DNA of 63,487 bases, the filler included, from Candidatus Woesearchaeota archaeon CG1_02_57_44 (GTDB lineage Archaea; Nanobdellota; Nanobdellia; Woesearchaeales; CG1-02-57-44), in the NCBI GenBank assembly GCA_001871415.1. It is 5 parts of 5 records of this genome, joined end to end, with 100 filler letters (N's around TTAATTAATTAA, not from the genome) between each part and the next. Parts side by side here need not be neighbours in the genome. Positions count along the whole stretch, not along the records: positions 39,634 to 46,447 come from MNWW01000005.1; 4 more parts are not named here. One strand, written 5' to 3'. A model generated the notes under the pieces. It made no database searches. It was not told the DNA's origin and worked only from the letters and a program-made list of their open reading frames with translations. Shown here piece by piece: positions 1-63,487 of the stretch (position 1 is its first letter; each line of letters begins with the position of its first letter). A program made the position numbers and the translations under genes.

Positions 1-144
1 GAAAGCGTCGATCTGCTGCAGAGCATCCTGCCCCGAGGCACCAAGAAGCGCTACGATAATGCCGGTCACGGAACAGAGATGCTGCAAAACAAGCAAGTCA
101 AAGATGACATGCTCGCCTGGTTCGCCGTGCACATTGACCGGTGA
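1..144 (+). CDS. 3' end of a truncated CDS, possibly an alpha/beta hydrolase
   Basis: Frame 1 is open from the window edge to TGA at 142-144; ...RYDNAGHGTEML...DMLAWF resembles the C-terminal catalytic-His region of alpha/beta hydrolases. Confidence 0.45.
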   Translation, partial: ESVDLLQSILPRGTKKRYDNAGHGTEMLQNKQVKDDMLAWFAVHIDR

Positions 145-255
145 AGAGGGCAGGACAGTAGCCGACGCATCACATCATTCGTCGCAATTCGTCGCGCCGG
201 GCAGATAAACTAATAAAGCGCCAGCTTCTGCAATGCGATCAAGGGTGGTCATTTC

Positions 256-1449
256 ATGGACAGAAAAAAACTCGGAGAAGAATCCATCGCCTTGCACGCC
301 AATGGCGGCAAGCTCGAGATACGCAGCAAAGCACCGGTCAACAGCAAGTATGACCTGAGCATCGCCTACACGCCAGGCGTAGCAGATGTGTCTATGCTCG
401 TGGCCAAAGATCCGAGCAAAGCGTTCACACACACCATCAAGAAGAACATGATAGCGGTCGTCTCTGACGGCAGCGCTGTCCTGGGCCTGGGCAACATCGG
501 CCCGCTTGGCGCCCTGCCGGTCATGGAAGGCAAGGCCGTGCTGCTCAAGGAGTTCGGCAATGTCGACGCGTTCCCCCTCTGCGTCACCACACAGGACGCG
601 GATGAGATCATCACGCTCTGCAAGCAGATATCACCCGTCTTTGGCGGCATCAACCTCGAAGACATCAGCGCGCCGCGCTGCTTCACTATCGAAGCTGCCT
701 TGCAGGACCTTGGCATCCCGGTGTTCCACGACGACCAGCATGGCACGGCAGTAGTCGTGTTCGCCGGCATCATCAATGCACTCAAGGTCGTAGGCAAGAA
801 GTTCTCTGACATCACGATCGTCATCAGCGGCGCTGGCGCCGCCGGCATCGCAGTGTGCAAGCTGCTGCTGCAGGGTGACCCTGACAGCGGCATAGCGCCG
901 GTCAAGGATGTGCTGCTCGTCGACAGCAAAGGCATCATCCACACCGGCAGGACTGATCTGAATTTTGCCAAGAAAGAGATTGCCCAGCGCACCAACAAGA
1001 AAAGACTGACCGGCACCGTGGCTGACGCACTCAAGGGCGCGGATGTCTTCATCGGCGTGTCCGCGCCAGGCATCGTGACCAAGGAGATGATAGCCAGCAT
1101 GGCAAAGAATGCCATTGTCTTCGCCATGGCCAATCCCGTCCCTGAGATTCTGCCCGACCTCGCGCTTGAGGCAGGGGCCACTGTGGTCGGAACCGGCAGG
1201 TCAGATTTCCCGAACCAGATAAACAACGTGCTCGCGTTTCCTGGCATCTTCCGCGGCGCGCTCGACGCGAAGGCTACACGCATCAACCATGCCATGAAAG
1301 TCGCGGCAGCGCTCGCCCTCGCCTCTTGCGTTCCCTCGCCCACGGCTGACAAAGTCATCCCGGAGCCGTTTGAGCCAGGCATCGGCGCGAAAGTCGCGGC
1401 AGCGGTCGCGGCGAAAGCGATAGAGACAGGAGATGTCAGGAAGCAGTAG
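256..1449 (+). CDS. NAD(P)-dependent malic enzyme
   Basis: Motifs AYTPGVA, DGSAVLGLGNIG, MEGKAVL, NLEDISAP, FHDDQHGTA, GAGAAG and NQINNVLAFPGIFRG. Confidence 0.96.
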   Translation: MDRKKLGEESIALHANGGKLEIRSKAPVNSKYDLSIAYTPGVADVSMLVAKDPSKAFTHTIKKNMIAVVSDGSAVLGLGNIGPLGALPVMEGKAVLLKEFGNVDAFPLCVTTQDADEIITLCKQISPVFGGINLEDISAPRCFTIEAALQDLGIPVFHDDQHGTAVVVFAGIINALKVVGKKFSDITIVISGAGAAGIAVCKLLLQGDPDSGIAPVKDVLLVDSKGIIHTGRTDLNFAKKEIAQRTNKKRLTGTVADALKGADVFIGVSAPGIVTKEMIASMAKNAIVFAMANPVPEILPDLALEAGATVVGTGRSDFPNQINNVLAFPGIFRGALDAKATRINHAMKVAAALALASCVPSPTADKVIPEPFEPGIGAKVAAAVAAKAIETGDVRKQ

Positions 1450-1495
1450 ATTCCTGGCCGCGCATACGCTGACCACACGTCGCTTCAGACCGCGT

Positions 1496-1834
1496 CTATG
1501 AAGGCATGGTGCTTTCAGCGGGTTTGCTGCTCTTTCGCACATTTCCGTCGAGAAAATACTGCAGGCAATCTGGCGCGCAGAAATGCGCGCGCTTTCGCAG
1601 GTCAATGGGCCCGAATTCCAGGGACAGGTCATTGTCCTTGTCCAGGGGATTTATTTCCTTGCCGCACGTGGCGCAGACCACCACATGACGCGCCGTCAGC
1701 TCCTCCCTCCTGGACTCGACAAGGCGACGCAGATGATGCCCGCCTGCCTGCAGGTCAGCGGAGAGCTTCTGCAACTGCTCGTAATCAAGTCCCTCTATCG
1801 CTTTTCTCACACTTGTCACATGATCATCCCTCAA
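1496..1834 (-). CDS. Small hypothetical protein with a probable zinc finger (TRASH/MYM-like)
   Basis: CATC...HFCAPDC cysteine pattern after a helical N-terminus. Confidence 0.7.
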   Translation of the reverse strand: MRDDHVTSVRKAIEGLDYEQLQKLSADLQAGGHHLRRLVESRREELTARHVVVCATCGKEINPLDKDNDLSLEFGPIDLRKRAHFCAPDCLQYFLDGNVRKSSKPAESTMPS

Positions 1835-1994
1835 TCTTCAGTTTACACGCCCCAAGCTCGCCTGGAACCATGATCCAATATCTCACTCCAGTATTCTTTG
1901 CGGCACCATCGCATACACATCAAGAGTCGCCATATTGAGCGCCTCTTGCGTGAACCGGTATCTCATTGCGCTTCCATCGACCAAAACACGTCCA

Positions 1995-2753
1995 TCAGCC
2001 ATTGCCCATCGCCTCCATCGCATAATCAGGACCATACAGGATAAGCACCTCGAGCAGGCAGGAGAGCTCTGGCGCGCTGCCTGGCACCCGCATGCCGCGC
2101 GCCTCAGCGACCACGGTCACGGGCTTATTCTCGAGCAATGAGATACAAAGACCTTGCACCAGCGGCGCCGCCTTCTTGCGCGACTGCTCGTCCATCGACG
2201 CTAGGACGCTCGCCAACTGCATGAATGAGGCGAGAATCGCGTAGCGGTGCTGCACCCCCTCTTGCACCAGGCCGCGCGACACCAGTCGCATGCAATAGCG
2301 CGCGTACTTGCGCACCAGGGCGACGGAACCCGCACCTTGCGCGACCTTCGCCGTGCCGTTGATCACCTCGGCGAACAGCGCCTGAAACTCATCAGCTGAC
2401 GGCGCGCCTATCTCGCGCAGCGTGCAGCTGGTCGGAGCGCTGTCGGTCAGCGCCATACCCATGAGATCAGATGCCAGTTCCTGCACTGCACCAAGGAATC
2501 CCTCAGGAAAACGAAGCGAAAGTTCCTCGTAGCCATGCAGGTAAAGACCAATGACCATCGGCTCCAGCGCGTCTTCCTGCTTGCAGGTCACCTCGCGCTT
2601 TGCCGCGACCTTGCTCGCGTACACCTTGAGCAGCGCGCCTTGCTCTTGCACCTCAAGCTCATCACCTGCCTGCAGGTTCAGCTGCTGCGCCCATGCCTGA
2701 GGCAATGACACGGTCAAGGTCGATGCGCCCTGCTTGATGACTTTACGTTTCAT
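1995..2753 (-). CDS. AbrB/SpoVT-domain, PhoU-like regulator (archaeal phosphate-uptake regulator family)
   Basis: MKRKVIKQGASTLTVSLPQAWAQQLNLQAGDEL is a typical AbrB N-domain, followed by YLHGYEEL and a helical region. Start moved to ATG 2753. Confidence 0.75.
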   Translation of the reverse strand: MKRKVIKQGASTLTVSLPQAWAQQLNLQAGDELEVQEQGALLKVYASKVAAKREVTCKQEDALEPMVIGLYLHGYEELSLRFPEGFLGAVQELASDLMGMALTDSAPTSCTLREIGAPSADEFQALFAEVINGTAKVAQGAGSVALVRKYARYCMRLVSRGLVQEGVQHRYAILASFMQLASVLASMDEQSRKKAAPLVQGLCISLLENKPVTVVAEARGMRVPGSAPELSCLLEVLILYGPDYAMEAMGNG

Positions 2754-3164
2754 TGTATGTGGCCAGTAAACGAAATGCGGTGAATGTGCACGACGACTGT
2801 CGAGGGGGGAGGGGACTGCGCTCGTGGGAAGGGAGGGCGGATGGACGGGGGTGCTGATGAAGGGGAGCGCATGCGGCGGGGGATGAAGTGTTTGCATACC
2901 GCCTGTGCGAAGTGTTACCACGCCACCTCCGGCACCAGTATATACCGAGTACAAGGTAATATATAAAGGTTACGATAGTACAAACTTAAGATATATTACT
3001 GAAACAATTATATTTGAAAAATAGTATCAGAGAAGCAGAATAGTCTCTTTTTATACTCGCTTATAAATAGAATAGGAAAACCAAAGAATATCCTCGGACG
3101 GCAATAGTATACCGGCAGCAAACAGTGTTCCCGAAAGCCGCAACCTGAACAAGGAACAGAACAA

Positions 3165-3347
3165 ATGACAAAAATCCGCCGCTCGGTAGGAGAAACGCTA
3201 CGCGTTTCTGGATGTTGGCCAGAAGCCAACACGCCAACCGCGGCCTGAAGGCCGCTGTATTGCCGCGCCTCGTCATTGCAGGCGGATTTTTGAATTGCAA
3301 AGCACGTCCTGAAGGACGGGGCATTCAACCCACGTGCTTTGCAATAA
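3165..3347 (-). repeat. Structured dispersed repeat, copy 1 (carries a 45-nt two-hairpin insertion at 3187-3231)
   Basis: Aligns with 39740-39876 and 46626-46762; lies 35 bp downstream of the stop of the radical SAM gene. Confidence 0.92.
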
Positions 3348-3381
3348 GATAGCTTCGTAGCTGGAAGCTGCGCACAGATAA

Positions 3382-4872
3382 TTACGCGATAATTTCCCCC
3401 GTGATGCTTCGCAGCATGTGCTTGGTCACGCGGACATTCACAACGCGCCCCAGCTCATGCCTGCCTTTGATGCCGATGACCAAGGGATAGGTTCCCCACT
3501 GACGCCCGAACGTCGTGTTGCCATCGTAAATCTCCAGGCGCACATCCTTCATCACATGCCCGACGGGCAGCATACGCTGCAGCAGAGGCAGATCAATCTC
3601 CTGACGGATCTGATTACGCCACGACCAGTACTTGGCCTTGTTCTTGCGGATGAATCTTGTCCCCACCTCAGCCATGCCTGTTCCCGGAAACACGGCGACC
3701 TGGCGGATATTGATGCGGCGCAGCAGCAGGCCCTCATCGAGGAAACGTTTCAGCCATAGCATATTCTGCGCGTGTGTCTCCTTGGACTCTGCCTTCAGAC
3801 CGTAGATGATATTGATGCCCGGCAGAAAATGCGGCATGCCATTGACGCCTTTCGCGGCGCCGTGCTCATTGAGTATCTTCGTCGCCTTATAGGCAATAGC
3901 AGGAACGGTGTTCAAGCGATTCTCCTTGACCACGGCAAGGTCAAAGGATTCCACGCCAAACGCCGCCACATTGCCAGGAGTGCAATACTGCACAATGGCC
4001 TTGGTGACCACCGCACCTCTATCAGCGACCACCCTGTTCGGATTCACATTATCGATGTGCAGGGTCTTGAGCTGCGGGCATGCTTCGCGCATCCCGCGCA
4101 ATAGACTTACTATCGCGTTCACATCGCCACCCTGGTAGCTGTAGAAGCACGTCTGCTTGCCAAGCCGGAAATGCCTGACGCCCTGCGCGTACAACGCCTT
4201 GGCCTCAGCGAGCACGTCGTCGACAGTCCTGAAAGAGACCTTGTTCTTGAGCGGCTCCAGGCAGAAGCTGCATTTTCCCACGTCGCATCCCTTACCTGTC
4301 TCGAGTTCCGCGATGACCTCAAAACCCAGTTGCGATACCAGATCAGCGCCGACGGCAGCGCTCCCGACCTGCGCGTACTCATTGATATCAAGATAGTCCC
4401 AGTCGACTTCGGAGAAGCAGGAAAGATCAGCCGTCTCGCTCCTGCGCCCGCCAAAAAGCTGACTGCCAAACACCGCGGGACCAATCAGCACTTTTCGGCC
4501 AGGAAGCGCACGCACCAGCGGGAGCACTTCCGTAAGGACACCAGGAACCGCGCTCAAGTACTTACCCGGCACATGCACACCGAGCACGACCACCACCAGT
4601 TCAGCGTCATGAAGGATGCGCATCGCGTCCGGCGCGTTCTTCGTCAGGTTGTAGATAGTGATGTCCGTCTTGCGCTCTTTTGCCCGTTCAGGAATCTTAC
4701 CATCATGCTTTGCGTGCAGGCGCAGGTCATCAATGGTCAGGTAGCGCAGCTGGGCGTCAGGATGCAGCTGCCGGAGGCGCGACCAGCAATACCTCGGATA
4801 GGTGCCCAGATAGGGCATGACCCCAAGGCCCGAAGCCTCGTCCGTGTAGCAATCAAGGATGCAGACGCGCAT
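3382..4872 (-). CDS. Radical SAM protein with C-terminal TRAM domain (archaeal uncharacterised Fe-S oxidoreductase type)
   Basis: CDVGKCSFC cluster motif, N-terminal DCYTDEASGLGV.PY, C-terminal GRQWGTYPLVIG and RSITG. Confidence 0.88.
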   Translation of the reverse strand: MRVCILDCYTDEASGLGVMPYLGTYPRYCWSRLRQLHPDAQLRYLTIDDLRLHAKHDGKIPERAKERKTDITIYNLTKNAPDAMRILHDAELVVVVLGVHVPGKYLSAVPGVLTEVLPLVRALPGRKVLIGPAVFGSQLFGGRRSETADLSCFSEVDWDYLDINEYAQVGSAAVGADLVSQLGFEVIAELETGKGCDVGKCSFCLEPLKNKVSFRTVDDVLAEAKALYAQGVRHFRLGKQTCFYSYQGGDVNAIVSLLRGMREACPQLKTLHIDNVNPNRVVADRGAVVTKAIVQYCTPGNVAAFGVESFDLAVVKENRLNTVPAIAYKATKILNEHGAAKGVNGMPHFLPGINIIYGLKAESKETHAQNMLWLKRFLDEGLLLRRINIRQVAVFPGTGMAEVGTRFIRKNKAKYWSWRNQIRQEIDLPLLQRMLPVGHVMKDVRLEIYDGNTTFGRQWGTYPLVIGIKGRHELGRVVNVRVTKHMLRSITGEIIA

Positions 4873-4944
4873 GGCATGGTGAAAGCGCGCATGATATAAG
4901 AGCGTTTGGGGAATGAAACGCGTGACACCATGACATCAGCAAGA

Positions 4945-5526
4945 CTATCCTGCCATGGCGATGATCGATATCCCCACAAGCCATCCTGCCAGATAGAGAC
5001 CTGACTGCAACGCAGTCTGCTTCCGTGCCAGTTGCCAGGAAAGCTTCTTCTTTGTGCTGCCAGAAAGCGGCAACCCGGCTCCCAAAAGCAGCACCATGAA
5101 TCCCGCGGCGATGATGGACAGAGCCATACCAGGAGTCCCTGACGAAGAACGGGCCGCTGCCATGACACCAGTACCTGCCGCCAGGCCCACGCCTATCGGA
5201 AGCAAGGAACTATATCGCCAGAGCGATAGCGAAACAAGCAGGAACAGGAAGAGACTGGACAGCAAGACTGACAAGGACAATGGCGCGGATGAACCGCGGC
5301 CGACAACAATCACGCCCCTCATCAGGAGCAATGCCGCCACAACGATCCCCATCGCGAAATACTTCTTCCCAGGTTTCCACGCGGTCTCTTCCTTGAGCAG
5401 GACCGCCAACACATTGCCGCAGAACGCGCCGAGCATTACCAACAGAGAAGCCAGAACCAAGGACAAGGGCGCCGCGACCATGCAGGATACAACGCGTCCA
5501 ATAATATATAAAACCATTGGTATCAC
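4945..5526 (-). CDS. Hypothetical multi-pass membrane protein (start uncertain, possibly about 5481)
   Basis: Five to six hydrophobic segments. Confidence 0.6.
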   Translation of the reverse strand: MIPMVLYIIGRVVSCMVAAPLSLVLASLLVMLGAFCGNVLAVLLKEETAWKPGKKYFAMGIVVAALLLMRGVIVVGRGSSAPLSLSVLLSSLFLFLLVSLSLWRYSSLLPIGVGLAAGTGVMAAARSSSGTPGMALSIIAAGFMVLLLGAGLPLSGSTKKKLSWQLARKQTALQSGLYLAGWLVGISIIAMAG

Positions 5527-5551
5527 CGCATAGCGGCTTGACAGAGAAACA

Positions 5552-6742
5552 GTGACAGCGCACCATCATTATCAGGACTGTCATGGACGCACGCACATGA
5601 ACCCAGACCCGCACCATACCCTGCAAAACCGATCCCTGTCCAGGATGCAACTCCGTGGCGAGCCACTCCGCGGAACACTGCAGCTGCGGGACGGCAAGAC
5701 ACCGGTCACCATCCCCTGGGAGACGACGTTTCCTGCCAGCTTGGGCTACGCTTGCATACGATGCGGTCATTCCTGCAGAAACAACGACATCATGATCTTC
5801 GCGCTGGACAATCTTGCTGACGCGCCGTTGCAAGAAGAATTTCCACTGCTACAGCTCCGGGAAAACGGGGCTTGCGTCCTCCTGCAAGAACCCAACACCT
5901 GCACCATCCACGCGCGTAAACCCGCGCTGTGCAGGGAATATCCGTGCAAAGCCGTGTTTTCAGAAGGGCGCGCATTTGTCGACATCACGCTCTCGTGCAC
6001 CAGTCTCTTCGCCGGACACACAGGCACGTTTCCGACCCGCATGGCCGAAGAGACCATCCGCTCTAGCTGGCAGCGCATGAAATCGTTTGCTGACGAGGAA
6101 AGCATCTCGCGCACCATACGCGCCAAAGCGCATGAACTCGGCGTTCTCCTCGAGACTGATCCGTTATCGCGCCTTGGCATCGACATCAAAGAGACCCTGG
6201 GCATCGTGCATAAGAGCTACTGCATCGCCGTTGAATCAGGACAGGCACCGTTCAGGTATCCTGTCGCAGCAGATGACCAGCAACCAGACACAGCCCACCC
6301 GCAGCGACGAGCATCCAGCACGCGCACATCGACCGCATCACGACCCTATCGCTTCTCCGTGCTGCTGCCTAACCAGGATGGTGTGACGATACTAGGCATC
6401 CCAGGAAAGCACACACTCAAAGCGCTGCCCTTGTCAGCTGAAGCAATGCAGCTCCTCGCGGACTACCTCGCGTTCTTCCTCAACCGCGCGACCTTCCTCT
6501 CGGACGCGACCTTATGCCTCAAAGCCCTTGCGACAAGAGTCTCCTTGCAGGACTCTTTGCTCATCGAAGAGACCGCGCGACGCATCGCCATGACCCTCAT
6601 CTACCTCGCGCACGCGAGCGCTGCTGTTGACGAAGACACAAGCGTATCCGCACAGGATATCAGCCGCGCCATGTTCATGGCAGACAACACATTCATGGCA
6701 CCGTGCACAGAAATAGCTGATGCGCTGCTGCGTTCGCGGTAA
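5552..6742 (+). CDS. YkgJ-family cysteine-cluster protein (start uncertain)
   Basis: CIRCGHSC...CVLL...CTIHARKPALCREYP pattern. Confidence 0.75.
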   Translation: MTAHHHYQDCHGRTHMNPDPHHTLQNRSLSRMQLRGEPLRGTLQLRDGKTPVTIPWETTFPASLGYACIRCGHSCRNNDIMIFALDNLADAPLQEEFPLLQLRENGACVLLQEPNTCTIHARKPALCREYPCKAVFSEGRAFVDITLSCTSLFAGHTGTFPTRMAEETIRSSWQRMKSFADEESISRTIRAKAHELGVLLETDPLSRLGIDIKETLGIVHKSYCIAVESGQAPFRYPVAADDQQPDTAHPQRRASSTRTSTASRPYRFSVLLPNQDGVTILGIPGKHTLKALPLSAEAMQLLADYLAFFLNRATFLSDATLCLKALATRVSLQDSLLIEETARRIAMTLIYLAHASAAVDEDTSVSAQDISRAMFMADNTFMAPCTEIADALLRSR

Positions 6743-6811
6743 TCCCGGTCCTATCCTGCCATATGACCCAGGCACACTTCCTCTGTTGACCAAGGCAGAA
6801 TCCCTCTGGTC

Positions 6812-8461
6812 TCAGAGCTGTTCAAGAAACGCGAACACTTCCTTTCGCGCCAGCGGCGAGAAACGTATCGCGCCGGCCAGAGCGTGACCGCCGCCATCAA
6901 TCATTGCCCAGGGCAATAGGCTTCGCAGCGCTTTGACCATAGCATTCACATCATGCCCGCCTGTGCTGCGCAACACCACAAAGCCATCCGCCATACCGAT
7001 AGTGAGCAACGAAGGATGCTGCTTCTCCAGCTCACGATGCACCATACCTGTAAGCTTGCCAGGACTTGGATAACCGCGCGACACCAGAGGCAACCATGCC
7101 TTGGCCGCGCCTGCCGAAACAACCGCTCCGCTTCCTTGCCCAACCCCTTGACCATCATCCCCAGAACCTGCATGCGTCACCTTCACCGTATGCAGCGCGC
7201 ACGCCAGCGCCGCCTCTCGCAAGGGTTTTGCTTCAGCCATGGCCAGATTCGCCCGACGCTGCGCTTCCTCGGGTTGGGCGCAGAGCATCGCCCACAATGA
7301 CTCTGCCCGCGATGTCGGACGAAGCAGCCAAGTCTCATAGTCTGTCGCGAGTATCATATCATCCAGCAGCGCCCTGCTATAGCCAAGGGCATCAACATGC
7401 CGCACATAAGCGCCTATCATGTCACCGCTCGCCTTGTCCGCAAGGCCGCTCACTGCGGCGAGCACTGGCAGGCAGGGCATCGCGCCGGGGCTGCCGAGGA
7501 CGCTCGCCGCGAGCTCCGCTGAAAGCATGCCCGCTGAGAACGCGGATGGATTCCATGCACTAGGGACTGCAGCAGTGGCAACGGCGCCGCGTGATTCCCC
7601 CGTACGTCCAGAGGATATTGCCTCATGCTTCTCCGCTGATCGCTGCTGCCCGACGGTGTGTCGTTGCCCTATCAAATGAGGATTGATGCAACAGTCCGCG
7701 ATACGCGCAGGATGCTGACTCGCAAGCGCGTCATTGTCTGGCAACCGTGGAGGATGGTGGTCGACAATGAGCACCTTGCAACCTTCGGCCTTCAGCTTGG
7801 CGATGCCTATGTCCTGGGCAGTGCCGCCATTGTCAAGAATAACATAGAGACCTTTGCCTGTGGAGTCAATATCGCCAAGCGCCTCAGCGTACCCATAGAC
7901 CGGACTTTTGCACGCGGTCCTGCGGATCTTTCGGGCTGCGCCCGTTCCCTGCGCGCGCGCCAGCAGCGCACGCTCAATCGCGAGACCTGCGCAATAGCCA
8001 TCAGCGTCAGCGTGATGGCTGATGTGGATCAATGACTGCTCGACCAGCGCGAGAAGGAGCAGCCTGCTTGCCTGCGCAAAAGGCATGCGTGATAACGCAT
8101 CGCAAAGCCCCTGCTCGCCCGGCAGCAGCCACGACGCGCCATCCTGCGCAGGGCCAAGCGCGTCAAGACGTTCCTGCACCAGGGAGAGCAGAACGTCAGC
8201 GTCGACACCCTGCAGGGGCAGAAAGCTGTACACCTGCAATTCCAGCACACCATCCCTGTTGCCGATGGTACCTTCCAGTCGCACTGCCTGACCGGGCGAC
8301 ACATCCGCTTTCAGACCGCGCACTACAGCGGAGATACTGCCCGTCCCGTCCGTGACATGCAGAACCACAAAACCCTTGAACCTGCGCACGTCAATGATGC
8401 GCGCCTGCAGGAGCGCCTTTGCGCCCTCGTCAGCGATGGTCATTACAGCAATAGTGTCCAT
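6812..8461 (-). CDS. RecJ-like DHH/DHHA1 phosphoesterase with N-terminal OB-fold
   Basis: OB-fold (VTDGTGSISAVV), HHADADG, ILDNG, IVDHH, INPH and GGGHALAG motifs. Start moved to ATG 8461. Confidence 0.88.
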   Translation of the reverse strand: MDTIAVMTIADEGAKALLQARIIDVRRFKGFVVLHVTDGTGSISAVVRGLKADVSPGQAVRLEGTIGNRDGVLELQVYSFLPLQGVDADVLLSLVQERLDALGPAQDGASWLLPGEQGLCDALSRMPFAQASRLLLLALVEQSLIHISHHADADGYCAGLAIERALLARAQGTGAARKIRRTACKSPVYGYAEALGDIDSTGKGLYVILDNGGTAQDIGIAKLKAEGCKVLIVDHHPPRLPDNDALASQHPARIADCCINPHLIGQRHTVGQQRSAEKHEAISSGRTGESRGAVATAAVPSAWNPSAFSAGMLSAELAASVLGSPGAMPCLPVLAAVSGLADKASGDMIGAYVRHVDALGYSRALLDDMILATDYETWLLRPTSRAESLWAMLCAQPEEAQRRANLAMAEAKPLREAALACALHTVKVTHAGSGDDGQGVGQGSGAVVSAGAAKAWLPLVSRGYPSPGKLTGMVHRELEKQHPSLLTIGMADGFVVLRSTGGHDVNAMVKALRSLLPWAMIDGGGHALAGAIRFSPLARKEVFAFLEQL

Positions 8462-8599
8462 GAGGGCACGCAGGACTTGCTTGTCTATATTTCTATCTGT
8501 TTCACAGCCGAGGATTTTCCGCCTGCATCGAAACGAGCAGCAATCACCCCGGAGGAAATATGACACATAGAAAGCCATGACAGGGGGATAGCAGGGCAG

Positions 8600-9529
8600 T
8601 TATGATGCGTCTGGCTTTCGCAATCTGGCCACAAAGAATCCTTCCGTGTTATGGTCCTGCGGCCATAGGCGCAAGCAGCCTTTCACGTCTGGATGATACG
8701 TTGTTTCACCAAAGGACATTATTGCTGACGAGCCTGCAGGGGTCTTTATCGGCACGAGTAGCGCGTCCGTGGACTTGAGCAGATGCGACACCACACCTTC
8801 GTCCTCCTCAGGCTCGACTGAGCAGGTGCTGTACACCAGCGTCCCGCCAGGCCGCAGCATGGCATACGCGCGGGCGAGCAGCGCCTGCTGCTGCTTTGCG
8901 AGACGAGAGACCATGGTCGGATTCCAGATGAGCAATGTCTTAAGACTCTTTCTGATAGCGCCTGTGCCTGAGCATGGCGCGTCAACGAGGATACGATCAA
9001 ATTCACCCTTGATGAACTGGCCTTGCCCTTGCGTCACGATGATGTTGGATACCCCGCAGCGCTGCAGGTTCAGACCCAGCGATTTTATCCTATCCCCTCG
9101 TATGTCATTCGCTATCAGGGTCCCCTGATTGCGCATCAGCTGCGCGATATGCGTGGTCTTGCTGCCTGGGCTTGCGCACATGTCCAGCACGCGCTCGCCT
9201 GGCTGCGGGTCAAGCACCATGGCGGGAATCATACTGGCCGCCTCCTGCACATAGATTAGACCCAGGGAATGCAGCGTGGTATTGCCGATGTCACGGCGTT
9301 CGGCATGCTCGACAAAAAAGCCGTCTGGACACCATGCCACAGGTTCCACAGTGAATTGCGCTTCAAGCTGGCGCAGGATAGTATACCTTGGAGCCTTGAG
9401 CGTGTTGATCCGCACACTGCGCCGCAGGAACGTCAGGGAGCGTTTCAGGAACTCCTCATAACGCTCACCCAAGAGCGCACGATAGCGCTCCTCAAAAGCG
9501 GGCTTGATGGTGACATCCTCGCGTTGCAT
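8600..9529 (-). CDS. RsmB/NOP2/NSUN-family RNA m5C methyltransferase
   Basis: YVQEAASM, LDMCASPGSKT, ILVDAPCSGTG, VYSTCS and GFFVA motifs. Confidence 0.95.
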   Translation of the reverse strand: MQREDVTIKPAFEERYRALLGERYEEFLKRSLTFLRRSVRINTLKAPRYTILRQLEAQFTVEPVAWCPDGFFVEHAERRDIGNTTLHSLGLIYVQEAASMIPAMVLDPQPGERVLDMCASPGSKTTHIAQLMRNQGTLIANDIRGDRIKSLGLNLQRCGVSNIIVTQGQGQFIKGEFDRILVDAPCSGTGAIRKSLKTLLIWNPTMVSRLAKQQQALLARAYAMLRPGGTLVYSTCSVEPEEDEGVVSHLLKSTDALLVPIKTPAGSSAIMSFGETTYHPDVKGCLRLWPQDHNTEGFFVARLRKPDAS

Positions 9530-9633
9530 ATGCAGCAGAACATGAGCAGGGTTAATAAATATGGGGGATGGACTATCCTCCTAAAGAGCCTGGACGCGAC
9601 AAGTATTTATGTAAGGACTCCTCCTTGCGCAGC

Positions 9634-9738
9634 ATGCATACCATACGCGTATTGCCTTCGGGAAGAAAAGGTGACTTATTCTTCATCGCCATCATCGTGC
9701 TGATACTGCTCTACCTCATCATCCTGGCGTTGAAATGA
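9634..9738 (+). CDS. 34-aa membrane microprotein with class III signal-peptide-like sequence (not in the ORF track)
   Basis: MHTIRVLPSGRKG-DLFFIAIIVLILLYLIILALK; its stop overlaps the next start (ATGA 9735-9738); TATA-like TATTTATG at about 9604-9611; an in-frame upstream ATG exists at 9568. Confidence 0.55.
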   Translation: MHTIRVLPSGRKGDLFFIAIIVLILLYLIILALK

Positions 9739-10496
9739 GCAACAGCCATGACGCGGATGCACGCGGGACGGGTCTTGGAGGGATCGCACATGCTGGTTTT
9801 CCGCTTGCTGATGCGCAATGGATGGCGCTCGCAAGGGATTTTGGTTCTCGCATCCGCGCAGTGGAATTCCTGCTGGTCGCAAGCCGCGCAAAGCCAGGCC
9901 TGCGTTTCGCGCTTCGTGCAGAGCAACTGGACCATGCGAAGCACTCCGCAAAGACCTATGGGCTTTGCTGGGACGTGAGCGACTTTGGCATCACGCTCGC
10001 TGACCAGACAAGCGGGAAAGGAGAAGGACACTACAGCAACAAGGGCGTTATGAGCGCTAGGCCTGGCGCCCTGCGCTTCTTCTACTGCGCTCCTGACGCT
10101 GCAGCGGTTGGCACGCTCAAGGCCGCTGAGGCTGCTCGCGACTCACTGCGCTTTGGAACGCTGCTTGGCTATCCAGAATGCTGCTGTCAGTTCTTCCAAG
10201 CGCATGAAAAAGAATTGGCTGCATGCGACAATGATTTCACCTCACTTGTTGCCGTGCCGTCCGGGGCGAGCTTTCCCTGGTGGATGAACATCTACGCGAA
10301 GGGACACGATGCCTGCGTGCTCTCGCATTTCCCCTGCTCGCTGGGCTGTGGCGAGAGCCACCGATTTGCAGAGGGGTGTGTGTCAGCGCTGACAGGTATC
10401 TCGCCAGGTCTTGCGCTCTCGTTGCAGGGCAGACTGATGGGCGATATCGCGGCGCCACCAGCACCCCATCCCCTCCACTTCTTCCCCGTTCAGTGA
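9735..10496 (+). CDS. DUF483-like protein
   Basis: FGTLLGYPECC and HFPCSLGC motifs characteristic of this archaeal family. Confidence 0.7.
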   Translation: MSNSHDADARGTGLGGIAHAGFPLADAQWMALARDFGSRIRAVEFLLVASRAKPGLRFALRAEQLDHAKHSAKTYGLCWDVSDFGITLADQTSGKGEGHYSNKGVMSARPGALRFFYCAPDAAAVGTLKAAEAARDSLRFGTLLGYPECCCQFFQAHEKELAACDNDFTSLVAVPSGASFPWWMNIYAKGHDACVLSHFPCSLGCGESHRFAEGCVSALTGISPGLALSLQGRLMGDIAAPPAPHPLHFFPVQ

Positions 10497-10549
10497 TGAA
10501 CATAGGTCATAGAACAAACACATCGGAAAAACAAGACCAATGACACTGC

Positions 10550-10981
10550 TCAGTGCAGCAATCCCTTGGCCTTTGCCTCGCCTATCACATCTATCAGCTC
10601 CTGCTTGAAGAGGCAATCGAGAGAGGGGGTCTTTTCTACCGATACCCAAAGGTAGTCAGTATGCTCGGGAGATATCCTGACGCGAGGCGTGGTCTCTGAG
10701 GATGCCTCCCCCAACCGCGCGTACAGCACCATCGCGTGTATGCCCGGCACCTGAACCTTGTCGACAGCAATGAAGGATGCGACGGGGATGACGATGCCCG
10801 TCTCCTCCTGCAGCTCACGCGCCGCTGCCTGTGCAGGGCTTTCGCCCTTCTCGATGCGGCCGCCGGGCAGCTCCCATGGGTTGTCGGAACCTGGCTGCAG
10901 GAGCAGCAGCTTGCCGCTCGAAGCGTCGTGCAGAAGCACCTTGACGATGCTTGTCGCGTCGCCTTGTTTCACTTTGGCCAT
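10550..10981 (-). CDS. NUDIX hydrolase
   Basis: Nudix box GGRIEKGESPAQAAARELQEETG; SPEH motif. Confidence 0.93.
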   Translation of the reverse strand: MAKVKQGDATSIVKVLLHDASSGKLLLLQPGSDNPWELPGGRIEKGESPAQAAARELQEETGIVIPVASFIAVDKVQVPGIHAMVLYARLGEASSETTPRVRISPEHTDYLWVSVEKTPSLDCLFKQELIDVIGEAKAKGLLH

Positions 10982-11110
10982 GATGCAGCATCATTGAAGC
11001 GCAGGTACTTCAATGTTGCGGAAATAGGCGATACTGGCGAAGAAACCAGATGAAGAGAAGGGATGAAGGAGGCGAAGCAATGAAGGAGATGAAGAGCGTC
11101 ACAAGAGATG

Positions 11111-12175
11111 TCATATCTGATACGACCATGCAGGAGGCAATGCGGGAGGCAGATTCGACGATGCGCCTGGAAAACGCGCCTGGAGGTGCGCAGGAAGATG
11201 CTGCAGGATCTCCTTTCCTGCCTCGTAACTGTCCGGACTGCTCTCAAACAGCCGCGGCTGTATCCAGACAACATTGCTGAAACCAGGAGCGATGCGCAGC
11301 ATGAACTGAGGCGTGCCCTTCGAGCCGCCATAGGTGAAATATTGCTGAGGCAGGGTCTGGTCGCGATGCTTGGCGCTCCAATCAAGATTCGCATTGTACC
11401 ATGTATGCGAGAGACCAAGGCTGCAGGCGAGTGGGCCGAGGGCGTCACGGACCTGCTCGAGCACGTAGACACCACCTATGCCTTGCGGATACATCGTCTT
11501 TGGCACCCTGCCCGTCGTGGTCCTATGCCCCCCTGATTCTTTCGGGAGATAGTCTGCCGGTATCACGATCTCCAGCGCGTCCTGCCTGAAGGTAATGTCG
11601 TCGATGGCATCGCGGAACATCGCCTGTATGAACGGCTCATCGACAGAGACAAAGGCAGTATAATCTGTGAGATGTTCCATCCAGGAGTCCGGACCTGAAC
11701 GCGAGAAGGTACCTTCATTAAAGGCCTCCACCCATCGTGTAGCATGAGGACGCAGAGGTATACTTTCCGCGGACTCTATGCAGTACCCTATGAGCTCCTT
11801 ATACCAGGAGTCTCTCATTTGCCCGTGGACAGCGAGCTGCTCGGTCAGGCCTGTCGTTGCATTGACATGGGGGCGCACGTCAAGCGCCATGCTCCTTCGC
11901 GTCGACCCGTCGTGCCCTGTCGTCTCATCGACAACCAAGCCCGCTTCCCCCAGAGGAAATACCATCGCGTCCCATCGCATACCGCCAGTGCCGATAGTCG
12001 AAAAGTAGTATTGCTGCACATATGCCAGAGAACCTGTCATAGGGAGAGGATGCGCCTGGATGATGCCCTCCATATCTGGCTCTGACGCGCTGTACATACG
12101 GTCTACTGTGACATCATCCCACAGTCGCTCAGCAGGCACGAATGCAAGCTCCTGCGCTTCTGCTGGTCCTGCCAT
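11111..12175 (-). CDS. Hypothetical protein
   Basis: 354-aa ORF with coding-like composition and a TATA-like element upstream; no motif recognised. Confidence 0.65.
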   Translation of the reverse strand: MAGPAEAQELAFVPAERLWDDVTVDRMYSASEPDMEGIIQAHPLPMTGSLAYVQQYYFSTIGTGGMRWDAMVFPLGEAGLVVDETTGHDGSTRRSMALDVRPHVNATTGLTEQLAVHGQMRDSWYKELIGYCIESAESIPLRPHATRWVEAFNEGTFSRSGPDSWMEHLTDYTAFVSVDEPFIQAMFRDAIDDITFRQDALEIVIPADYLPKESGGHRTTTGRVPKTMYPQGIGGVYVLEQVRDALGPLACSLGLSHTWYNANLDWSAKHRDQTLPQQYFTYGGSKGTPQFMLRIAPGFSNVVWIQPRLFESSPDSYEAGKEILQHLPAHLQARFPGASSNLPPALPPAWSYQI

Positions 12176-12331
12176 CCTGCTCCGGCAGCGTCTCGAGTTT
12201 ATATTTTTTGTTCATTGACTCTTGAGCAACTCCTGACCAGCACCGCCATCAGGAGTCATGGCGGGCGCCACAACATCTTCCCTTGCGCTCAACCACAACA
12301 TTCATAACCTTCTCGCGCTGCTGCTTCTGTC

Positions 12332-12979
12332 ATGGAACGCAATCTGCAATTATCGCTGCTCATCGTGCTTGCCATGGTCATCGCCACCGCATGGTACTAT
12401 CCACAACTCCCTTCGCGCATGGATACGCACTGGGACGCACAAGGCGCTGCCAATGGCGCCAGCGGCAAGGCATTCGGCTCGTGGCTCTCGCCCATCCTGG
12501 CGCTGGTCATGCTAGCGCTGTTCGCGGTCATACCCCGCATCGACCCATTGCAGAAGAACATGCGCAGGTATCAGGGACAATACTGGCTGCTTGTCTTACT
12601 GATCACCGGGTATCTGGCCTACATGCAGGCGCTCATCCTGGCGTGGAACCTCGGTCATCGATTCGTATTCACCACCGCGCTCATGCCAGCGTTCGCCCTG
12701 CTCTTCTTTGGCATAGGCTCGCTCATCCGGGACGTGCCGCGCAACTGGTTCATGGGCATCCGGACTCCTTGGAGCCTGTCTAGTGACGCTGCCTGGAAGC
12801 TGACACATGAGAAAGGCGCCGCATTGTTCAAGGCAGCAGGAATACTGGCACTCGTCGGACTCGCGTTCCCGCGACAGGCCATCTGGCTGCTCATCGGTGG
12901 AGGTCTTGTAGCAGGCATAGGCTCGGTCGCCTGGTCGTACGTCGCCTGGAAACGCACCAACAAGAAGGACAAGCGGTGA
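12332..12979 (+). CDS. SdpI/DUF1648-family membrane protein
   Basis: LPSRMDTHWDAQGAANG, IDPL and NWFMGIRTPWSLSSDAAWKLTH motifs. Confidence 0.9.
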   Translation: MERNLQLSLLIVLAMVIATAWYYPQLPSRMDTHWDAQGAANGASGKAFGSWLSPILALVMLALFAVIPRIDPLQKNMRRYQGQYWLLVLLITGYLAYMQALILAWNLGHRFVFTTALMPAFALLFFGIGSLIRDVPRNWFMGIRTPWSLSSDAAWKLTHEKGAALFKAAGILALVGLAFPRQAIWLLIGGGLVAGIGSVAWSYVAWKRTNKKDKR

Positions 12980-13155
12980 ACGGAGCAAGAAAGCATCCAT
13001 AGGGCTATGGATGAGTCAACCGCTGAGCGGCCCAACCAACAGCTCCTTGTTTCTGTCCCCGAGCAGGGACACCCGACGAAAGCTATATAAGCACATGCCT
13101 CTCCTGCACACGCATGCACTGGCTGCAGAGCAGGACATCCCCTGCCAGCGCATGA

Positions 13156-14229
<1,074 letters not shown>

Positions 14230-14288
14230 GCCGGCTAAGGCGATTGCTCAGGCAAAGGTATTTAATCCTTTATGGTCCCCACAAGTCC

Positions 14289-15524
14289 ATGGTGCTGCGA
14301 TGGGTCAAAAGCATAGTGAAAGGGCTGACCGGCAAGGCGCCTACGCAACGAACAATCTCTCTTGAGCGTGCTACGCTGGAAGCTGATGAACTCTCGCAGC
14401 GTTCATCGACTGATGCCATTGAAGCGGCCAATACCTTCGCGTCCCAGGTGCGCCACGGTCTTGAGGAGGTGGCAGCGCGACTTGATGGACTGGCGGACGC
14501 GACCATACCGAATCCTAACATACCCCTGCAGCACAAGCAGATCCTTGACGGCAACCGCAAGGCCTATCTTGACAAGGTCCGCAGGTTCCTTGACCACAGC
14601 AGTGTGCTGAAGGTTGAGCCCGGCGGCATAGAGGACTTCAAGGCGCACCTGCGCGAAGCCCTTGAGCAGCTTGGCCAGCAGAACCAAAAGCCTGTCACGG
14701 TGCTCAATGAGTTCCTGGCCAATGAGACCAGGCAGGTGCAGTCAGGGTTGCATGATTTGGCACTACTTGCCGCTCCGGGCGAAGAGCCAGGCCAGCGTGG
14801 TCGGCGCGCCAGAGAGCTCGCCGCAAAGGCCCAGGAGATACTCTCGGCGCTGGCAGGACTTGCCAAGGAGCAAGATCATCTGGAGAAGCGCAGGAGCACA
14901 CTTACCCGGGAGAAGCATAGCATCCTCGGCGAGCTTTCAGGCATTGAAGCCAGCGACGCGTACACTGACTACCAGCGCCTGCTGAGCAGGAAAGAGACCA
15001 TCCAGAACATGCTAAGTTTCGAGCAGCAAAAGATGCAAACGGAATTCTCGCCCATAGCGAGCATCCTCAAACGAGCACCAAGCCTGCTGGATGGGGGGAT
15101 GCAGCAGTATCTGGACAATGCGGCCAAAGCACTCGAACAGGATGAGAAACTCGCCATCATGGGCGTCATCGCGGCCGCGGCAAAGCATGTAGAGACTACT
15201 GACCTGAAGCCCGCGCGAAGGCGCAGGGCGCAGCAGGCCATAGCACAGGTGACCCTGGAAGGGCTGCAGGAGCAACAGCAGCGACTCAGGAAGCTGCGCA
15301 AAGATTATGAGCAGGTGGAGGAGAACATCAGCGCAAACGGTGTCGTCGCCAAGCAGCAAGAGCTTCAAGAGTCGCTCAAGAAAGTCGAGCATCAGATAGC
15401 GCAGGTGAAAGAGGCGATAGCGGGCATCACCAAGAAACAGCTGGATGATGAGCTGCAGGCCACGCTGAAGGAACTTGGTGAATTGTTGTCAGGCTATGAC
15501 ACCGTGAAGATTGTGCTGACGTAG
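14289..15524 (+). CDS. Coiled-coil hypothetical protein
   Basis: Long heptad-rich Q/E/K/L ORF; start moved to ATG 14289. Confidence 0.75.
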   Translation: MVLRWVKSIVKGLTGKAPTQRTISLERATLEADELSQRSSTDAIEAANTFASQVRHGLEEVAARLDGLADATIPNPNIPLQHKQILDGNRKAYLDKVRRFLDHSSVLKVEPGGIEDFKAHLREALEQLGQQNQKPVTVLNEFLANETRQVQSGLHDLALLAAPGEEPGQRGRRARELAAKAQEILSALAGLAKEQDHLEKRRSTLTREKHSILGELSGIEASDAYTDYQRLLSRKETIQNMLSFEQQKMQTEFSPIASILKRAPSLLDGGMQQYLDNAAKALEQDEKLAIMGVIAAAAKHVETTDLKPARRRRAQQAIAQVTLEGLQEQQQRLRKLRKDYEQVEENISANGVVAKQQELQESLKKVEHQIAQVKEAIAGITKKQLDDELQATLKELGELLSGYDTVKIVLT

Positions 15525-15620
15525 ACCACAATCAAGCTCATACGCTCAGCCGTACTTATTTCTGACGCTTCTGCGCGCATGCATCATAGGATGGATGCTC
15601 AGTCCCCTCTGGCGCCTAAA

Positions 15621-16901
15621 CTATTGCTGCCCGAACGCCGCGAGTGATGGAAGCTCCTTTCCTGTGAGGTAGGCCAGTGTCGCGCCACCGCCAGTGCTGA
15701 CATGGGAGAAACCCCCCTTCGTGCCTACCTTTGGTATCTTTTTCTCGAGTTCCGCTTGCTGTTCGGCTGTCGTGGTCTCGCCGCCACCTGCGACAGAAAT
15801 GCCCTCGCAGGCAGCCATGGCTAGCACCATGGCGTCGGTCCCTCCTCGGAACGGTTCATACTCTACGAGGCCCATGGGCCCGTTCCAGACCGCCATCTCG
15901 GCTGGCAAGATGATGCCCGCGTATTGGCTGCGTGTCTCTTCGCCGATGTCGAAGAAGTATTCATTGCCTTCAATGGTCTCAATGCCCGCGCTCCTGGTGT
16001 ACTGCGGCGCCTTCGCACTGCCTGTGCCGAACACTCCATCAGTCGGCAGGACAATCTTGCCGCCATCGATACCAACGACCCTGAGGCCATAGGTTCCGAT
16101 TAGCTCCTGCGCCTTCTCGCGCTCCTCAGGAGGCACAATCGCGGCACCGATGGGCTTTTCCTGCGCAGCGAGGAACGCATAGACCATAGCGCCACCGACC
16201 AGGACAGTACCGTAGTGCTCTGCCAGGAATGTGATGGTGTCTATCTTGTCCGCTATCTTGAGCCCGCCGATGAGCGCGACGCTCTGCTGTGGCGGCAAGA
16301 GCAATGGTGAGAGCATCTCCAGCTCTCTTTGCATAAGCAGACCGATGTAGCTTCTGCCCTGGAACAACGGGACGACCCCTGCATTAGACGCATGCGCCCT
16401 ATGCGCGGCGCCGAATGCGTCATTGACAAAGATGCCACCTTGCGCGTGCGCAGCGAGCAGAGCCGCGTATCCAGGATCGTTCTTCTTCTCCCGGGGGTCA
16501 AAGCGTGTGTTCTGAAGGAAGTAGATGCCTTCGCCCGTGATTGGCGTCGCGATATCACCATGGAACTGCACGGGCTTGCCCCAGAGCTCACTGAGGCGTC
16601 GGGCCACCTTCTCGGTGTCAAGCGCTGCGAGGAATTCCTCACGCGGACGCCCTGTTTTCTTTGCGAGCTTATCAGGGTCACCCAAGTGGGTCATGAGCAC
16701 GAGCCTGCTTGGTTGCATCTCGATGAGCCGCTCAAGTGTCGGTAATGACATCTCGATACGAAGGTTTCCTTCATTGCCTTCCAAGAGCCGGTCGCCGTCC
16801 ATGGGCAGGTTGTAATCCACACGCACGAGCACAGGATTCCCCTTGACATTGTCAACAGGGCAGTCAGCAAGAGTCGGATACGTCCTAGTCATGGTTGTCA
16901 T
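15621..16901 (-). CDS. pgk: Phosphoglycerate kinase
   Basis: VRVDYN, NTRF, NDAFGAAHRAHAS, GGLKIADK, WNGPMG and HVSTGGGA motifs; GGTGA before ATG 16901. Confidence 0.93.
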   Translation of the reverse strand: MTTMTRTYPTLADCPVDNVKGNPVLVRVDYNLPMDGDRLLEGNEGNLRIEMSLPTLERLIEMQPSRLVLMTHLGDPDKLAKKTGRPREEFLAALDTEKVARRLSELWGKPVQFHGDIATPITGEGIYFLQNTRFDPREKKNDPGYAALLAAHAQGGIFVNDAFGAAHRAHASNAGVVPLFQGRSYIGLLMQRELEMLSPLLLPPQQSVALIGGLKIADKIDTITFLAEHYGTVLVGGAMVYAFLAAQEKPIGAAIVPPEEREKAQELIGTYGLRVVGIDGGKIVLPTDGVFGTGSAKAPQYTRSAGIETIEGNEYFFDIGEETRSQYAGIILPAEMAVWNGPMGLVEYEPFRGGTDAMVLAMAACEGISVAGGGETTTAEQQAELEKKIPKVGTKGGFSHVSTGGGATLAYLTGKELPSLAAFGQQ

Positions 16902-17127
16902 GCAATCACCTGGGTGTCGCATCTGCGGCCCTGATATAAGAATTTTGCCCAATGCGCTACGAAATCCAGGACAGGACTACGGATGGGACATAGACAGTAT
17001 GAGGTCCAGTCTTCCATCACCCCATCCATCCTGCACTGTGGTCCTTGCGAGCCAATTGCTTGGATAGACACTCTTTTCCCTATCTCTGCCGCAACAATAT
17101 AAAAGGCAGCTGGAATCCTCGCTGCTC

Positions 17128-17472
17128 ATGGCCAAGCGATTCGCCCGCCGAAAGGAGCGCACCCAGGACATCGCCAGCGAGCGCATCGTCACGCTGCTGA
17201 GCGTGGCGGAGGCAGAAAAGGATATGCAGCTTCGCGACAGATATGTCTCGCTCGCCCTGCAGGTCAAGCAGAAGTACAAGGTGCGCGTTCCCACCGCGCT
17301 GCGGGAGCGCTACTGCAAGCAGTGCAGAACATATCTGGTCCCTGGCGTCAATTGCCGCGTAAGGCTCAAGCAAGGCAAGCGCACCATCGCGTGCCTCACG
17401 TGCCGAAGGTTCAGAAGGGTGCCCTATAGTAAACGGCCTGCGAAGGTGCTGAAAGCGCGAAGAGTGCGCTAG
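17128..17472 (+). CDS. rnp4: Ribonuclease P protein component Rpr2/Rpp21
   Basis: IASERI..L, RYV.LA, CKQC...LVPG..CRVR...CLTC...RVPY pattern. Confidence 0.9.
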   Translation: MAKRFARRKERTQDIASERIVTLLSVAEAEKDMQLRDRYVSLALQVKQKYKVRVPTALRERYCKQCRTYLVPGVNCRVRLKQGKRTIACLTCRRFRRVPYSKRPAKVLKARRVR

Positions 17473-17636
17473 ATAGAATTCTAGAGTCTGTGAGCAGGTC
17501 ACGCTGTGTGCTAAGAGTGTGAGCACATCAGACTGTACGCCACAACACCCTTACGGGACATTACATCATTTGAGAACCTGTTCTGTGCCCCCTTAGGTCA
17601 CAAAAAACCTATAGTCACCACTCTACAATAGAAACT

Positions 17637-17656
17637 TACCGAAACCCTTAAATATA
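17637..17656 (+). promoter_or_regulatory. Archaeal BRE-TATA promoter
   Basis: CCGAAAC-CC-TTAAATAT about 35 bp upstream of ATG 17691. Confidence 0.55.
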
Positions 17657-17690
17657 ACTTACTCCTGACCAGTTGTTACAAGTGAGTGAC

Positions 17691-17879
17691 ATGGATTTCA
17701 ACCAGATACGGCTGCCAAGCCACGACGCGAACACCATCGACTGGAACGCTGAGCCCATCGGGCTCTCCTGTCCGACAGAAGTGCTCTGCGGCCTGTGCCT
17801 CACGCTCTGTACAGTGAAGGAAAACACGATCGCGTGCCCGAGATGCGGCGCGCGACACGAGGAGATGAACCATGCTTGA
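17691..17879 (+). CDS. Small zinc-ribbon protein
   Basis: CGLC...CPRC; lies directly downstream of a BRE-TATA element. Confidence 0.6.
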   Translation: MDFNQIRLPSHDANTIDWNAEPIGLSCPTEVLCGLCLTLCTVKENTIACPRCGARHEEMNHA

Positions 17880-18003
17880 CGAAAAAGACGAGTTCTTGCT
17901 AGATGAGATCAGCGGAAGGAAGCGCAAGCCCGTCATGAGTCTGCTTAACAAGAAGAAGCTCTCTAGCTTCGAGATGGATGAGCTGTTCGTGGACCTTGAG
18001 TAA
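17872..18003 (+). CDS. 43-aa hypothetical protein (not in the ORF track)
   Basis: MLDEKDEFLLDEISGRKRKPVMSLLNKKKLSSFEMDELFVDLE; GAGGAG site at about 17859-17864; overlaps the upstream stop. Confidence 0.55.
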   Translation: MLDEKDEFLLDEISGRKRKPVMSLLNKKKLSSFEMDELFVDLE

Positions 18004-18166
18004 GCGAGTTCGCAGAGCCTCAAGGCCCGCCCCTCGCGTTCAGACCCTTCAAGGGGCAAGATTTATGTTCTATTGCCTTTTCTTTGATTCTATGCTTGAC
18101 ACCCCCAAGGCCATGCCAACAGTGCTCCCCGATTCTGAGAAGAGCACCTCTGCCCCCGCATCAGCA

Positions 18167-18439
18167 ATGACAGACACACCTGATGAGACCTATGACCTGG
18201 AACTTGACAAGGCCGTCGCTGCCATCCAAGAGCAACAGGCCAAGAGCGTTGTCATCCAACTGCCTGATGGACTCAAGTCCAGGGCGAAGAAGATCGCTGA
18301 TGAACTGACCAGCAGGACCGGTTGCGATGTCACTATCTGGCTGGGCTCGAATTTCGGCGCGTGCGATCTCGCGCTGCACGCCAGGTCACTGGGCGCTGAC
18401 CTGCTCATCCATTTCGGACATTCTGAATGGCGGTACTGA
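18167..18439 (+). CDS. dph2: Stand-alone N-terminal domain of diphthamide synthesis protein Dph2 (start uncertain: 18092, 18113 or 18167)
   Basis: VIQLPDGLK, FGACD and DLLIHFGHS motifs of the Dph2 first domain, followed by a clean stop. Confidence 0.8.
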   Translation: MTDTPDETYDLELDKAVAAIQEQQAKSVVIQLPDGLKSRAKKIADELTSRTGCDVTIWLGSNFGACDLALHARSLGADLLIHFGHSEWRY

Positions 18440-18644
18440 TCCACGAGTTTGTCGGCACAACACCATCTCGAGGTCGCAGGTCAGCCCGACAGCGAACTGC
18501 ACCCGCCCCCATTATGAATCTGAATCCTGCATAATGACCGCAATACAGAGGAATGCTTCGCAATACAGATGAATGCTTCATAGGTCATGTCCCGCAGGCG
18601 CGACCATGGATAAGCACCCTTGGCCCACTCATCGCCACACCCAC

Positions 18645-19295
18645 TCATCGCCATACATCGAATGCATCAGCATCCGGGCCATCCACATAAGGGATAGTCG
18701 CTCCTATCCCGATGCTCTGGCCGAATATCCACATCTGGCCTGGCGCCGGCTCTGGCAGCTCTGAACCAAGCACGTCCACGAAGTACTGCTGCGCCGCAAG
18801 AAGCTCCTCATGCGTCGCTGCCAGGATGAGCGCACCCGGGCATTCCTGAGTACTATCCCAGTAGCTATACACTTGCTCAATGGCCTGCTGAAGACCTCTG
18901 TATGAAGCGCCAAGACCCTCCTTATTACCGCCATAACCCCAGGGCAGTACTTTGAGCCTCACGTCCAGGCCTGCGTCCCGCAGGTCGATATCCATGAGCG
19001 CAGACGGCCACGCCCGCGTCCTGACGACGAGCCATGCATCAGACACGGTATTCAGGTCTTTGACCGCTGCCATAGCTGCCTCCCGTGACGCACCACTGAC
19101 AGAGACCGGTGCATCCCCACCTGCCTGCAGGCCCAACACCCCGGCAGAGCCGTAGAAAGGCACACCCAATGCCACATACTCCAGGCCATGCAAGGGTGGT
19201 CGCGCGCCGACCTGCTGTCTGGCTGCGCCCAAGGTATCTGCCTGCTTGGCAGAACCGAAGATATCCATCACCGGTATGCCTGACGAGCATCTCAT
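18645..19295 (-). CDS. Hypothetical protein
   Basis: Translationally coupled to the upstream ORF (ATGA overlap). Confidence 0.6.
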   Translation of the reverse strand: MRCSSGIPVMDIFGSAKQADTLGAARQQVGARPPLHGLEYVALGVPFYGSAGVLGLQAGGDAPVSVSGASREAAMAAVKDLNTVSDAWLVVRTRAWPSALMDIDLRDAGLDVRLKVLPWGYGGNKEGLGASYRGLQQAIEQVYSYWDSTQECPGALILAATHEELLAAQQYFVDVLGSELPEPAPGQMWIFGQSIGIGATIPYVDGPDADAFDVWR

Positions 19296-19960
19296 CGTCG
19301 CTCACCTGGATCCATGGGCCGGCTCGCGTGCCACTCCAGGCTGCCTTCCGGCAGCTTCACCCAGGAATGTGATTCCGGCAGATGCGCGTACGCCTCGCCC
19401 ATGTGCAGGCGTGTTATCGCAGGCTGCTCGCCATAGACGCGCTTGGTCCACTCCTGCACGAAGGTCGCAGCGAGTGGTCGGTGCGTCACGATGAGCATCG
19501 CTTGGGGACCCTCCCCATACCGCCCTGATTCTCGCAGAAGCCCCATCTGTCGCACAGCGGCGTCCTCCATGGCTTGCACCACAAAAGGATACATCTCCGG
19601 GATATTGCAGCCCTGGCCTCCATAACTATGCATGAAGTAATACCCAGGACCAAATGCCTTGCAGAGAATGCGGGAGGTGCCCAGTATCGCAGAGTCCCAA
19701 TCGAATGCCATGTGCGCTAACTGCCTGCCGTCCATGACATCAAGGATTACCTGAGCAAGGTCATGCGCACTAGCGTGCACATTCTTGCCGTGCGTCTCAC
19801 CATGGGTCCCGAACATCGGTCTCGCCAGGACAATAGGAGTATCAGGCCCCAGTTGCCGGTAGGGAGCAGGAGGATCCACCAAGCCAGAATACAGACGCCT
19901 TCCAAGCTCGCCTCTATCCACGGTAGCATCGGTAAGCCACGAGTGACGCACTTGCACCAT
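19292..19960 (-). CDS. Hypothetical protein, possibly a degenerate histidine-phosphatase fold
   Basis: GGAGGTG ribosome-binding site; MLIVTHRP resembles the second His motif of that family, but the RHG motif is absent. Confidence 0.6.
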   Translation of the reverse strand: MVQVRHSWLTDATVDRGELGRRLYSGLVDPPAPYRQLGPDTPIVLARPMFGTHGETHGKNVHASAHDLAQVILDVMDGRQLAHMAFDWDSAILGTSRILCKAFGPGYYFMHSYGGQGCNIPEMYPFVVQAMEDAAVRQMGLLRESGRYGEGPQAMLIVTHRPLAATFVQEWTKRVYGEQPAITRLHMGEAYAHLPESHSWVKLPEGSLEWHASRPMDPGERR

Positions 19961-19963
19961 CGT

Positions 19964-21124
19964 TCACACCTCCTTCTTTCCCTGCGCCAGCAGCACAGGC
20001 CGCAGTACGGGCGGCGTCACCAGCGTCGTCGCCATGATGACGATGACCAGGATACCATACAACTCGGCGCTGATGATGCCTCCGGAAAGACCGATGGTGG
20101 CGAAGATAAGCCCGACTTCGCCACGAGGTATCATGCCGATACCCACGCCCAATCGGGAAGCAACCTTCTTCTGGCAGCCCCATCCGGAAACGAGCTTACT
20201 GATTATTGCGATGACGAACAGGATGCCGATGATTGGCAGCGCGCGCAAGCTCAAGGAATGCAAGTCTGTATGCGCCCCGGCCATGATGAAGAACATCGGT
20301 ACGAACAGGTCAGAGACCGGCGCGATACGTCTGATGATATGCTCCTTGCGCTCTGTGGTCTCCAGCACCAGGCCCGCCGCGAACGAGCCGACGATAGTGG
20401 CCAGGCCGATGAGATTGGCCAGCACCGCGAGGATGAAGGCGAACGCGACACTGGCAGAGATCAGCGCGCCGCGCACCTGCATGGAATGGACATATTTGAA
20501 GATGGTCTCTGCGTAGCGGATGCCTATCCACGTCGTGAGCACCAGGAAGAGCATGGCAAAGACAATGCTCCGGGCGATGACGCTCACCTGCACTGAGCCC
20601 ACCTGTATCATGGAGACCAGGACAGAGAGGATGATGAGGCCGATAATATCATCAATTACTGCCGCGCCCAAGATCACCCTGCCTTCAGGAGAATCCACTT
20701 TCTTGATATCGCCAAGCACCCGTATCGTCACACCGACGCTTGTCGCGGTGAGGGTCGCGCCCACAAAAAGCGATACCATCAACGTGTGACCCATGAAGTG
20801 GTAATACGCCCATCCCAGGATAAAAGGGATCAACACGCCGATGATGGCTACGCGGAACGAGTTCCATCCTACCTTGAGCATCTTGACCAGGTTGGATTCC
20901 AGACCGACCTCAAAGAGCAGGAGGATGACACCGACCTCAGCCAGGAACTTGAGGATCTCGTTGGTCGGGTCGATGAACCCGAGCAGGGATGGGCCAAGCA
21001 GCACACCGACCAGCAGCTCGCCAAGGACCGCGCTCTGCCTGAACTTCTCGAAGAGCTCGCCAGCAAGCTTGGCGGTGATGAGGATTATGACCACACGGAC
21101 CAGGGCATCGATAATGAGTTCCAT
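19964..21124 (-). CDS. Cation:proton antiporter (CPA2/NapA type)
   Basis: VLGELLVGVLLGPS, LLFEVGLE, ATSVG, AAVIDD and GMIPRGEV motifs. Confidence 0.93.
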   Translation of the reverse strand: MELIIDALVRVVIILITAKLAGELFEKFRQSAVLGELLVGVLLGPSLLGFIDPTNEILKFLAEVGVILLLFEVGLESNLVKMLKVGWNSFRVAIIGVLIPFILGWAYYHFMGHTLMVSLFVGATLTATSVGVTIRVLGDIKKVDSPEGRVILGAAVIDDIIGLIILSVLVSMIQVGSVQVSVIARSIVFAMLFLVLTTWIGIRYAETIFKYVHSMQVRGALISASVAFAFILAVLANLIGLATIVGSFAAGLVLETTERKEHIIRRIAPVSDLFVPMFFIMAGAHTDLHSLSLRALPIIGILFVIAIISKLVSGWGCQKKVASRLGVGIGMIPRGEVGLIFATIGLSGGIISAELYGILVIVIMATTLVTPPVLRPVLLAQGKKEV

Positions 21125-21175
21125 AGCAGGTCCAGAATCCAAATGCTTTTATAATAATTTTCGTTCTATACCCCT

Positions 21176-21607
21176 ATGCGCGTCATCATCGGCTCAGACC
21201 ATGCCGGATTCCAGGCAAAGCAGCAGCTCACCCAGCACCTGCAGGACCAGGGCCACGAAGTAGAAGACCTTGGCACCCATACAGAGGAATCCTGCGATTA
21301 CCCGCTCATCGCCAAGGCGGTCGCTCAGAAAGCGGTCGCGGAACACGCCTTTGGCATCCTCATCTGCGGCACAGGCATCGGCATGTGCATGGCGGCCAAT
21401 AAGGTCACTGGCGCAAGAGCGGCGCTGCCATACAGCACCGAGACCGCGACGCTCGCCAGGGAGCATAACAACGCGACTATCCTATGCCTTGGCGCGCGCA
21501 CCATGACAGACAAGCAGCGCGAACAGTACACAGACTTTTTCTTACGCACGCCCTTCTCAGGCGATGAACGACACGCGAAGCGGGTTGCTCAGGTCGACGC
21601 TATCTGA
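21176..21607 (+). CDS. rpiB: Ribose-5-phosphate isomerase B
   Basis: GSDHAG, DYP, CGTGIG, ANKV and REHNNA motifs. Confidence 0.96.
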   Translation: MRVIIGSDHAGFQAKQQLTQHLQDQGHEVEDLGTHTEESCDYPLIAKAVAQKAVAEHAFGILICGTGIGMCMAANKVTGARAALPYSTETATLAREHNNATILCLGARTMTDKQREQYTDFFLRTPFSGDERHAKRVAQVDAI

Positions 21608-21719
21608 GCAACGCTTTGTGTCCAACCCATCCCCCTGCTCTTATTCCCTGCACCTCACACCAGCTCTTGTGCACAACTGTCGTCATGAACCATGCTATGC
21701 CATTAGCCACCATCAACGC

Positions 21720-21763
21720 AACAGACTGTAACAAACAAGCATCCCATAACAGACTGTAACAAA
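21720..21763 (+). repeat. 16-bp direct repeat AACAGACTGTAACAAA x2 (period 28)
   Basis: Copies at 21720-21735 and 21748-21763; the core ACAG-A-CTGT is palindromic. Confidence 0.75.
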
Positions 21764-21792
21764 AAAGCCTTCCGCAATAAATAGGTATTAAA

Positions 21793-22959
21793 ATGCTCAC
21801 GTTTTTCTGGCAGCGCATGCATGAAGACCCTCGTATCGATGAACTAGCAGCCCGCGTGTTCGTCGGTATTGGCAATGAGTACCGTGCCATCCTCATGGGA
21901 CACGCGCTCAAGGCCGAACCCTGGTCGGTCGATCGTATGCGCGACATCTGGACCAGCGCGGGATTACCCAAGCCCGACAGAAAAGTCATCGAGTCACACC
22001 TAGAGCTACTCACCGACGCAGGACTTGCCCGACGAACCCGCGCAAGCGCCTATCAGATCGACGGCGATGGGCAAGAATACGGCAGGCCCGCGGCGAAGCA
22101 TCTGCTTGCGATATTGTCCGGACAATCCGATATGCCTTCAACCATGCGCAGCTGGTTAGGACTCCCTCAACAGCAAGGCATCTACACGACCGCGGTCATG
22201 CTGTATCATCTCGTGGGCAGCGACATACCAAATGATGCAAGGCAGGACGAGGAACCTGAAGAGCCGCCTGAACCTCTCGCTTTCGCGCTCACGCAGAGGG
22301 AAATCGAACGCGCGACCCCAATGAATATCAGGTGGGCCCTGCTGGTCGATCAGGCATGTAGAAGCCTCCCTCCAGAGCGAGAGCACAACCCTGCCCCTGA
22401 TACGCAACCAAGACCATCGTACACTCTGCAGCAGCTGGCGGACCTTGTCAACATCTCCCCAGGCAACGCAGGAAGGAGAATCGTCACCTGGCAACAACAG
22501 GGATTGGTGGAGTATCAACGTCTGGATACAGCCCATGGCGAGCGCATCAGCTTCTCCTGGAACGGAAAGCAATACCGCGACGGCGACCTGACAGGACCAC
22601 GAAAAGAATATCATGTGGCAGCGTGCATAGCAGCCCATAGACACGAGCTGCCCGCAACATTCACCTCCACCCATGTACATGAGCTGGCGGGCATCACTGG
22701 CGCCCAGAGCGCCGCCACCATCAACCGCGCCATCCGCCTGCTGGAAACAGAGGGATACATAGCACGCGAAGGCGACTGGCATGGCCATAAGCAATACTCG
22801 CGTATCAGTCTGACCGACAAAGGCATGGCGCTTGCGCAAAGCATCTTCGTCCCCATCATGCATCTGTGCGAAGGCAAGGATGTCTCGCTGGATGCCATGA
22901 ACATGGCACAGCTGCACGCCTATATGCCCCGGCTCATGAACAAACCATCCCGATTGTAG
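21793..22959 (+). CDS. Hypothetical protein with several winged-helix-like segments
   Basis: Three HTH/wing-like stretches: HLELLTDAGLA, LQQLADLVNISPGNAGRRIVTWQQQGLVE and TINRAIRLLETEGYI..SLTDKG. Confidence 0.65.
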   Translation: MLTFFWQRMHEDPRIDELAARVFVGIGNEYRAILMGHALKAEPWSVDRMRDIWTSAGLPKPDRKVIESHLELLTDAGLARRTRASAYQIDGDGQEYGRPAAKHLLAILSGQSDMPSTMRSWLGLPQQQGIYTTAVMLYHLVGSDIPNDARQDEEPEEPPEPLAFALTQREIERATPMNIRWALLVDQACRSLPPEREHNPAPDTQPRPSYTLQQLADLVNISPGNAGRRIVTWQQQGLVEYQRLDTAHGERISFSWNGKQYRDGDLTGPRKEYHVAACIAAHRHELPATFTSTHVHELAGITGAQSAATINRAIRLLETEGYIAREGDWHGHKQYSRISLTDKGMALAQSIFVPIMHLCEGKDVSLDAMNMAQLHAYMPRLMNKPSRL

Positions 22960-24746
22960 CCTAGCCTGCGATAGTACTCACGCACGCCGATGCCTGATAT
23001 CACCACGACTTTCTGCTTGTGATGCTCTCGCGCGATACCTTCTGCCAGGCCCAGCAGCGCCTTTCCTATGCCGCGATGCTGCACCGCGCCACTGAAGACT
23101 CCTTCATCACCGAGCGGCACGGCCTCGCCATAGACGTGCAGCTCGCGCACGATGGCCGCGCCCTTGAGCTCAGGCAGCAGTTCCTGACCAGGCAGGCGCA
23201 GACGACAAAAGCCCAGCAGCAGATCCTGCGTCGTATCTTCAGCAGCGATGAAAAACTCTACGCCACCTGACGCCTCATACGACATGGTACGATAGGTGAT
23301 CGACTCAGGATGCTTTCCTTTCGGCTCCCGGTCGCGGATGTCACGGCTCTGAATGGACTTATCCCTTCGTTCCTGCTCGACATACTGTCGCAGATTCGTC
23401 TTGTCGACACCCGCCTCGACGAGAAAACTGGGGATGTCGCGCTGCACCCGCATGATGCGACACCAGTCCGGGACATGACGCGTCCCCTCGGCGATGATAG
23501 ACGCGGCCTCCTTCGTCGTCAATGGCGCGTACTTGCCCCGCTTCCATTGCTGATAGAGGGATGTACCAGGAAAGACCATGCAAGGATATATCTTGAGCGA
23601 ATCTGGCATCCAGTCAGGATTATTGAACAAGTCTTTGAACACCGCCGCGTCCATCTCCTTGGTGACGCCCGGCAAGCCGAGCATGATATGGTAGGTCAAC
23701 TTGAATCCCAGGTCACGCAGGATGCGGCTGGAATCCCTACTGTCCTGCAATGTGTGCCCCCGATTGGTCAGGCGCAGTGGCTCGTCATAGAGCGTCTGGA
23801 TGCCCAACTCGATGCGCGTCGTCCCCTGCCGCAACATCTCAAGCCCATGCTCCAGCAGACCCCAGTCCGGTTTGGTCTCGATGGCGAGCGCAACGCAACG
23901 CACGCCAGCAGTCTCATTGCGACGCTGTTCGCGCAGCAGCGGGGATGAGGAATCTGCGATACCATTGCTTCGCCCATCAGGTTCTTCTGTGCCGGCAGCA
24001 TCTCGCCCCACACCTTGCTCTTTCAGCTCCAGCAACCGCGCTCTGATGCGCTGCCCACGCTGCTCGTCCTTCACAGAACCAGGCAGCTCGAAAAATGCCT
24101 TGAACTTCGCGTAATCCGGTTGTTCCCCCCGCAGGAACAGGTCACCAAAATCATCCATCGCTTTCAGGCAATCAGTGATTATCCCATCCTGCTCTGTTTT
24201 GTCCATCGCGGGAAAGGTGCCACCCTGGATGATAAGCTCCGCCTTGCCCGGGTAATGCCCAGCAGCGACGAGATGCTCGAGACGATTCATGACAATCAAG
24301 TACGGGTCATAGCTGTTGCGGATAGCACGCATAGTGCTCGGCTCCTTGCCGGTGTAGCTTTGCGGCGTATCACCAAAGACACTTCCTGGCCCGCCCGGAC
24401 AATAGGTGCACCTGCCGTGCGGGCAGGCGCGCGGCGGGACCATGACCGCTATTGGCGCCACGCCTGATTGTGTACGGATGGGCTTGGTCTGCAGCAGCAT
24501 ACGCGCACGTCCGATGAGCTCAGGAGGACAATGCAAAAAGAGCTCGATGTCAGAAGGTATCTTACCGAGCCCATACTTCTTCGAGAGATGGATCTTATTA
24601 TGCTGGATCGTCTCAGAGCATCCTGCAGATGCGTTCTCCGGACTGCTCAGCAGTTCTTCGCAGACGCGCGCGAGCAGCGACGCTGCAGGATGAACCTGAG
24701 TAGAGTCGGTCTGCTTCACGGGGGGCTCTGATGCGTGCTGTACCAT
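22920..24746 (-). CDS. elp3: Elp3 tRNA uridine(34) acetyltransferase (radical SAM plus KAT domain)
   Basis: CPHGRCTYCPGG, QSYTG.EP, ETKPD, LKIYP, RVQRDIP, VRELHVYG, QHRGIG and ISGIGVREYY motifs. Confidence 0.96.
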   Translation of the reverse strand: MVQHASEPPVKQTDSTQVHPAASLLARVCEELLSSPENASAGCSETIQHNKIHLSKKYGLGKIPSDIELFLHCPPELIGRARMLLQTKPIRTQSGVAPIAVMVPPRACPHGRCTYCPGGPGSVFGDTPQSYTGKEPSTMRAIRNSYDPYLIVMNRLEHLVAAGHYPGKAELIIQGGTFPAMDKTEQDGIITDCLKAMDDFGDLFLRGEQPDYAKFKAFFELPGSVKDEQRGQRIRARLLELKEQGVGRDAAGTEEPDGRSNGIADSSSPLLREQRRNETAGVRCVALAIETKPDWGLLEHGLEMLRQGTTRIELGIQTLYDEPLRLTNRGHTLQDSRDSSRILRDLGFKLTYHIMLGLPGVTKEMDAAVFKDLFNNPDWMPDSLKIYPCMVFPGTSLYQQWKRGKYAPLTTKEAASIIAEGTRHVPDWCRIMRVQRDIPSFLVEAGVDKTNLRQYVEQERRDKSIQSRDIRDREPKGKHPESITYRTMSYEASGGVEFFIAAEDTTQDLLLGFCRLRLPGQELLPELKGAAIVRELHVYGEAVPLGDEGVFSGAVQHRGIGKALLGLAEGIAREHHKQKVVVISGIGVREYYRRLGYNRDGLFMSRGI

Positions 24747-24843
24747 CAGACCCTGACAACAATCCATTCAGTTAAATGTCTTGCTGCTGACAATGTCGCC
24801 AAGAGAGACTGGCAGGTCAGAAGACATGACGCACACGAGCGCA

Positions 24844-25617
24844 TCACGCCACAGGAAGCTCCTGCACCTCAGGCTCAGCGCCGAACCCTTCCGGCAACGG
24901 AGATTCATCCAGCAGCTTGATGGTGATTTCACCAAATGGCACTTCCTGGATGAGCTCGATTCGTTGGGTATTTGACAAGTACAGCAATGGCAGGAGCGTT
25001 GTCACCTTGTCCTCTTTGGTCTTCCCCGACACCAGGCCCGAAAAAGTGATATCGCTCTTGCGACGGAAGAGTCCGATGATTTTGCCAAACAGGTTCTTGA
25101 CCAGCACGCCAATGTCGATCTTGTCCTCCGGCGCTTTCATGTTGACGGTCGGGGTCTGGCGCAATACCCTGCGCCGCTTGACTTCCAGGGCTTTCTGCAG
25201 TGCGCCCACAAGGTCGTGGATGGAGACCTTGCGCTTGCGCGGCTGCGGCGTTCGTGGACGCAGTGGAGGGATGCTACCTGGGTCCTCAAGGCGGCGTGGA
25301 CCTGCCTCTATCTCTTCAAAGAACGCATCCTCGTCAAACTCGGGCTGCGTCAGCAAGCGATCAAGCTCCTGGAGCCCCTGGCCAATCAGCGTCGTGCTCT
25401 TGATTTTCAGCATGATTGCCGCCGCGAGCAGGACCTTGCCGGACATCCTGAAATCGTGATCCTTAAGTTCGCGGATGCGCTCGAGATAACGCTTAGCGAT
25501 GAGCGTGACATCGATGTCAAAGGGATCCATTCCCTCTTTTCGCACCAGGTCATAGAGGATGCTCTGCCATGAGATGTCATCCTCATTGAGGACAATGGAC
25601 ATGATACGATCCTGCAT
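24844..25617 (-). CDS. scpA: Segregation/condensation protein A (kleisin)
   Basis: MDPFDIDV, SGKVLLAAAIMLKIKS, RKVSIHDLV.AL and LLYL...IEL.QE.PFGEI motifs. Confidence 0.88.
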   Translation of the reverse strand: MQDRIMSIVLNEDDISWQSILYDLVRKEGMDPFDIDVTLIAKRYLERIRELKDHDFRMSGKVLLAAAIMLKIKSTTLIGQGLQELDRLLTQPEFDEDAFFEEIEAGPRRLEDPGSIPPLRPRTPQPRKRKVSIHDLVGALQKALEVKRRRVLRQTPTVNMKAPEDKIDIGVLVKNLFGKIIGLFRRKSDITFSGLVSGKTKEDKVTTLLPLLYLSNTQRIELIQEVPFGEITIKLLDESPLPEGFGAEPEVQELPVA

Positions 25618-25719
25618 GGGTTTTTCTTGGGGGGTTCCCTATAAATAACTATTGGCTGGACGCTGGCAGAGGGATTCGCTGAAAGATTTATAAATCAGGG
25701 GGCAGTCCTTGGAACCTGC

Positions 25720-25792
25720 GGGCCTGTAGTCTAGTGGCTATGACGTCGCCTTCACACGGCGGAGGTCTCCGGTTCGAGTCCGGACAGGCCCA
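25720..25792 (+). tRNA. tRNA-Val (anticodon CAC)
   Basis: Cloverleaf with acceptor GGGCCTG/CAGGCCC, anticodon loop TTCACAC and T-loop TTCGAGT; TATA box TTTATAAA at 25687-25694; CCA not encoded. Confidence 0.95.
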
Positions 25793-26058
25793 TGTCTTTT
25801 CCCCTTCTGCAAGACCGGCCAGCTGAGCGAAGCGAACGCTGGCCTTGCTTTGATCGACCTTTTCACAAAAGGTCGCCGGACAGGCCCATGTCATTTTTGC
25901 GCATGAACTCCTCGAGTTCATTGCGTCGCCTTCACACGGCGGAGGTCTCCGGTTCGAGTCCGGGCGGATCCATCTCTGTCGCACGGAAAGGCAATGCCTT
26001 TGCATCGCGTCGCCTTCACACAGCAGCGGTCTTTGGCTCCAGTGCTCACACGCCCATA
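25793..26058 (+). repeat. Tandem array of tRNA-Val 3' fragments separated by hairpins
   Basis: CCGGACAGGCCCATGTC is repeated at 25876-25892; a near-exact copy of tRNA positions 25-73 lies at 25924-25972 and a degenerate copy at 26008-26056. Confidence 0.85.
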
Positions 26059-26090
26059 GCGCCCATCTTCAGGATCAGCTAGAAGCCATC

Positions 26091-26894
26091 TCATTCCACA
26101 CCCGCAAGTGTCCAGACCGAGCGTCGCGCGGGTGCTTCTGGAAAATCTTCTGGCCGGAAGATCCGCGTCGCTGCATCAGTCAGCTGCGCATCTATCGTCG
26201 ACACATATGCCTCCTCGTCAAGGACGGAGCGCTGTGGCCTGATATCGAGCAGTGCCCCTGGCTTGGCCAGGAGCGTACCGTAGCGTATAGGTGCCTGAAC
26301 AAATGCCTCGTCGCGGTCCAGTCGCTCGATGAGCTGCAGCTCCTGCATCGGTTTTCCTTCTGTGCGATCAGACAGATCAGCCCAATGCTGACCTTGGGCC
26401 ACCCAACCATAGAGCTGCGTCGCGAACCCGGTGACACAATGACCAGCGTAGGTGCCATGCACGCGGAAATCATCATGCCCGTCAATGAGCCCGAGGAAGC
26501 GGTCCCACTCCTTTGGCCTGACTTCGCCCCAGTAATGGATAAGTCCTCGCGAATCCGTATGCACAATCGATTCAACGCTGCGCAAATGGCGAAGCTCGAT
26601 GGGAAGATACCTCCCTGGTACCTGCACCACGATAGCAGCATCACTCGTCTTCGCTGTCTCCATGATCCGAGGCCAGTAGGCCGCATAAGCTCCAGCAACA
26701 AGGTGCGAGTTCCTGGCGAAATCCGGATGCACGATGATGTCCACGGTCAGGCCTTGGAGTCCTGATTCCCTTAAGTTTCTTGCTGTTTCCGGCAACCGCA
26801 GGCGATGTCCGGTCCGCAATACAGCGTCAAATAATTGGTTCCCATAAGCACGTCGAAAGACCGATACATTCAAAAAGGGAAAATATCTAATCAT
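26091..26894 (-). CDS. Hypothetical protein, possibly isochorismatase-like fold (start uncertain)
   Basis: IIVHPDF and VHGTYAGHCV segments; family call is weak. Confidence 0.55.
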   Translation of the reverse strand: MIRYFPFLNVSVFRRAYGNQLFDAVLRTGHRLRLPETARNLRESGLQGLTVDIIVHPDFARNSHLVAGAYAAYWPRIMETAKTSDAAIVVQVPGRYLPIELRHLRSVESIVHTDSRGLIHYWGEVRPKEWDRFLGLIDGHDDFRVHGTYAGHCVTGFATQLYGWVAQGQHWADLSDRTEGKPMQELQLIERLDRDEAFVQAPIRYGTLLAKPGALLDIRPQRSVLDEEAYVSTIDAQLTDAATRIFRPEDFPEAPARRSVWTLAGVE

Positions 26895-26897
26895 CCC

Positions 26898-27485
26898 ATG
26901 ATTGACAATATCTCGTTCCCCATCATCTTCCAGATGTTCGTCCTACTGAATCCCATGTCCTCCGTGCCCATCCTGCTCGCCGCTCATCGCAACAAGCTGG
27001 ATGTGCGACGCATCAGCATGCAAGCAGTGCTTGTCGCTTTCGCGGTCGCCGCAACAGTCGCCGTCCTCGGCCCTGTGCTGTTCACGGCGTTCAGCATCTC
27101 GGTCGACAGTTTCAGGATAGCCGGCGGCATCGTCCTTCTGCTGCTCGGCATCCAGACCGTCCGACCGGTGCCAAGGGACATCAGCAATGTCACAGAGGCG
27201 GACAGCATCTCGTCACTGATAGCCACACCCATGCTGACAGGACCCGCCACCATCTCCTACATCACAGTCAAGACCATCGACTTCGGCCGCGTCGCGGTGG
27301 TGGTGAACCTTACCGGCGCGTTCGTGCTCGTAGGGATCGCATTCTATGTTGCTTCTCGGACGATATCGCGCATCAATGTCAAGATTATCGACATCATCTC
27401 GCGCATCCTCGGGCTGTTCCTGACCGCTGTCGCCATCCAGATGATAGCCAATGGCATCGCGGGCATCATCCACAGCTGGGTGTGA
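26898..27485 (+). CDS. MarC-family membrane protein
   Basis: FVLLNPMSSVP, FRIAGGIVL, ATPMLTGPATI and RILGLFL.AVAIQ motifs. Confidence 0.92.
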   Translation: MIDNISFPIIFQMFVLLNPMSSVPILLAAHRNKLDVRRISMQAVLVAFAVAATVAVLGPVLFTAFSISVDSFRIAGGIVLLLLGIQTVRPVPRDISNVTEADSISSLIATPMLTGPATISYITVKTIDFGRVAVVVNLTGAFVLVGIAFYVASRTISRINVKIIDIISRILGLFLTAVAIQMIANGIAGIIHSWV

Positions 27486-27597
27486 GGCAGCATCATGGAC
27501 ACACATAGGGCTCCATGGCGCGGATGGACCCGGATGAGATAGTGCAGGATGCCCGACCACCGACGGCACGTTCACGGACCCACCTGATCCCATCAAT

Positions 27598-27643
27598 CTA
27601 CACAACCCCATTTACACAACCTACACAACCCCATTTACACAAC
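27598..27643 (+). repeat. 23-nt perfect tandem duplication CTACACAACCCCATTTACACAAC x2
   Basis: Copies at 27598-27620 and 27621-27643; the sub-unit TACACAACC occurs four times. Confidence 0.85.
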
Positions 27644-27740
27644 CACATGGTCGTGAATACATAATAAAACCAAATCTATAACCCCTCAACAGTGGAAATA
27701 CATAAATAGCCCATGAGAATACCGGGGTCTGGGGTCAACT

Positions 27741-29159
27741 ATGAAAACACACGCACTACTCGTAATTGGACTATTGCTTTTTGTGCCCATCGCCATGGCT
27801 CAGCCATTCCTCTACTGGAGCATGCCGGTACCGGATGACCTGCAGTGCCAGAGTACGTACTCCACGCAACAGCAATTCATCGCTGACAGGGAAGTGGTGC
27901 GCGCTGGAGAATCTTGCACAGATACTGCGCGCGTCGTTGTGTTCGAATGCAAGTTCAATGATTGCTCCAACCTTGAGGAGACCACCTACGGCTACAAGGT
28001 CCGCGGCGTCGCCCCTGAGTTCAGGGGATTCGTCTCGGGCAACAAGTATGTCTATAAGTGCGCAACCTGCCCTGAAGATACCTTCACGCAGCCCACGCAA
28101 CCCCTGCCCCCGGGGACCTGCGATGGCTGCCAACAGACCAGCAGTTGCCCGATTGTTGTGCGTGAGGGAGAAACAGTCAACATCAGATGGATTTCCTCAG
28201 ACCCTGATTCAGATATCGGACCACAGGGACGCCTGACCTACGCCTATGAGGGCACAGTCGGCGCTGATGGCACTTGGGTGACCCAGAAGGGCGATGCTGG
28301 CATCCACTACGCAAAGGCAAGGGTCTATGACGGAGAGTACTGGGACGAGACGGACCTTTGCATCGAAGTGCTGCGCGTCAATGAGCCAGCGAGACTGAAC
28401 CTCGCCACCAATGATGTGTATGTACGCGAGGGCGATGTCGCGAATATTGACGCGACCTGCTCTGACCCGGACGGCGATTCCACCACCCTGAGCTTCTCGG
28501 GCTGGATGAACTCGCCCGCCAAGCAGACCACCTACTTCGACGCTGGTGTGCATGACGTACTGGTCAGTTGCCTTGACCCAAGCAACCAGGGCATCACCCA
28601 GACGGTCCGCATACATGTGGAAGATGTCAACCAGAAGCCTGAGCTCGCCATCACAGACAGGAACATCACGGTGTCAGAAGGCGAGCCAGTCTACATTGGC
28701 GCGACCTGCATCGATCCTGACGGCGACAAGACCACCATCACCTACACAGGATGGATGGACTCGAACACCAAGACAGCCACCAACAAGGACGCTGGATTAC
28801 AGGAGACCACGGTCACCTGCGAGGACGGCAAAGGTGGCATCGATAGCAAGACCGTCACGGTCAATGTCATCAATGTGAATCACCCAGCGGTGCTTGACGT
28901 TCCTGCCGAAGTCACGGTGCATGAGACCGAGACGGTCATCGTCGAGGCCCACTGCTCTGACCCGGACGGCGATCCGACCAGCATCAGCTACGGCGGATGG
29001 ATGAGCACCAGCAGCAAGCAGACAGGCTATGACGACGCAGGCGACTACGATGTCACGGTCAGCTGCGTAGACCCTGCGGGACAGGGCCAGACCAAGCTTG
29101 TCAGCGTGCATGTCCTGAACAAGAATCGGCCACCGCAGATAACGTGGGAGCAGGTATAA
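27741..29159 (+). CDS. Secreted protein with Cys-rich N-domain and four Ig-like (PKD/cadherin-like) repeats
   Basis: Signal peptide, then about 82-aa repeats of V.EGE...DPDGD...Y.GWM.S...T.Y.DAG...V.V.C; followed by a T-rich tract at 29169-29200. Confidence 0.8.
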   Translation: MKTHALLVIGLLLFVPIAMAQPFLYWSMPVPDDLQCQSTYSTQQQFIADREVVRAGESCTDTARVVVFECKFNDCSNLEETTYGYKVRGVAPEFRGFVSGNKYVYKCATCPEDTFTQPTQPLPPGTCDGCQQTSSCPIVVREGETVNIRWISSDPDSDIGPQGRLTYAYEGTVGADGTWVTQKGDAGIHYAKARVYDGEYWDETDLCIEVLRVNEPARLNLATNDVYVREGDVANIDATCSDPDGDSTTLSFSGWMNSPAKQTTYFDAGVHDVLVSCLDPSNQGITQTVRIHVEDVNQKPELAITDRNITVSEGEPVYIGATCIDPDGDKTTITYTGWMDSNTKTATNKDAGLQETTVTCEDGKGGIDSKTVTVNVINVNHPAVLDVPAEVTVHETETVIVEAHCSDPDGDPTSISYGGWMSTSSKQTGYDDAGDYDVTVSCVDPAGQGQTKLVSVHVLNKNRPPQITWEQV

Positions 29160-29257
29160 GCCTGCCCATTTTTTCTTTTTCCTCTTTCTCTTTTTTTCCT
29201 GTCGCTTGTCGCAGACATGAAGAAAGATTCAAATAGGATACCTGCGCAAGGCGGACC

Positions 29258-29332
29258 ATGGGGAAGAAAAAAGACCCTGGCGCACTCTCTATCCTAGGCT
29301 GGTACGGTTTTGTCATCCTGACCATCCTGTTA
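29258..29332 (+). CDS. 5' fragment of a membrane protein, truncated by the gap
   Basis: MGKKKDPGALSILGWYGFVILTILL runs into N. Confidence 0.4.
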
Positions 29333-29432
29333 NNNNNNNNNNNNNNNNNNNNNNNNNNNNNNNNNNNNNNNNNNNNTTAATTAATTAANNNNNNNNNNNN
29401 NNNNNNNNNNNNNNNNNNNNNNNNNNNNNNNN
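29333..29432. other. Artificial contig linker
   Basis: N44-TTAATTAATTAA-N44 (stops in all frames), identical at four places. Confidence 0.97.
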
Positions 29433-29845
29433 GCTATCGCGCCAAGGGCTCCCACATGAAGCTCGTGCACATCGGCGAGGCCTCAGCCATTGCCGCAGCA
29501 TCCTTGCTTGGCTCCAGCGCCATTGTCATCGACGAGCGCACGACGCGCATGATGCTCGAGGCGCCCGAGTCCCTGCGCCAGCTCATGCAAAAGCGCCTGC
29601 ACACAAGAGTTGAGCTCGACCGCCAGCAATTACGGCGGCTGCAGGACATGACCAGAGGCATCGGCATCATCCGCTCCGCCGAGCTCGCGTTCATCGCCGT
29701 GGAGAAGGGCGTCGTCGACCATCTCAAGCTTGAGCACGACACGGGCAAGATGCTCTGCGAGGCGGCCTTGTGGGGCGTGAAGTTCGCTGGCTGCAGCATC
29801 AGCGAGAATGAGATAGGTCAGGCCGTGATGATGCTGAAGGCGTGA
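29433..29845 (+). CDS. 3' part of a PIN-like domain protein
   Basis: GEASAIAAA...IVIDERTTR matches the PIN acidic motifs; the 5' end is lost in the gap. Confidence 0.65.
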
Positions 29846-29855
29846 GGCCGCAACC

Positions 29856-29905
29856 CTTATATATTACCATAAACATGGTAAACATTTACCAGTAAAGTGG
29901 TAAAT
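29856..29905 (+). promoter_or_regulatory. TATA box plus tandem palindromic operator TTACCA-N6-TGGTAA x2
   Basis: CTTATATA at 29856-29863; palindromes at 29864-29881 and 29886-29903, immediately before ATG 29906. Confidence 0.75.
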
Positions 29906-30547
29906 ATGATATCGCCAAAGCAGCTGCGCATCCTGGGCACCTGGTGCACGAGCCCATTTGGAGAGCATTCTTTCTCCCAGCTCAGGACGCTGCTCAATGA
30001 ATCATCCCATGCGTCATTGCAGACTGCCCTCAGAGCATTCCTTGACGAGAACCTGCTCATCATGCGCCAGATAGGACCGACGAAGCTGTATGCTATCAAC
30101 CACCAGAATGCCAGCACCCACCTGTATCTGCAGATGGCAGCTGCCGATCGTCTCAGCGCGCATGCACGGGCTTCTATCGCCATGGTGAAGGAATGTCTTG
30201 ACTCCCAGGGGATATTGTACGCTGGTGCGGTCTTTGGCTCCTATGCGACAGGCAAGCAGGACAAGACCTCAGACATTGACCTTGCGGTGATGGTGCAGGA
30301 CAAGGTCAGCAAGGGAAAAGCAAAAGGCGCCATGGGCACTGCCGCGCTCCGCTCACCTCTGAGACTGGACGCGCAGGTGATGACCAGGACCGAATTGCTC
30401 AACATGCTGTGCGCGGACGAGGCGAATCTAGGCAAAGAGATAGCGCGCGGAAATCTTCCGGTTTTTGCTGCGTCACTTTTTTATTGCACCATCATCGACG
30501 CCATGCGCCATGGATTCAGCCCTCTACCTCTCGCGGGCGGAAAATGA
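29906..30547 (+). CDS. wHTH plus minimal nucleotidyltransferase (MNT) antitoxin
   Basis: N-terminal wHTH (IGPTKLYAIN wing); FGSYATG...SDIDLAV nucleotidyltransferase motif. Confidence 0.88.
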   Translation: MISPKQLRILGTWCTSPFGEHSFSQLRTLLNESSHASLQTALRAFLDENLLIMRQIGPTKLYAINHQNASTHLYLQMAAADRLSAHARASIAMVKECLDSQGILYAGAVFGSYATGKQDKTSDIDLAVMVQDKVSKGKAKGAMGTAALRSPLRLDAQVMTRTELLNMLCADEANLGKEIARGNLPVFAASLFYCTIIDAMRHGFSPLPLAGGK

Positions 30548-30959
30548 GCTGGTGCTGGCAGACATCATCATGAGACTGTCATCTGATGCCCAGCTGCAGC
30601 AGCGCCTTGTCTCGACGCAAAAGCCCTTGACATTCTATAGCGCGGTCATAAGCCATGCATACTATTGCATGTTCTATGCCGCAAAGGCGTATCTGCTCCA
30701 CTGCGGTATACAGACAAAGCCGCCAGAGGAGCACCGGAAGACCTGCAGGGCGTTCGCGAGGGTCTGGAAGGCCGTCAATGGCGATCCTGCCGCCAGCACC
30801 CTTCAGCAGTGGCTCCGCGAGGAACGAGACAAGCGCTCGTCGTCCGCGTATCATCGGAGCGCGCAGCACAACAGGAAGCCTGCGCAGGCAAGCCTTGACA
30901 GGGCGAGGATATTCTACCCTTGTATCTATGCGCGATTGCATACATCTGATAAAGGATAG
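30510..30959 (+). CDS. HEPN-domain protein
   Basis: YLSRAENEL, HAYYCMFYAAKAYL, EH and RSSSAYH; overlaps the MNT gene. Confidence 0.85.
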   Translation: MDSALYLSRAENELVLADIIMRLSSDAQLQQRLVSTQKPLTFYSAVISHAYYCMFYAAKAYLLHCGIQTKPPEEHRKTCRAFARVWKAVNGDPAASTLQQWLREERDKRSSSAYHRSAQHNRKPAQASLDRARIFYPCIYARLHTSDKG

Positions 30960-31129
30960 TGATACCAATGCAGAAACCTGACGACAGCCCCGGGATCCTG
31001 TGTGCATCCATCTGCTCGATGCGCAAAGACCAGCCCATCCCCGAGAAGGACAAACCTATGCCGTTGATACCTTGAGCCAGGCAGCCAGTGGCCGGTGAGA
31101 TTATATACTCCACCCCCTCCCACAGCGTC

Positions 31130-31879
31130 ATGGAGCAGGACTTGCTGGCCTACTGGCTACAGCGGCAGGGATTCGCCACGGTGAGGGATCTGCCCTTGCC
31201 CGGCAACAGGTGCGTGTTCCTCGTGGGCGCCAAGGCAAAGGACGCCGTGCACCTTGAGTGCTTCGCGTCCGTGACAGCGTCAGGCAACATCATGCACGAC
31301 AGCACCGACGTGAGAGCGTCGGTCTCTGCGTTCATCGCCAGGCGCTTCTCGCCGCAGGCCAAGGGCGCGGTGTCGCGGTTTCTTTCCGACGCAGGCCTGA
31401 ACCGCGGCCATCGTCGGGCATTGGCCCTCGGCCAACTGGCCCCGTCCCTGCGAGCAGATACGATAAAGGAGCTTGAGCGCCAGGGCATCAGCGTGGTGCT
31501 CCTCGAGCAGGCCCTCGCCGACGTGATAAGCGATATCGACCGCCTCGGGCATAGCGACCTGCGGGCCATGCAGCTCGTCAGGCACGTGCTGCTCGCCAAT
31601 CCTGAGGTGAGCGCGGACCTGATTGCCGACCTGCCCGCGCACACGCGCGAGGCGACGCTGCTGTGCCTCGCAAGACAGCCATGGGCAGCGCGCATATTGA
31701 AGGACGATGCCGTCCTGACAGCCATATTGTCGTCGGTGGGGACAAAGAAGCTGGCAAGGTCATTGAAGGCGAGTGGCAGCAGGAAAGCAGGCCTGCTCAT
31801 CAAGGAGCTGCTCGGCCCGAAGGTCCCTCCGTCGGTAGAAAGGCCCCTTTCTGAGTTCCTCGGGGAGAAAAATATTTAA
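31130..31879 (+). CDS. Hypothetical protein, possibly a degenerate restriction-endonuclease-like fold
   Basis: EQDLLAYWLQRQGF...VHLE N-terminus; TATA-like TTATATA at 31101-31107. Confidence 0.6.
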   Translation: MEQDLLAYWLQRQGFATVRDLPLPGNRCVFLVGAKAKDAVHLECFASVTASGNIMHDSTDVRASVSAFIARRFSPQAKGAVSRFLSDAGLNRGHRRALALGQLAPSLRADTIKELERQGISVVLLEQALADVISDIDRLGHSDLRAMQLVRHVLLANPEVSADLIADLPAHTREATLLCLARQPWAARILKDDAVLTAILSSVGTKKLARSLKASGSRKAGLLIKELLGPKVPPSVERPLSEFLGEKNI

Positions 31880-31924
31880 ACCCCCTCGCTATGAATCAGC
31901 TAACCAACATCGGAGGTATTCCGC

Positions 31925-32269
31925 ATGGCAGAAGTTGTCGCGAAAGCAGGTGTGAAGAAAGAGGGAGGGTTCCTCTACTTCATCGATAAGAATGGCAATG
32001 TCGCCCGAGCGAAGATGCAAAGGGGCGGTGGCAAGACCAAAGGCAAGAGCAAGACCGAGGTCGTCGCTAAGGTAGGCGTCAAGAAGGAGTCCGGCTATCT
32101 CTACTTCCTTGACAAGAACGGCAATGTCGCCCGCGCCAAGATGGTACGCGGCGGCAAGAAGAAGGCCAAGAAGAAAGCGGCCAAGAAAGTCGTGAAGAAG
32201 AAGGTTGCCAAGAAGGCGGCCAAGAAGCCGGCGAAGAAGAAAGTCGCCAAGAAAAAGAAGAAGCGCTAA
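31925..32269 (+). CDS. Small highly basic protein with two internal repeats and a histone-H1-like Lys/Ala tail
   Basis: EVVAK.GVKKE.G.LYF.DKNGNVARAKM x2, then KKAAKK repeats; TTTAAA box and GGAGGT site upstream. Confidence 0.85.
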   Translation: MAEVVAKAGVKKEGGFLYFIDKNGNVARAKMQRGGGKTKGKSKTEVVAKVGVKKESGYLYFLDKNGNVARAKMVRGGKKKAKKKAAKKVVKKKVAKKAAKKPAKKKVAKKKKKR

Positions 32270-32289
32270 GGCGCTTATTTTTTCTTTTT
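32261..32289 (+). terminator. Hairpin plus T-tract terminator
   Basis: AAGCGC-TAAG-GCGCTT followed by ATTTTTTCTTTTT. Confidence 0.6.
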
Positions 32290-32353
32290 ACTCTCGTTCT
32301 CTTCCCAGCCCGTCATAACAAAGTTTAAATACTGATGCGCCTAAAAATGTCCT

Positions 32354-33148
32354 ATGGGTAAGGGGCAGGCATCCATTTTCATCATAGTGGGCGTTGTCAT
32401 CGTTCTCTTGGCCGGTGTCGCCATCTTCTACGCGAGGCAGTCGCCCCAGCAGCAGATCCTGGACCCGACAAGGCCTGACGCCATCCGCGCTGTCGTGGAC
32501 AGCTGCCATCGCGACCTGCTGACGCAGGGCATACAGTGGATAGGACTGCATGGAGGAAGAATACTGCCAGTGGCGCCCAAGCTCTTCGCTGACCGTAATA
32601 TCCTCTCAGACCTTGACCTGCCTTGGTCGACAGTGACAGCAGGCAGGGAGAATCTTTTTATCCACTATCTCTATGCGCAAGGCACACCGTCGTATGAACC
32701 CGGCAATGAGCAGATGGAAGCGGATCTTGGCGCGTATATAGTGTCTAACCTGCCCGCCTGCGTCAATGAGTTCCGTGATTTCAAGAATGCCGGACTGCAG
32801 GTGGAATGGGATGCACCCTCAGCCAGTGTTACTATCAGCGACACAACAGTCAAGAGCGACTTGACTTATGGCATCAGGGTGTTGCTGCCAGACAGCGTGC
32901 TGGAGTTCAATGACTTCACTGTGCAGTTGGATTCGCAGCTGGGTCGCATCTGGAATGTCATGGTGCCTGCGCTTCTCTCGCGCATTGATGAGAAGCCTGA
33001 CTTCATGCCATCGGGAAAACTGACCGACCTTGGCGAGGAGTATGCTGTCAATGCGGGCGGGTTCCCGTACCAGACCAGTTATGTGTACTACATAATAGAC
33101 AAAGGGGAGGTTGACCTTGATTTCCTGTTCGCCCAAGAACGCCCGTGA
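32354..33148 (+). CDS. Class III (type IV pilin-like) signal-peptide protein
   Basis: MGKG-QASIFIIVGVVIVLLAGVAIF; SC...IGLHGG motif; paralog of 57928-59991. Confidence 0.75.
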   Translation: MGKGQASIFIIVGVVIVLLAGVAIFYARQSPQQQILDPTRPDAIRAVVDSCHRDLLTQGIQWIGLHGGRILPVAPKLFADRNILSDLDLPWSTVTAGRENLFIHYLYAQGTPSYEPGNEQMEADLGAYIVSNLPACVNEFRDFKNAGLQVEWDAPSASVTISDTTVKSDLTYGIRVLLPDSVLEFNDFTVQLDSQLGRIWNVMVPALLSRIDEKPDFMPSGKLTDLGEEYAVNAGGFPYQTSYVYYIIDKGEVDLDFLFAQERP

Positions 33149-36100
33149 CGTGAGCATCGCCCTGGTGCTATTGCTGCTGGTAGCGGTGCTGCCCGTGGTA
33201 CTGGCAGGCGAGAGCGTCGCGTGGAGCGCATATCAGGAAGCTATCAAAACTGCTGCTGAGACAAGGGATGCTAGTATAGATGCCGCGCCGGCTGACGCTG
33301 AAACAGCGATTGCTGCTGTGACCAGCAGCACCTCAACCCCGACAGATGGATCATCCCCAGTGACCACTTGGCATTTTGATGGCAACTCATATAACTCACA
33401 AGGCCCCGCAGACGCTGCCAGAGCCACAGCCGTTGAAGCAAAAAAGAACGAGCTCATCGATGCCGCAAAAAAAGCATTTGATGATGCTAAGGCGACTGCC
33501 GCCACCGCATTCCAGACAGCGCTGGTCGCGGAGCTTGCCGCAGCTACAATAGGAAGCGACTATTCTACATTGTTCCAGTTGTTGCGCGGTGAAAAGATAG
33601 GTGATTTCGCTGATGGTGACCTCGCGTTTCCCACCACAGGATTCACGTTGCCTGAGACCCTGTCCTTCGGCAATGGCGAAACAGCAATGACCCTTGATGG
33701 CTGGCAGGGTTTGCGCAACATCGTCATCAACAGTGACGGAAAGCCGCAGCTCGTTTACGGCACCGATGGAGCTGAGACCACGACCACCATCGGCGCTGGC
33801 CTCGATAAGCTTAGCTTCGCTGAAGGAAAGCTCAAGCATGGTGACATCTCACTGAATGGGATGCAGGAGATAGCTTACATCCCCGGCACGACAACTGAAG
33901 AGAACGTCCAGCTACCGGGATCATACAGCGTCACCTACGGGGAGAACAGTCCCTCAGTCTTTCCCCGGCAGTCTATCGAAGTCAAGGATGGTATCCTCTA
34001 CGTGGACGGCAGACCCTTCGCAGGAAACGGATTCACCAATGTAGATGCAAGCGGCGATACACCAAAGGTCAGTTACAAGGTCGGAGAGGAGGAGCGAACA
34101 CTCACAATAGAAGGTCTTGCGGATAACGAAGGTGTGAGCATCAGGAAGGATGGCGATACGACCTGGCTGGATGTTGGCGGTGTGCACTTGGAGGCAGGGC
34201 TTGGCTCTACTGCAACAGATACCATGGAGGCCAGATTAAGGATTGAGCCCAAGGGCTCTGGCAAGACTCTAGTTGAGATTATGATGGTTCCACAAGACGA
34301 AGCAACCCCAGATGGAGCTATATTCGGGGAGACATCAAGTCAGGTATATAGAGTGCCCCCCATGATTGTGCCTGAAGGTAGCTCATTCTCGTTCAGTCAG
34401 GTATCTGACACCCGTGAGGGTGCAACAACGGATACGACAACGGCAGTCACTGTCCGATGGACTGATACCCGCCCGGGAGAGATACGGTTCATGCAGATGC
34501 TCCCAAAGGAGGAGAACAGCAACCTGCCATTAAATACTATGGGAGTTCGCGTTCCAGCAACATTCGAGATAGACCCATCGGATACCGCCTCACCATTCCA
34601 CTTCACCGGCACTATCGATATGCTTGGCAAGGAAGGGACCCCCTTCGCGGACAAGCCCGTGCGTGTTTCAGCGTCCATGATTCCGGAAGCGACGGAAGAG
34701 CAGACTGCCACCGGAGCCGTCGCCGTCGGCTTCACCGATACTGGCGCAATCCGTGTGGTGCCCCGCACGGAACTAACGCAAGAGCTTGCTGTCGGTAACT
34801 ATGCGTTCAGGCGCGAGACCATTGAACAGCTTAAATACGATGCGACAAGGACCCCATCATGGTATCGCGCCGAAATACCCATAAATCCGTTTGAGGCGAT
34901 TGCCGGTATCACAGCCAGCTTTGGCGTGGAGTCCGGCACGAAGGATAAATTGGGTATAAAGGACGATGAAAAAGATACATGGGATAGCATAAAAGTTGAT
35001 TTCACGCAGCCACTGAAAGGGAAGAGTGCCCAGGAAAGGAATCTCCAACAGCAGGGGCTTGCGGTCAGTATGTATGATATTGAAGGACGTGTGGTTACCC
35101 GCATCCCATTCCAGTATATCCCAGATGATGGAGGGAGTCTGACATTAGAGACAAGACCACTGCCAGAAGAATCATGGCCAAAGGATGTGGAAATCCGTCC
35201 AGAATCAGTGATCCGTGAGAGGATGCAGATAAAAGGGATAACCTATACGGAAGTATTCAACCGCAATGGCGATTTTGGCGGTGTTATGTACACAGGCGCG
35301 ACAGAATCAACAATAATACAATACAGGCCAAAGCTCGCCGAGAGCAGACTGGATGTTGCTGTCGGTTCTATGAATCTATTGCCGGACCAGTTGAATCCAT
35401 CTATCAGTGAGTTTGACATCAATGCGGTGATCACCAGACATAATGGCGTGGATCAGGAGATAGGCCTATGCATAGGCGATGCCTGCAAGAGAACGACGCT
35501 TCCGGCAGACACGCCTGCCATAATGATTGGCGGTGCGAGCACAACCTTGCCTGAAGTGAGTACAGAAGAAGGAACAGCAAACATCAACTTGATAGGCTTT
35601 GATAAGACCGCCGACAAAGGGAGCATATCGCTTGTGCTGGGACCTGTCGAGCACACCTTCACCCCCACAGGAGAGGGAACAGAACGAAAGGTCGAGCGTT
35701 ACAGTCGTTGGCTCCTCAGCATGGATAAATATTTCACGCAGGTGATTCCTGAGACAGAGGGAGAACAGCGTTATTTCAACAGGCTCGTGTTGGAGGGAAT
35801 CGATTGGACCACAAGTGAGCTCGAACCTGGCAATACTGTCAGGCTGTTAGAATGGAAGGATGCAGAAAGTTCTGATGGCACAACAACACCGACTATTGGA
35901 AGAGTGAGCATCCACACAAAACCCTCTGGTGGCGATAACGAGGGACGCCTCAGTGTCAAGGATTATGCAGGCGCGTCAATTACGGAAAAAAAGCTTACGC
36001 TCGCAGAAAAACCACCACCGGCCATCATAACGCTTGGTCAGAGCATGCGTGAATATGCGAAAACTCATAACGGTGTCATTCCCATCCCGACACAGTTGGC

Positions 36101-37199
36101 TAGGTTATGGGCATTAAGCGCCGATCAAAATATGCTCGACGACCCGGACAGGGCATGGCTCATCAACGAGTTGCGTTCGCGGGCAAAGACAGCGGGGACC
36201 GACAGCACTTCAGGCCGTGCAATAACAGGATTAAAGGCGGTTGATAACGGCTTTAAGCTGTTGTATGCTGATGGCTCAGTAAGCTCGTATGTCTTAGAGC
36301 CGGACTTTTTGGAAAAATATGCAGAGATGAGCGAACAGGACCTTAAGACCAATATTAAAACCATAACAACTGAAGTCACCACAGCAGGAAGTAAAGGGGG
36401 GCCTGCGGTTGCTGTATTACAGAACGCCTTGATGAACATGAATATGGCATCCGACGCGGTACATCCGAGCAAAGGTCAATTAAAAGAGGAACAACCATCT
36501 TTCATAGCAGAAAGAAGGAGGACTGACATTCGTAGCATACTTGCGACGCTTCCTGCCGACCTACAGGAGAAGATAAAAAAAGCAAAGACAGATGACGAGA
36601 TCAAGAATATCCTTCTGGATGAGATAAAAAAGAACTCCGACAACCAAGATACACTAAGAACAATATCAGAATTTGCGGAGAGTATAGGCATGGATCTCAC
36701 AGAGCAATCTGCGGGAGAAGCAGAACCACCACCAGCAGAACCAGCGGCAGACACGACAGATTCAACCCCACCATTGCCTGCAGTAAATTCAGAAGATGAA
36801 AAAACCACTGTACAGCATTTTGTAGATAAGTTTAAAGAAAGCTTGACCTATGACTATGAAGATAATGCCGATAAAAGACGCAATATCATTGAGGTTGAAC
36901 TAAAAAAGGCATATTCCAGTATTACAGCCGACCACCTCGCCAGACTGACCGACCAGATCTATAATGACCCGGGCCTGCGCAAGGAAAATGGGAATTACGC
37001 TGAAGAGTGGAAGAATGAGAATCACAGACCGGAGGCAGCAGCAGAACCAGCAACAGCAGAAGGAACAGAACCAACACCAGCAGAAGGAACAGAACCAGCA
37101 ACAGCAGAAGCAGAACCAGCAACAGCAGAAGCAGAACCAGCAACACCAGCAGAAGCAGAACCAGCAACACCAGCAGAACCAACAACACCAGCACCATAG
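33111..37199 (+). CDS. Very large secreted/surface protein with Pro/Thr/Ala/Glu repeat tail (start may be TTG 33117)
   Basis: N-terminal hydrophobic signal, beta-rich acidic core, helical C-region and a tail of AEPAT repeats; overlaps the upstream gene; GGAGG at 33106-33110. Confidence 0.8.
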   Translation: MTLISCSPKNARDVSIALVLLLLVAVLPVVLAGESVAWSAYQEAIKTAAETRDASIDAAPADAETAIAAVTSSTSTPTDGSSPVTTWHFDGNSYNSQGPADAARATAVEAKKNELIDAAKKAFDDAKATAATAFQTALVAELAAATIGSDYSTLFQLLRGEKIGDFADGDLAFPTTGFTLPETLSFGNGETAMTLDGWQGLRNIVINSDGKPQLVYGTDGAETTTTIGAGLDKLSFAEGKLKHGDISLNGMQEIAYIPGTTTEENVQLPGSYSVTYGENSPSVFPRQSIEVKDGILYVDGRPFAGNGFTNVDASGDTPKVSYKVGEEERTLTIEGLADNEGVSIRKDGDTTWLDVGGVHLEAGLGSTATDTMEARLRIEPKGSGKTLVEIMMVPQDEATPDGAIFGETSSQVYRVPPMIVPEGSSFSFSQVSDTREGATTDTTTAVTVRWTDTRPGEIRFMQMLPKEENSNLPLNTMGVRVPATFEIDPSDTASPFHFTGTIDMLGKEGTPFADKPVRVSASMIPEATEEQTATGAVAVGFTDTGAIRVVPRTELTQELAVGNYAFRRETIEQLKYDATRTPSWYRAEIPINPFEAIAGITASFGVESGTKDKLGIKDDEKDTWDSIKVDFTQPLKGKSAQERNLQQQGLAVSMYDIEGRVVTRIPFQYIPDDGGSLTLETRPLPEESWPKDVEIRPESVIRERMQIKGITYTEVFNRNGDFGGVMYTGATESTIIQYRPKLAESRLDVAVGSMNLLPDQLNPSISEFDINAVITRHNGVDQEIGLCIGDACKRTTLPADTPAIMIGGASTTLPEVSTEEGTANINLIGFDKTADKGSISLVLGPVEHTFTPTGEGTERKVERYSRWLLSMDKYFTQVIPETEGEQRYFNRLVLEGIDWTTSELEPGNTVRLLEWKDAESSDGTTTPTIGRVSIHTKPSGGDNEGRLSVKDYAGASITEKKLTLAEKPPPAIITLGQSMREYAKTHNGVIPIPTQLARLWALSADQNMLDDPDRAWLINELRSRAKTAGTDSTSGRAITGLKAVDNGFKLLYADGSVSSYVLEPDFLEKYAEMSEQDLKTNIKTITTEVTTAGSKGGPAVAVLQNALMNMNMASDAVHPSKGQLKEEQPSFIAERRRTDIRSILATLPADLQEKIKKAKTDDEIKNILLDEIKKNSDNQDTLRTISEFAESIGMDLTEQSAGEAEPPPAEPAADTTDSTPPLPAVNSEDEKTTVQHFVDKFKESLTYDYEDNADKRRNIIEVELKKAYSSITADHLARLTDQIYNDPGLRKENGNYAEEWKNENHRPEAAAEPATAEGTEPTPAEGTEPATAEAEPATAEAEPATPAEAEPATPAEPTTPAP
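37035..37196 (+). repeat. Coding minisatellite (GCAGAACCAGCAACA-based 21-24 nt units)
   Basis: Encodes AEPATAEGTEPTP... at the C-terminus of the large protein. Confidence 0.85.
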
Positions 37200-37397
37200 T
37201 ACCAGACCGCCTAATCCATACTATTAGCAAAAAACAACAATGCAGGGCACAGTATATCCAATTCTATTGGCACATGGTATTGCAACATAATAGACTACTT
37301 GTCCGGGATATGGCGCAGGATATTCTCCAAGATATCGTGACACCAGACAGATTCAATCATGCAGAAACAGCAAATCCATAATGGTTACGCACCACAG

Positions 37398-38891
37398 CTA
37401 TGAACCAACCCCCATATATCCCCGCCTGACCTGAACATCCTTCTCCTCCCTCGCCACCACATCCCTATAGTCATCCGCCTTCACGGGAACTGCAAAGCGC
37501 GTAAAAGTTGAGCTGACAATCGCCTCACCAACAGACAGCGACGCTATCGCGCGCTCATCCGACGACAGGTCTTGCGCCGCGGAATCAATAAGAGCATCCC
37601 TTTCAGGTTTCATCTCCATGCCCAGTATTATTTTCGTGTTCATGTTCGCGAGTATCGTCCGGGGGATCAATGACGGCATCTGCGTGACCGCAAGCAATCC
37701 TATCTTGAACTTGCGCCCTTCGCGCGCTATTGTGGAAAAGACATTGCTGCCTCGCTCCAGCACGTCCTTGCCGAGCACGCGCGGCGCCTCCTCAAGCACG
37801 ATTGATATCACGGGCTTGCCAGCCAGCTCCCCCGTCCTCTTATACCCCTGGTAGCGGTGCAGCAGTTCCCATGACACCATCGAGCCGATGAGCAGTTCCT
37901 GCTGGCCGCCGAATGGAGAAGTATCGACGATGACGGTCTTGCCTGACTCCAGCTCTGAGACAATATCCCGCACCGTCGTCTCGCCTCTGGAGCTATCAAA
38001 CACCCCCCGACAGACCAGCCCGCCCTGCGCCACATCAACATCCAGCACCCCCATCATCCTGCGCTTCAGGACCTCCACCGTGCCTTCCTGAAATCCCTGT
38101 GGCGTATCCCGCAATAGTATCCCGGTCACCCACTGCGAGCCATACATCCGGTAGTACGCCGAAAGCGCCTCCTGCTGCGGCTCTGACCACCACGCGACAC
38201 CATTGAAGTGCCAGGGCCGCAATGAATCAAGCGAAATGCGAAGCGTCCTGCCACCGGGAGGCACATCCTGTGCTGTATAGTAGACGACACCTGAGGGATG
38301 TGACCTCAACCCCACCCCCACACGCCCATAATACTCATCATGCGGGTCAAGCACCAGCACGCCGCAGTAATCCTTGCCTGTCGCGTCCCAGAGCATGCAG
38401 GAGAGCAGATTGCTCTTGCCCCTGCCAGTGGTCGCTGTTATCAGGATATGATGCGCGAAGGCCTTGGCTCCGTCCACATAGAGTGGCAGGTCAATGACGC
38501 GGGAGCCGGAGCGCAGCTTCCCCACCAATAACGGCGTCGCCGGCTTCACAAGAAAGCCCAGATCCGAAGCAGTCACATCGCGGCACACAGACATGAATCC
38601 CGGCAGTTCCTTGGGTGCCCGACCATCAAGCCCCAGAAGGAGCCGCAAGCGCGCCAGCGTATACGCGCGCAATTCAGGAGAGATAAGCGAGACATCAGCG
38701 CCTTCCTCCAGCGCCATGCCCGAGACCATCTCCAGGTTCTGCTGGGATATCTGGGAGCCATACAGCAACTCATTGACCTGCAAAAGCATGCCATCGCACA
38801 CCAATAATTCCCCCAATTCCAGTCGCCTGCCGTCTTTCTGCCTTGCCAGCAGCGAGCCAAAGCTCCCCCCGATGACTTGCGCGCGGGTCAT
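37398..38891 (-). CDS. herA: HerA-family ATPase (HAS barrel plus DUF87)
   Basis: [35 protein letters not shown] and TQMPS motifs; start moved to ATG 38891. Confidence 0.85.
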
Positions 38892-39023
38892 GGAAAAGGA
38901 GAAGGCGGACTGATTATTAAGTGCATTGGTGCATGGACCACGCACTATACTCCGCGGGTCTTCCGGATTTCTCCCGCAAACACCTATCAACCACCCATCC
39001 ATCAGCATCTTCATGCACAAGGA

Positions 39024-39049
39024 TTATATAGCAGTAAGCCCTGCCTTAC
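39024..39049 (+). promoter_or_regulatory. TATA box plus palindrome GTAAG-N6-CTTAC
   Basis: TTATATA at 39024-39030; inverted repeat at 39034-39049, just before ATG 39055. Confidence 0.55.
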
Positions 39050-39054
39050 CAATT

Positions 39055-39321
39055 ATGGAATATGCTATCGCAAGGATAAGCACCAAGGGACAGATGGTCA
39101 TACCGCAGGCGCTCAGGACAGACATCAAGGCAGGCGATGAGTTCCTCATCGTCCACGACAATGGCAAGTTCATCCTCAAGAAGCTCAAGGACCTGTCCGA
39201 AGATCTCATCGACGACCTGCGCTTCGCTGAGCAGGTGGAGCAGACCTGGAAAGAACGAGAGAAAGGAACATTCAGGAGATCATCAAAGGATGATTTCCTT
39301 GAGGAATTGCGCGCATGCTGA
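39055..39321 (+). CDS. AbrB/MazE-family antitoxin
   Basis: ISTKGQMVIP..LR..IKAGD AbrB motif; acidic C-terminus. Confidence 0.88.
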   Translation: MEYAIARISTKGQMVIPQALRTDIKAGDEFLIVHDNGKFILKKLKDLSEDLIDDLRFAEQVEQTWKEREKGTFRRSSKDDFLEELRAC

Positions 39322-39533
39322 GCATAGAGCACCATCCTGGATTCCTGAAAGCCATCAGGAAGATACGCGATAAGCGTCTGAAGCAACAAGTAAAGCAGCA
39401 GGTGGAAAAAGCCATCAGTGATCCATTGTCGGGAAAGCCCATGCGTTATGGCCGCAAAGACACAAGGGAACTCAAGATAGGACCATATCGTCTCGCGTAT
39501 CACTATGAAAAAGACATCATCACGTTCCTAATG
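39315..39533 (+). CDS. RelE/ParE-family toxin, truncated by the gap
   Basis: F.KAIRKI...P.SGKPMRY...RELKIGPYRLAY; overlaps the antitoxin gene. Confidence 0.85.
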
Positions 39534-39633
39534 NNNNNNNNNNNNNNNNNNNNNNNNNNNNNNNNNNNNNNNNNNNNTTAATTAATTAANNNNNNNNNNN
39601 NNNNNNNNNNNNNNNNNNNNNNNNNNNNNNNNN
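39534..39633. other. Artificial contig linker
   Basis: N44-TTAATTAATTAA-N44. Confidence 0.97.
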
Positions 39634-39650
39634 CGAGAGGTAAGGGCGCG

Positions 39651-39737
39651 ATGGTCCTGTCACCAGAGACGCAAGCGGAATTTCAGCGCCTTGTCGAAGG
39701 ACACCGTCGTCTGCTTGAGGCGATAGGGAAGCTGTAG
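39651..39737 (+). CDS. 28-aa microprotein, or 3' end of a gene cut by the gap
   Basis: MVLSPETQAEFQRLVEGHRRLLEAIGKL; GAGGT 9 nt upstream; the frame is also open back to the gap. Confidence 0.5.
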   Translation: MVLSPETQAEFQRLVEGHRRLLEAIGKL

Positions 39738-39739
39738 TG

Positions 39740-39876
39740 TTATTGCAAAGCACGGGGTTGAATACCCCGTCCTTCAGGACGTGCTTTGCAATTCAAAAAT
39801 CCGCCTGCAATGACGAGGCGCGGTAATACCGCGGCCTTCAGGCCGCGGTTAGCGCCGAGTGGCGGATTTTTGTTAT
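39740..39876 (+). repeat. Structured dispersed repeat, copy 2
   Basis: Reverse complement of 46626-46762 with one difference; starts 3 nt after a stop codon. Confidence 0.93.
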
Positions 39877-40033
39877 CTTCTTTCTCTATTGCTTGATGTA
39901 TCGCTCGGCATTATCCTGTGATGGGCAAGACACCAAGAGGTTGCGGTCTCATGCTTACAACAGTATAATATAAGAGGAAGAAAGCTGACGCGGTCGCGCC
40001 AGTACTTCTGCGCGGTGGATGGTGGATGTCGCC

Positions 40034-41653
40034 TCAGCACGTCGCGACAAATGCCTGCGTCTCCTTCAAATCAGCGGCGCCAATCTTCTTGGCACCTGTC
40101 CCCGCGCAGAGGAGGACGGGAAGTCCCTTGCCGGTCGCTTCTGGATAGCACTGCTCGATGACGTTCTGCTTGTCGTAAAAGTCCGCGTACACGACCTGCG
40201 TCCCTTCCTTTGCCACGGTCTGCACATTTGGCAGCATCTGCATGCACGGCGGGCAAGCATCAGTGTAGTAGTAGATTACCGTTGAGACATTCAGACCAAG
40301 CTTCTTTGCACAGGAAAACCCATTGCCCATCTGCGTGGTCATGGTCACATTGGACTCTTCGCCGGTGTTCACGTCGCGGATGATCACAGCAGTGGAATCC
40401 CCTGTCTGGTTGGCGGCTGTCGCGGGGGGGGTCATCGATGTGTTCTGCTCGGGCTGAGTCGTTTCCACCGCATCAGGTGTCGTGTCTTCTGTTGGTATGG
40501 CGCCTTCTGTCTGCGCATCTGCCATGGTGTCCTGCTTCGTCGAGTCTGTCGCGGGCTGCTGCGTCGTCGTAGGATCCTGTTGCAGCATGATGCGGATGGA
40601 CGCACGGGCGCGCAGCTGCGTGAGGTAGATGGCGAAGAGCTGCTGGCGCTTCTCTGATGCGAGCAGGCCCTTGATGTCAGGCTCCACATCCGTGTAGTTG
40701 AGCGGGCTTCCATCGAAACCCACGATGTCCGCGCGATTCTCATCATAGTAGCGCATGGCTTCCTCATCGGTGATGTCTGGGATATCGAGAGTAGCGTTCA
40801 GCAGGTTCTGGATAGACAACTGCACGGTTAGGGATTCTTTGATTTGATCCCAGGTGATATTCTGCCCTGTCATCTGTTGCTCTATCACATCCTTTGGATA
40901 GGGACTATTGGCCAAAAGCTCCTCGAGGGTCGCATCCACTTCCTGCTCGGTCACAGCGTATCCTTCTGCCTGGGCTTCCTGATAGAGCAGCTGCTCGGGG
41001 ATCAGGCTCTCATTGAGGAATGCGAACCTGGAGGTGAGCTGCTGCTGCGACGGGGACAACTGACTGTAGAGCTGGTCCAGTTCGGCCATGCTGATATCAT
41101 GGCCATTCACGCTCGCGGCTATCGCTGGTTGTGTCGTGGTCGCGTGGTTCGCGGCCAGCAGCCACCAGAGCAACGCGATGATCGCGACGAGAATCACGAA
41201 ATAGAGCATGCCTTTGCCGCTTATCTCATCATCCTCTGATTTCTCACGGCTATCTGTCGGTGGGGTCTTATGCGGCAAGCTGGTGCCGGTCACTGCGGGT
41301 GATTCGGGGTTATCAACATCTGCTTCATCATCAAGGATATCATTGTCTGATTCCTGTGCTTCGTCGATCTTCTCAGGAGTGGGTGACTCTTGGTCGTCGA
41401 GGTCCTTTTCCAGGGATTGTTCTTCTTTTGGCTCAGAATCTTTCTTCGCTTCTTTTTTAGCGGACTTCTTCGTGCGTGTGGCCTTGTGTTTTTTTGGCGG
41501 GGCCTTCGCAGCCAGTTTTTCCTTCGGCTGCGCTGCCTGCTTCTTGGCTTCGTCTAGCTCAAGGAAATCGTCGTCGGGCTCTGCCACGTAGACTTCGCCC
41601 TTGAACATCTTACGCGCTATATCGCTTGGAGAGAGATCTTCCCGGTCTGACAC
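40034..41653 (-). CDS. Membrane-anchored SurA-N-domain protein with C-terminal thioredoxin-like domain
   Basis: Acidic N-tail, one transmembrane segment, AASVNGHDIS..EL and LI.EQLLYQEA (SurA/PrsA N-domain), Thr-rich linker, YYTDACPPC. Confidence 0.78.
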   Translation of the reverse strand: MSDREDLSPSDIARKMFKGEVYVAEPDDDFLELDEAKKQAAQPKEKLAAKAPPKKHKATRTKKSAKKEAKKDSEPKEEQSLEKDLDDQESPTPEKIDEAQESDNDILDDEADVDNPESPAVTGTSLPHKTPPTDSREKSEDDEISGKGMLYFVILVAIIALLWWLLAANHATTTQPAIAASVNGHDISMAELDQLYSQLSPSQQQLTSRFAFLNESLIPEQLLYQEAQAEGYAVTEQEVDATLEELLANSPYPKDVIEQQMTGQNITWDQIKESLTVQLSIQNLLNATLDIPDITDEEAMRYYDENRADIVGFDGSPLNYTDVEPDIKGLLASEKRQQLFAIYLTQLRARASIRIMLQQDPTTTQQPATDSTKQDTMADAQTEGAIPTEDTTPDAVETTQPEQNTSMTPPATAANQTGDSTAVIIRDVNTGEESNVTMTTQMGNGFSCAKKLGLNVSTVIYYYTDACPPCMQMLPNVQTVAKEGTQVVYADFYDKQNVIEQCYPEATGKGLPVLLCAGTGAKKIGAADLKETQAFVATC

Positions 41654-41862
41654 GCTTTACGCCTCCATGATTGTTGGTCCTGATAGTCTATCGGTCGCTT
41701 CAGGGTGATCGATATGGCACTATGGCCTCTCGTCCGCACCCCGAATGTGATTCTACTCTGTAATGGTATATTTTTCCAGTGGTGTTGAAGGGCAGTAGTA
41801 CATAAACGTTTCGGAATAATCTTCGGAAAAGCTTTAATACACCGTCGCCAGTGAATACTGCT

Positions 41863-43179
41863 ATGTATGAAATCGTCATCGGCCGACAGGAAAAAGACAA
41901 GAAAGCGTTCGGCCTCTCCGGGACCATCCTACTGGGCAAGCAGTACATCCAGATGGGGCAGACCACCAGCATGAGCAATGAGGTCTACCTGGATGTGACG
42001 CGCAGCCACGTGGTATTCGTCTGCGGCAAGCGTGGCGGCGGAAAATCATACACCATGGGGGTCATCGCCGAAGGCATGGCGTCATTGCCGCCGGACATCA
42101 GCAAGAACCTGGCCATCGTCATGCTCGACACCATGGGCATCTATTGGGCCATGAAGTATCCGAACCACAAGGACGAGGAGCTGCTCAAGCAATGGGGCAT
42201 GAAGCCCCAGGGCCTGGATGTCACCATCTTCACACCGAAAGGCTACTATAAGACCTACAAGGAGCAGGGCATCCCCACAGACAAGCCGTTCGCCATACCG
42301 CCGTCGGAGCTCGCGCCCAGCGACTGGTGCAACACGTTCAGCATCGATGCCAGCAGCCCTGTCGGTGTCGTCATCGAGCGGGCCATAGGCGCATTGCTTG
42401 AGGGCGGCACGAATTTTTCCATGGACGATATTGTCGCCGCTGTATGCGCGGATGAGCGCGCAGAGCAGAGCGTCAAGGACGCTGCTGAAAATAGGTTTTT
42501 GGTCGCCAAGAGCTGGGGGCTCTTTGATACGGAAGGAACACCGTTCTCGGACATCATCGCTGGCGGTCAGGTCACGGTCTTGGATGTCAGTTGCTATGCT
42601 ACTGCTCCTGGGGGCGCGGACGTCAGGGCACTGGTCATCGCGCTCGTGTCACAAAAGCTCTTTGTGCAGCGCATGATAGCGCGCAAGTTCGAGGAGTTCG
42701 CCGCGGTCAGCAAGGCGACCAGTTATTTCTCTCCTGACGTCGAAGGCGCCAAGCGCATGCCGCTCGTCTGGCTGGTCGTCGACGAGGCCCACGAGTTCCT
42801 GCCGAACGATCACAGCACGGTCGCCAGTCAGCCGCTCATCACCATCATGCGCGAGGGCAGGCAGCCGGGCATCAGCCTCATCCTGGCCACGCAGCAGCCC
42901 GGCAAGATTCACACGGATGTCATGACGCAAAGCGACATTGTCATCGCGCACAGGATAACCGCGCGCATCGACACAGAAGCGCTAGGGGCCTTGATGCAGT
43001 CATACATGCGCGAAGGCCTCGCCGTGCAGCTGGATAACCTGCCGCGCACCAAGGGCAGCGCGCTGGTCTTCGACGACACCAATGAACGCCTTTTTCCTAT
43101 CAAGGTACGGCCACGCACGACGTGGCACGGCGGCGAGAGCCCCACAGCCATGCCTGACAAGAAACAGGAATTGGGGTGA
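41863..43179 (+). CDS. HerA/FtsK-like ATPase (DUF87) without HAS barrel
   Basis: GKRGGGKSYT, DTMGIYW, VVDEAHEF, REGRQPG and ATQQP motifs. Confidence 0.85.
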   Translation: MYEIVIGRQEKDKKAFGLSGTILLGKQYIQMGQTTSMSNEVYLDVTRSHVVFVCGKRGGGKSYTMGVIAEGMASLPPDISKNLAIVMLDTMGIYWAMKYPNHKDEELLKQWGMKPQGLDVTIFTPKGYYKTYKEQGIPTDKPFAIPPSELAPSDWCNTFSIDASSPVGVVIERAIGALLEGGTNFSMDDIVAAVCADERAEQSVKDAAENRFLVAKSWGLFDTEGTPFSDIIAGGQVTVLDVSCYATAPGGADVRALVIALVSQKLFVQRMIARKFEEFAAVSKATSYFSPDVEGAKRMPLVWLVVDEAHEFLPNDHSTVASQPLITIMREGRQPGISLILATQQPGKIHTDVMTQSDIVIAHRITARIDTEALGALMQSYMREGLAVQLDNLPRTKGSALVFDDTNERLFPIKVRPRTTWHGGESPTAMPDKKQELG

Positions 43180-43356
43180 CGCGTCAGCAGCGCTTCTTTG
43201 GCGCTCTTCCTGCCATGGTTTATGCAGTACTTCTTCATGCTATATTATGAATAGAATCACCTAGCGTCCACATCTATGTAAATTAATTCTATGTAAAATT
43301 CTATACAGAAGCGTCATGGTTCGCAATTGGCATGATCCTGCCCTGGTTCTTCGCGC

Positions 43357-43557
43357 TCACTTCTTCGCGTCGGGCACGGTGCTGTAGAACGCCGATATGA
43401 TGAATATCAGGAAGAGCAGTGTGAAGGCGAAACCCCAGCTGCGGTCAAGGCGGCCGGACGCGGTGAAGAGGATGGATGCGATGAGCGCGATGATGGAGAC
43501 GCCCATGAAGGTCTGGTTCAGAGGTGTTCGTGTGGATGAGGTGCGTGACGATGCCAT
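43357..43557 (-). CDS. Small two-TM membrane protein
   Basis: Two hydrophobic helices; TATA-like element upstream; start moved to ATG 43557. Confidence 0.65.
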   Translation of the reverse strand: MASSRTSSTRTPLNQTFMGVSIIALIASILFTASGRLDRSWGFAFTLLFLIFIISAFYSTVPDAKK

Positions 43558-43666
43558 ACCTCTCTGGTTGGGGAGAGTGTATATAAAGCTTATGGGGTGG
43601 CATGGAGAGCGGCGCATCAGCTGTCGGGCAGCAAAGCATATAAACACGGCAGGCCTTCCTCTGTCC

Positions 43667-43843
43667 ATGGCACGCGACAGGGTCAACATGCCCATGAGCA
43701 CAGCGGGCATCACCCGCTACTTCGACGACTATAAGAGCAAGGTCGAGATACTGCCAGGCCACGTGCTCCTGTTGATAGGGCTGGTGGTGCTGGGCATCAT
43801 CCTGATGTTTTCCTTTGCCCAGGGCTTTTTCGGCATCCAGTGA
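43667..43843 (+). CDS. secG: Preprotein translocase subunit Sec61beta
   Basis: MPMSTAGITRYFDD..SKVEI.P..V plus one transmembrane segment. Confidence 0.88.
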   Translation: MARDRVNMPMSTAGITRYFDDYKSKVEILPGHVLLLIGLVVLGIILMFSFAQGFFGIQ

Positions 43844-43925
43844 GACGCTCATGCAGGATTACGTTCGCATCCCCCGTGGCCATCGGCGATGATTGCGCTA
43901 TAAAAAAGCATACTCCACGATTCCC

Positions 43926-44267
43926 ATGATACCCGGCATGAACAAACGGCAGATGGAGCAGGCCATGCGCAGGCTCGGTATCAAGCAGGAAGAGCTTGAC
44001 GCAGAGCAAGTGGTCATCAGGACCGCTGACTACGACCTGGTCATCGATAGTCCCCATGTGGCGAAAGTCAATGCCATGGGACAGGAATCCTACCAGATAA
44101 CGGGCGATGCTGTCAGGGTCGAGCGTGAGCAGCCAGCTGTCACCATTGATGCTGACGATATCGCGACCGTCGCGGCGCAGGCCGGCGTGAGTGAAGAAGA
44201 GGCTCGCGCGGCGCTGGAAGAGGCCAAGGGTGATCTCGCGGCCGCGATACTGGCCTTGCAGGGATGA
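43926..44267 (+). CDS. nac: Nascent polypeptide-associated complex protein
   Basis: MIPGMNKRQMEQAMRRLGI, MGQESYQITG, and UBA-like GDLAAAIL. Confidence 0.93.
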   Translation: MIPGMNKRQMEQAMRRLGIKQEELDAEQVVIRTADYDLVIDSPHVAKVNAMGQESYQITGDAVRVEREQPAVTIDADDIATVAAQAGVSEEEARAALEEAKGDLAAAILALQG

Positions 44268-44503
44268 CGGATTCGGGCTCTTCATTCTTTGATGTGTTCT
44301 CTGCGGTGTTGCAGGTCCGCGATCGCCTATCGCTTGTCTTGTATAGAGCTTCTCTATGGAACAGACCCGGGCTGGACGACATTTGCTCTCCAGACAATTC
44401 TCCCCTCCCTTTGTGTCTCTGCTATTCATTTCCGCAATCCGGAAGCAACCTTTAAGAACCTGGGGCACTTTGCTATCCTGATGGCATTCTCCGGTGATTG
44501 CGC

Positions 44504-45001
44504 ATGATCGAGGCCATCGCATCCTCCAAGGAAGAACTCAAACGCGCTGACCATCTCATCTATGTCTCGCTCAAGTACACGCGCACAGTCGATGTCATCA
44601 AGAGCATCATCGATAGGTTGCTCAACGCGCACGCGTTCATGGTCGACGCCAGCATCCAGTGGGCGCAGCGCGAGAAGATAATCGCCGAGGACGCGGAAGT
44701 CCCAAAGAGCCCGGTGATGAAGGCTGAGCGGCTCGGCGAGCTGTTCAAGGATAACGAGACCATCGTCAATTTCCTTGATTTCTACCTGTTTCTACGCAAG
44801 GTCGCGCGCGCAGGATATACGGCGCACAGGGAGTACCGACGTCACGTGACCATGAGCGCCATGGTGGACGGCAAGCAGATAGACATCACCATCGATGTCA
44901 TCCACGGCTACTATGAGCGCAGCAAGGAGTTCCAGGTGTTCCTGGAAGAGAAATTGAGCGACGAGGAAAAAGCGCAGGCTCACGAATGGTACGTGCGATA
45001 G
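44504..45001 (+). CDS. Hypothetical protein
   Basis: GGTGA ribosome-binding site; overlaps the start of minD. Confidence 0.75.
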   Translation: MIEAIASSKEELKRADHLIYVSLKYTRTVDVIKSIIDRLLNAHAFMVDASIQWAQREKIIAEDAEVPKSPVMKAERLGELFKDNETIVNFLDFYLFLRKVARAGYTAHREYRRHVTMSAMVDGKQIDITIDVIHGYYERSKEFQVFLEEKLSDEEKAQAHEWYVR

Positions 45002-45765
45002 CGATACTCAGCGGCAAAGGCGGCGTCGGCAAGACCACCCTCGCCATCAACCTGGGGGTCGCGCTCTCCCGCTACGGCCGCCACGTCATCGTCCTTGACG
45101 CCAATCCCCATGGTCCTCACATAGCCGCCAGCCTTGGCGAGCACAAGCCAGAGCGCGTTCTTGATGAGGCACTCTCGGGCAAGCGGCATGCGACCGAGGT
45201 CGTGCATCTTCATCCTTCAGGCCTGAAGGTGGTTCCTGCATCGCCGCGGCATGACGCAGGCGTGATGGGGCTTGACAAGCTTGGCATGGTCGTCGAGGAG
45301 CTCAAGCAGCGCACAGAACTGGTTCTTATCGACGCGGCTCCAGGACTGGAAGCGCACGCGCGCGCGGCCATGCAGGTGGCTGATGATATCCTGCTGGTCG
45401 TCACCGCGGATTTGCTCAGCACCGCTGACGCACTGCGGACCATCAAGATGGCGCAGGACAGGGGCAAGGGCGTCTATGGTATTGTCGTCAACCGCTACCA
45501 CGGCGATGACGCGGACCTTGATGTGGCCAGCATCCAGACGCTCACGGGCAGTCAGGTGTTAGTGGTCATTCCAGAGGATGCGCATGTGCGCAAAGCGCTA
45601 CGGCAGCGGCAACCTTTGCTCGCAGCGTATTCTGACAGCAAGGCCTCCAAAGCAATCCTCCGGCTGGCCACGCTCATGAGCGGTACATTGCCCCAGGACC
45701 CTACGCGCGCACCTGAAGGGAAACAGGAAGTGGTGGGCAGGGTCTTCAAGGTCTTCGGCAGGTAG
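44986..45765 (+). CDS. minD: MinD/ParA-family ATPase
   Basis: SGKGGVGKTT deviant Walker A, IDAAPG and IPED..VR motifs. Confidence 0.88.
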   Translation: MVRAIAILSGKGGVGKTTLAINLGVALSRYGRHVIVLDANPHGPHIAASLGEHKPERVLDEALSGKRHATEVVHLHPSGLKVVPASPRHDAGVMGLDKLGMVVEELKQRTELVLIDAAPGLEAHARAAMQVADDILLVVTADLLSTADALRTIKMAQDRGKGVYGIVVNRYHGDDADLDVASIQTLTGSQVLVVIPEDAHVRKALRQRQPLLAAYSDSKASKAILRLATLMSGTLPQDPTRAPEGKQEVVGRVFKVFGR

Positions 45766-45849
45766 AAACATATATATGGAACGCTGCCAAAGTATCCCCG
45801 AGGTCTTGGTCGCGTGTGGAACGCGCCTTATAACCCTTCGTGATCAGCG

Positions 45850-46329
45850 ATGGACGAAGCAAAACTCCGGCAAAAAGGATGGAGCGAAGAGGAGCTCGCG
45901 CACGCGCGCATCGTGCTTGATAAGACGGAGAGTCCCTTATGGGTGTCCGTGCTTTACTGGACATTCCTGCTGCTCGCCATCATCGCGAACCTGTTCGTGT
46001 CCATTGTGCTCTTCCCCCTGCTCATCATCAGCAAGAGCGGGCTGCTCTACCTGCTCGTGGTCATGCTGGGCTTTGTGTTCGGGTTCGTGTTCTCGCTCAT
46101 CCTGCGCGACATCGACGCACTGGACGTGCGCCACCATGTTATCGCAGGGGTCTTTATTCCCGCGCTCGCGTTCGTCAATGTCGCTTATATGACCGCGGTC
46201 GCCAGCAGGGCATCAGTGGTGCTTGGCATTCAGGCGACCCAGAACCCGCTGTACGTCTCGCTCTCCTACGCCCTGGCGTTCATCGCGTCATTCTTTGGCA
46301 CCAGGCTCCTGGAACGCAAAATTATATAA
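45850..46329 (+). CDS. Four-TM hypothetical membrane protein
   Basis: KLRQKGWSEEE N-terminus followed by four hydrophobic helices. Confidence 0.75.
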   Translation: MDEAKLRQKGWSEEELAHARIVLDKTESPLWVSVLYWTFLLLAIIANLFVSIVLFPLLIISKSGLLYLLVVMLGFVFGFVFSLILRDIDALDVRHHVIAGVFIPALAFVNVAYMTAVASRASVVLGIQATQNPLYVSLSYALAFIASFFGTRLLERKII

Positions 46330-46373
46330 GACCCCCTGGATTTGTGTGTTTGCTGCTGATATGGTATGTATAT

Positions 46374-46447
46374 GGTGGCTGTAGTGTATTCCGGCAGCAT
46401 GTGGGACTGTGGATCCTTTGGACCGGGTTCAAATCCCGGCAGCCGCC
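46374..46447 (+). tRNA. tRNA-His (anticodon GTG), with genome-encoded G-1
   Basis: Acceptor GTGGCTG/CAGCCGC with G-1:C73, anticodon loop CTGTGGA, T-arm CCGGG-TTCAAAT-CCCGG; ends at the contig edge. Confidence 0.88.
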
Positions 46448-46547
46448 NNNNNNNNNNNNNNNNNNNNNNNNNNNNNNNNNNNNNNNNNNNNTTAATTAAT
46501 TAANNNNNNNNNNNNNNNNNNNNNNNNNNNNNNNNNNNNNNNNNNNN
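46448..46547. other. Artificial contig linker
   Basis: N44-TTAATTAATTAA-N44. Confidence 0.97.
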
Positions 46548-46625
46548 CCAGCAAGCCAGCCTCTCTGCCCCACCAGTTCAGAGTTCAGATAGCGCATAGC
46601 TCATCGCAAGTATCACGAGATATAA

Positions 46626-46762
46626 ATAACAAAAATCCACCACTCGGCGCTAACCGCGGCCTGAAGGCCGCGGTATTACCGCGCCTCGTCATTGCAGGCG
46701 GATTTTTGAATTGCAAAGCACGTCCTGAAGGACGGGGTATTCAACCCCGTGCTTTGCAATAA
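46626..46762 (-). repeat. Structured dispersed repeat, copy 3
   Basis: Matches copies 1 and 2; lies 57 bp downstream of the metK stop. Confidence 0.93.
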
Positions 46763-46818
46763 TATTGAAGCCAGAAAAATAATGGAAAAAATATCGCGCA
46801 TCATTGCGCGTATATCAT

Positions 46819-47973
46819 CTACTTGAGCAGTTCCGCCTTGAGCACTGAGGTCAAATCAGTTTTTTCCCAGGTGCGGTCAGGATCTTCCGTCCCGAAATGT
46901 CCATAAGCCGCGGTCTGGCTGTAGATGGGCCTTCGCAGCTTCAGGTGGGTGATGATGCCTCTGGGCGTCAATGGGACGTGCTTTCGTATAGCAGCGGAAA
47001 TTTTTTCTTCCGATACTTTGGCTGTGCCCCTGCATTCGATGTTCACGCTCAACGGCTCGGCGACACCGATGACATAGGAGAGCTGTACTTCGCATTCCGT
47101 CGCCAGCCCTGCCGCCACCACATTCTTCGCAAGGTATCTGGCCATGTACGCGCCGCTTCTGTCCACCTTGCTCGGGTCTTTGCCGCTGAACGCGCCGCCG
47201 CCATGGCGTCCGACGCCACCGTATGTGTCGACGATGATTTTACGTCCCGTCAGGCCAGTGTCAGCTTCAGGCCCGCCTTTGATGAATCGTCCGGTCGCGT
47301 TGATGTGGTACTTTGTGTTCTCATCGAGGTATGGGCCGCAGATAGGTTTGATGACTTTCTCCATCACCGCGTCACGAAGTTCCTCTTCGGTGATTTCCTC
47401 CGTGTGCTGCTGGGCCACTACGACAGCTTCAATGCGCACCGGCTTGCCGTCCAGGTATTCGACGGTCACCTGGGTCTTGCCGTCAGGACCAAGATGCGCT
47501 ATGGTCTTGCTCTTGCGCATGTGTGCGAGGCGTCGCGCCATCTTGTGCGCGATGCTGATGGGCAATGGCATAAGTTCCGGCGTCTCATTTAAGGCAAAAC
47601 CGTACATGATGCCCTGATCGCCAGCACCTACTTCATCGTCTTCCTGCACAACACCTTGGGCGATATCAGGGCTTTGCTCGTGGATTGCGACGAGCACGCC
47701 TGCGTCTTCGTAGTCTATGCCGAAGCGTGGGTCTGTATAACCAATGCGTTCAAGGGTGGCGCGAACCACCTGTTGCGCATCCACATAGCCTGTGGTGGTC
47801 ACTTCTCCGGCGACAATGATGGTGCCTGTCGTGGTCAGGCACTCGACCGCGACGCGTGACATCGGGTCTTGTTTGATGAGTTCATCAAGGATGGCATCGC
47901 TGATCTGGTCGCAGACCTTGTCGGGATGTCCCTCGGTCACTGATTCACTGGTGATGTAATAGCGTTTCCCCAT
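46819..47973 (-). CDS. metK: S-adenosylmethionine synthetase (bacterial/eukaryal type)
   Basis: [31 protein letters not shown] and [16 protein letters not shown] motifs; GGAGGT site. Confidence 0.97.
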
Positions 47974-48126
47974 GTGTGTTACCTCCGTTCGCGAGCAACG
48001 CTGTGTACAATATAAATGTTTTGCAGGGCCTTTTCCACAGCTTCGCGACGCATTATTCTGATGGGATTTCTTTCGGCCTTTCCGGAATTTTTGCGGATGT
48101 GCATCGCGTTTGCGAATGATTGCGCC

Positions 48127-48180
48127 CGTATGATTGCCTCTTTAGGTATTGCTCGTATGACTGCTTTTTTTGGTATTGCT
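48127..48180. repeat. 27-nt imperfect tandem duplication
   Basis: CGTATGATTGCCTCTTTAGGTATTGCT followed by CGTATGACTGCTTTTTTTGGTATTGCT. Confidence 0.75.
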
Positions 48181-48286
48181 CTTTTTCCTGCCTGGCATTG
48201 TTGTTGGTAACGCACAGTTCTTGATGTGTGGCCTGGCAACAAGATGACTACAAATGCTTTTATGCTGAGGATGACTTGCACCCATC

Positions 48287-48808
48287 ATGGCATTGCGTGA
48301 CCAAGTTTCGTCTGCGTCAGGGAGTCTTACCCAGGATGTGCAGGTTCACGACTTTTTTCCCGTGCGTGATGATGTGCGCGATGCAGTATCTTCTCATGAA
48401 TCGAATGCGGAAAAGACGGTCATGTGCTTTGGTACCTTTGATGTATTACACCCCGGGCACATCGCCTATTTGCGTGAAGCCGCGTCTTACGGTTCTCGCC
48501 TGGTCGTGATAGTGGCGCGGGATGCAACAGTGCTGCGTATCAAAGGAAAGGTGCCCCTGCATACGGAAGAGCAACGGTTGCGCGCTGTCGCGGCGCGAGA
48601 GAGCATTGCGGTGTTGGGTGGTGTGGACGATCCCTACGAGGTGCTCTCGCTATTTCATCCCGCTGTTCTGTGCCTGGGATACGACCAGCGTGGATTTGCT
48701 GACGGACTTGCTGAGGCGCTGCGGGAGCGGAAACTTTCACCTCGCGTGGTCAGGGCAAGCGCCTTTCATCCTGAGCGCTATAAATCATCGCGCATGAGAC
48801 TTGCGTGA
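48287..48808 (+). CDS. ribL: FAD synthase (RibL-type cytidylyltransferase fold)
   Basis: FGTFDVLHPGH, VIVARD, LGYDQ and YKSS motifs. Confidence 0.82.
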   Translation: MALRDQVSSASGSLTQDVQVHDFFPVRDDVRDAVSSHESNAEKTVMCFGTFDVLHPGHIAYLREAASYGSRLVVIVARDATVLRIKGKVPLHTEEQRLRAVAARESIAVLGGVDDPYEVLSLFHPAVLCLGYDQRGFADGLAEALRERKLSPRVVRASAFHPERYKSSRMRLA

Positions 48809-49101
48809 CGACTTGCGCAATATAGTCCCTGGCACACTTCGTCATTGTTCATTTTACATGACCCGTGAGTGACTGGATGCTTCTTGGATGGGTAATTGCT
48901 TCTGGATGACCGAAATATTCTTTATGGGCTGGGTGTTCCTGCTATGCTATATGTATGCCCTCCTATGGAGTGACACGTCGGTGATACTACCATAAAGTTT
49001 ATATAGAAGTTGCGATTCAAGGATAACAACATTTTGGTGGGTGGGTCTGTTGGCAGGCACTGCCGACTGTCATTGAGGGTATTCCAGCAAAACCACTTGG
49101 G

Positions 49102-50331
49102 GTGAAGTCAACTATGGTCGCACAAAAAAATGGATTCTTTATCATGCTGCTATTGGTAGCGCTCGTCTTAGCCGCTTGCCAGCCTGTCCAGGACAGCGCG
49201 GAGAACGCGACAAAGATATGGTACCCAGAGAACATCACCATTGACACGTCACCTCAGGCACCCTCTGAAAATACCGTGATGGTGGGCGATACAGCCGAAG
49301 TCATCACCATCACCATCAATGAGACCCAGCAGGTCAATCTCAAGCCGGTTGTTGAGGCGAGAGAGGGCTTACCCGTATCCTTCACCTTCAGCGCGCCGCT
49401 GGACGCCAACGGTGTCTGGCAGACCAAGGTGGGCGATGCTGGCGAATACCTCATCACCATAACGGCCACCGATGGGCTGACCACGGATTCACGCAAGGTG
49501 CTGCTCCTGGTGCGAAGCCTCAACAGGCCGCCGGTCCTGGGCAAGCTGGACGATGTCACGGTGCATGAAGGCGAGACCGTCTCCTTCAGCCCGGTGGCTG
49601 TGGACCCGGATGGCGATGATATCACCATCACCTACTCAGGATTCATGGAGACGAGCTCCTACACCACCAAGTACGGTGACGCAGGCGAGTACATAGAGAC
49701 CATCACGGTCAGCGATGGACGATTCACCGACAGCAAACGAGTGAAGGTCAAGGTGCTCAAGACCAATAGGCCGCCGGTGCTCAAGCCCATCCTGGACGTC
49801 ACCGTCATCGAGGGCGACCAGGTTGTGGTCAAGCCGCAGGCGATCGACCCGGACAATGACGCGGTGAGCTATGTCTTCACGGCGCCTCTGACGTCGGATG
49901 GTGTCTGGCAGACTGCTGCGGGCGACGCGGGAACATACAAAGTGAATGTGACTGCTACTGACGGAAAGCTCAGTGACACCAAGTCCATATTCATCCTGGT
50001 ATCCCGCAGAAACAAGGCGCCGGTACTCGCGTCGATTGAATCCAAGACCGTGAAGGAGAATGAGCCGCTCAGTTTTTCCGTGAGTGCGGTGGACCCGGAC
50101 AATGACCCGCTTTCTTACTCTGTCTTCGGGCTTCCCGAAGGCGCGGGATTCGAGGGCGCCAAGTTCACCTGGAAGCCGACGTATGAGACCGTGCCTGCCA
50201 AGGACGCGTCCCGCGATTTCAAGGTGACCTTCATTGTTTCGGATGGCCAGATGACTGACAGCAAGGTTGCGACTATCACGGTCGTCAACGTGCCAAGGCC
50301 CATCCAGATAGTGGATGTCAAGCAGGGATAA
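49102..50331 (+). CDS. Lipoprotein-like surface protein with four Ig-like repeats
   Basis: Lipobox-like LAAC; repeats of NRPPVL...V.EGE...DPD.D...T..GDAG.Y...SDG; paralog of 27741-29159. Confidence 0.8.
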   Translation: MKSTMVAQKNGFFIMLLLVALVLAACQPVQDSAENATKIWYPENITIDTSPQAPSENTVMVGDTAEVITITINETQQVNLKPVVEAREGLPVSFTFSAPLDANGVWQTKVGDAGEYLITITATDGLTTDSRKVLLLVRSLNRPPVLGKLDDVTVHEGETVSFSPVAVDPDGDDITITYSGFMETSSYTTKYGDAGEYIETITVSDGRFTDSKRVKVKVLKTNRPPVLKPILDVTVIEGDQVVVKPQAIDPDNDAVSYVFTAPLTSDGVWQTAAGDAGTYKVNVTATDGKLSDTKSIFILVSRRNKAPVLASIESKTVKENEPLSFSVSAVDPDNDPLSYSVFGLPEGAGFEGAKFTWKPTYETVPAKDASRDFKVTFIVSDGQMTDSKVATITVVNVPRPIQIVDVKQG

Positions 50332-50477
50332 GCCCTGCATTTTTCCTTCTCTTTTCCCTCTCTTTCTTCATCGCCTTTCGAGTTCTGCCAATAAAGCACT
50401 ATTTCTTTCCCCGTGCTCGAGTCGCGATACGTTGCCGACAAGAAACATTTATGAACCTCGGGTCACTGCCTGGTGGC

Positions 50478-50732
50478 ATGGCAAACCTGCGTGTATCGGC
50501 TCCACCTGTGATGTTCAATATCACCAACACACTTTTTTCACTGGTGGTCATTTACTTCATCTACCTGTTCAGTCAGCAGCAGGTAGGACCGGGATGGCAT
50601 CTGCTGGGCATCGCCGCGTTGGTGTATCTTATCCTGGTGCTGGCAGGTTTCTTTCTTTTCATTCTCCTCTTCACGGTCTCGTCACTTGCTTCCATGGGCC
50701 TTTGGCTCGCGTGGATGGGACGCAGGAGGTGA
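50478..50732 (+). CDS. Small membrane protein
   Basis: Hydrophobic 84-aa ORF after a TATA-like element. Confidence 0.6.
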   Translation: MANLRVSAPPVMFNITNTLFSLVVIYFIYLFSQQQVGPGWHLLGIAALVYLILVLAGFFLFILLFTVSSLASMGLWLAWMGRRR

Positions 50733-50899
50733 TGCTACTGCTTCGCTCCGCAGACCTATGGGTGATTGCGCTTGCGCTGCTGTGCATGACCTTGCTTGCC
50801 ATGGTCAAAGGATTTGAGGCAATGACGGTATTGCTTGGCATTGGCTTTGGCGTGGCTGCGTTTTTTGCCATGCGCATGGGCAAGACACCGAAAAGGTAA
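50732..50899 (+). CDS. Small two-TM membrane protein (55 aa)
   Basis: TGATG coupling with the upstream ORF and a GGAGG site. Confidence 0.55.
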   Translation: MLLLRSADLWVIALALLCMTLLAMVKGFEAMTVLLGIGFGVAAFFAMRMGKTPKR

Positions 50900-50935
50900 A
50901 AAAGAGGGCGCATGCCCAAGCGACAAGGTGATGAC

Positions 50936-51244
50936 ATGCTTGAACTGACAGAAGAGAACTTTCAGGATGACGTGGGTAAGGGACTGGCGGTACTCGACTT
51001 CTGGGCGCCATGGTGCGGGCCCTGCAAGATGATGGGCCCGGTCTTCGAGAAGCTTTCAGGGGGCATCAAGGGCATCACGTTCGCCAAGGTCAATGTGGAT
51101 GACCATCAGGATTTGGCTGCGAAGTTTCAGATAATGAGCATCCCGACGCTCGTTGTGCTCAAGGAAGGATCCGAAGTTGATCGTATCATGGGCTTTGCCG
51201 GCGAGGATGCGATAAGGGACTTCATCCAGAAGCACATCGATTGA
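50936..51244 (+). CDS. trxA: Thioredoxin
   Basis: DFWAPWCGPC and SIPT motifs; AGGTGA site. Confidence 0.96.
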   Translation: MLELTEENFQDDVGKGLAVLDFWAPWCGPCKMMGPVFEKLSGGIKGITFAKVNVDDHQDLAAKFQIMSIPTLVVLKEGSEVDRIMGFAGEDAIRDFIQKHID

Positions 51245-51311
51245 CCAGGGGCTGCTGGTCCAATTATCGCCCTAAAGGTTAATGAACATGTGCTGATTCT
51301 GTGTCAGTCAT

Positions 51312-51959
51312 ATGGTATACCACGGCGCGTCTCACAACCCTTCTGATCAGTACGGCGCTGCCACTATCTTCAACGCGGCGGAGACCCTCAATAGTGGGTA
51401 TGTCGGTTCTGAGCCCCTGCATGAGGAGCGCGCGCATACAGAGCAGTATGACGCTGACAAGGCGGGCTATCACGGAGGTCTGCCTGAGGAGATGTATTCA
51501 GCGCTGAAGGCCGCCAATTACTCGGCAGGCGGCCAGGATGTGGCGGGCGGTATCGCCTACACGGCAGGTCCGGTCAATGAGCTGGAAGCTGCCATAACAG
51601 GCGCGCGAGGCAAGCACTACACGAATGAGGACGCGGCACAGAAGCTCGTGGTGAAAGCTTTGAGCAATCTGGAGAAGGCGGCTGATGAGCACACGAAGGA
51701 TGTTGGCAAACCCGGGGCCCAGGGCCATGGTCCTGCCGACGATCTCTCTACGCTCGCAGCGTTCGTCCTTGCCCAGACCCAAGACTCGCAGGGTGATGAG
51801 ACGGATGCAGAAGCGGCATTAAAAGCTTCGCATCCCTGGTCTGATGAGAACGCGGCAAAAGCCCTGGGCGCATTGGTCGATCGTGCTCAGGAGGATAAGC
51901 ATGCCAAGCAAGTCTCAAGGGCAGACAATGATCAAAGCGCAGCGAAGACGCGCACATGA
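51312..51959 (+). CDS. Acidic hypothetical protein
   Basis: 215-aa ORF filling the space between trxA and gyrB. Confidence 0.65.
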   Translation: MVYHGASHNPSDQYGAATIFNAAETLNSGYVGSEPLHEERAHTEQYDADKAGYHGGLPEEMYSALKAANYSAGGQDVAGGIAYTAGPVNELEAAITGARGKHYTNEDAAQKLVVKALSNLEKAADEHTKDVGKPGAQGHGPADDLSTLAAFVLAQTQDSQGDETDAEAALKASHPWSDENAAKALGALVDRAQEDKHAKQVSRADNDQSAAKTRT

Positions 51960-52007
51960 TGGACAAGGGTACAGAGAAAAGTATATAAACCCCCCGAAGC
52001 TTGTTGT

Positions 52008-53456
<1,449 letters not shown>

Positions 53457-53556
53457 NNNNNNNNNNNNNNNNNNNNNNNNNNNNNNNNNNNNNNNNNNNN
53501 TTAATTAATTAANNNNNNNNNNNNNNNNNNNNNNNNNNNNNNNNNNNNNNNNNNNN
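53457..53556. other. Artificial contig linker
   Basis: N44-TTAATTAATTAA-N44. Confidence 0.97.
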
Positions 53557-54136
53557 CGATGCTCTCGAAGCCGGACTTGCTGCCCAGGGCAGAGAACCAG
53601 GGCGTCCAGATGTGGGCGGGGATGAGCTCGATATCCGGGCTTATCTCGTGCATATCCTTTGCGAGCTGCCTGCAGCTGTAGGAGCCGAGGATGGGCCTGC
53701 CGTCGGAGGCGAGCTTGCCCTTGCTCTGCAGGTGATGGCTGATGCTGTCGGCTGTTGCGAGGTCTGGCGCGAGGATGACCGTATGCACTTTCCTTGTCTT
53801 GTCGGCCTCGCGGTAGATGTTGCTCACTTCGACGCTGAGCAGGAAGGGGAGCGCGTTGTTGGAAGTTGGGATGGGCAGGGTGCCTACTGGCGTATCCACG
53901 GTCCTGCGGGGCGTGTGCCAGAGCAGGCCATCGCGCTCTTCACAGGTGTCCTTGAGCTCCTGCATCCATGCCGGATGCGTGAAATCGCCCGTGCCCAGCA
54001 GGCGCAGTCCCTTGACCTTCGCCCACGCCGCAAGCTTCGGGATGGTGATGGCCTTGCTGCACGCGCGGCTATAGCGGCTATGGATGTGCAGGTCCGCGAG
54101 GAGCACGTCGCCAGTGTCCTGGCTTCTCTGTCGCAT
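53557..54136 (-). CDS. PHP-domain protein of the endonuclease Q family, 3'-truncated
   Basis: ADLHIHSRYSRACS, GTGDFTHP, DGRP and IPAHIWTPWFS motifs. Confidence 0.85.
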
Positions 54137-54282
54137 AGCGCTGGCGGTATGGGTGATGATTGAAAAAGATGCGCTTTATTGAGTCTATTCGGCCTTGAGC
54201 GCTTTGCCGTGATTATTCCGATAAGTATATAGTGTTCTTACTGTTTGGTTAGTTATTTATAGGGGCTTAGTACACACCGGGC

Positions 54283-55017
54283 ATGCACAACGGCCAGCCG
54301 TTCCCGTTCCTTCTTGAGCCGCCACAGCACACGGGCAAGCTTGCGGTCTATTGTCAGGCGAATGGAAGCAGCAGCATGGCGTATGTGGTCACGGTCGTGG
54401 ATTCCGAGCAGCCACTGGCGCCCTCGGCGCTCTGGGGGTGGGTGCGCCAGCACCAGCCCATCAACTACCATATCATCTCTGGTCGCCTGCCTGTCGCAAG
54501 CAGCAGGCACGCCGAATACCTTGCCGGGCGCGCCAGCGAGCACCAGTTCGATGTCGCCACCATCGGCGGCCAAGCGCAGCAGGACGTGCTGGGCGCGCTG
54601 CACCAAGACTATCTTGACCTGATCCCTGCGGGTCGCCCTCTGCGTTCATTGCCCGGCGTCTATGCCGGCAGCGGTGACATCGACATCGTGCTGCCGTACG
54701 AGACCATCGTGGAATGTGACAACCCTGAGCTGTTCGCCAGCCTGCAATCCGTCATCGACGGGAGAGCACGTTATCCAGCCGCCGAGGTGCTTGGCATATC
54801 CCTGCGCATGGCAGAGCTGCTGCTGGAGCATGATGACCCGGATGTGGTGCTGGACGCGCTTGACACCTATGGCGTGCCGGGCCTGCACGCGCTGGACGGG
54901 ATCGCGCAGTCGGCCCGCCAGGCGGGATCCTCTCTCGCGGCGAAGGAGTACCTCGTCGGGGAACTGGAAGACCGCATCATCCGGCTCGCGCGGCAGGAGT
55001 CCGGGGATGCATCATGA
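54283..55017 (+). CDS. Hypothetical protein
   Basis: 244-aa ORF with TATA-like TTATTTATA upstream. Confidence 0.65.
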   Translation: MHNGQPFPFLLEPPQHTGKLAVYCQANGSSSMAYVVTVVDSEQPLAPSALWGWVRQHQPINYHIISGRLPVASSRHAEYLAGRASEHQFDVATIGGQAQQDVLGALHQDYLDLIPAGRPLRSLPGVYAGSGDIDIVLPYETIVECDNPELFASLQSVIDGRARYPAAEVLGISLRMAELLLEHDDPDVVLDALDTYGVPGLHALDGIAQSARQAGSSLAAKEYLVGELEDRIIRLARQESGDAS

Positions 55018-57726
55018 GCTATCCGCATCATCCCTTGCCTTCTGCACGCTGCGCTCCTTGAGCGCTATCTGCGCGAGGATCTGCTGGTGCATGCGCTGCA
55101 AAAACGCGGCCCTATCTTCTATCTTCAGGGTGTCGGCGACACCCTGCGTCACGAGGTTCAGGCTGAAGGGGCTGGGGAGCGGAACCGACAGCTCCTTGAC
55201 CTGCATGGTCCCGTCGCTGATGCTGTCCAGGATGAGCTGCGCGCGTTCGACATCCATGAGATCCTCGAGCACTTCCCTTCTCGCTTCTGCCAGTATCGGG
55301 AAATCCTGGCTGATGCGCTTGACCGCGTTGAGCAGTATCCTGCTGGATACCTGCTGTCTGCCGACGCGCTTTGTCCTGCCCCGATAGTTTCTCAGTATCA
55401 TCAGAGAGCGTCCAGCGCAATGGCGGAATCTTCGCAGCAATGTCTCTGAGCGGTCGATGGCGACAGCCAGCACTTTGCGCAAGGGCTCCTTCCTGAGCAG
55501 CTCAAAGGCGCGCACGGCCTGCACTTTCTTTGGGCTCTGCACAAAAAAACCATTGTCATTGTAGCCCACGGCGACATCGCGGCTCTGCAGGCGCGAGAGC
55601 GCGAAGCCGAGCGCGTGGCTGAGCGCGTGGTTGACACGACGCCCTGCGAGGCAATGGAAGCAGAAGGTCGTGCCTTCCTCTGTGCTGAAGATCTCTACCA
55701 ATAACAGGCGGTCGTGGGGGATCATGGAGAAGCGGTGCTGCTCGGCAAGATAGCCGTGGATACTGTCCGCCGTGGTCTCGTCGGCGTAGAGATAGTCCCG
55801 GATGAAGCGCACTATCTCCTCCTTGGCCATGTTCTGGTTGAGGCGCTCAGCGACGAGACGGCGGAACCTTCCTATCTCCATGGCCAGATCGAAGCTGAGC
55901 GGCAGCATCTCGGAGAACCACTGCGGCACGGTCGGCGGCCTGTCCGGGCTGGCGCCGCAGTAGGCGACCATGCCGCGGCTGAAGCGATAGGAGTAGACAT
56001 TGCCTCCCAGCACGAAGATGTCGCCGGGCTTGAGGCGCTCGAGGAACGCCTCGTCCAGGTAGCCGACGACAGCGTCGCCCACGCGCACCTCGACGTAGGA
56101 CTCGTCAGGGATCGTGCCGATGTTGGTCATGTAGAGCACGCGCGCCATGCGCCCACGCCTTCCCAACTGGCCTGTCTGCTCGTCATGCCAGATCTTGGCG
56201 TAGATGTGACGCTCCTCCAGCGAGACGTACCTGCCCGCCAGGTAGTCGATGACATCCATGAACTGTCGCCAACCAAGGTCACGGTAGCAATACGACCTGC
56301 GCACCAGATCGTAGAGCTCACGGTCTGTGGTCGTGTGCGCGATGGCCGTGCCATAGATGTGCTGGGCCAGCACGTCAAGGCAGTCATGAGGGATGTGGAT
56401 GCGGTCTATCTTCTTCTCCATCGCGCTCTTGAGCAGCACGCCGCACTCGACCATGTCGTCGCGATCCATGACGATGATGCGACCCTTCGCCTTCTCGTGC
56501 AGGCGATGGCCTGAACGCCCGATGCGCTGCAGGCAGCGCGCCACGGACTTGGGGCTTCCCAGCAGGATGACGAGGTCGAGGTAACCGATATCGATTCCCA
56601 GTTCCAATGAGGTCGAGCACACAACGCACCTGAGCTCGCCTCTTCGCAGGCGCTCCTCTATGCTGAGCCGCTGCTCTTTGCTGAGACTCCCATGGTGTGC
56701 GCCGATGTTCTCGGCGTAGAGCTGCGGCCAGCGGTCCTTGAGATTATGCACCACGCGCTCGGTGGCAGCGCGGGTGTTCGTGAACACGAGCGTGCTCGTG
56801 TGCTGCTGCACGAGCTCATGGATGAGCTCATACATCCTGCGATGGCGCGCCTCATAGGGCGTACCGATGATATTGCTGACCGGGCTCATCACCTGCAGGT
56901 CCAGCTCCTTGAGGTACTGCACGTCAATGATGGTGCAATCCCTGCTGGTGCCGACGAGAAAGCGCGCTATGTCTTCGATGGGCGCGATGGTCGCGGACAG
57001 GCCCACGCGGCTCATGTGGCCGGCCATCTCCTGCAGGCGCTCAAGCGCCAATGAGAGATGCACGCCGCGCTTGTTCTCGGCCAATGCATGCACCTCGTCA
57101 ACGATTGCCCATTGCAGACCCTCGAAGTGCGCGGAGAACTTCGGGCTGGCCAGCAGTATGGCCAAAGACTCGGGCGTGGTGATGAAGATGTGGGGCGGCT
57201 TTGCCAGCATCCTGCTGCGTTCTGATTGCGTGGTATCGCCGGTGCGCACGGCCACGCGGATGCCTAGACGGCGCTGCGCGATGGCTTCCATCTCCTGCAA
57301 CGGCTCTTTCAGATTCTTCTCGATATCGTTGCTCAAGGCCTTGAGCGGGCTGACATAGACGCAGTAGATGCGATCCTCAAGCAGGCCTTTCTCCTCAAGG
57401 TCGACCAGCTCGTTGATGATGGACAGGAACCCTGTCAGGGTCTTGGTCGCTCCTGTGGGGGCGGAGACAAGGACGTTCTGGCGGCTGTGAATCTCCATGA
57501 CCGCCATCTTCTGCGGCACGCTGTAGCAAGGGAAGCGCGAGTAGAACCATTGCTTGACGAGCGGATGCAGGATGCGGTCAAGCGTCTCCTTGGAGTCTTC
57601 TGACTGCTTGAAGGTGATGGCGCCTGCGGGTGGCTGCGTCGCCGGATGAGAGGCGCCGGTTGCATGGCCGCAGTCCAGTCCTTGTTTGCTGTCCGTTGCT
57701 TTCACCTCCGTGGCAAAGGCGTCCAT
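55012..57726 (-). CDS. lhr: Lhr-family ATP-dependent helicase
   Basis: APTGATKT (Walker A variant), SPLKAL, RTGDT, TTPES, DEVH, HHGS, SLELGID, QRIGRSGH and GTIPD motifs. Confidence 0.94.
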   Translation of the reverse strand: MDAFATEVKATDSKQGLDCGHATGASHPATQPPAGAITFKQSEDSKETLDRILHPLVKQWFYSRFPCYSVPQKMAVMEIHSRQNVLVSAPTGATKTLTGFLSIINELVDLEEKGLLEDRIYCVYVSPLKALSNDIEKNLKEPLQEMEAIAQRRLGIRVAVRTGDTTQSERSRMLAKPPHIFITTPESLAILLASPKFSAHFEGLQWAIVDEVHALAENKRGVHLSLALERLQEMAGHMSRVGLSATIAPIEDIARFLVGTSRDCTIIDVQYLKELDLQVMSPVSNIIGTPYEARHRRMYELIHELVQQHTSTLVFTNTRAATERVVHNLKDRWPQLYAENIGAHHGSLSKEQRLSIEERLRRGELRCVVCSTSLELGIDIGYLDLVILLGSPKSVARCLQRIGRSGHRLHEKAKGRIIVMDRDDMVECGVLLKSAMEKKIDRIHIPHDCLDVLAQHIYGTAIAHTTTDRELYDLVRRSYCYRDLGWRQFMDVIDYLAGRYVSLEERHIYAKIWHDEQTGQLGRRGRMARVLYMTNIGTIPDESYVEVRVGDAVVGYLDEAFLERLKPGDIFVLGGNVYSYRFSRGMVAYCGASPDRPPTVPQWFSEMLPLSFDLAMEIGRFRRLVAERLNQNMAKEEIVRFIRDYLYADETTADSIHGYLAEQHRFSMIPHDRLLLVEIFSTEEGTTFCFHCLAGRRVNHALSHALGFALSRLQSRDVAVGYNDNGFFVQSPKKVQAVRAFELLRKEPLRKVLAVAIDRSETLLRRFRHCAGRSLMILRNYRGRTKRVGRQQVSSRILLNAVKRISQDFPILAEARREVLEDLMDVERAQLILDSISDGTMQVKELSVPLPSPFSLNLVTQGVADTLKIEDRAAFLQRMHQQILAQIALKERSVQKARDDADSS

Positions 57727-57927
57727 GCTTTTAAGCGTGCCGCGCGGCCGGCCTGTGGCTACAAGGGGGAGTGTGCCGACAGTCTCCGAGTGTGCAGTGA
57801 TGGTGCTGTTGGTTGTTTGGTTGTTGCTGGTGCTTTCAGATGCTGTCAGGTCGTCCCTGATTCTCTATAATAATATATCCGCCGTAAAATTTAAAAAGGG
57901 CCGTCTGCCCAATACAGCATCGCAGTA

Positions 57928-59991
57928 GTGGACGGTGGGTGGATTTTGGGCAAAAAGGGTCAGATAACAGCCATCCTGATAGTCGGCATAGTCATAGTGC
58001 TGGGCTCTTCTCTGGTATTGTTCTCCAAGAGCAAGGCGCAGCAGCCGCAGCTGCGTATTGAAGAGGCGCCCACAGCGTCGGATCCCATCTCTGGCCTGGT
58101 GCAAAGCTGCCTTGCCACGACCACGACCAAAGGCCTCAAGCTCATCGGCCTGCAGGGCGGCTACGCGTACCCGGATGAGCGGGGCATCGCTCCTGGGGCT
58201 CACCCGACTGAGGGTAACGCTATCTTATTTCCTGATGACACGGGCTGGCCTATTGCCTCCTGGTGGTATCTGTCCAGCCCTGATGACTGTGCGACAGATT
58301 GCCAGTTTTCCAGCGAGCGGCCGGGCATGGACGTTGTGGCTGAAGAGCTGGAGCGCTACATCGTGCGCGAGCTGCGTCAGTGCCTGAATGTCGCTGTCGT
58401 ACCTGAGTGGGACATCACCTATGGCGATCCCATCCCCGCGGCCCAGTTCGTCGGCGACGGCGTCAGTGTGCAGTTGTCCATGCCGGTCACCGCCCAGCGC
58501 TCTGGCGAGCGCCTTGAGCTGAGCAGGTTCTATGCCACGCTGCCCACCATGCTTCCTCGCATGTATGCCCTTGCGACGGAATTGACGAATTGGGAAGCCA
58601 ACAACAGCTTCCTTGAGCTGCACACGCAGAATCTCATCGGCACGTACTCTGGCGGCGCGCTGCCGCCTATCAGCGACGTGTCTTTTTCACTCGATCAAGG
58701 GCGCTACTGGATAGCGCAGAATGCCAGAGCCACCTTGCAGGACGCGCTGCAGTCATATGTTCCGGGCATACGGCTGGAGGACGCTGCCAACTTCAGGCCC
58801 GTGGTGACCGCCAACCCGGTCGCGCAGGGATTCTACGACCAGATGGTGTTCTCACGCTCCGGACTCTCGACGCCGCATCAGGACATTGCGTCACACTTCT
58901 CCTACCTTGGTTGGCAGCCCTACTTCTCGCTCAACAGCGGCCAGCAGGTCATCGGGCCGGAATCCAGCAACGTACTCATGGGCATCCTGTCACTGGCCAT
59001 CAAGCGCTACGCCGCTTCCTACGACCTGAGCTATCCGGTCGTGGTGCGGCTCAGCTCGGGTGGCGAGGAGCTGCTCTTTGCGCTTGAGGTCAATATCCGC
59101 CAGAACGAGCCATTGTCGCCCGGCGCGCTGATATTGCCCCAAGGGCAGCGCCAGAGCTCGACGATGTTCTCGCCGCAAGGGGCCAAGGCCAATGTGACGG
59201 TCGTGGCGGTCGATGACGTCGGGCAGCCTGTCAGCGCCACGGTCGGCTTCGCGTCGGGCAGGGAATTCGGCATCATCGGAGAAACAGCAAGGTATCCTGT
59301 GGTCCTCGCGTTCCCGGCCGGAGCCGCGGGCAGGGCCGTGTTCACGGCACAGCAGCATCTGACGGTCAGCGTTCCGCTCGCTATATCAGGCGTGCACGAC
59401 GAGAAGGTCCTGCAGGTAGTGATGCCAAAATTGCGCACACCATCCGTCAGGGTGGAGAAGGTCTGGCGGCAGAAGATCAACAGCGCATGGGTGTACAACG
59501 GGACACGACAGGCACTCGCTGATGATGAGAGCGTCAATATCATCCTCGAGCGCGTGGGCGCGCAAGGCGAAGAGCAGCTCATCACCCATGCTGCTGTGAC
59601 TGGTCAAGGCAGCGCGTTCCTCTCGCAGGGCATCGCTCCGGGACACTACCGCATGCGGCTCACGCTCACCAAGACATCCGAGTTGTATATTCCGCCGACG
59701 CGCATCTGCCCCCCTGACCTGATAGGCGGGCTTCTCGCGGGTTGCACAACCGTGCCCAATGTCACCATACAGAATGAGTCTGTCATCGGAGGGACGGTGT
59801 TTGATGAACGGCCGGTCACGCTGCACGCGTCGAGCCTTGACGAGCACTCGACCATCGTGCTGACCGTGCTGGAGACGGGCATCTTCGCGCTCAACGAGAG
59901 CTTCCGGCGCATCGACGACCTCAAGGAGCTCTCGCCGTCAGAAGAGCTGAGCATCGCCTACCGCACTGCCTTGCTGCCGAGGTTTGAATGA
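57928..59991 (+). CDS. Large class III signal-peptide (pilin-like) protein
   Basis: KKG-QITAILIVGIVIVLGSSLVLF; SC...IGLQGG; C-terminal beta-sandwich-like region. Confidence 0.78.
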   Translation: MDGGWILGKKGQITAILIVGIVIVLGSSLVLFSKSKAQQPQLRIEEAPTASDPISGLVQSCLATTTTKGLKLIGLQGGYAYPDERGIAPGAHPTEGNAILFPDDTGWPIASWWYLSSPDDCATDCQFSSERPGMDVVAEELERYIVRELRQCLNVAVVPEWDITYGDPIPAAQFVGDGVSVQLSMPVTAQRSGERLELSRFYATLPTMLPRMYALATELTNWEANNSFLELHTQNLIGTYSGGALPPISDVSFSLDQGRYWIAQNARATLQDALQSYVPGIRLEDAANFRPVVTANPVAQGFYDQMVFSRSGLSTPHQDIASHFSYLGWQPYFSLNSGQQVIGPESSNVLMGILSLAIKRYAASYDLSYPVVVRLSSGGEELLFALEVNIRQNEPLSPGALILPQGQRQSSTMFSPQGAKANVTVVAVDDVGQPVSATVGFASGREFGIIGETARYPVVLAFPAGAAGRAVFTAQQHLTVSVPLAISGVHDEKVLQVVMPKLRTPSVRVEKVWRQKINSAWVYNGTRQALADDESVNIILERVGAQGEEQLITHAAVTGQGSAFLSQGIAPGHYRMRLTLTKTSELYIPPTRICPPDLIGGLLAGCTTVPNVTIQNESVIGGTVFDERPVTLHASSLDEHSTIVLTVLETGIFALNESFRRIDDLKELSPSEELSIAYRTALLPRFE

Positions 59992-62900
59992 GACGCGGCC
60001 TGAAGCATCAGGGGTCGCGTGTCAGGCCTGTCCTAGCCGTTTCTTTCCTGTTCCTGCTGGTCGGCGCTCTGCTGGCCATCCCCGCGGTCAAGGCGCCTGA
60101 CGGCACGCAGGATGGCGGAACAGGCGACGACGCATCCGACGCCTCCGGTGCTACTGATGCCACGGGCACGACTGATCCTTTTGCGTCCTTTGATCCTATC
60201 ATCCGGGATTTCTCCTTCGCCGGTGTCGATGGCGTCGATGGTCTCGCGTCATTATCGCCTGACGAGCAGCTGACCTTCACCGTGGTCATCTTCGGCGCAG
60301 GGGCTGAGGTTGATGCTGGTCATGTGTATCTTGGCGCTGACGGCGGGACGCCCTTTCAGGCGTGCGAGCAGACGCAGCCGCTTGAGCAGCTGTGGACCTG
60401 CACGTACAGCGCCGCCACATCGCTGTACTCGCCGGGGATGCTGACCAAGAGCGTGTGGGTCGACCATCGCAGCATGAGCGCGACAGGATTTCTCGACGGG
60501 CAAGGACCGGGCATCACGTCGGTGCGGCTGTCTCCTGCAGGATTGACGCTCAGTTACCTGGATGGCATCGGCGCTCTGAACGTGAATGGGTGCGCTGGCC
60601 TCGGTGAAGTGGCGCTGTATACGGACCTGACCGAGGAGCCGCTGCGCGTCTGGGAGCAGAGCGACCCGCGATGCGCCAACAGCGTCACGCTGCCCGTCAA
60701 TATGTCCGCGCTCGTCCCTGCGGGAGAAGAAGGCACGCTGCAGCTGCTGGTCGTGGCGAAGGACCGCGTGGGCAACGCGGGGGCATCCCGTGCTGTGTCG
60801 TATGACTATGACACGCTCGCGCCGGGCATCACGTACGATACTGCCGTGTATGATGGTCATCCGTTCACGTTCCTCAAGGCAGGCAGTCGCATCACGGTCA
60901 GGGTCAATGTGACTGAGGCGTCAACGGTCCGCGCTGATTTCACCGGCATTGGCGCGAATCCCGCGAACATGGAGGCGTCCTGCATAGCTGTGGCTGCGGG
61001 TTATCGCTGCGTCTGGCAGACGGTTGTCGCGGACACGCCCGGCAGCTTTTCTGTCACGGCCACGGACGCTGCCGGCAATGCCGCTTCGCAGGATTTCTCG
61101 CTCAGCTGGAGCGTCGATGATTCCGGCCCGCGCTCGCCGCAGCTGTCCGGAGGCGTTGATGTGGATGGCACGGCGTATGTCAAGGCCGTGAACAACACGT
61201 TCACGCTTACGCTGGTCGACGAAGGCAGCGGGGTAGCCAACGCATGGCTGAACCTGCAGCAGCTGGACCCTATCGCCTATGGCGCGGCTGTGCCTGCGGA
61301 TGCCTGCGAGGCCGCGCAGGGCGCGTGGCGATGCGTCTGGAACAATGTGCATGTCTCCATCGCGTCGGGCAGCAGCGCGACAGTTGCGGTATCACGGGCA
61401 GCTGACGCGCTGGGAAATCTCCTGAGCGAGCACGCCGACCTGACCGTCGTGGTCAAGACATCCAAGCCGCGCATCACTGACATCAGCATCAACTGCACCC
61501 GGCCCGGCGGCGAAGCCCGCGGCATCTGCGCGGAAGGCGACCTGATGACTGTGCAGGCCAATGTGTCTGATCCGCTGCCCGTGACCGTGCTTTTCAATCT
61601 CTCTCATATCTATTCCGGCCGGGCGGCTGATGAGGTGGTCTGCGAGGAAGGGCGCTGCGTGCTGTCCCTCGCAGAGGCCATACCCGCGTTCCTCACCAGC
61701 AGCAAGGTGCTGCCTGTGGTGGTGAGCGCCAGCGATCCCGTGGGCAACACGCAGGTGGCGCAGCGCGACATCGAGATACTGGATTCACCCGGGCTCACGC
61801 CGGACTTCTGGACGCTGTCCGAGGTGACGAGGCAGCCGTCGGCCATTGACAGGGCATCAGCGAGCATCATTGCCCAGCAGGTCTACTTCGGCGTGGAGCT
61901 GCTGGCGCACGCGCCCGTGACGCTCGCGAGCGTGCACTTTGACGGGTGCGTGGGAGCAAATGACCATGAACTGCCCACGGACGCGGTGCAGTTCCTGAGC
62001 GCGGAGCCATCGGTCATCGGGCTTGAGGACTCGCCACGGCAATGGATCGTATTCCCGCTGGAGACCACGGACTTTAGCGTCAATGAGCTGCGCTTCAACT
62101 GCACGTTCAGCACCACGTCGATAACCGGCGGGCGGCTCTATGAGACAGAGGCGGACATGGTGGAGCTGACCATCCCGTTCTTCAACATGCCCGCGGGGAC
62201 AGTCGATGATGCCTTGCAAAAGAAGATAGACGACGAGAAGAACGGTTTCCTGCATAATGGATTGTTCCGCACGCTCCAGAAGGTCGTGGACATCGCGGGC
62301 AAGATCTGCCAAGGCCTTCGCGCGTGGCAGATGTTCGTGTCGATAAACGATCTTCTCCACGGGAAGCTGGCAGCGGTCTCGGGATTCAATGTGGTGGAGG
62401 GCTGGCGACAGCTTCAAGCGCAGGCCATGGAAGGCGCGGGCCAGACAGGATACAAGATGTACGCGTGGCTGGACAAGTACTGCAAGTACCTCAACTGTCA
62501 GGCCGCGCCGGGCACGCTCGACTACGATCCCACCATGGCCTACCAGGTCATGGGACAGGCAGACTTCGTACTGGAGCTGTTTGAGAACATAGACCCCGGG
62601 CTGGTGCGACCTGACGGCACGGGCAGGGCCATCGTCAATACGCAGGCCATACCGCCTGATTTGCAACGAAGCTTTGGCATACCATCCACTGATGCTTCTG
62701 ACGCGTACGTCCTGAGCAGCGAGCAGACCGCTGACCTGCAGTCAAGGAACCGGATACAGCAGATAGCCATCAAGGACTCGCTGGTATTGTCCCTTGCAAC
62801 GCGGTGCATCCCCGGCGTGCTGTATAACATTGACAAGTACCGACAGGTTTCCTGCCAGTACATTGACTGCCTTGAGAACGGGGTGTCAACGTACAATGTG

Positions 62901-63227
62901 CCTGAATCAGTCTGCGAGTCCCAAAAGGGCTATGCCACGTGCAAGTACGTGTTTGGCGAGATCTTCAACATCATCCCGTTCACGGCAGTGATGGACTACT
63001 ACGCCGGGCGCATGAAAGAGATCATGAGCAATCCCTTATCTCTGGTCGGGGCTATCACCGGCTATGGCTGTCGCGCGGAACTGGCGACAGGCGCGACGGC
63101 GAGCATCTGCTTCAAGCTGCAATACGCTTCCCTATACCTGCAGGTCTTTCAGGAGGTCATGAACATCTTTGACTCCCATACGTGGGAGATACAACGCGAC
63201 TACTGCGACAGGGTGGGGCTGGGATGA
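59988..63227 (+). CDS. Large secreted protein with Ig-like domains and Cys-rich helical C-terminus
   Basis: Signal peptide, repeated D..GN motifs and C..W.C.W pairs; ATGA-coupled to both neighbours. Confidence 0.8.
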   Translation: MRRGLKHQGSRVRPVLAVSFLFLLVGALLAIPAVKAPDGTQDGGTGDDASDASGATDATGTTDPFASFDPIIRDFSFAGVDGVDGLASLSPDEQLTFTVVIFGAGAEVDAGHVYLGADGGTPFQACEQTQPLEQLWTCTYSAATSLYSPGMLTKSVWVDHRSMSATGFLDGQGPGITSVRLSPAGLTLSYLDGIGALNVNGCAGLGEVALYTDLTEEPLRVWEQSDPRCANSVTLPVNMSALVPAGEEGTLQLLVVAKDRVGNAGASRAVSYDYDTLAPGITYDTAVYDGHPFTFLKAGSRITVRVNVTEASTVRADFTGIGANPANMEASCIAVAAGYRCVWQTVVADTPGSFSVTATDAAGNAASQDFSLSWSVDDSGPRSPQLSGGVDVDGTAYVKAVNNTFTLTLVDEGSGVANAWLNLQQLDPIAYGAAVPADACEAAQGAWRCVWNNVHVSIASGSSATVAVSRAADALGNLLSEHADLTVVVKTSKPRITDISINCTRPGGEARGICAEGDLMTVQANVSDPLPVTVLFNLSHIYSGRAADEVVCEEGRCVLSLAEAIPAFLTSSKVLPVVVSASDPVGNTQVAQRDIEILDSPGLTPDFWTLSEVTRQPSAIDRASASIIAQQVYFGVELLAHAPVTLASVHFDGCVGANDHELPTDAVQFLSAEPSVIGLEDSPRQWIVFPLETTDFSVNELRFNCTFSTTSITGGRLYETEADMVELTIPFFNMPAGTVDDALQKKIDDEKNGFLHNGLFRTLQKVVDIAGKICQGLRAWQMFVSINDLLHGKLAAVSGFNVVEGWRQLQAQAMEGAGQTGYKMYAWLDKYCKYLNCQAAPGTLDYDPTMAYQVMGQADFVLELFENIDPGLVRPDGTGRAIVNTQAIPPDLQRSFGIPSTDASDAYVLSSEQTADLQSRNRIQQIAIKDSLVLSLATRCIPGVLYNIDKYRQVSCQYIDCLENGVSTYNVPESVCESQKGYATCKYVFGEIFNIIPFTAVMDYYAGRMKEIMSNPLSLVGAITGYGCRAELATGATASICFKLQYASLYLQVFQEVMNIFDSHTWEIQRDYCDRVGLG

Positions 63228-63487
63228 ATAAGCGTCACGGTTCTTGGCGCTGGATTGCCATGGTAGCGCTTGCCCTGATGCTCATGGTCGTGGTGGTGCC
63301 GGTGGGTGCGGCGGCTGATGATGCGCCGAAGCCGTCATCCGAGGTTCTTAGCGCGGGTGGGTTTGATACTAAAGGTGACGGTTGGACGGAAGTCACAAGT
63401 GCTGGCACGACCACTGGATGGACACGTACTGAAAGTGGTGTCACCATCACGCTGCCGGCCACGGGCGCTACTGCCAGGACAATCACC
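63224..63487 (+). CDS. 5' part of another secreted protein, cut by the window end (not in the ORF track)
   Basis: MNKRHGSWRWIAMVALALMLMVVVVPVGAAADD...; ATGA overlap with the previous stop. Confidence 0.75.
   Translation, partial: MNKRHGSWRWIAMVALALMLMVVVVPVGAAADDAPKPSSEVLSAGGFDTKGDGWTEVTSAGTTTGWTRTESGVTITLPATGATARTIT

Follow-up and report, generated by a model that had tools for sequence, protein, structure and literature searches.

A family of gene-less, two-domain repeats in an order of small archaea, very probably non-autonomous IS200/IS605-type elements

Results and Discussion

Identity of the repeat

A structured repeat at positions 39740-39876 of the window, i.e. the whole 63,487-nt stretch of DNA that was analysed and that is made up of several contigs of the assembly GCA_001871415.1 (hereafter G000), is very probably a non-autonomous element of the IS200/IS605 family (PATE) moving by peel-and-paste transposition. 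The compared sequences show that insertion always takes place 3' of a set tetranucleotide and that each end has a hairpin with a guide at its 5' foot; they also show a joint change of guide and cut site across genomes, a single tetramer at the empty site and ends held in common with tnpA-carrying IS200s. Among the options offered by the original prediction, a non-autonomous mobile element acting as single-stranded DNA was the one supported, on the basis of the IS200 ends, the guide covariation and the split genes.

Since PATEs are known and guide-target covariation has been published, the basic identity of the element is ordinary. What is new here is the order-wide persistence, the equality of the left and right cut sites and the long closing stem of each end, one of which pairs with the target's final two bases (32/32). 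As far as sequence comparison can tell, the element represents a previously undescribed family that keeps a fold of two hairpin domains across an order of small archaea, and no description of this family was found among the openly accessible papers searched. The repeat had originally been assigned to no named family; this holds for Rfam, which returned no match, and fails for insertion sequences, as guide and right hairpin share 24 identical nt with the right end of a tnpA-only IS200, a kind of match that the original prediction had itself named as removing the novelty.

Copies in the window and in the assembly

The three predicted copies were all found in place, at 3165-3347 (-), 39740-39876 (+) and 46626-46762 (-), and their positions were verified; stop codons occur 34, 2 and 56 nt ahead of them. 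The proposed 137-bp unit had to be trimmed, as its first four bases, TTAT at 39740-39743 (+), are host DNA outside the element and constitute the target tetranucleotide and left cleavage site, C_L. The element proper in copy 2 spans 133 nt (39744-39876, +) and belongs to the main type, subfamily A. Copy 3 (-), with its target TTAT at 46759-46762, differs from copy 2 by a single C-to-T change, giving a G-T pair in the top strand. Copy 1 (-) is an older variant of 183 nt, 46 nt longer than copy 2, mainly because of a two-hairpin insertion of about 45 nt in domain 2 (near 3185-3230, -). It shows a left guide AATG, a left TTAT at 3344-3347 and a right TCAT at 3165-3168, and its pairing of flanks is also present in the metagenome contig L068.

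The count of three copies proved far too low for the genome. A BLASTN search with the repeat unit returned 47 matches in the G000 assembly (1.53 Mb, 77 pieces, 82% complete), 38 of which are located within 300 nt of a contig end, whereas the same search against 40 relatives gave no match. Once identical flanks had been merged, and the reverse-strand rows and two others with insufficient flanking sequence dropped, 27 left and 29 right distinct junctions were counted for subfamily A, with 5 left and 3 right for a TGAT/CATA subfamily, named B. The genome carries about 27-29 main-type copies plus the TGAT/CATA subfamily. Copies consisting of domain 2 only were observed at C26:42102-42188, C64:10273-10360 and C71:8939-9025, with perfectly inverted flanks up to the contig end; they were treated as probable fold-back chimeras at the stem, with enzyme-made hairpin ends as a possible alternative.

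Fold and parts of the element

Both domains fold as originally described, with energies of -77.6 kcal/mol (z -9.1) as RNA and -47 (z -8.0) as DNA, and none of 200 shuffled controls folded as well in either form. Domain 1, the left end (39742-39792, +), is backed by folds and covariation; its 12-bp closing stem takes in the target's final two bases and surrounds a guide hairpin and the left-end hairpin. The left guide G_L, AATA at 39761-39764 (+), is replaced by CATA in the TGAT subfamily and by AAAG in TTAC-type relatives, and its position matches that of the left guide in the IS200 of metagenome contig L058. The imperfect left-end hairpin with a TTCA loop (39765-39783, +), a putative TnpA binding site, aligns with the left end of the same IS200 and shows compensatory changes, while the 3' foot of the domain, AT at 39791-39792 (+), covaries with the last two target bases. 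Domain 2, the right end (39794-39872, +), comprises a 12-bp closing stem, a middle stem and the right-end hairpin (39829-39848, +), with the right guide G_R, AATA, at 39825-39828 (+); guide and hairpin together are the 24 nt identical to the right end of the tnpA-only IS200 L022. The right cleavage site C_R, TTAT at 39873-39876 (+), belongs to the element.

The two hairpins lie in direct orientation. No terminal inverted repeat was found at six offsets, where 4-6 of the 20 terminal bases were complementary, and with 133 nt (112-162 nt in folded relatives) the element is too short for a transposase. Substitutions between copies had been read as G-U wobbles of the sense strand; the change in copy 3 is indeed a G-T pair in the top strand, but single-stranded DNA fits it equally well and the observation is not RNA-specific. 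These wobbles would mark the top strand as the active one and are compatible with single-stranded DNA and RNA alike. The minimum-energy fold engages guide base 4 and target bases 3-4 in other pairs, and the active fold must therefore differ from the predicted one. Circular folds put the junction within the domain 1 stem in 27 of 28 members, leaving the first two site bases unpaired.

Distribution in the order

The order containing G000 comprises very many families with small genomes. A covariance model was built from seven G000 copies and used with a threshold of E 0.001, at most 21 candidates being scored per genome. Matches, many of them full-length and multi-copy, were obtained in 41 of the 150 further genomes of this order that were searched, and outside it in 7 of 132 genomes of the other orders of the class, 5 of these in one family. 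The unpublished genomes G315 and G131 enter search tallies, and nothing else that is claimed here depends on them. An exact hairpin pattern matched 1 of 400, the family being visible by the covariance model alone, and the model returned no match in either genome with the bare right hairpin.

The resulting alignment contained 38 members, 4 from G000 and 34 from 30 other genomes, the latter being 59-80% identical to the window copy. Two-sided changes were recorded in 40 of 48 pairs and 93.8% of the cells pair, compared with 32-48% in slid controls; these figures lean high because the alignment was fitted to the covariance model. An earlier pair count on alignment A1 had been weak, with the left stem of subfamily B mis-registered. 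The presence across many families at this level of identity, with the structure kept, suggests long persistence.

Junctions, guides and target choice

The left tetramer of subfamily A is TTAT at 24 of 27 junctions, TCAT at two and CTAT at one, and its right end is TTAT in 27/29 and TCAT in 2/29 cases. Subfamily B shows TGAT at 4/5 left and 3/3 right junctions. The four bases ahead of each inner hairpin are AATA in subfamily A and CATA in B, and this change from AATA/TTAT to CATA/TGAT is the exact prediction of the IS608 pairing rule. In IS608, guide base 4 pairs with site base 4. According to the accessible text of PMC5934647 and PMC3201880, guide bases 1 and 2 pair crosswise with site bases 2 and 1, guide AAAG reading TTAC and GAAT reading TCAA, and the available part of PMC3479197 gives three of the four guide bases as interacting. 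The base following the right end of the element is T in 25/32 and C in 7/32 cases, the genome-wide values after TTAT being 21% T and 36% C.

All copies of consensus type have a right TTAT, and it is among them that the left tetramers TCAT and CTAT were found; a right TCAT together with a left TTAT is shared by two related copies from different loci (copy 1 of the window and the C30 copy, with L066). Since left and right tetramers differ in these particular copies, no target duplication takes place. The left/right differences assign the right tetramer to the element; the demonstration is an indirect one, because C_L equals C_R.

Across genomes, 34 of 37 intact right ends pair strictly with the end tetramer at guide positions 1, 2 and 4, the remaining 3 showing a G-T pair at position 4, and the left ends follow; in this set, three registers were set by hand and one cut end was dropped. 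The guide/end pairs were AAWA/TTAT (24), AAAG or AACG/TTAC (5), CAWA/TGAT (4) and TATA/TAAT (1). Exceptions to the guide rule were copy 1 and the C30 copy (AATA with TCAT), L183, the left end of L129 and, for the IS elements, the left ends of L114 and L115. At its 3' foot, domain 1 has AT with all 25 left tetramers that end in AT and GT with all 7 that end in AC; 6 members were unclassed and subfamily B is without this foot-target pairing. Both guide and foot counts refer to sequences, not to independent events.

Relationship with IS200 elements and the candidate helper

When 185,579 species genomes were scanned for the right-hairpin pattern, 15 loci were returned, 9 in the single-cell genome 'Euryarchaeota archaeon SCGC AAA252-I15', 4 in an Altiarchaeota MAG and 2 chance matches in bacterial genes. 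In SCGC AAA252-I15 the hairpin terminates a tnpA-only IS200 whose guides are AATA and whose two ends both carry TTAT, and the Y1_Tnp IS200s L022 and L028 have a right hairpin and guide identical to those of the element. The loci of the Altiarchaeota MAG (L023, L027, L030 and L034) are gene-less units that share the right hairpin and the TTAT ends and have a long closing stem on the left domain only. Viral contigs showed no match to the hairpin pattern or to the TnpA of L058.

The metagenome pattern scan yielded 27 loci, 26 with G000 flanks and one (L063) with a flank absent from the assembly. The left flank of contig L058 is 100% identical to G000 C29, which holds an empty TTAT; on L058 this shared flank is followed by an element copy, and an intact IS200 starts directly after the right TTAT of the copy. 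The tnpA gene encodes 137 aa (Y1_Tnp E 1.2e-28, HIH and YxxxQ motifs). The ends of the IS200 are AATA/TTAT on the left and GATA/TCAT on the right, the left end having the same two adjacent hairpins and the same GGGT-loop-guide-CCCC-hairpin layout as the element. Contigs of 4/4 runs, 2 of which may be the source of G000, covered the IS, and the empty C29 allele was present in one run; the tauE-like gene downstream of the IS had an intact empty allele with TTAT at the IS junction in 2/4 runs. The PATE-IS and IS-tauE joins depend on contig L058; run records spanning them reach fewer than 31 letters to one side.

Neither Y1_Tnp nor TnpB was found in the G000 assembly (82% complete). Decayed left (83%) and right (94%) ends of the L058 IS200, without tnpA, were observed at C44:68364-68760 and C32:205-238. 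Among the order's 29 tnpA loci (an unpublished one was omitted), 24 right ends were parsed with a pattern that required a leading G and consisted of GATA or GAAA/TCAT (19), GAAG/TCAC (4) and GAAG/TCAT (1). The 14 parsed left ends were AATT/TTAA (6), AATA/TTAT (2), AAAC/TTAG (2), off register (2) and exceptions (2). No tnpA or tnpB flanked by two-domain ends occurred in sets of 32, 20 and 9 loci, so that no direct parent emerged. Y1 genes were detected in 21/41 element-positive and 35/109 element-negative genomes (Fisher p 0.04, kin not being independent), a weak association, and G020 (99% complete, 10 element matches) contains no Y1 gene. Judging from these sequences, the likeliest helper in this species would be the intact 137-aa IS200 TnpA of L058.

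A different Y1 transposase-like ORF of about 200 aa was noticed at L162, L166-L169 and L174-L177. It is very alike between distant families, is preceded by a conserved upstream region and shows no apparent IS200-type right end, possibly reflecting a recent transfer or a domestication. As a RAYT-like partner of the element it was discarded, the element occurring in 3 of the 9 genomes read.

Gene context and evidence of mobility

The repeat had been described as always following a stop codon in the sense of the upstream gene, which the wider survey contradicted. With genes from a dicodon gene caller (1386 genes, 84% coding), the 32 left junctions of G000 had the upstream gene in sense in 18 cases and in antisense in 10, while 1 was inside a gene and 3 had no gene call; a longest-ORF method applied to 44 loci of other genomes placed the nearest upstream ORF in sense 19 times and in antisense 24 times, with no such ORF at 1 locus. 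The sense excess in G000 (18/28, p 0.011) is only mild, because 41% of intergenic TTAT(T/C) sites are already in sense, and may derive from T-rich gene ends or co-directional genes.

The 106-nt upstream flank of copy 2 (39634-39739, +) starts 10 contigs identically and was probably attached by the assembler. In L050 it comes with 1.3 kb further upstream and is joined to the C52 flank, in L054 the same flank is joined to that of C66, and the downstream flanks of C37, C17 and C74 have other upstream flanks in metagenome assemblies. The upstream context of copy 2 thus looks like a probable assembler artefact, and the stop codon just before the copy is probably misplaced, since other assemblies pair the flanks differently. 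Left and right flanks were also paired differently between L048, L054, L064, L065 and L067 and G000 C57, C61, C22, C11 and C74; such discordances are likely mis-joins, a real rearrangement between copies being possible. A 66-bp direct repeat of a gene 3' end (L050:834-899 and G000 C52:271-336) was seen to bracket a Fic/Doc-like gene together with a small ORF and a copy of the element, resembling a small island integrated at a gene end.

Evidence for insertion came from interrupted genes. In G128 an antisense copy splits a Bro-N gene. Of 119 homologues, 116 could be aligned to both halves, and every one of these shows a spacing of two residues at the split, which is possible only with a single TTAT, indicating one TTAT at the empty site. 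In-silico excision at 37 loci was uninformative in most cases. Removal of the element with one tetramer restored a frame extending 60 aa or more to either side in L129, L135 (here also under other cut models) and L182, and one with a short side of 53-57 aa in L127 and L158, the comparison with homologues covering L127. Putative gene-splitting copies were also noted at L129 (G080, a restriction-modification gene), L158 (G248) and L182 (G498). Three candidates were rejected: L141 as a split gene, as there are really two genes; L069 as a clean empty-site pair, its entire intergenic stretch being unlike G000 C19; and a joint in run X2 going back 145 nt as a circle junction, as the intervening letters are unknown and a contig across two copies looks alike.

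Other repeats and genes

Two further repeats were noticed. The former, outside the window, is a classical 163-bp MITE with 11-bp terminal inverted repeats and 9-bp target duplications that are exact in 4 of 7 full copies and near-exact in 1. The full copies in G000 are at C29:30243-30405, C40:71-233, C40:49459-49621, C49:5734-5897, C49:17879-18041, C53:3580-3742 and C74:948-1111, with partial copies on C25 and C76 and an occurrence on L063. The latter, of about 72 bp, was found in the window at 25813-25859 and in G000 at C22:20610-20681, C32:4-61, C32:110-181 and C44:50285-50342; several copies are next to a tRNA gene or to a duplicated 3' end of a tRNA (window 25744, 25924 and 26008), and on C32 the repeat is located just ahead of the IS200 right-end remnant.

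The window also contains a 1362-aa ORF (33111-37199, +) with no Pfam match and a low-complexity tandem repeat at its end (37011-37214), and two ORFs (57928-59991 and 59988-63227) with no Pfam match. Many paralogous genes are present in G000 at C26:4272-9942, C54:6324-6923 and C57:23745-23970, with N-termini that we take to resemble archaellin. Finally, a 32-nt AT-rich inverted pair, 78% alike, lies ahead of genes on two contigs (2943-2974 and 29849-29880 of the window), possibly as a shared promoter motif.

Proposed mechanism

By analogy with IS608, a Y1 HUH TnpA supplied in trans would bind both hairpins on the single-stranded top strand, with guide bases 1, 2 and 4 pairing with TTAT bases 2, 1 and 4. 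The top strand would be cut after each TTAT, releasing a 133-nt single-stranded DNA circle that would insert after another TTAT with T or C next. A trait specific to this family would be that both ends use the same guide, so that C_L equals C_R. Other steps would likewise be specific to it. The long closing stems would make each end a rod with the cut site at its base, and the two adjacent rods would bring both cut sites together there. The left stem would pair with the target's final two bases and, in the circle, would seal the end-to-end junction into a duplex; we hypothesize that the closing stems pre-organise or protect the single-stranded intermediate. For cleavage they would have to open locally at the base, since pairing otherwise occupies guide base 4 and site bases 3-4.

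A broader reading, which we put forward tentatively and hold to be less probable than its opposite, is that these repeats are a long-lived, self-standing lineage of gene-less single-stranded DNA replicators in DPANN archaea rather than a short-lived deletion product of a local IS. Such a lineage would have its own architecture, would spread between families borrowing whatever IS200 TnpA is present, and would have been retargeted several times (the series TTAT, TTAC, TGAT and TAAT) by a joint change of both guides and its own end, and of a stem base for TTAT and TTAC; its circle would be a sealed dumbbell and its left stem a second contact with the target.

Alternative explanations

The same persistence could suggest REP/REPIN-like sequences, i.e. 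repeats that are vertically kept, copied by a domesticated, non-jumping Y1 enzyme and retained for a benefit to the host. The occurrence in many families of the order at the identity reported above, with conserved structure, would agree with this, as would the lack of a close IS200 tnpA in several high-copy genomes and the conserved Y1 of about 200 aa without obvious IS ends, which in G080 lies some 370 nt from a copy. However, the repeats carry no GTAG tetramer and no GTAG/GTGG foot, their guides being AAWA, AAAG and CAWA, and they form neither inverted doublets nor a cluster at a transposase gene, with at most one copy near Y1 in 20 loci; the 200-aa Y1 type was read in 9 genomes, 6 of which are without the element. 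Near-identical bursts within a genome, a patchy distribution (41/150), the disruption of genes and ends matching those of mobile IS200s also speak against this explanation, which we regard as improbable.

A structured 3'-UTR RNA, terminator or mRNA stabiliser, as envisaged in the original prediction, is very unlikely to be the reason for the repeat, despite a very stable RNA fold that is slightly better on the top strand, top-strand changes that are G-U and not A-C, and the mild sense excess in G000. The upstream ORF is antisense for 10/28 copies here and 24/43 elsewhere, copies occur inside genes, splitting some of them in antisense, and the Rfam search for a described RNA family had no match. 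Moreover, the top strand of copy 2 yielded no call of a terminator-like site, the T-run forms a stem's 3' arm, and the unpaired conserved bases are the guides, whose covariation with the ends has no RNA explanation; a secondary effect on transcripts reading through a copy is possible. A TnpB omega-RNA remnant, i.e. an IS605 right end kept as an RNA scaffold, would be hairpin-rich and of similar size, and the element does include an IS right end. The chance of this is minimal, as G000 contains no TnpB, TnpB was above the cut-off in 8 of 150 genomes, model R1 gave no match better than E 0.05 in 9 tnpB loci, and the HEARO and sot families of Rfam were not matched. An equally slight chance is left for a classical DDE-transposase MITE with a 4-bp TTAT target duplication. 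It would account for the same tetramer on both sides and for a single one at the empty site, but the terminal inverted repeat is missing, consensus copies combine a left TCAT or CTAT with a right TTAT, the two related copies at different loci share a right TCAT and a left TTAT, and the tetramer tracks internal guide bases. The true 163-bp MITE of this genome, by comparison, has clear inverted repeats and 9-bp duplications.

Significance and comparison with known systems

As a non-autonomous IS200/IS605-type element, the repeat offers a natural retargeting series in one small scaffold, a 133-nt substrate on which HUH Y1 transposition might be tested or programmed. Its conserved fold hides guide and cut site and pairs with the target, a feature outside the IS608 model as set out in the accessible parts of PMC3201880, PMC5934647, PMC5027513 and PMC3479197. 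The data also suggest that, even with no dedicated transposase, a non-autonomous element can persist across an archaeal order whose genomes are reduced. On a practical level, the element breaks assemblies (38/47 matches at contig ends), creates false gene neighbourhoods and is liable to pass for a covarying non-coding RNA in motif screens.

The closest known counterparts are the PATEs of Haloquadratum walsbyi (Dyall-Smith et al. 2011, PMC3119063), which in the accessible text are described as short, without transposase or terminal inverted repeats, with near-terminal palindromes similar at both ends, related to IS605-type elements, free of target duplication and present in homogeneous bursts; the features by which PATEs are recognised there were found in our element. 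Those PATEs, however, concern one species and are partly core-deleted transposons, whereas the element described here spans many families and no parent IS with its ends was found. Its long covarying closing stem at each end is a further difference, although the PATE-end tables S8 and S9 of the same paper could show something similar. The PATE-like elements of ISGst1-5 in Geobacillus stearothermophilus (Meers et al. 2023, PMC10055086) are, in the portion of the paper available, likewise gene-less and moved in trans, with covarying guide and end motifs and a right boundary able to move on to the next motif that matches, a feature shared with our element. In that case left and right motifs differ and the ends are common with tnpB/iscB elements, whereas in our element C_L and C_R are equal and a link to TnpB was not found.

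REP/REPIN sequences and their RAYTs (PMC8266576, bioRxiv 279083 and bioRxiv 2021.07.10.451892, accessible parts) share with the element the non-autonomous palindromic repeats, the processing by a Y1 HUH enzyme, a location mostly between genes and a possibly long life. They differ from it by the GTAG tag, the inverted doublet and the linked RAYT, in place of which the element has a tetranucleotide target and IS-type ends. IS200/IS605 is reported as the most widespread archaeal IS family in the available text of PMC13343696, where non-autonomous elements are set aside; further literature for comparison, likewise seen in part, is PMC4810608 and PMC7290912. The tnpA-only archaeal IS200s differ from the element in encoding TnpA and in being without closing stems. 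In those of SCGC AAA252-I15 (L022/L028) the right hairpin is identical, the guides are AATA and each end has TTAT, and L058 and its relatives (L096-L125) share the left-end motif and the target, while the right ends of the order's IS200s (GAWA/TCAT or GAAG/TCAC) are unlike those of the element.

Finally, IS608 of Helicobacter pylori has in common with the element a guide tetramer located 5' of the hairpin foot, pairing in crosswise fashion, insertion on the 3' side of a tetramer and an influence of the post-cut base, and its left-end pair AAAG/TTAC occurs within the element family (PMC3201880, PMC5934647, PMC5027513 and PMC3479197, as far as their accessible text goes); its coupling to the lagging strand is described in PMC5027513, in the part available. 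According to the same partial sources, IS608 is instead autonomous, its left cut site differs from the right one and no stem buries the cut site. An extra pairing between element and target was engineered into IS608 in the accessible portion of PMC5934647, whereas in the family described here a natural two-base complement covaries with the target.
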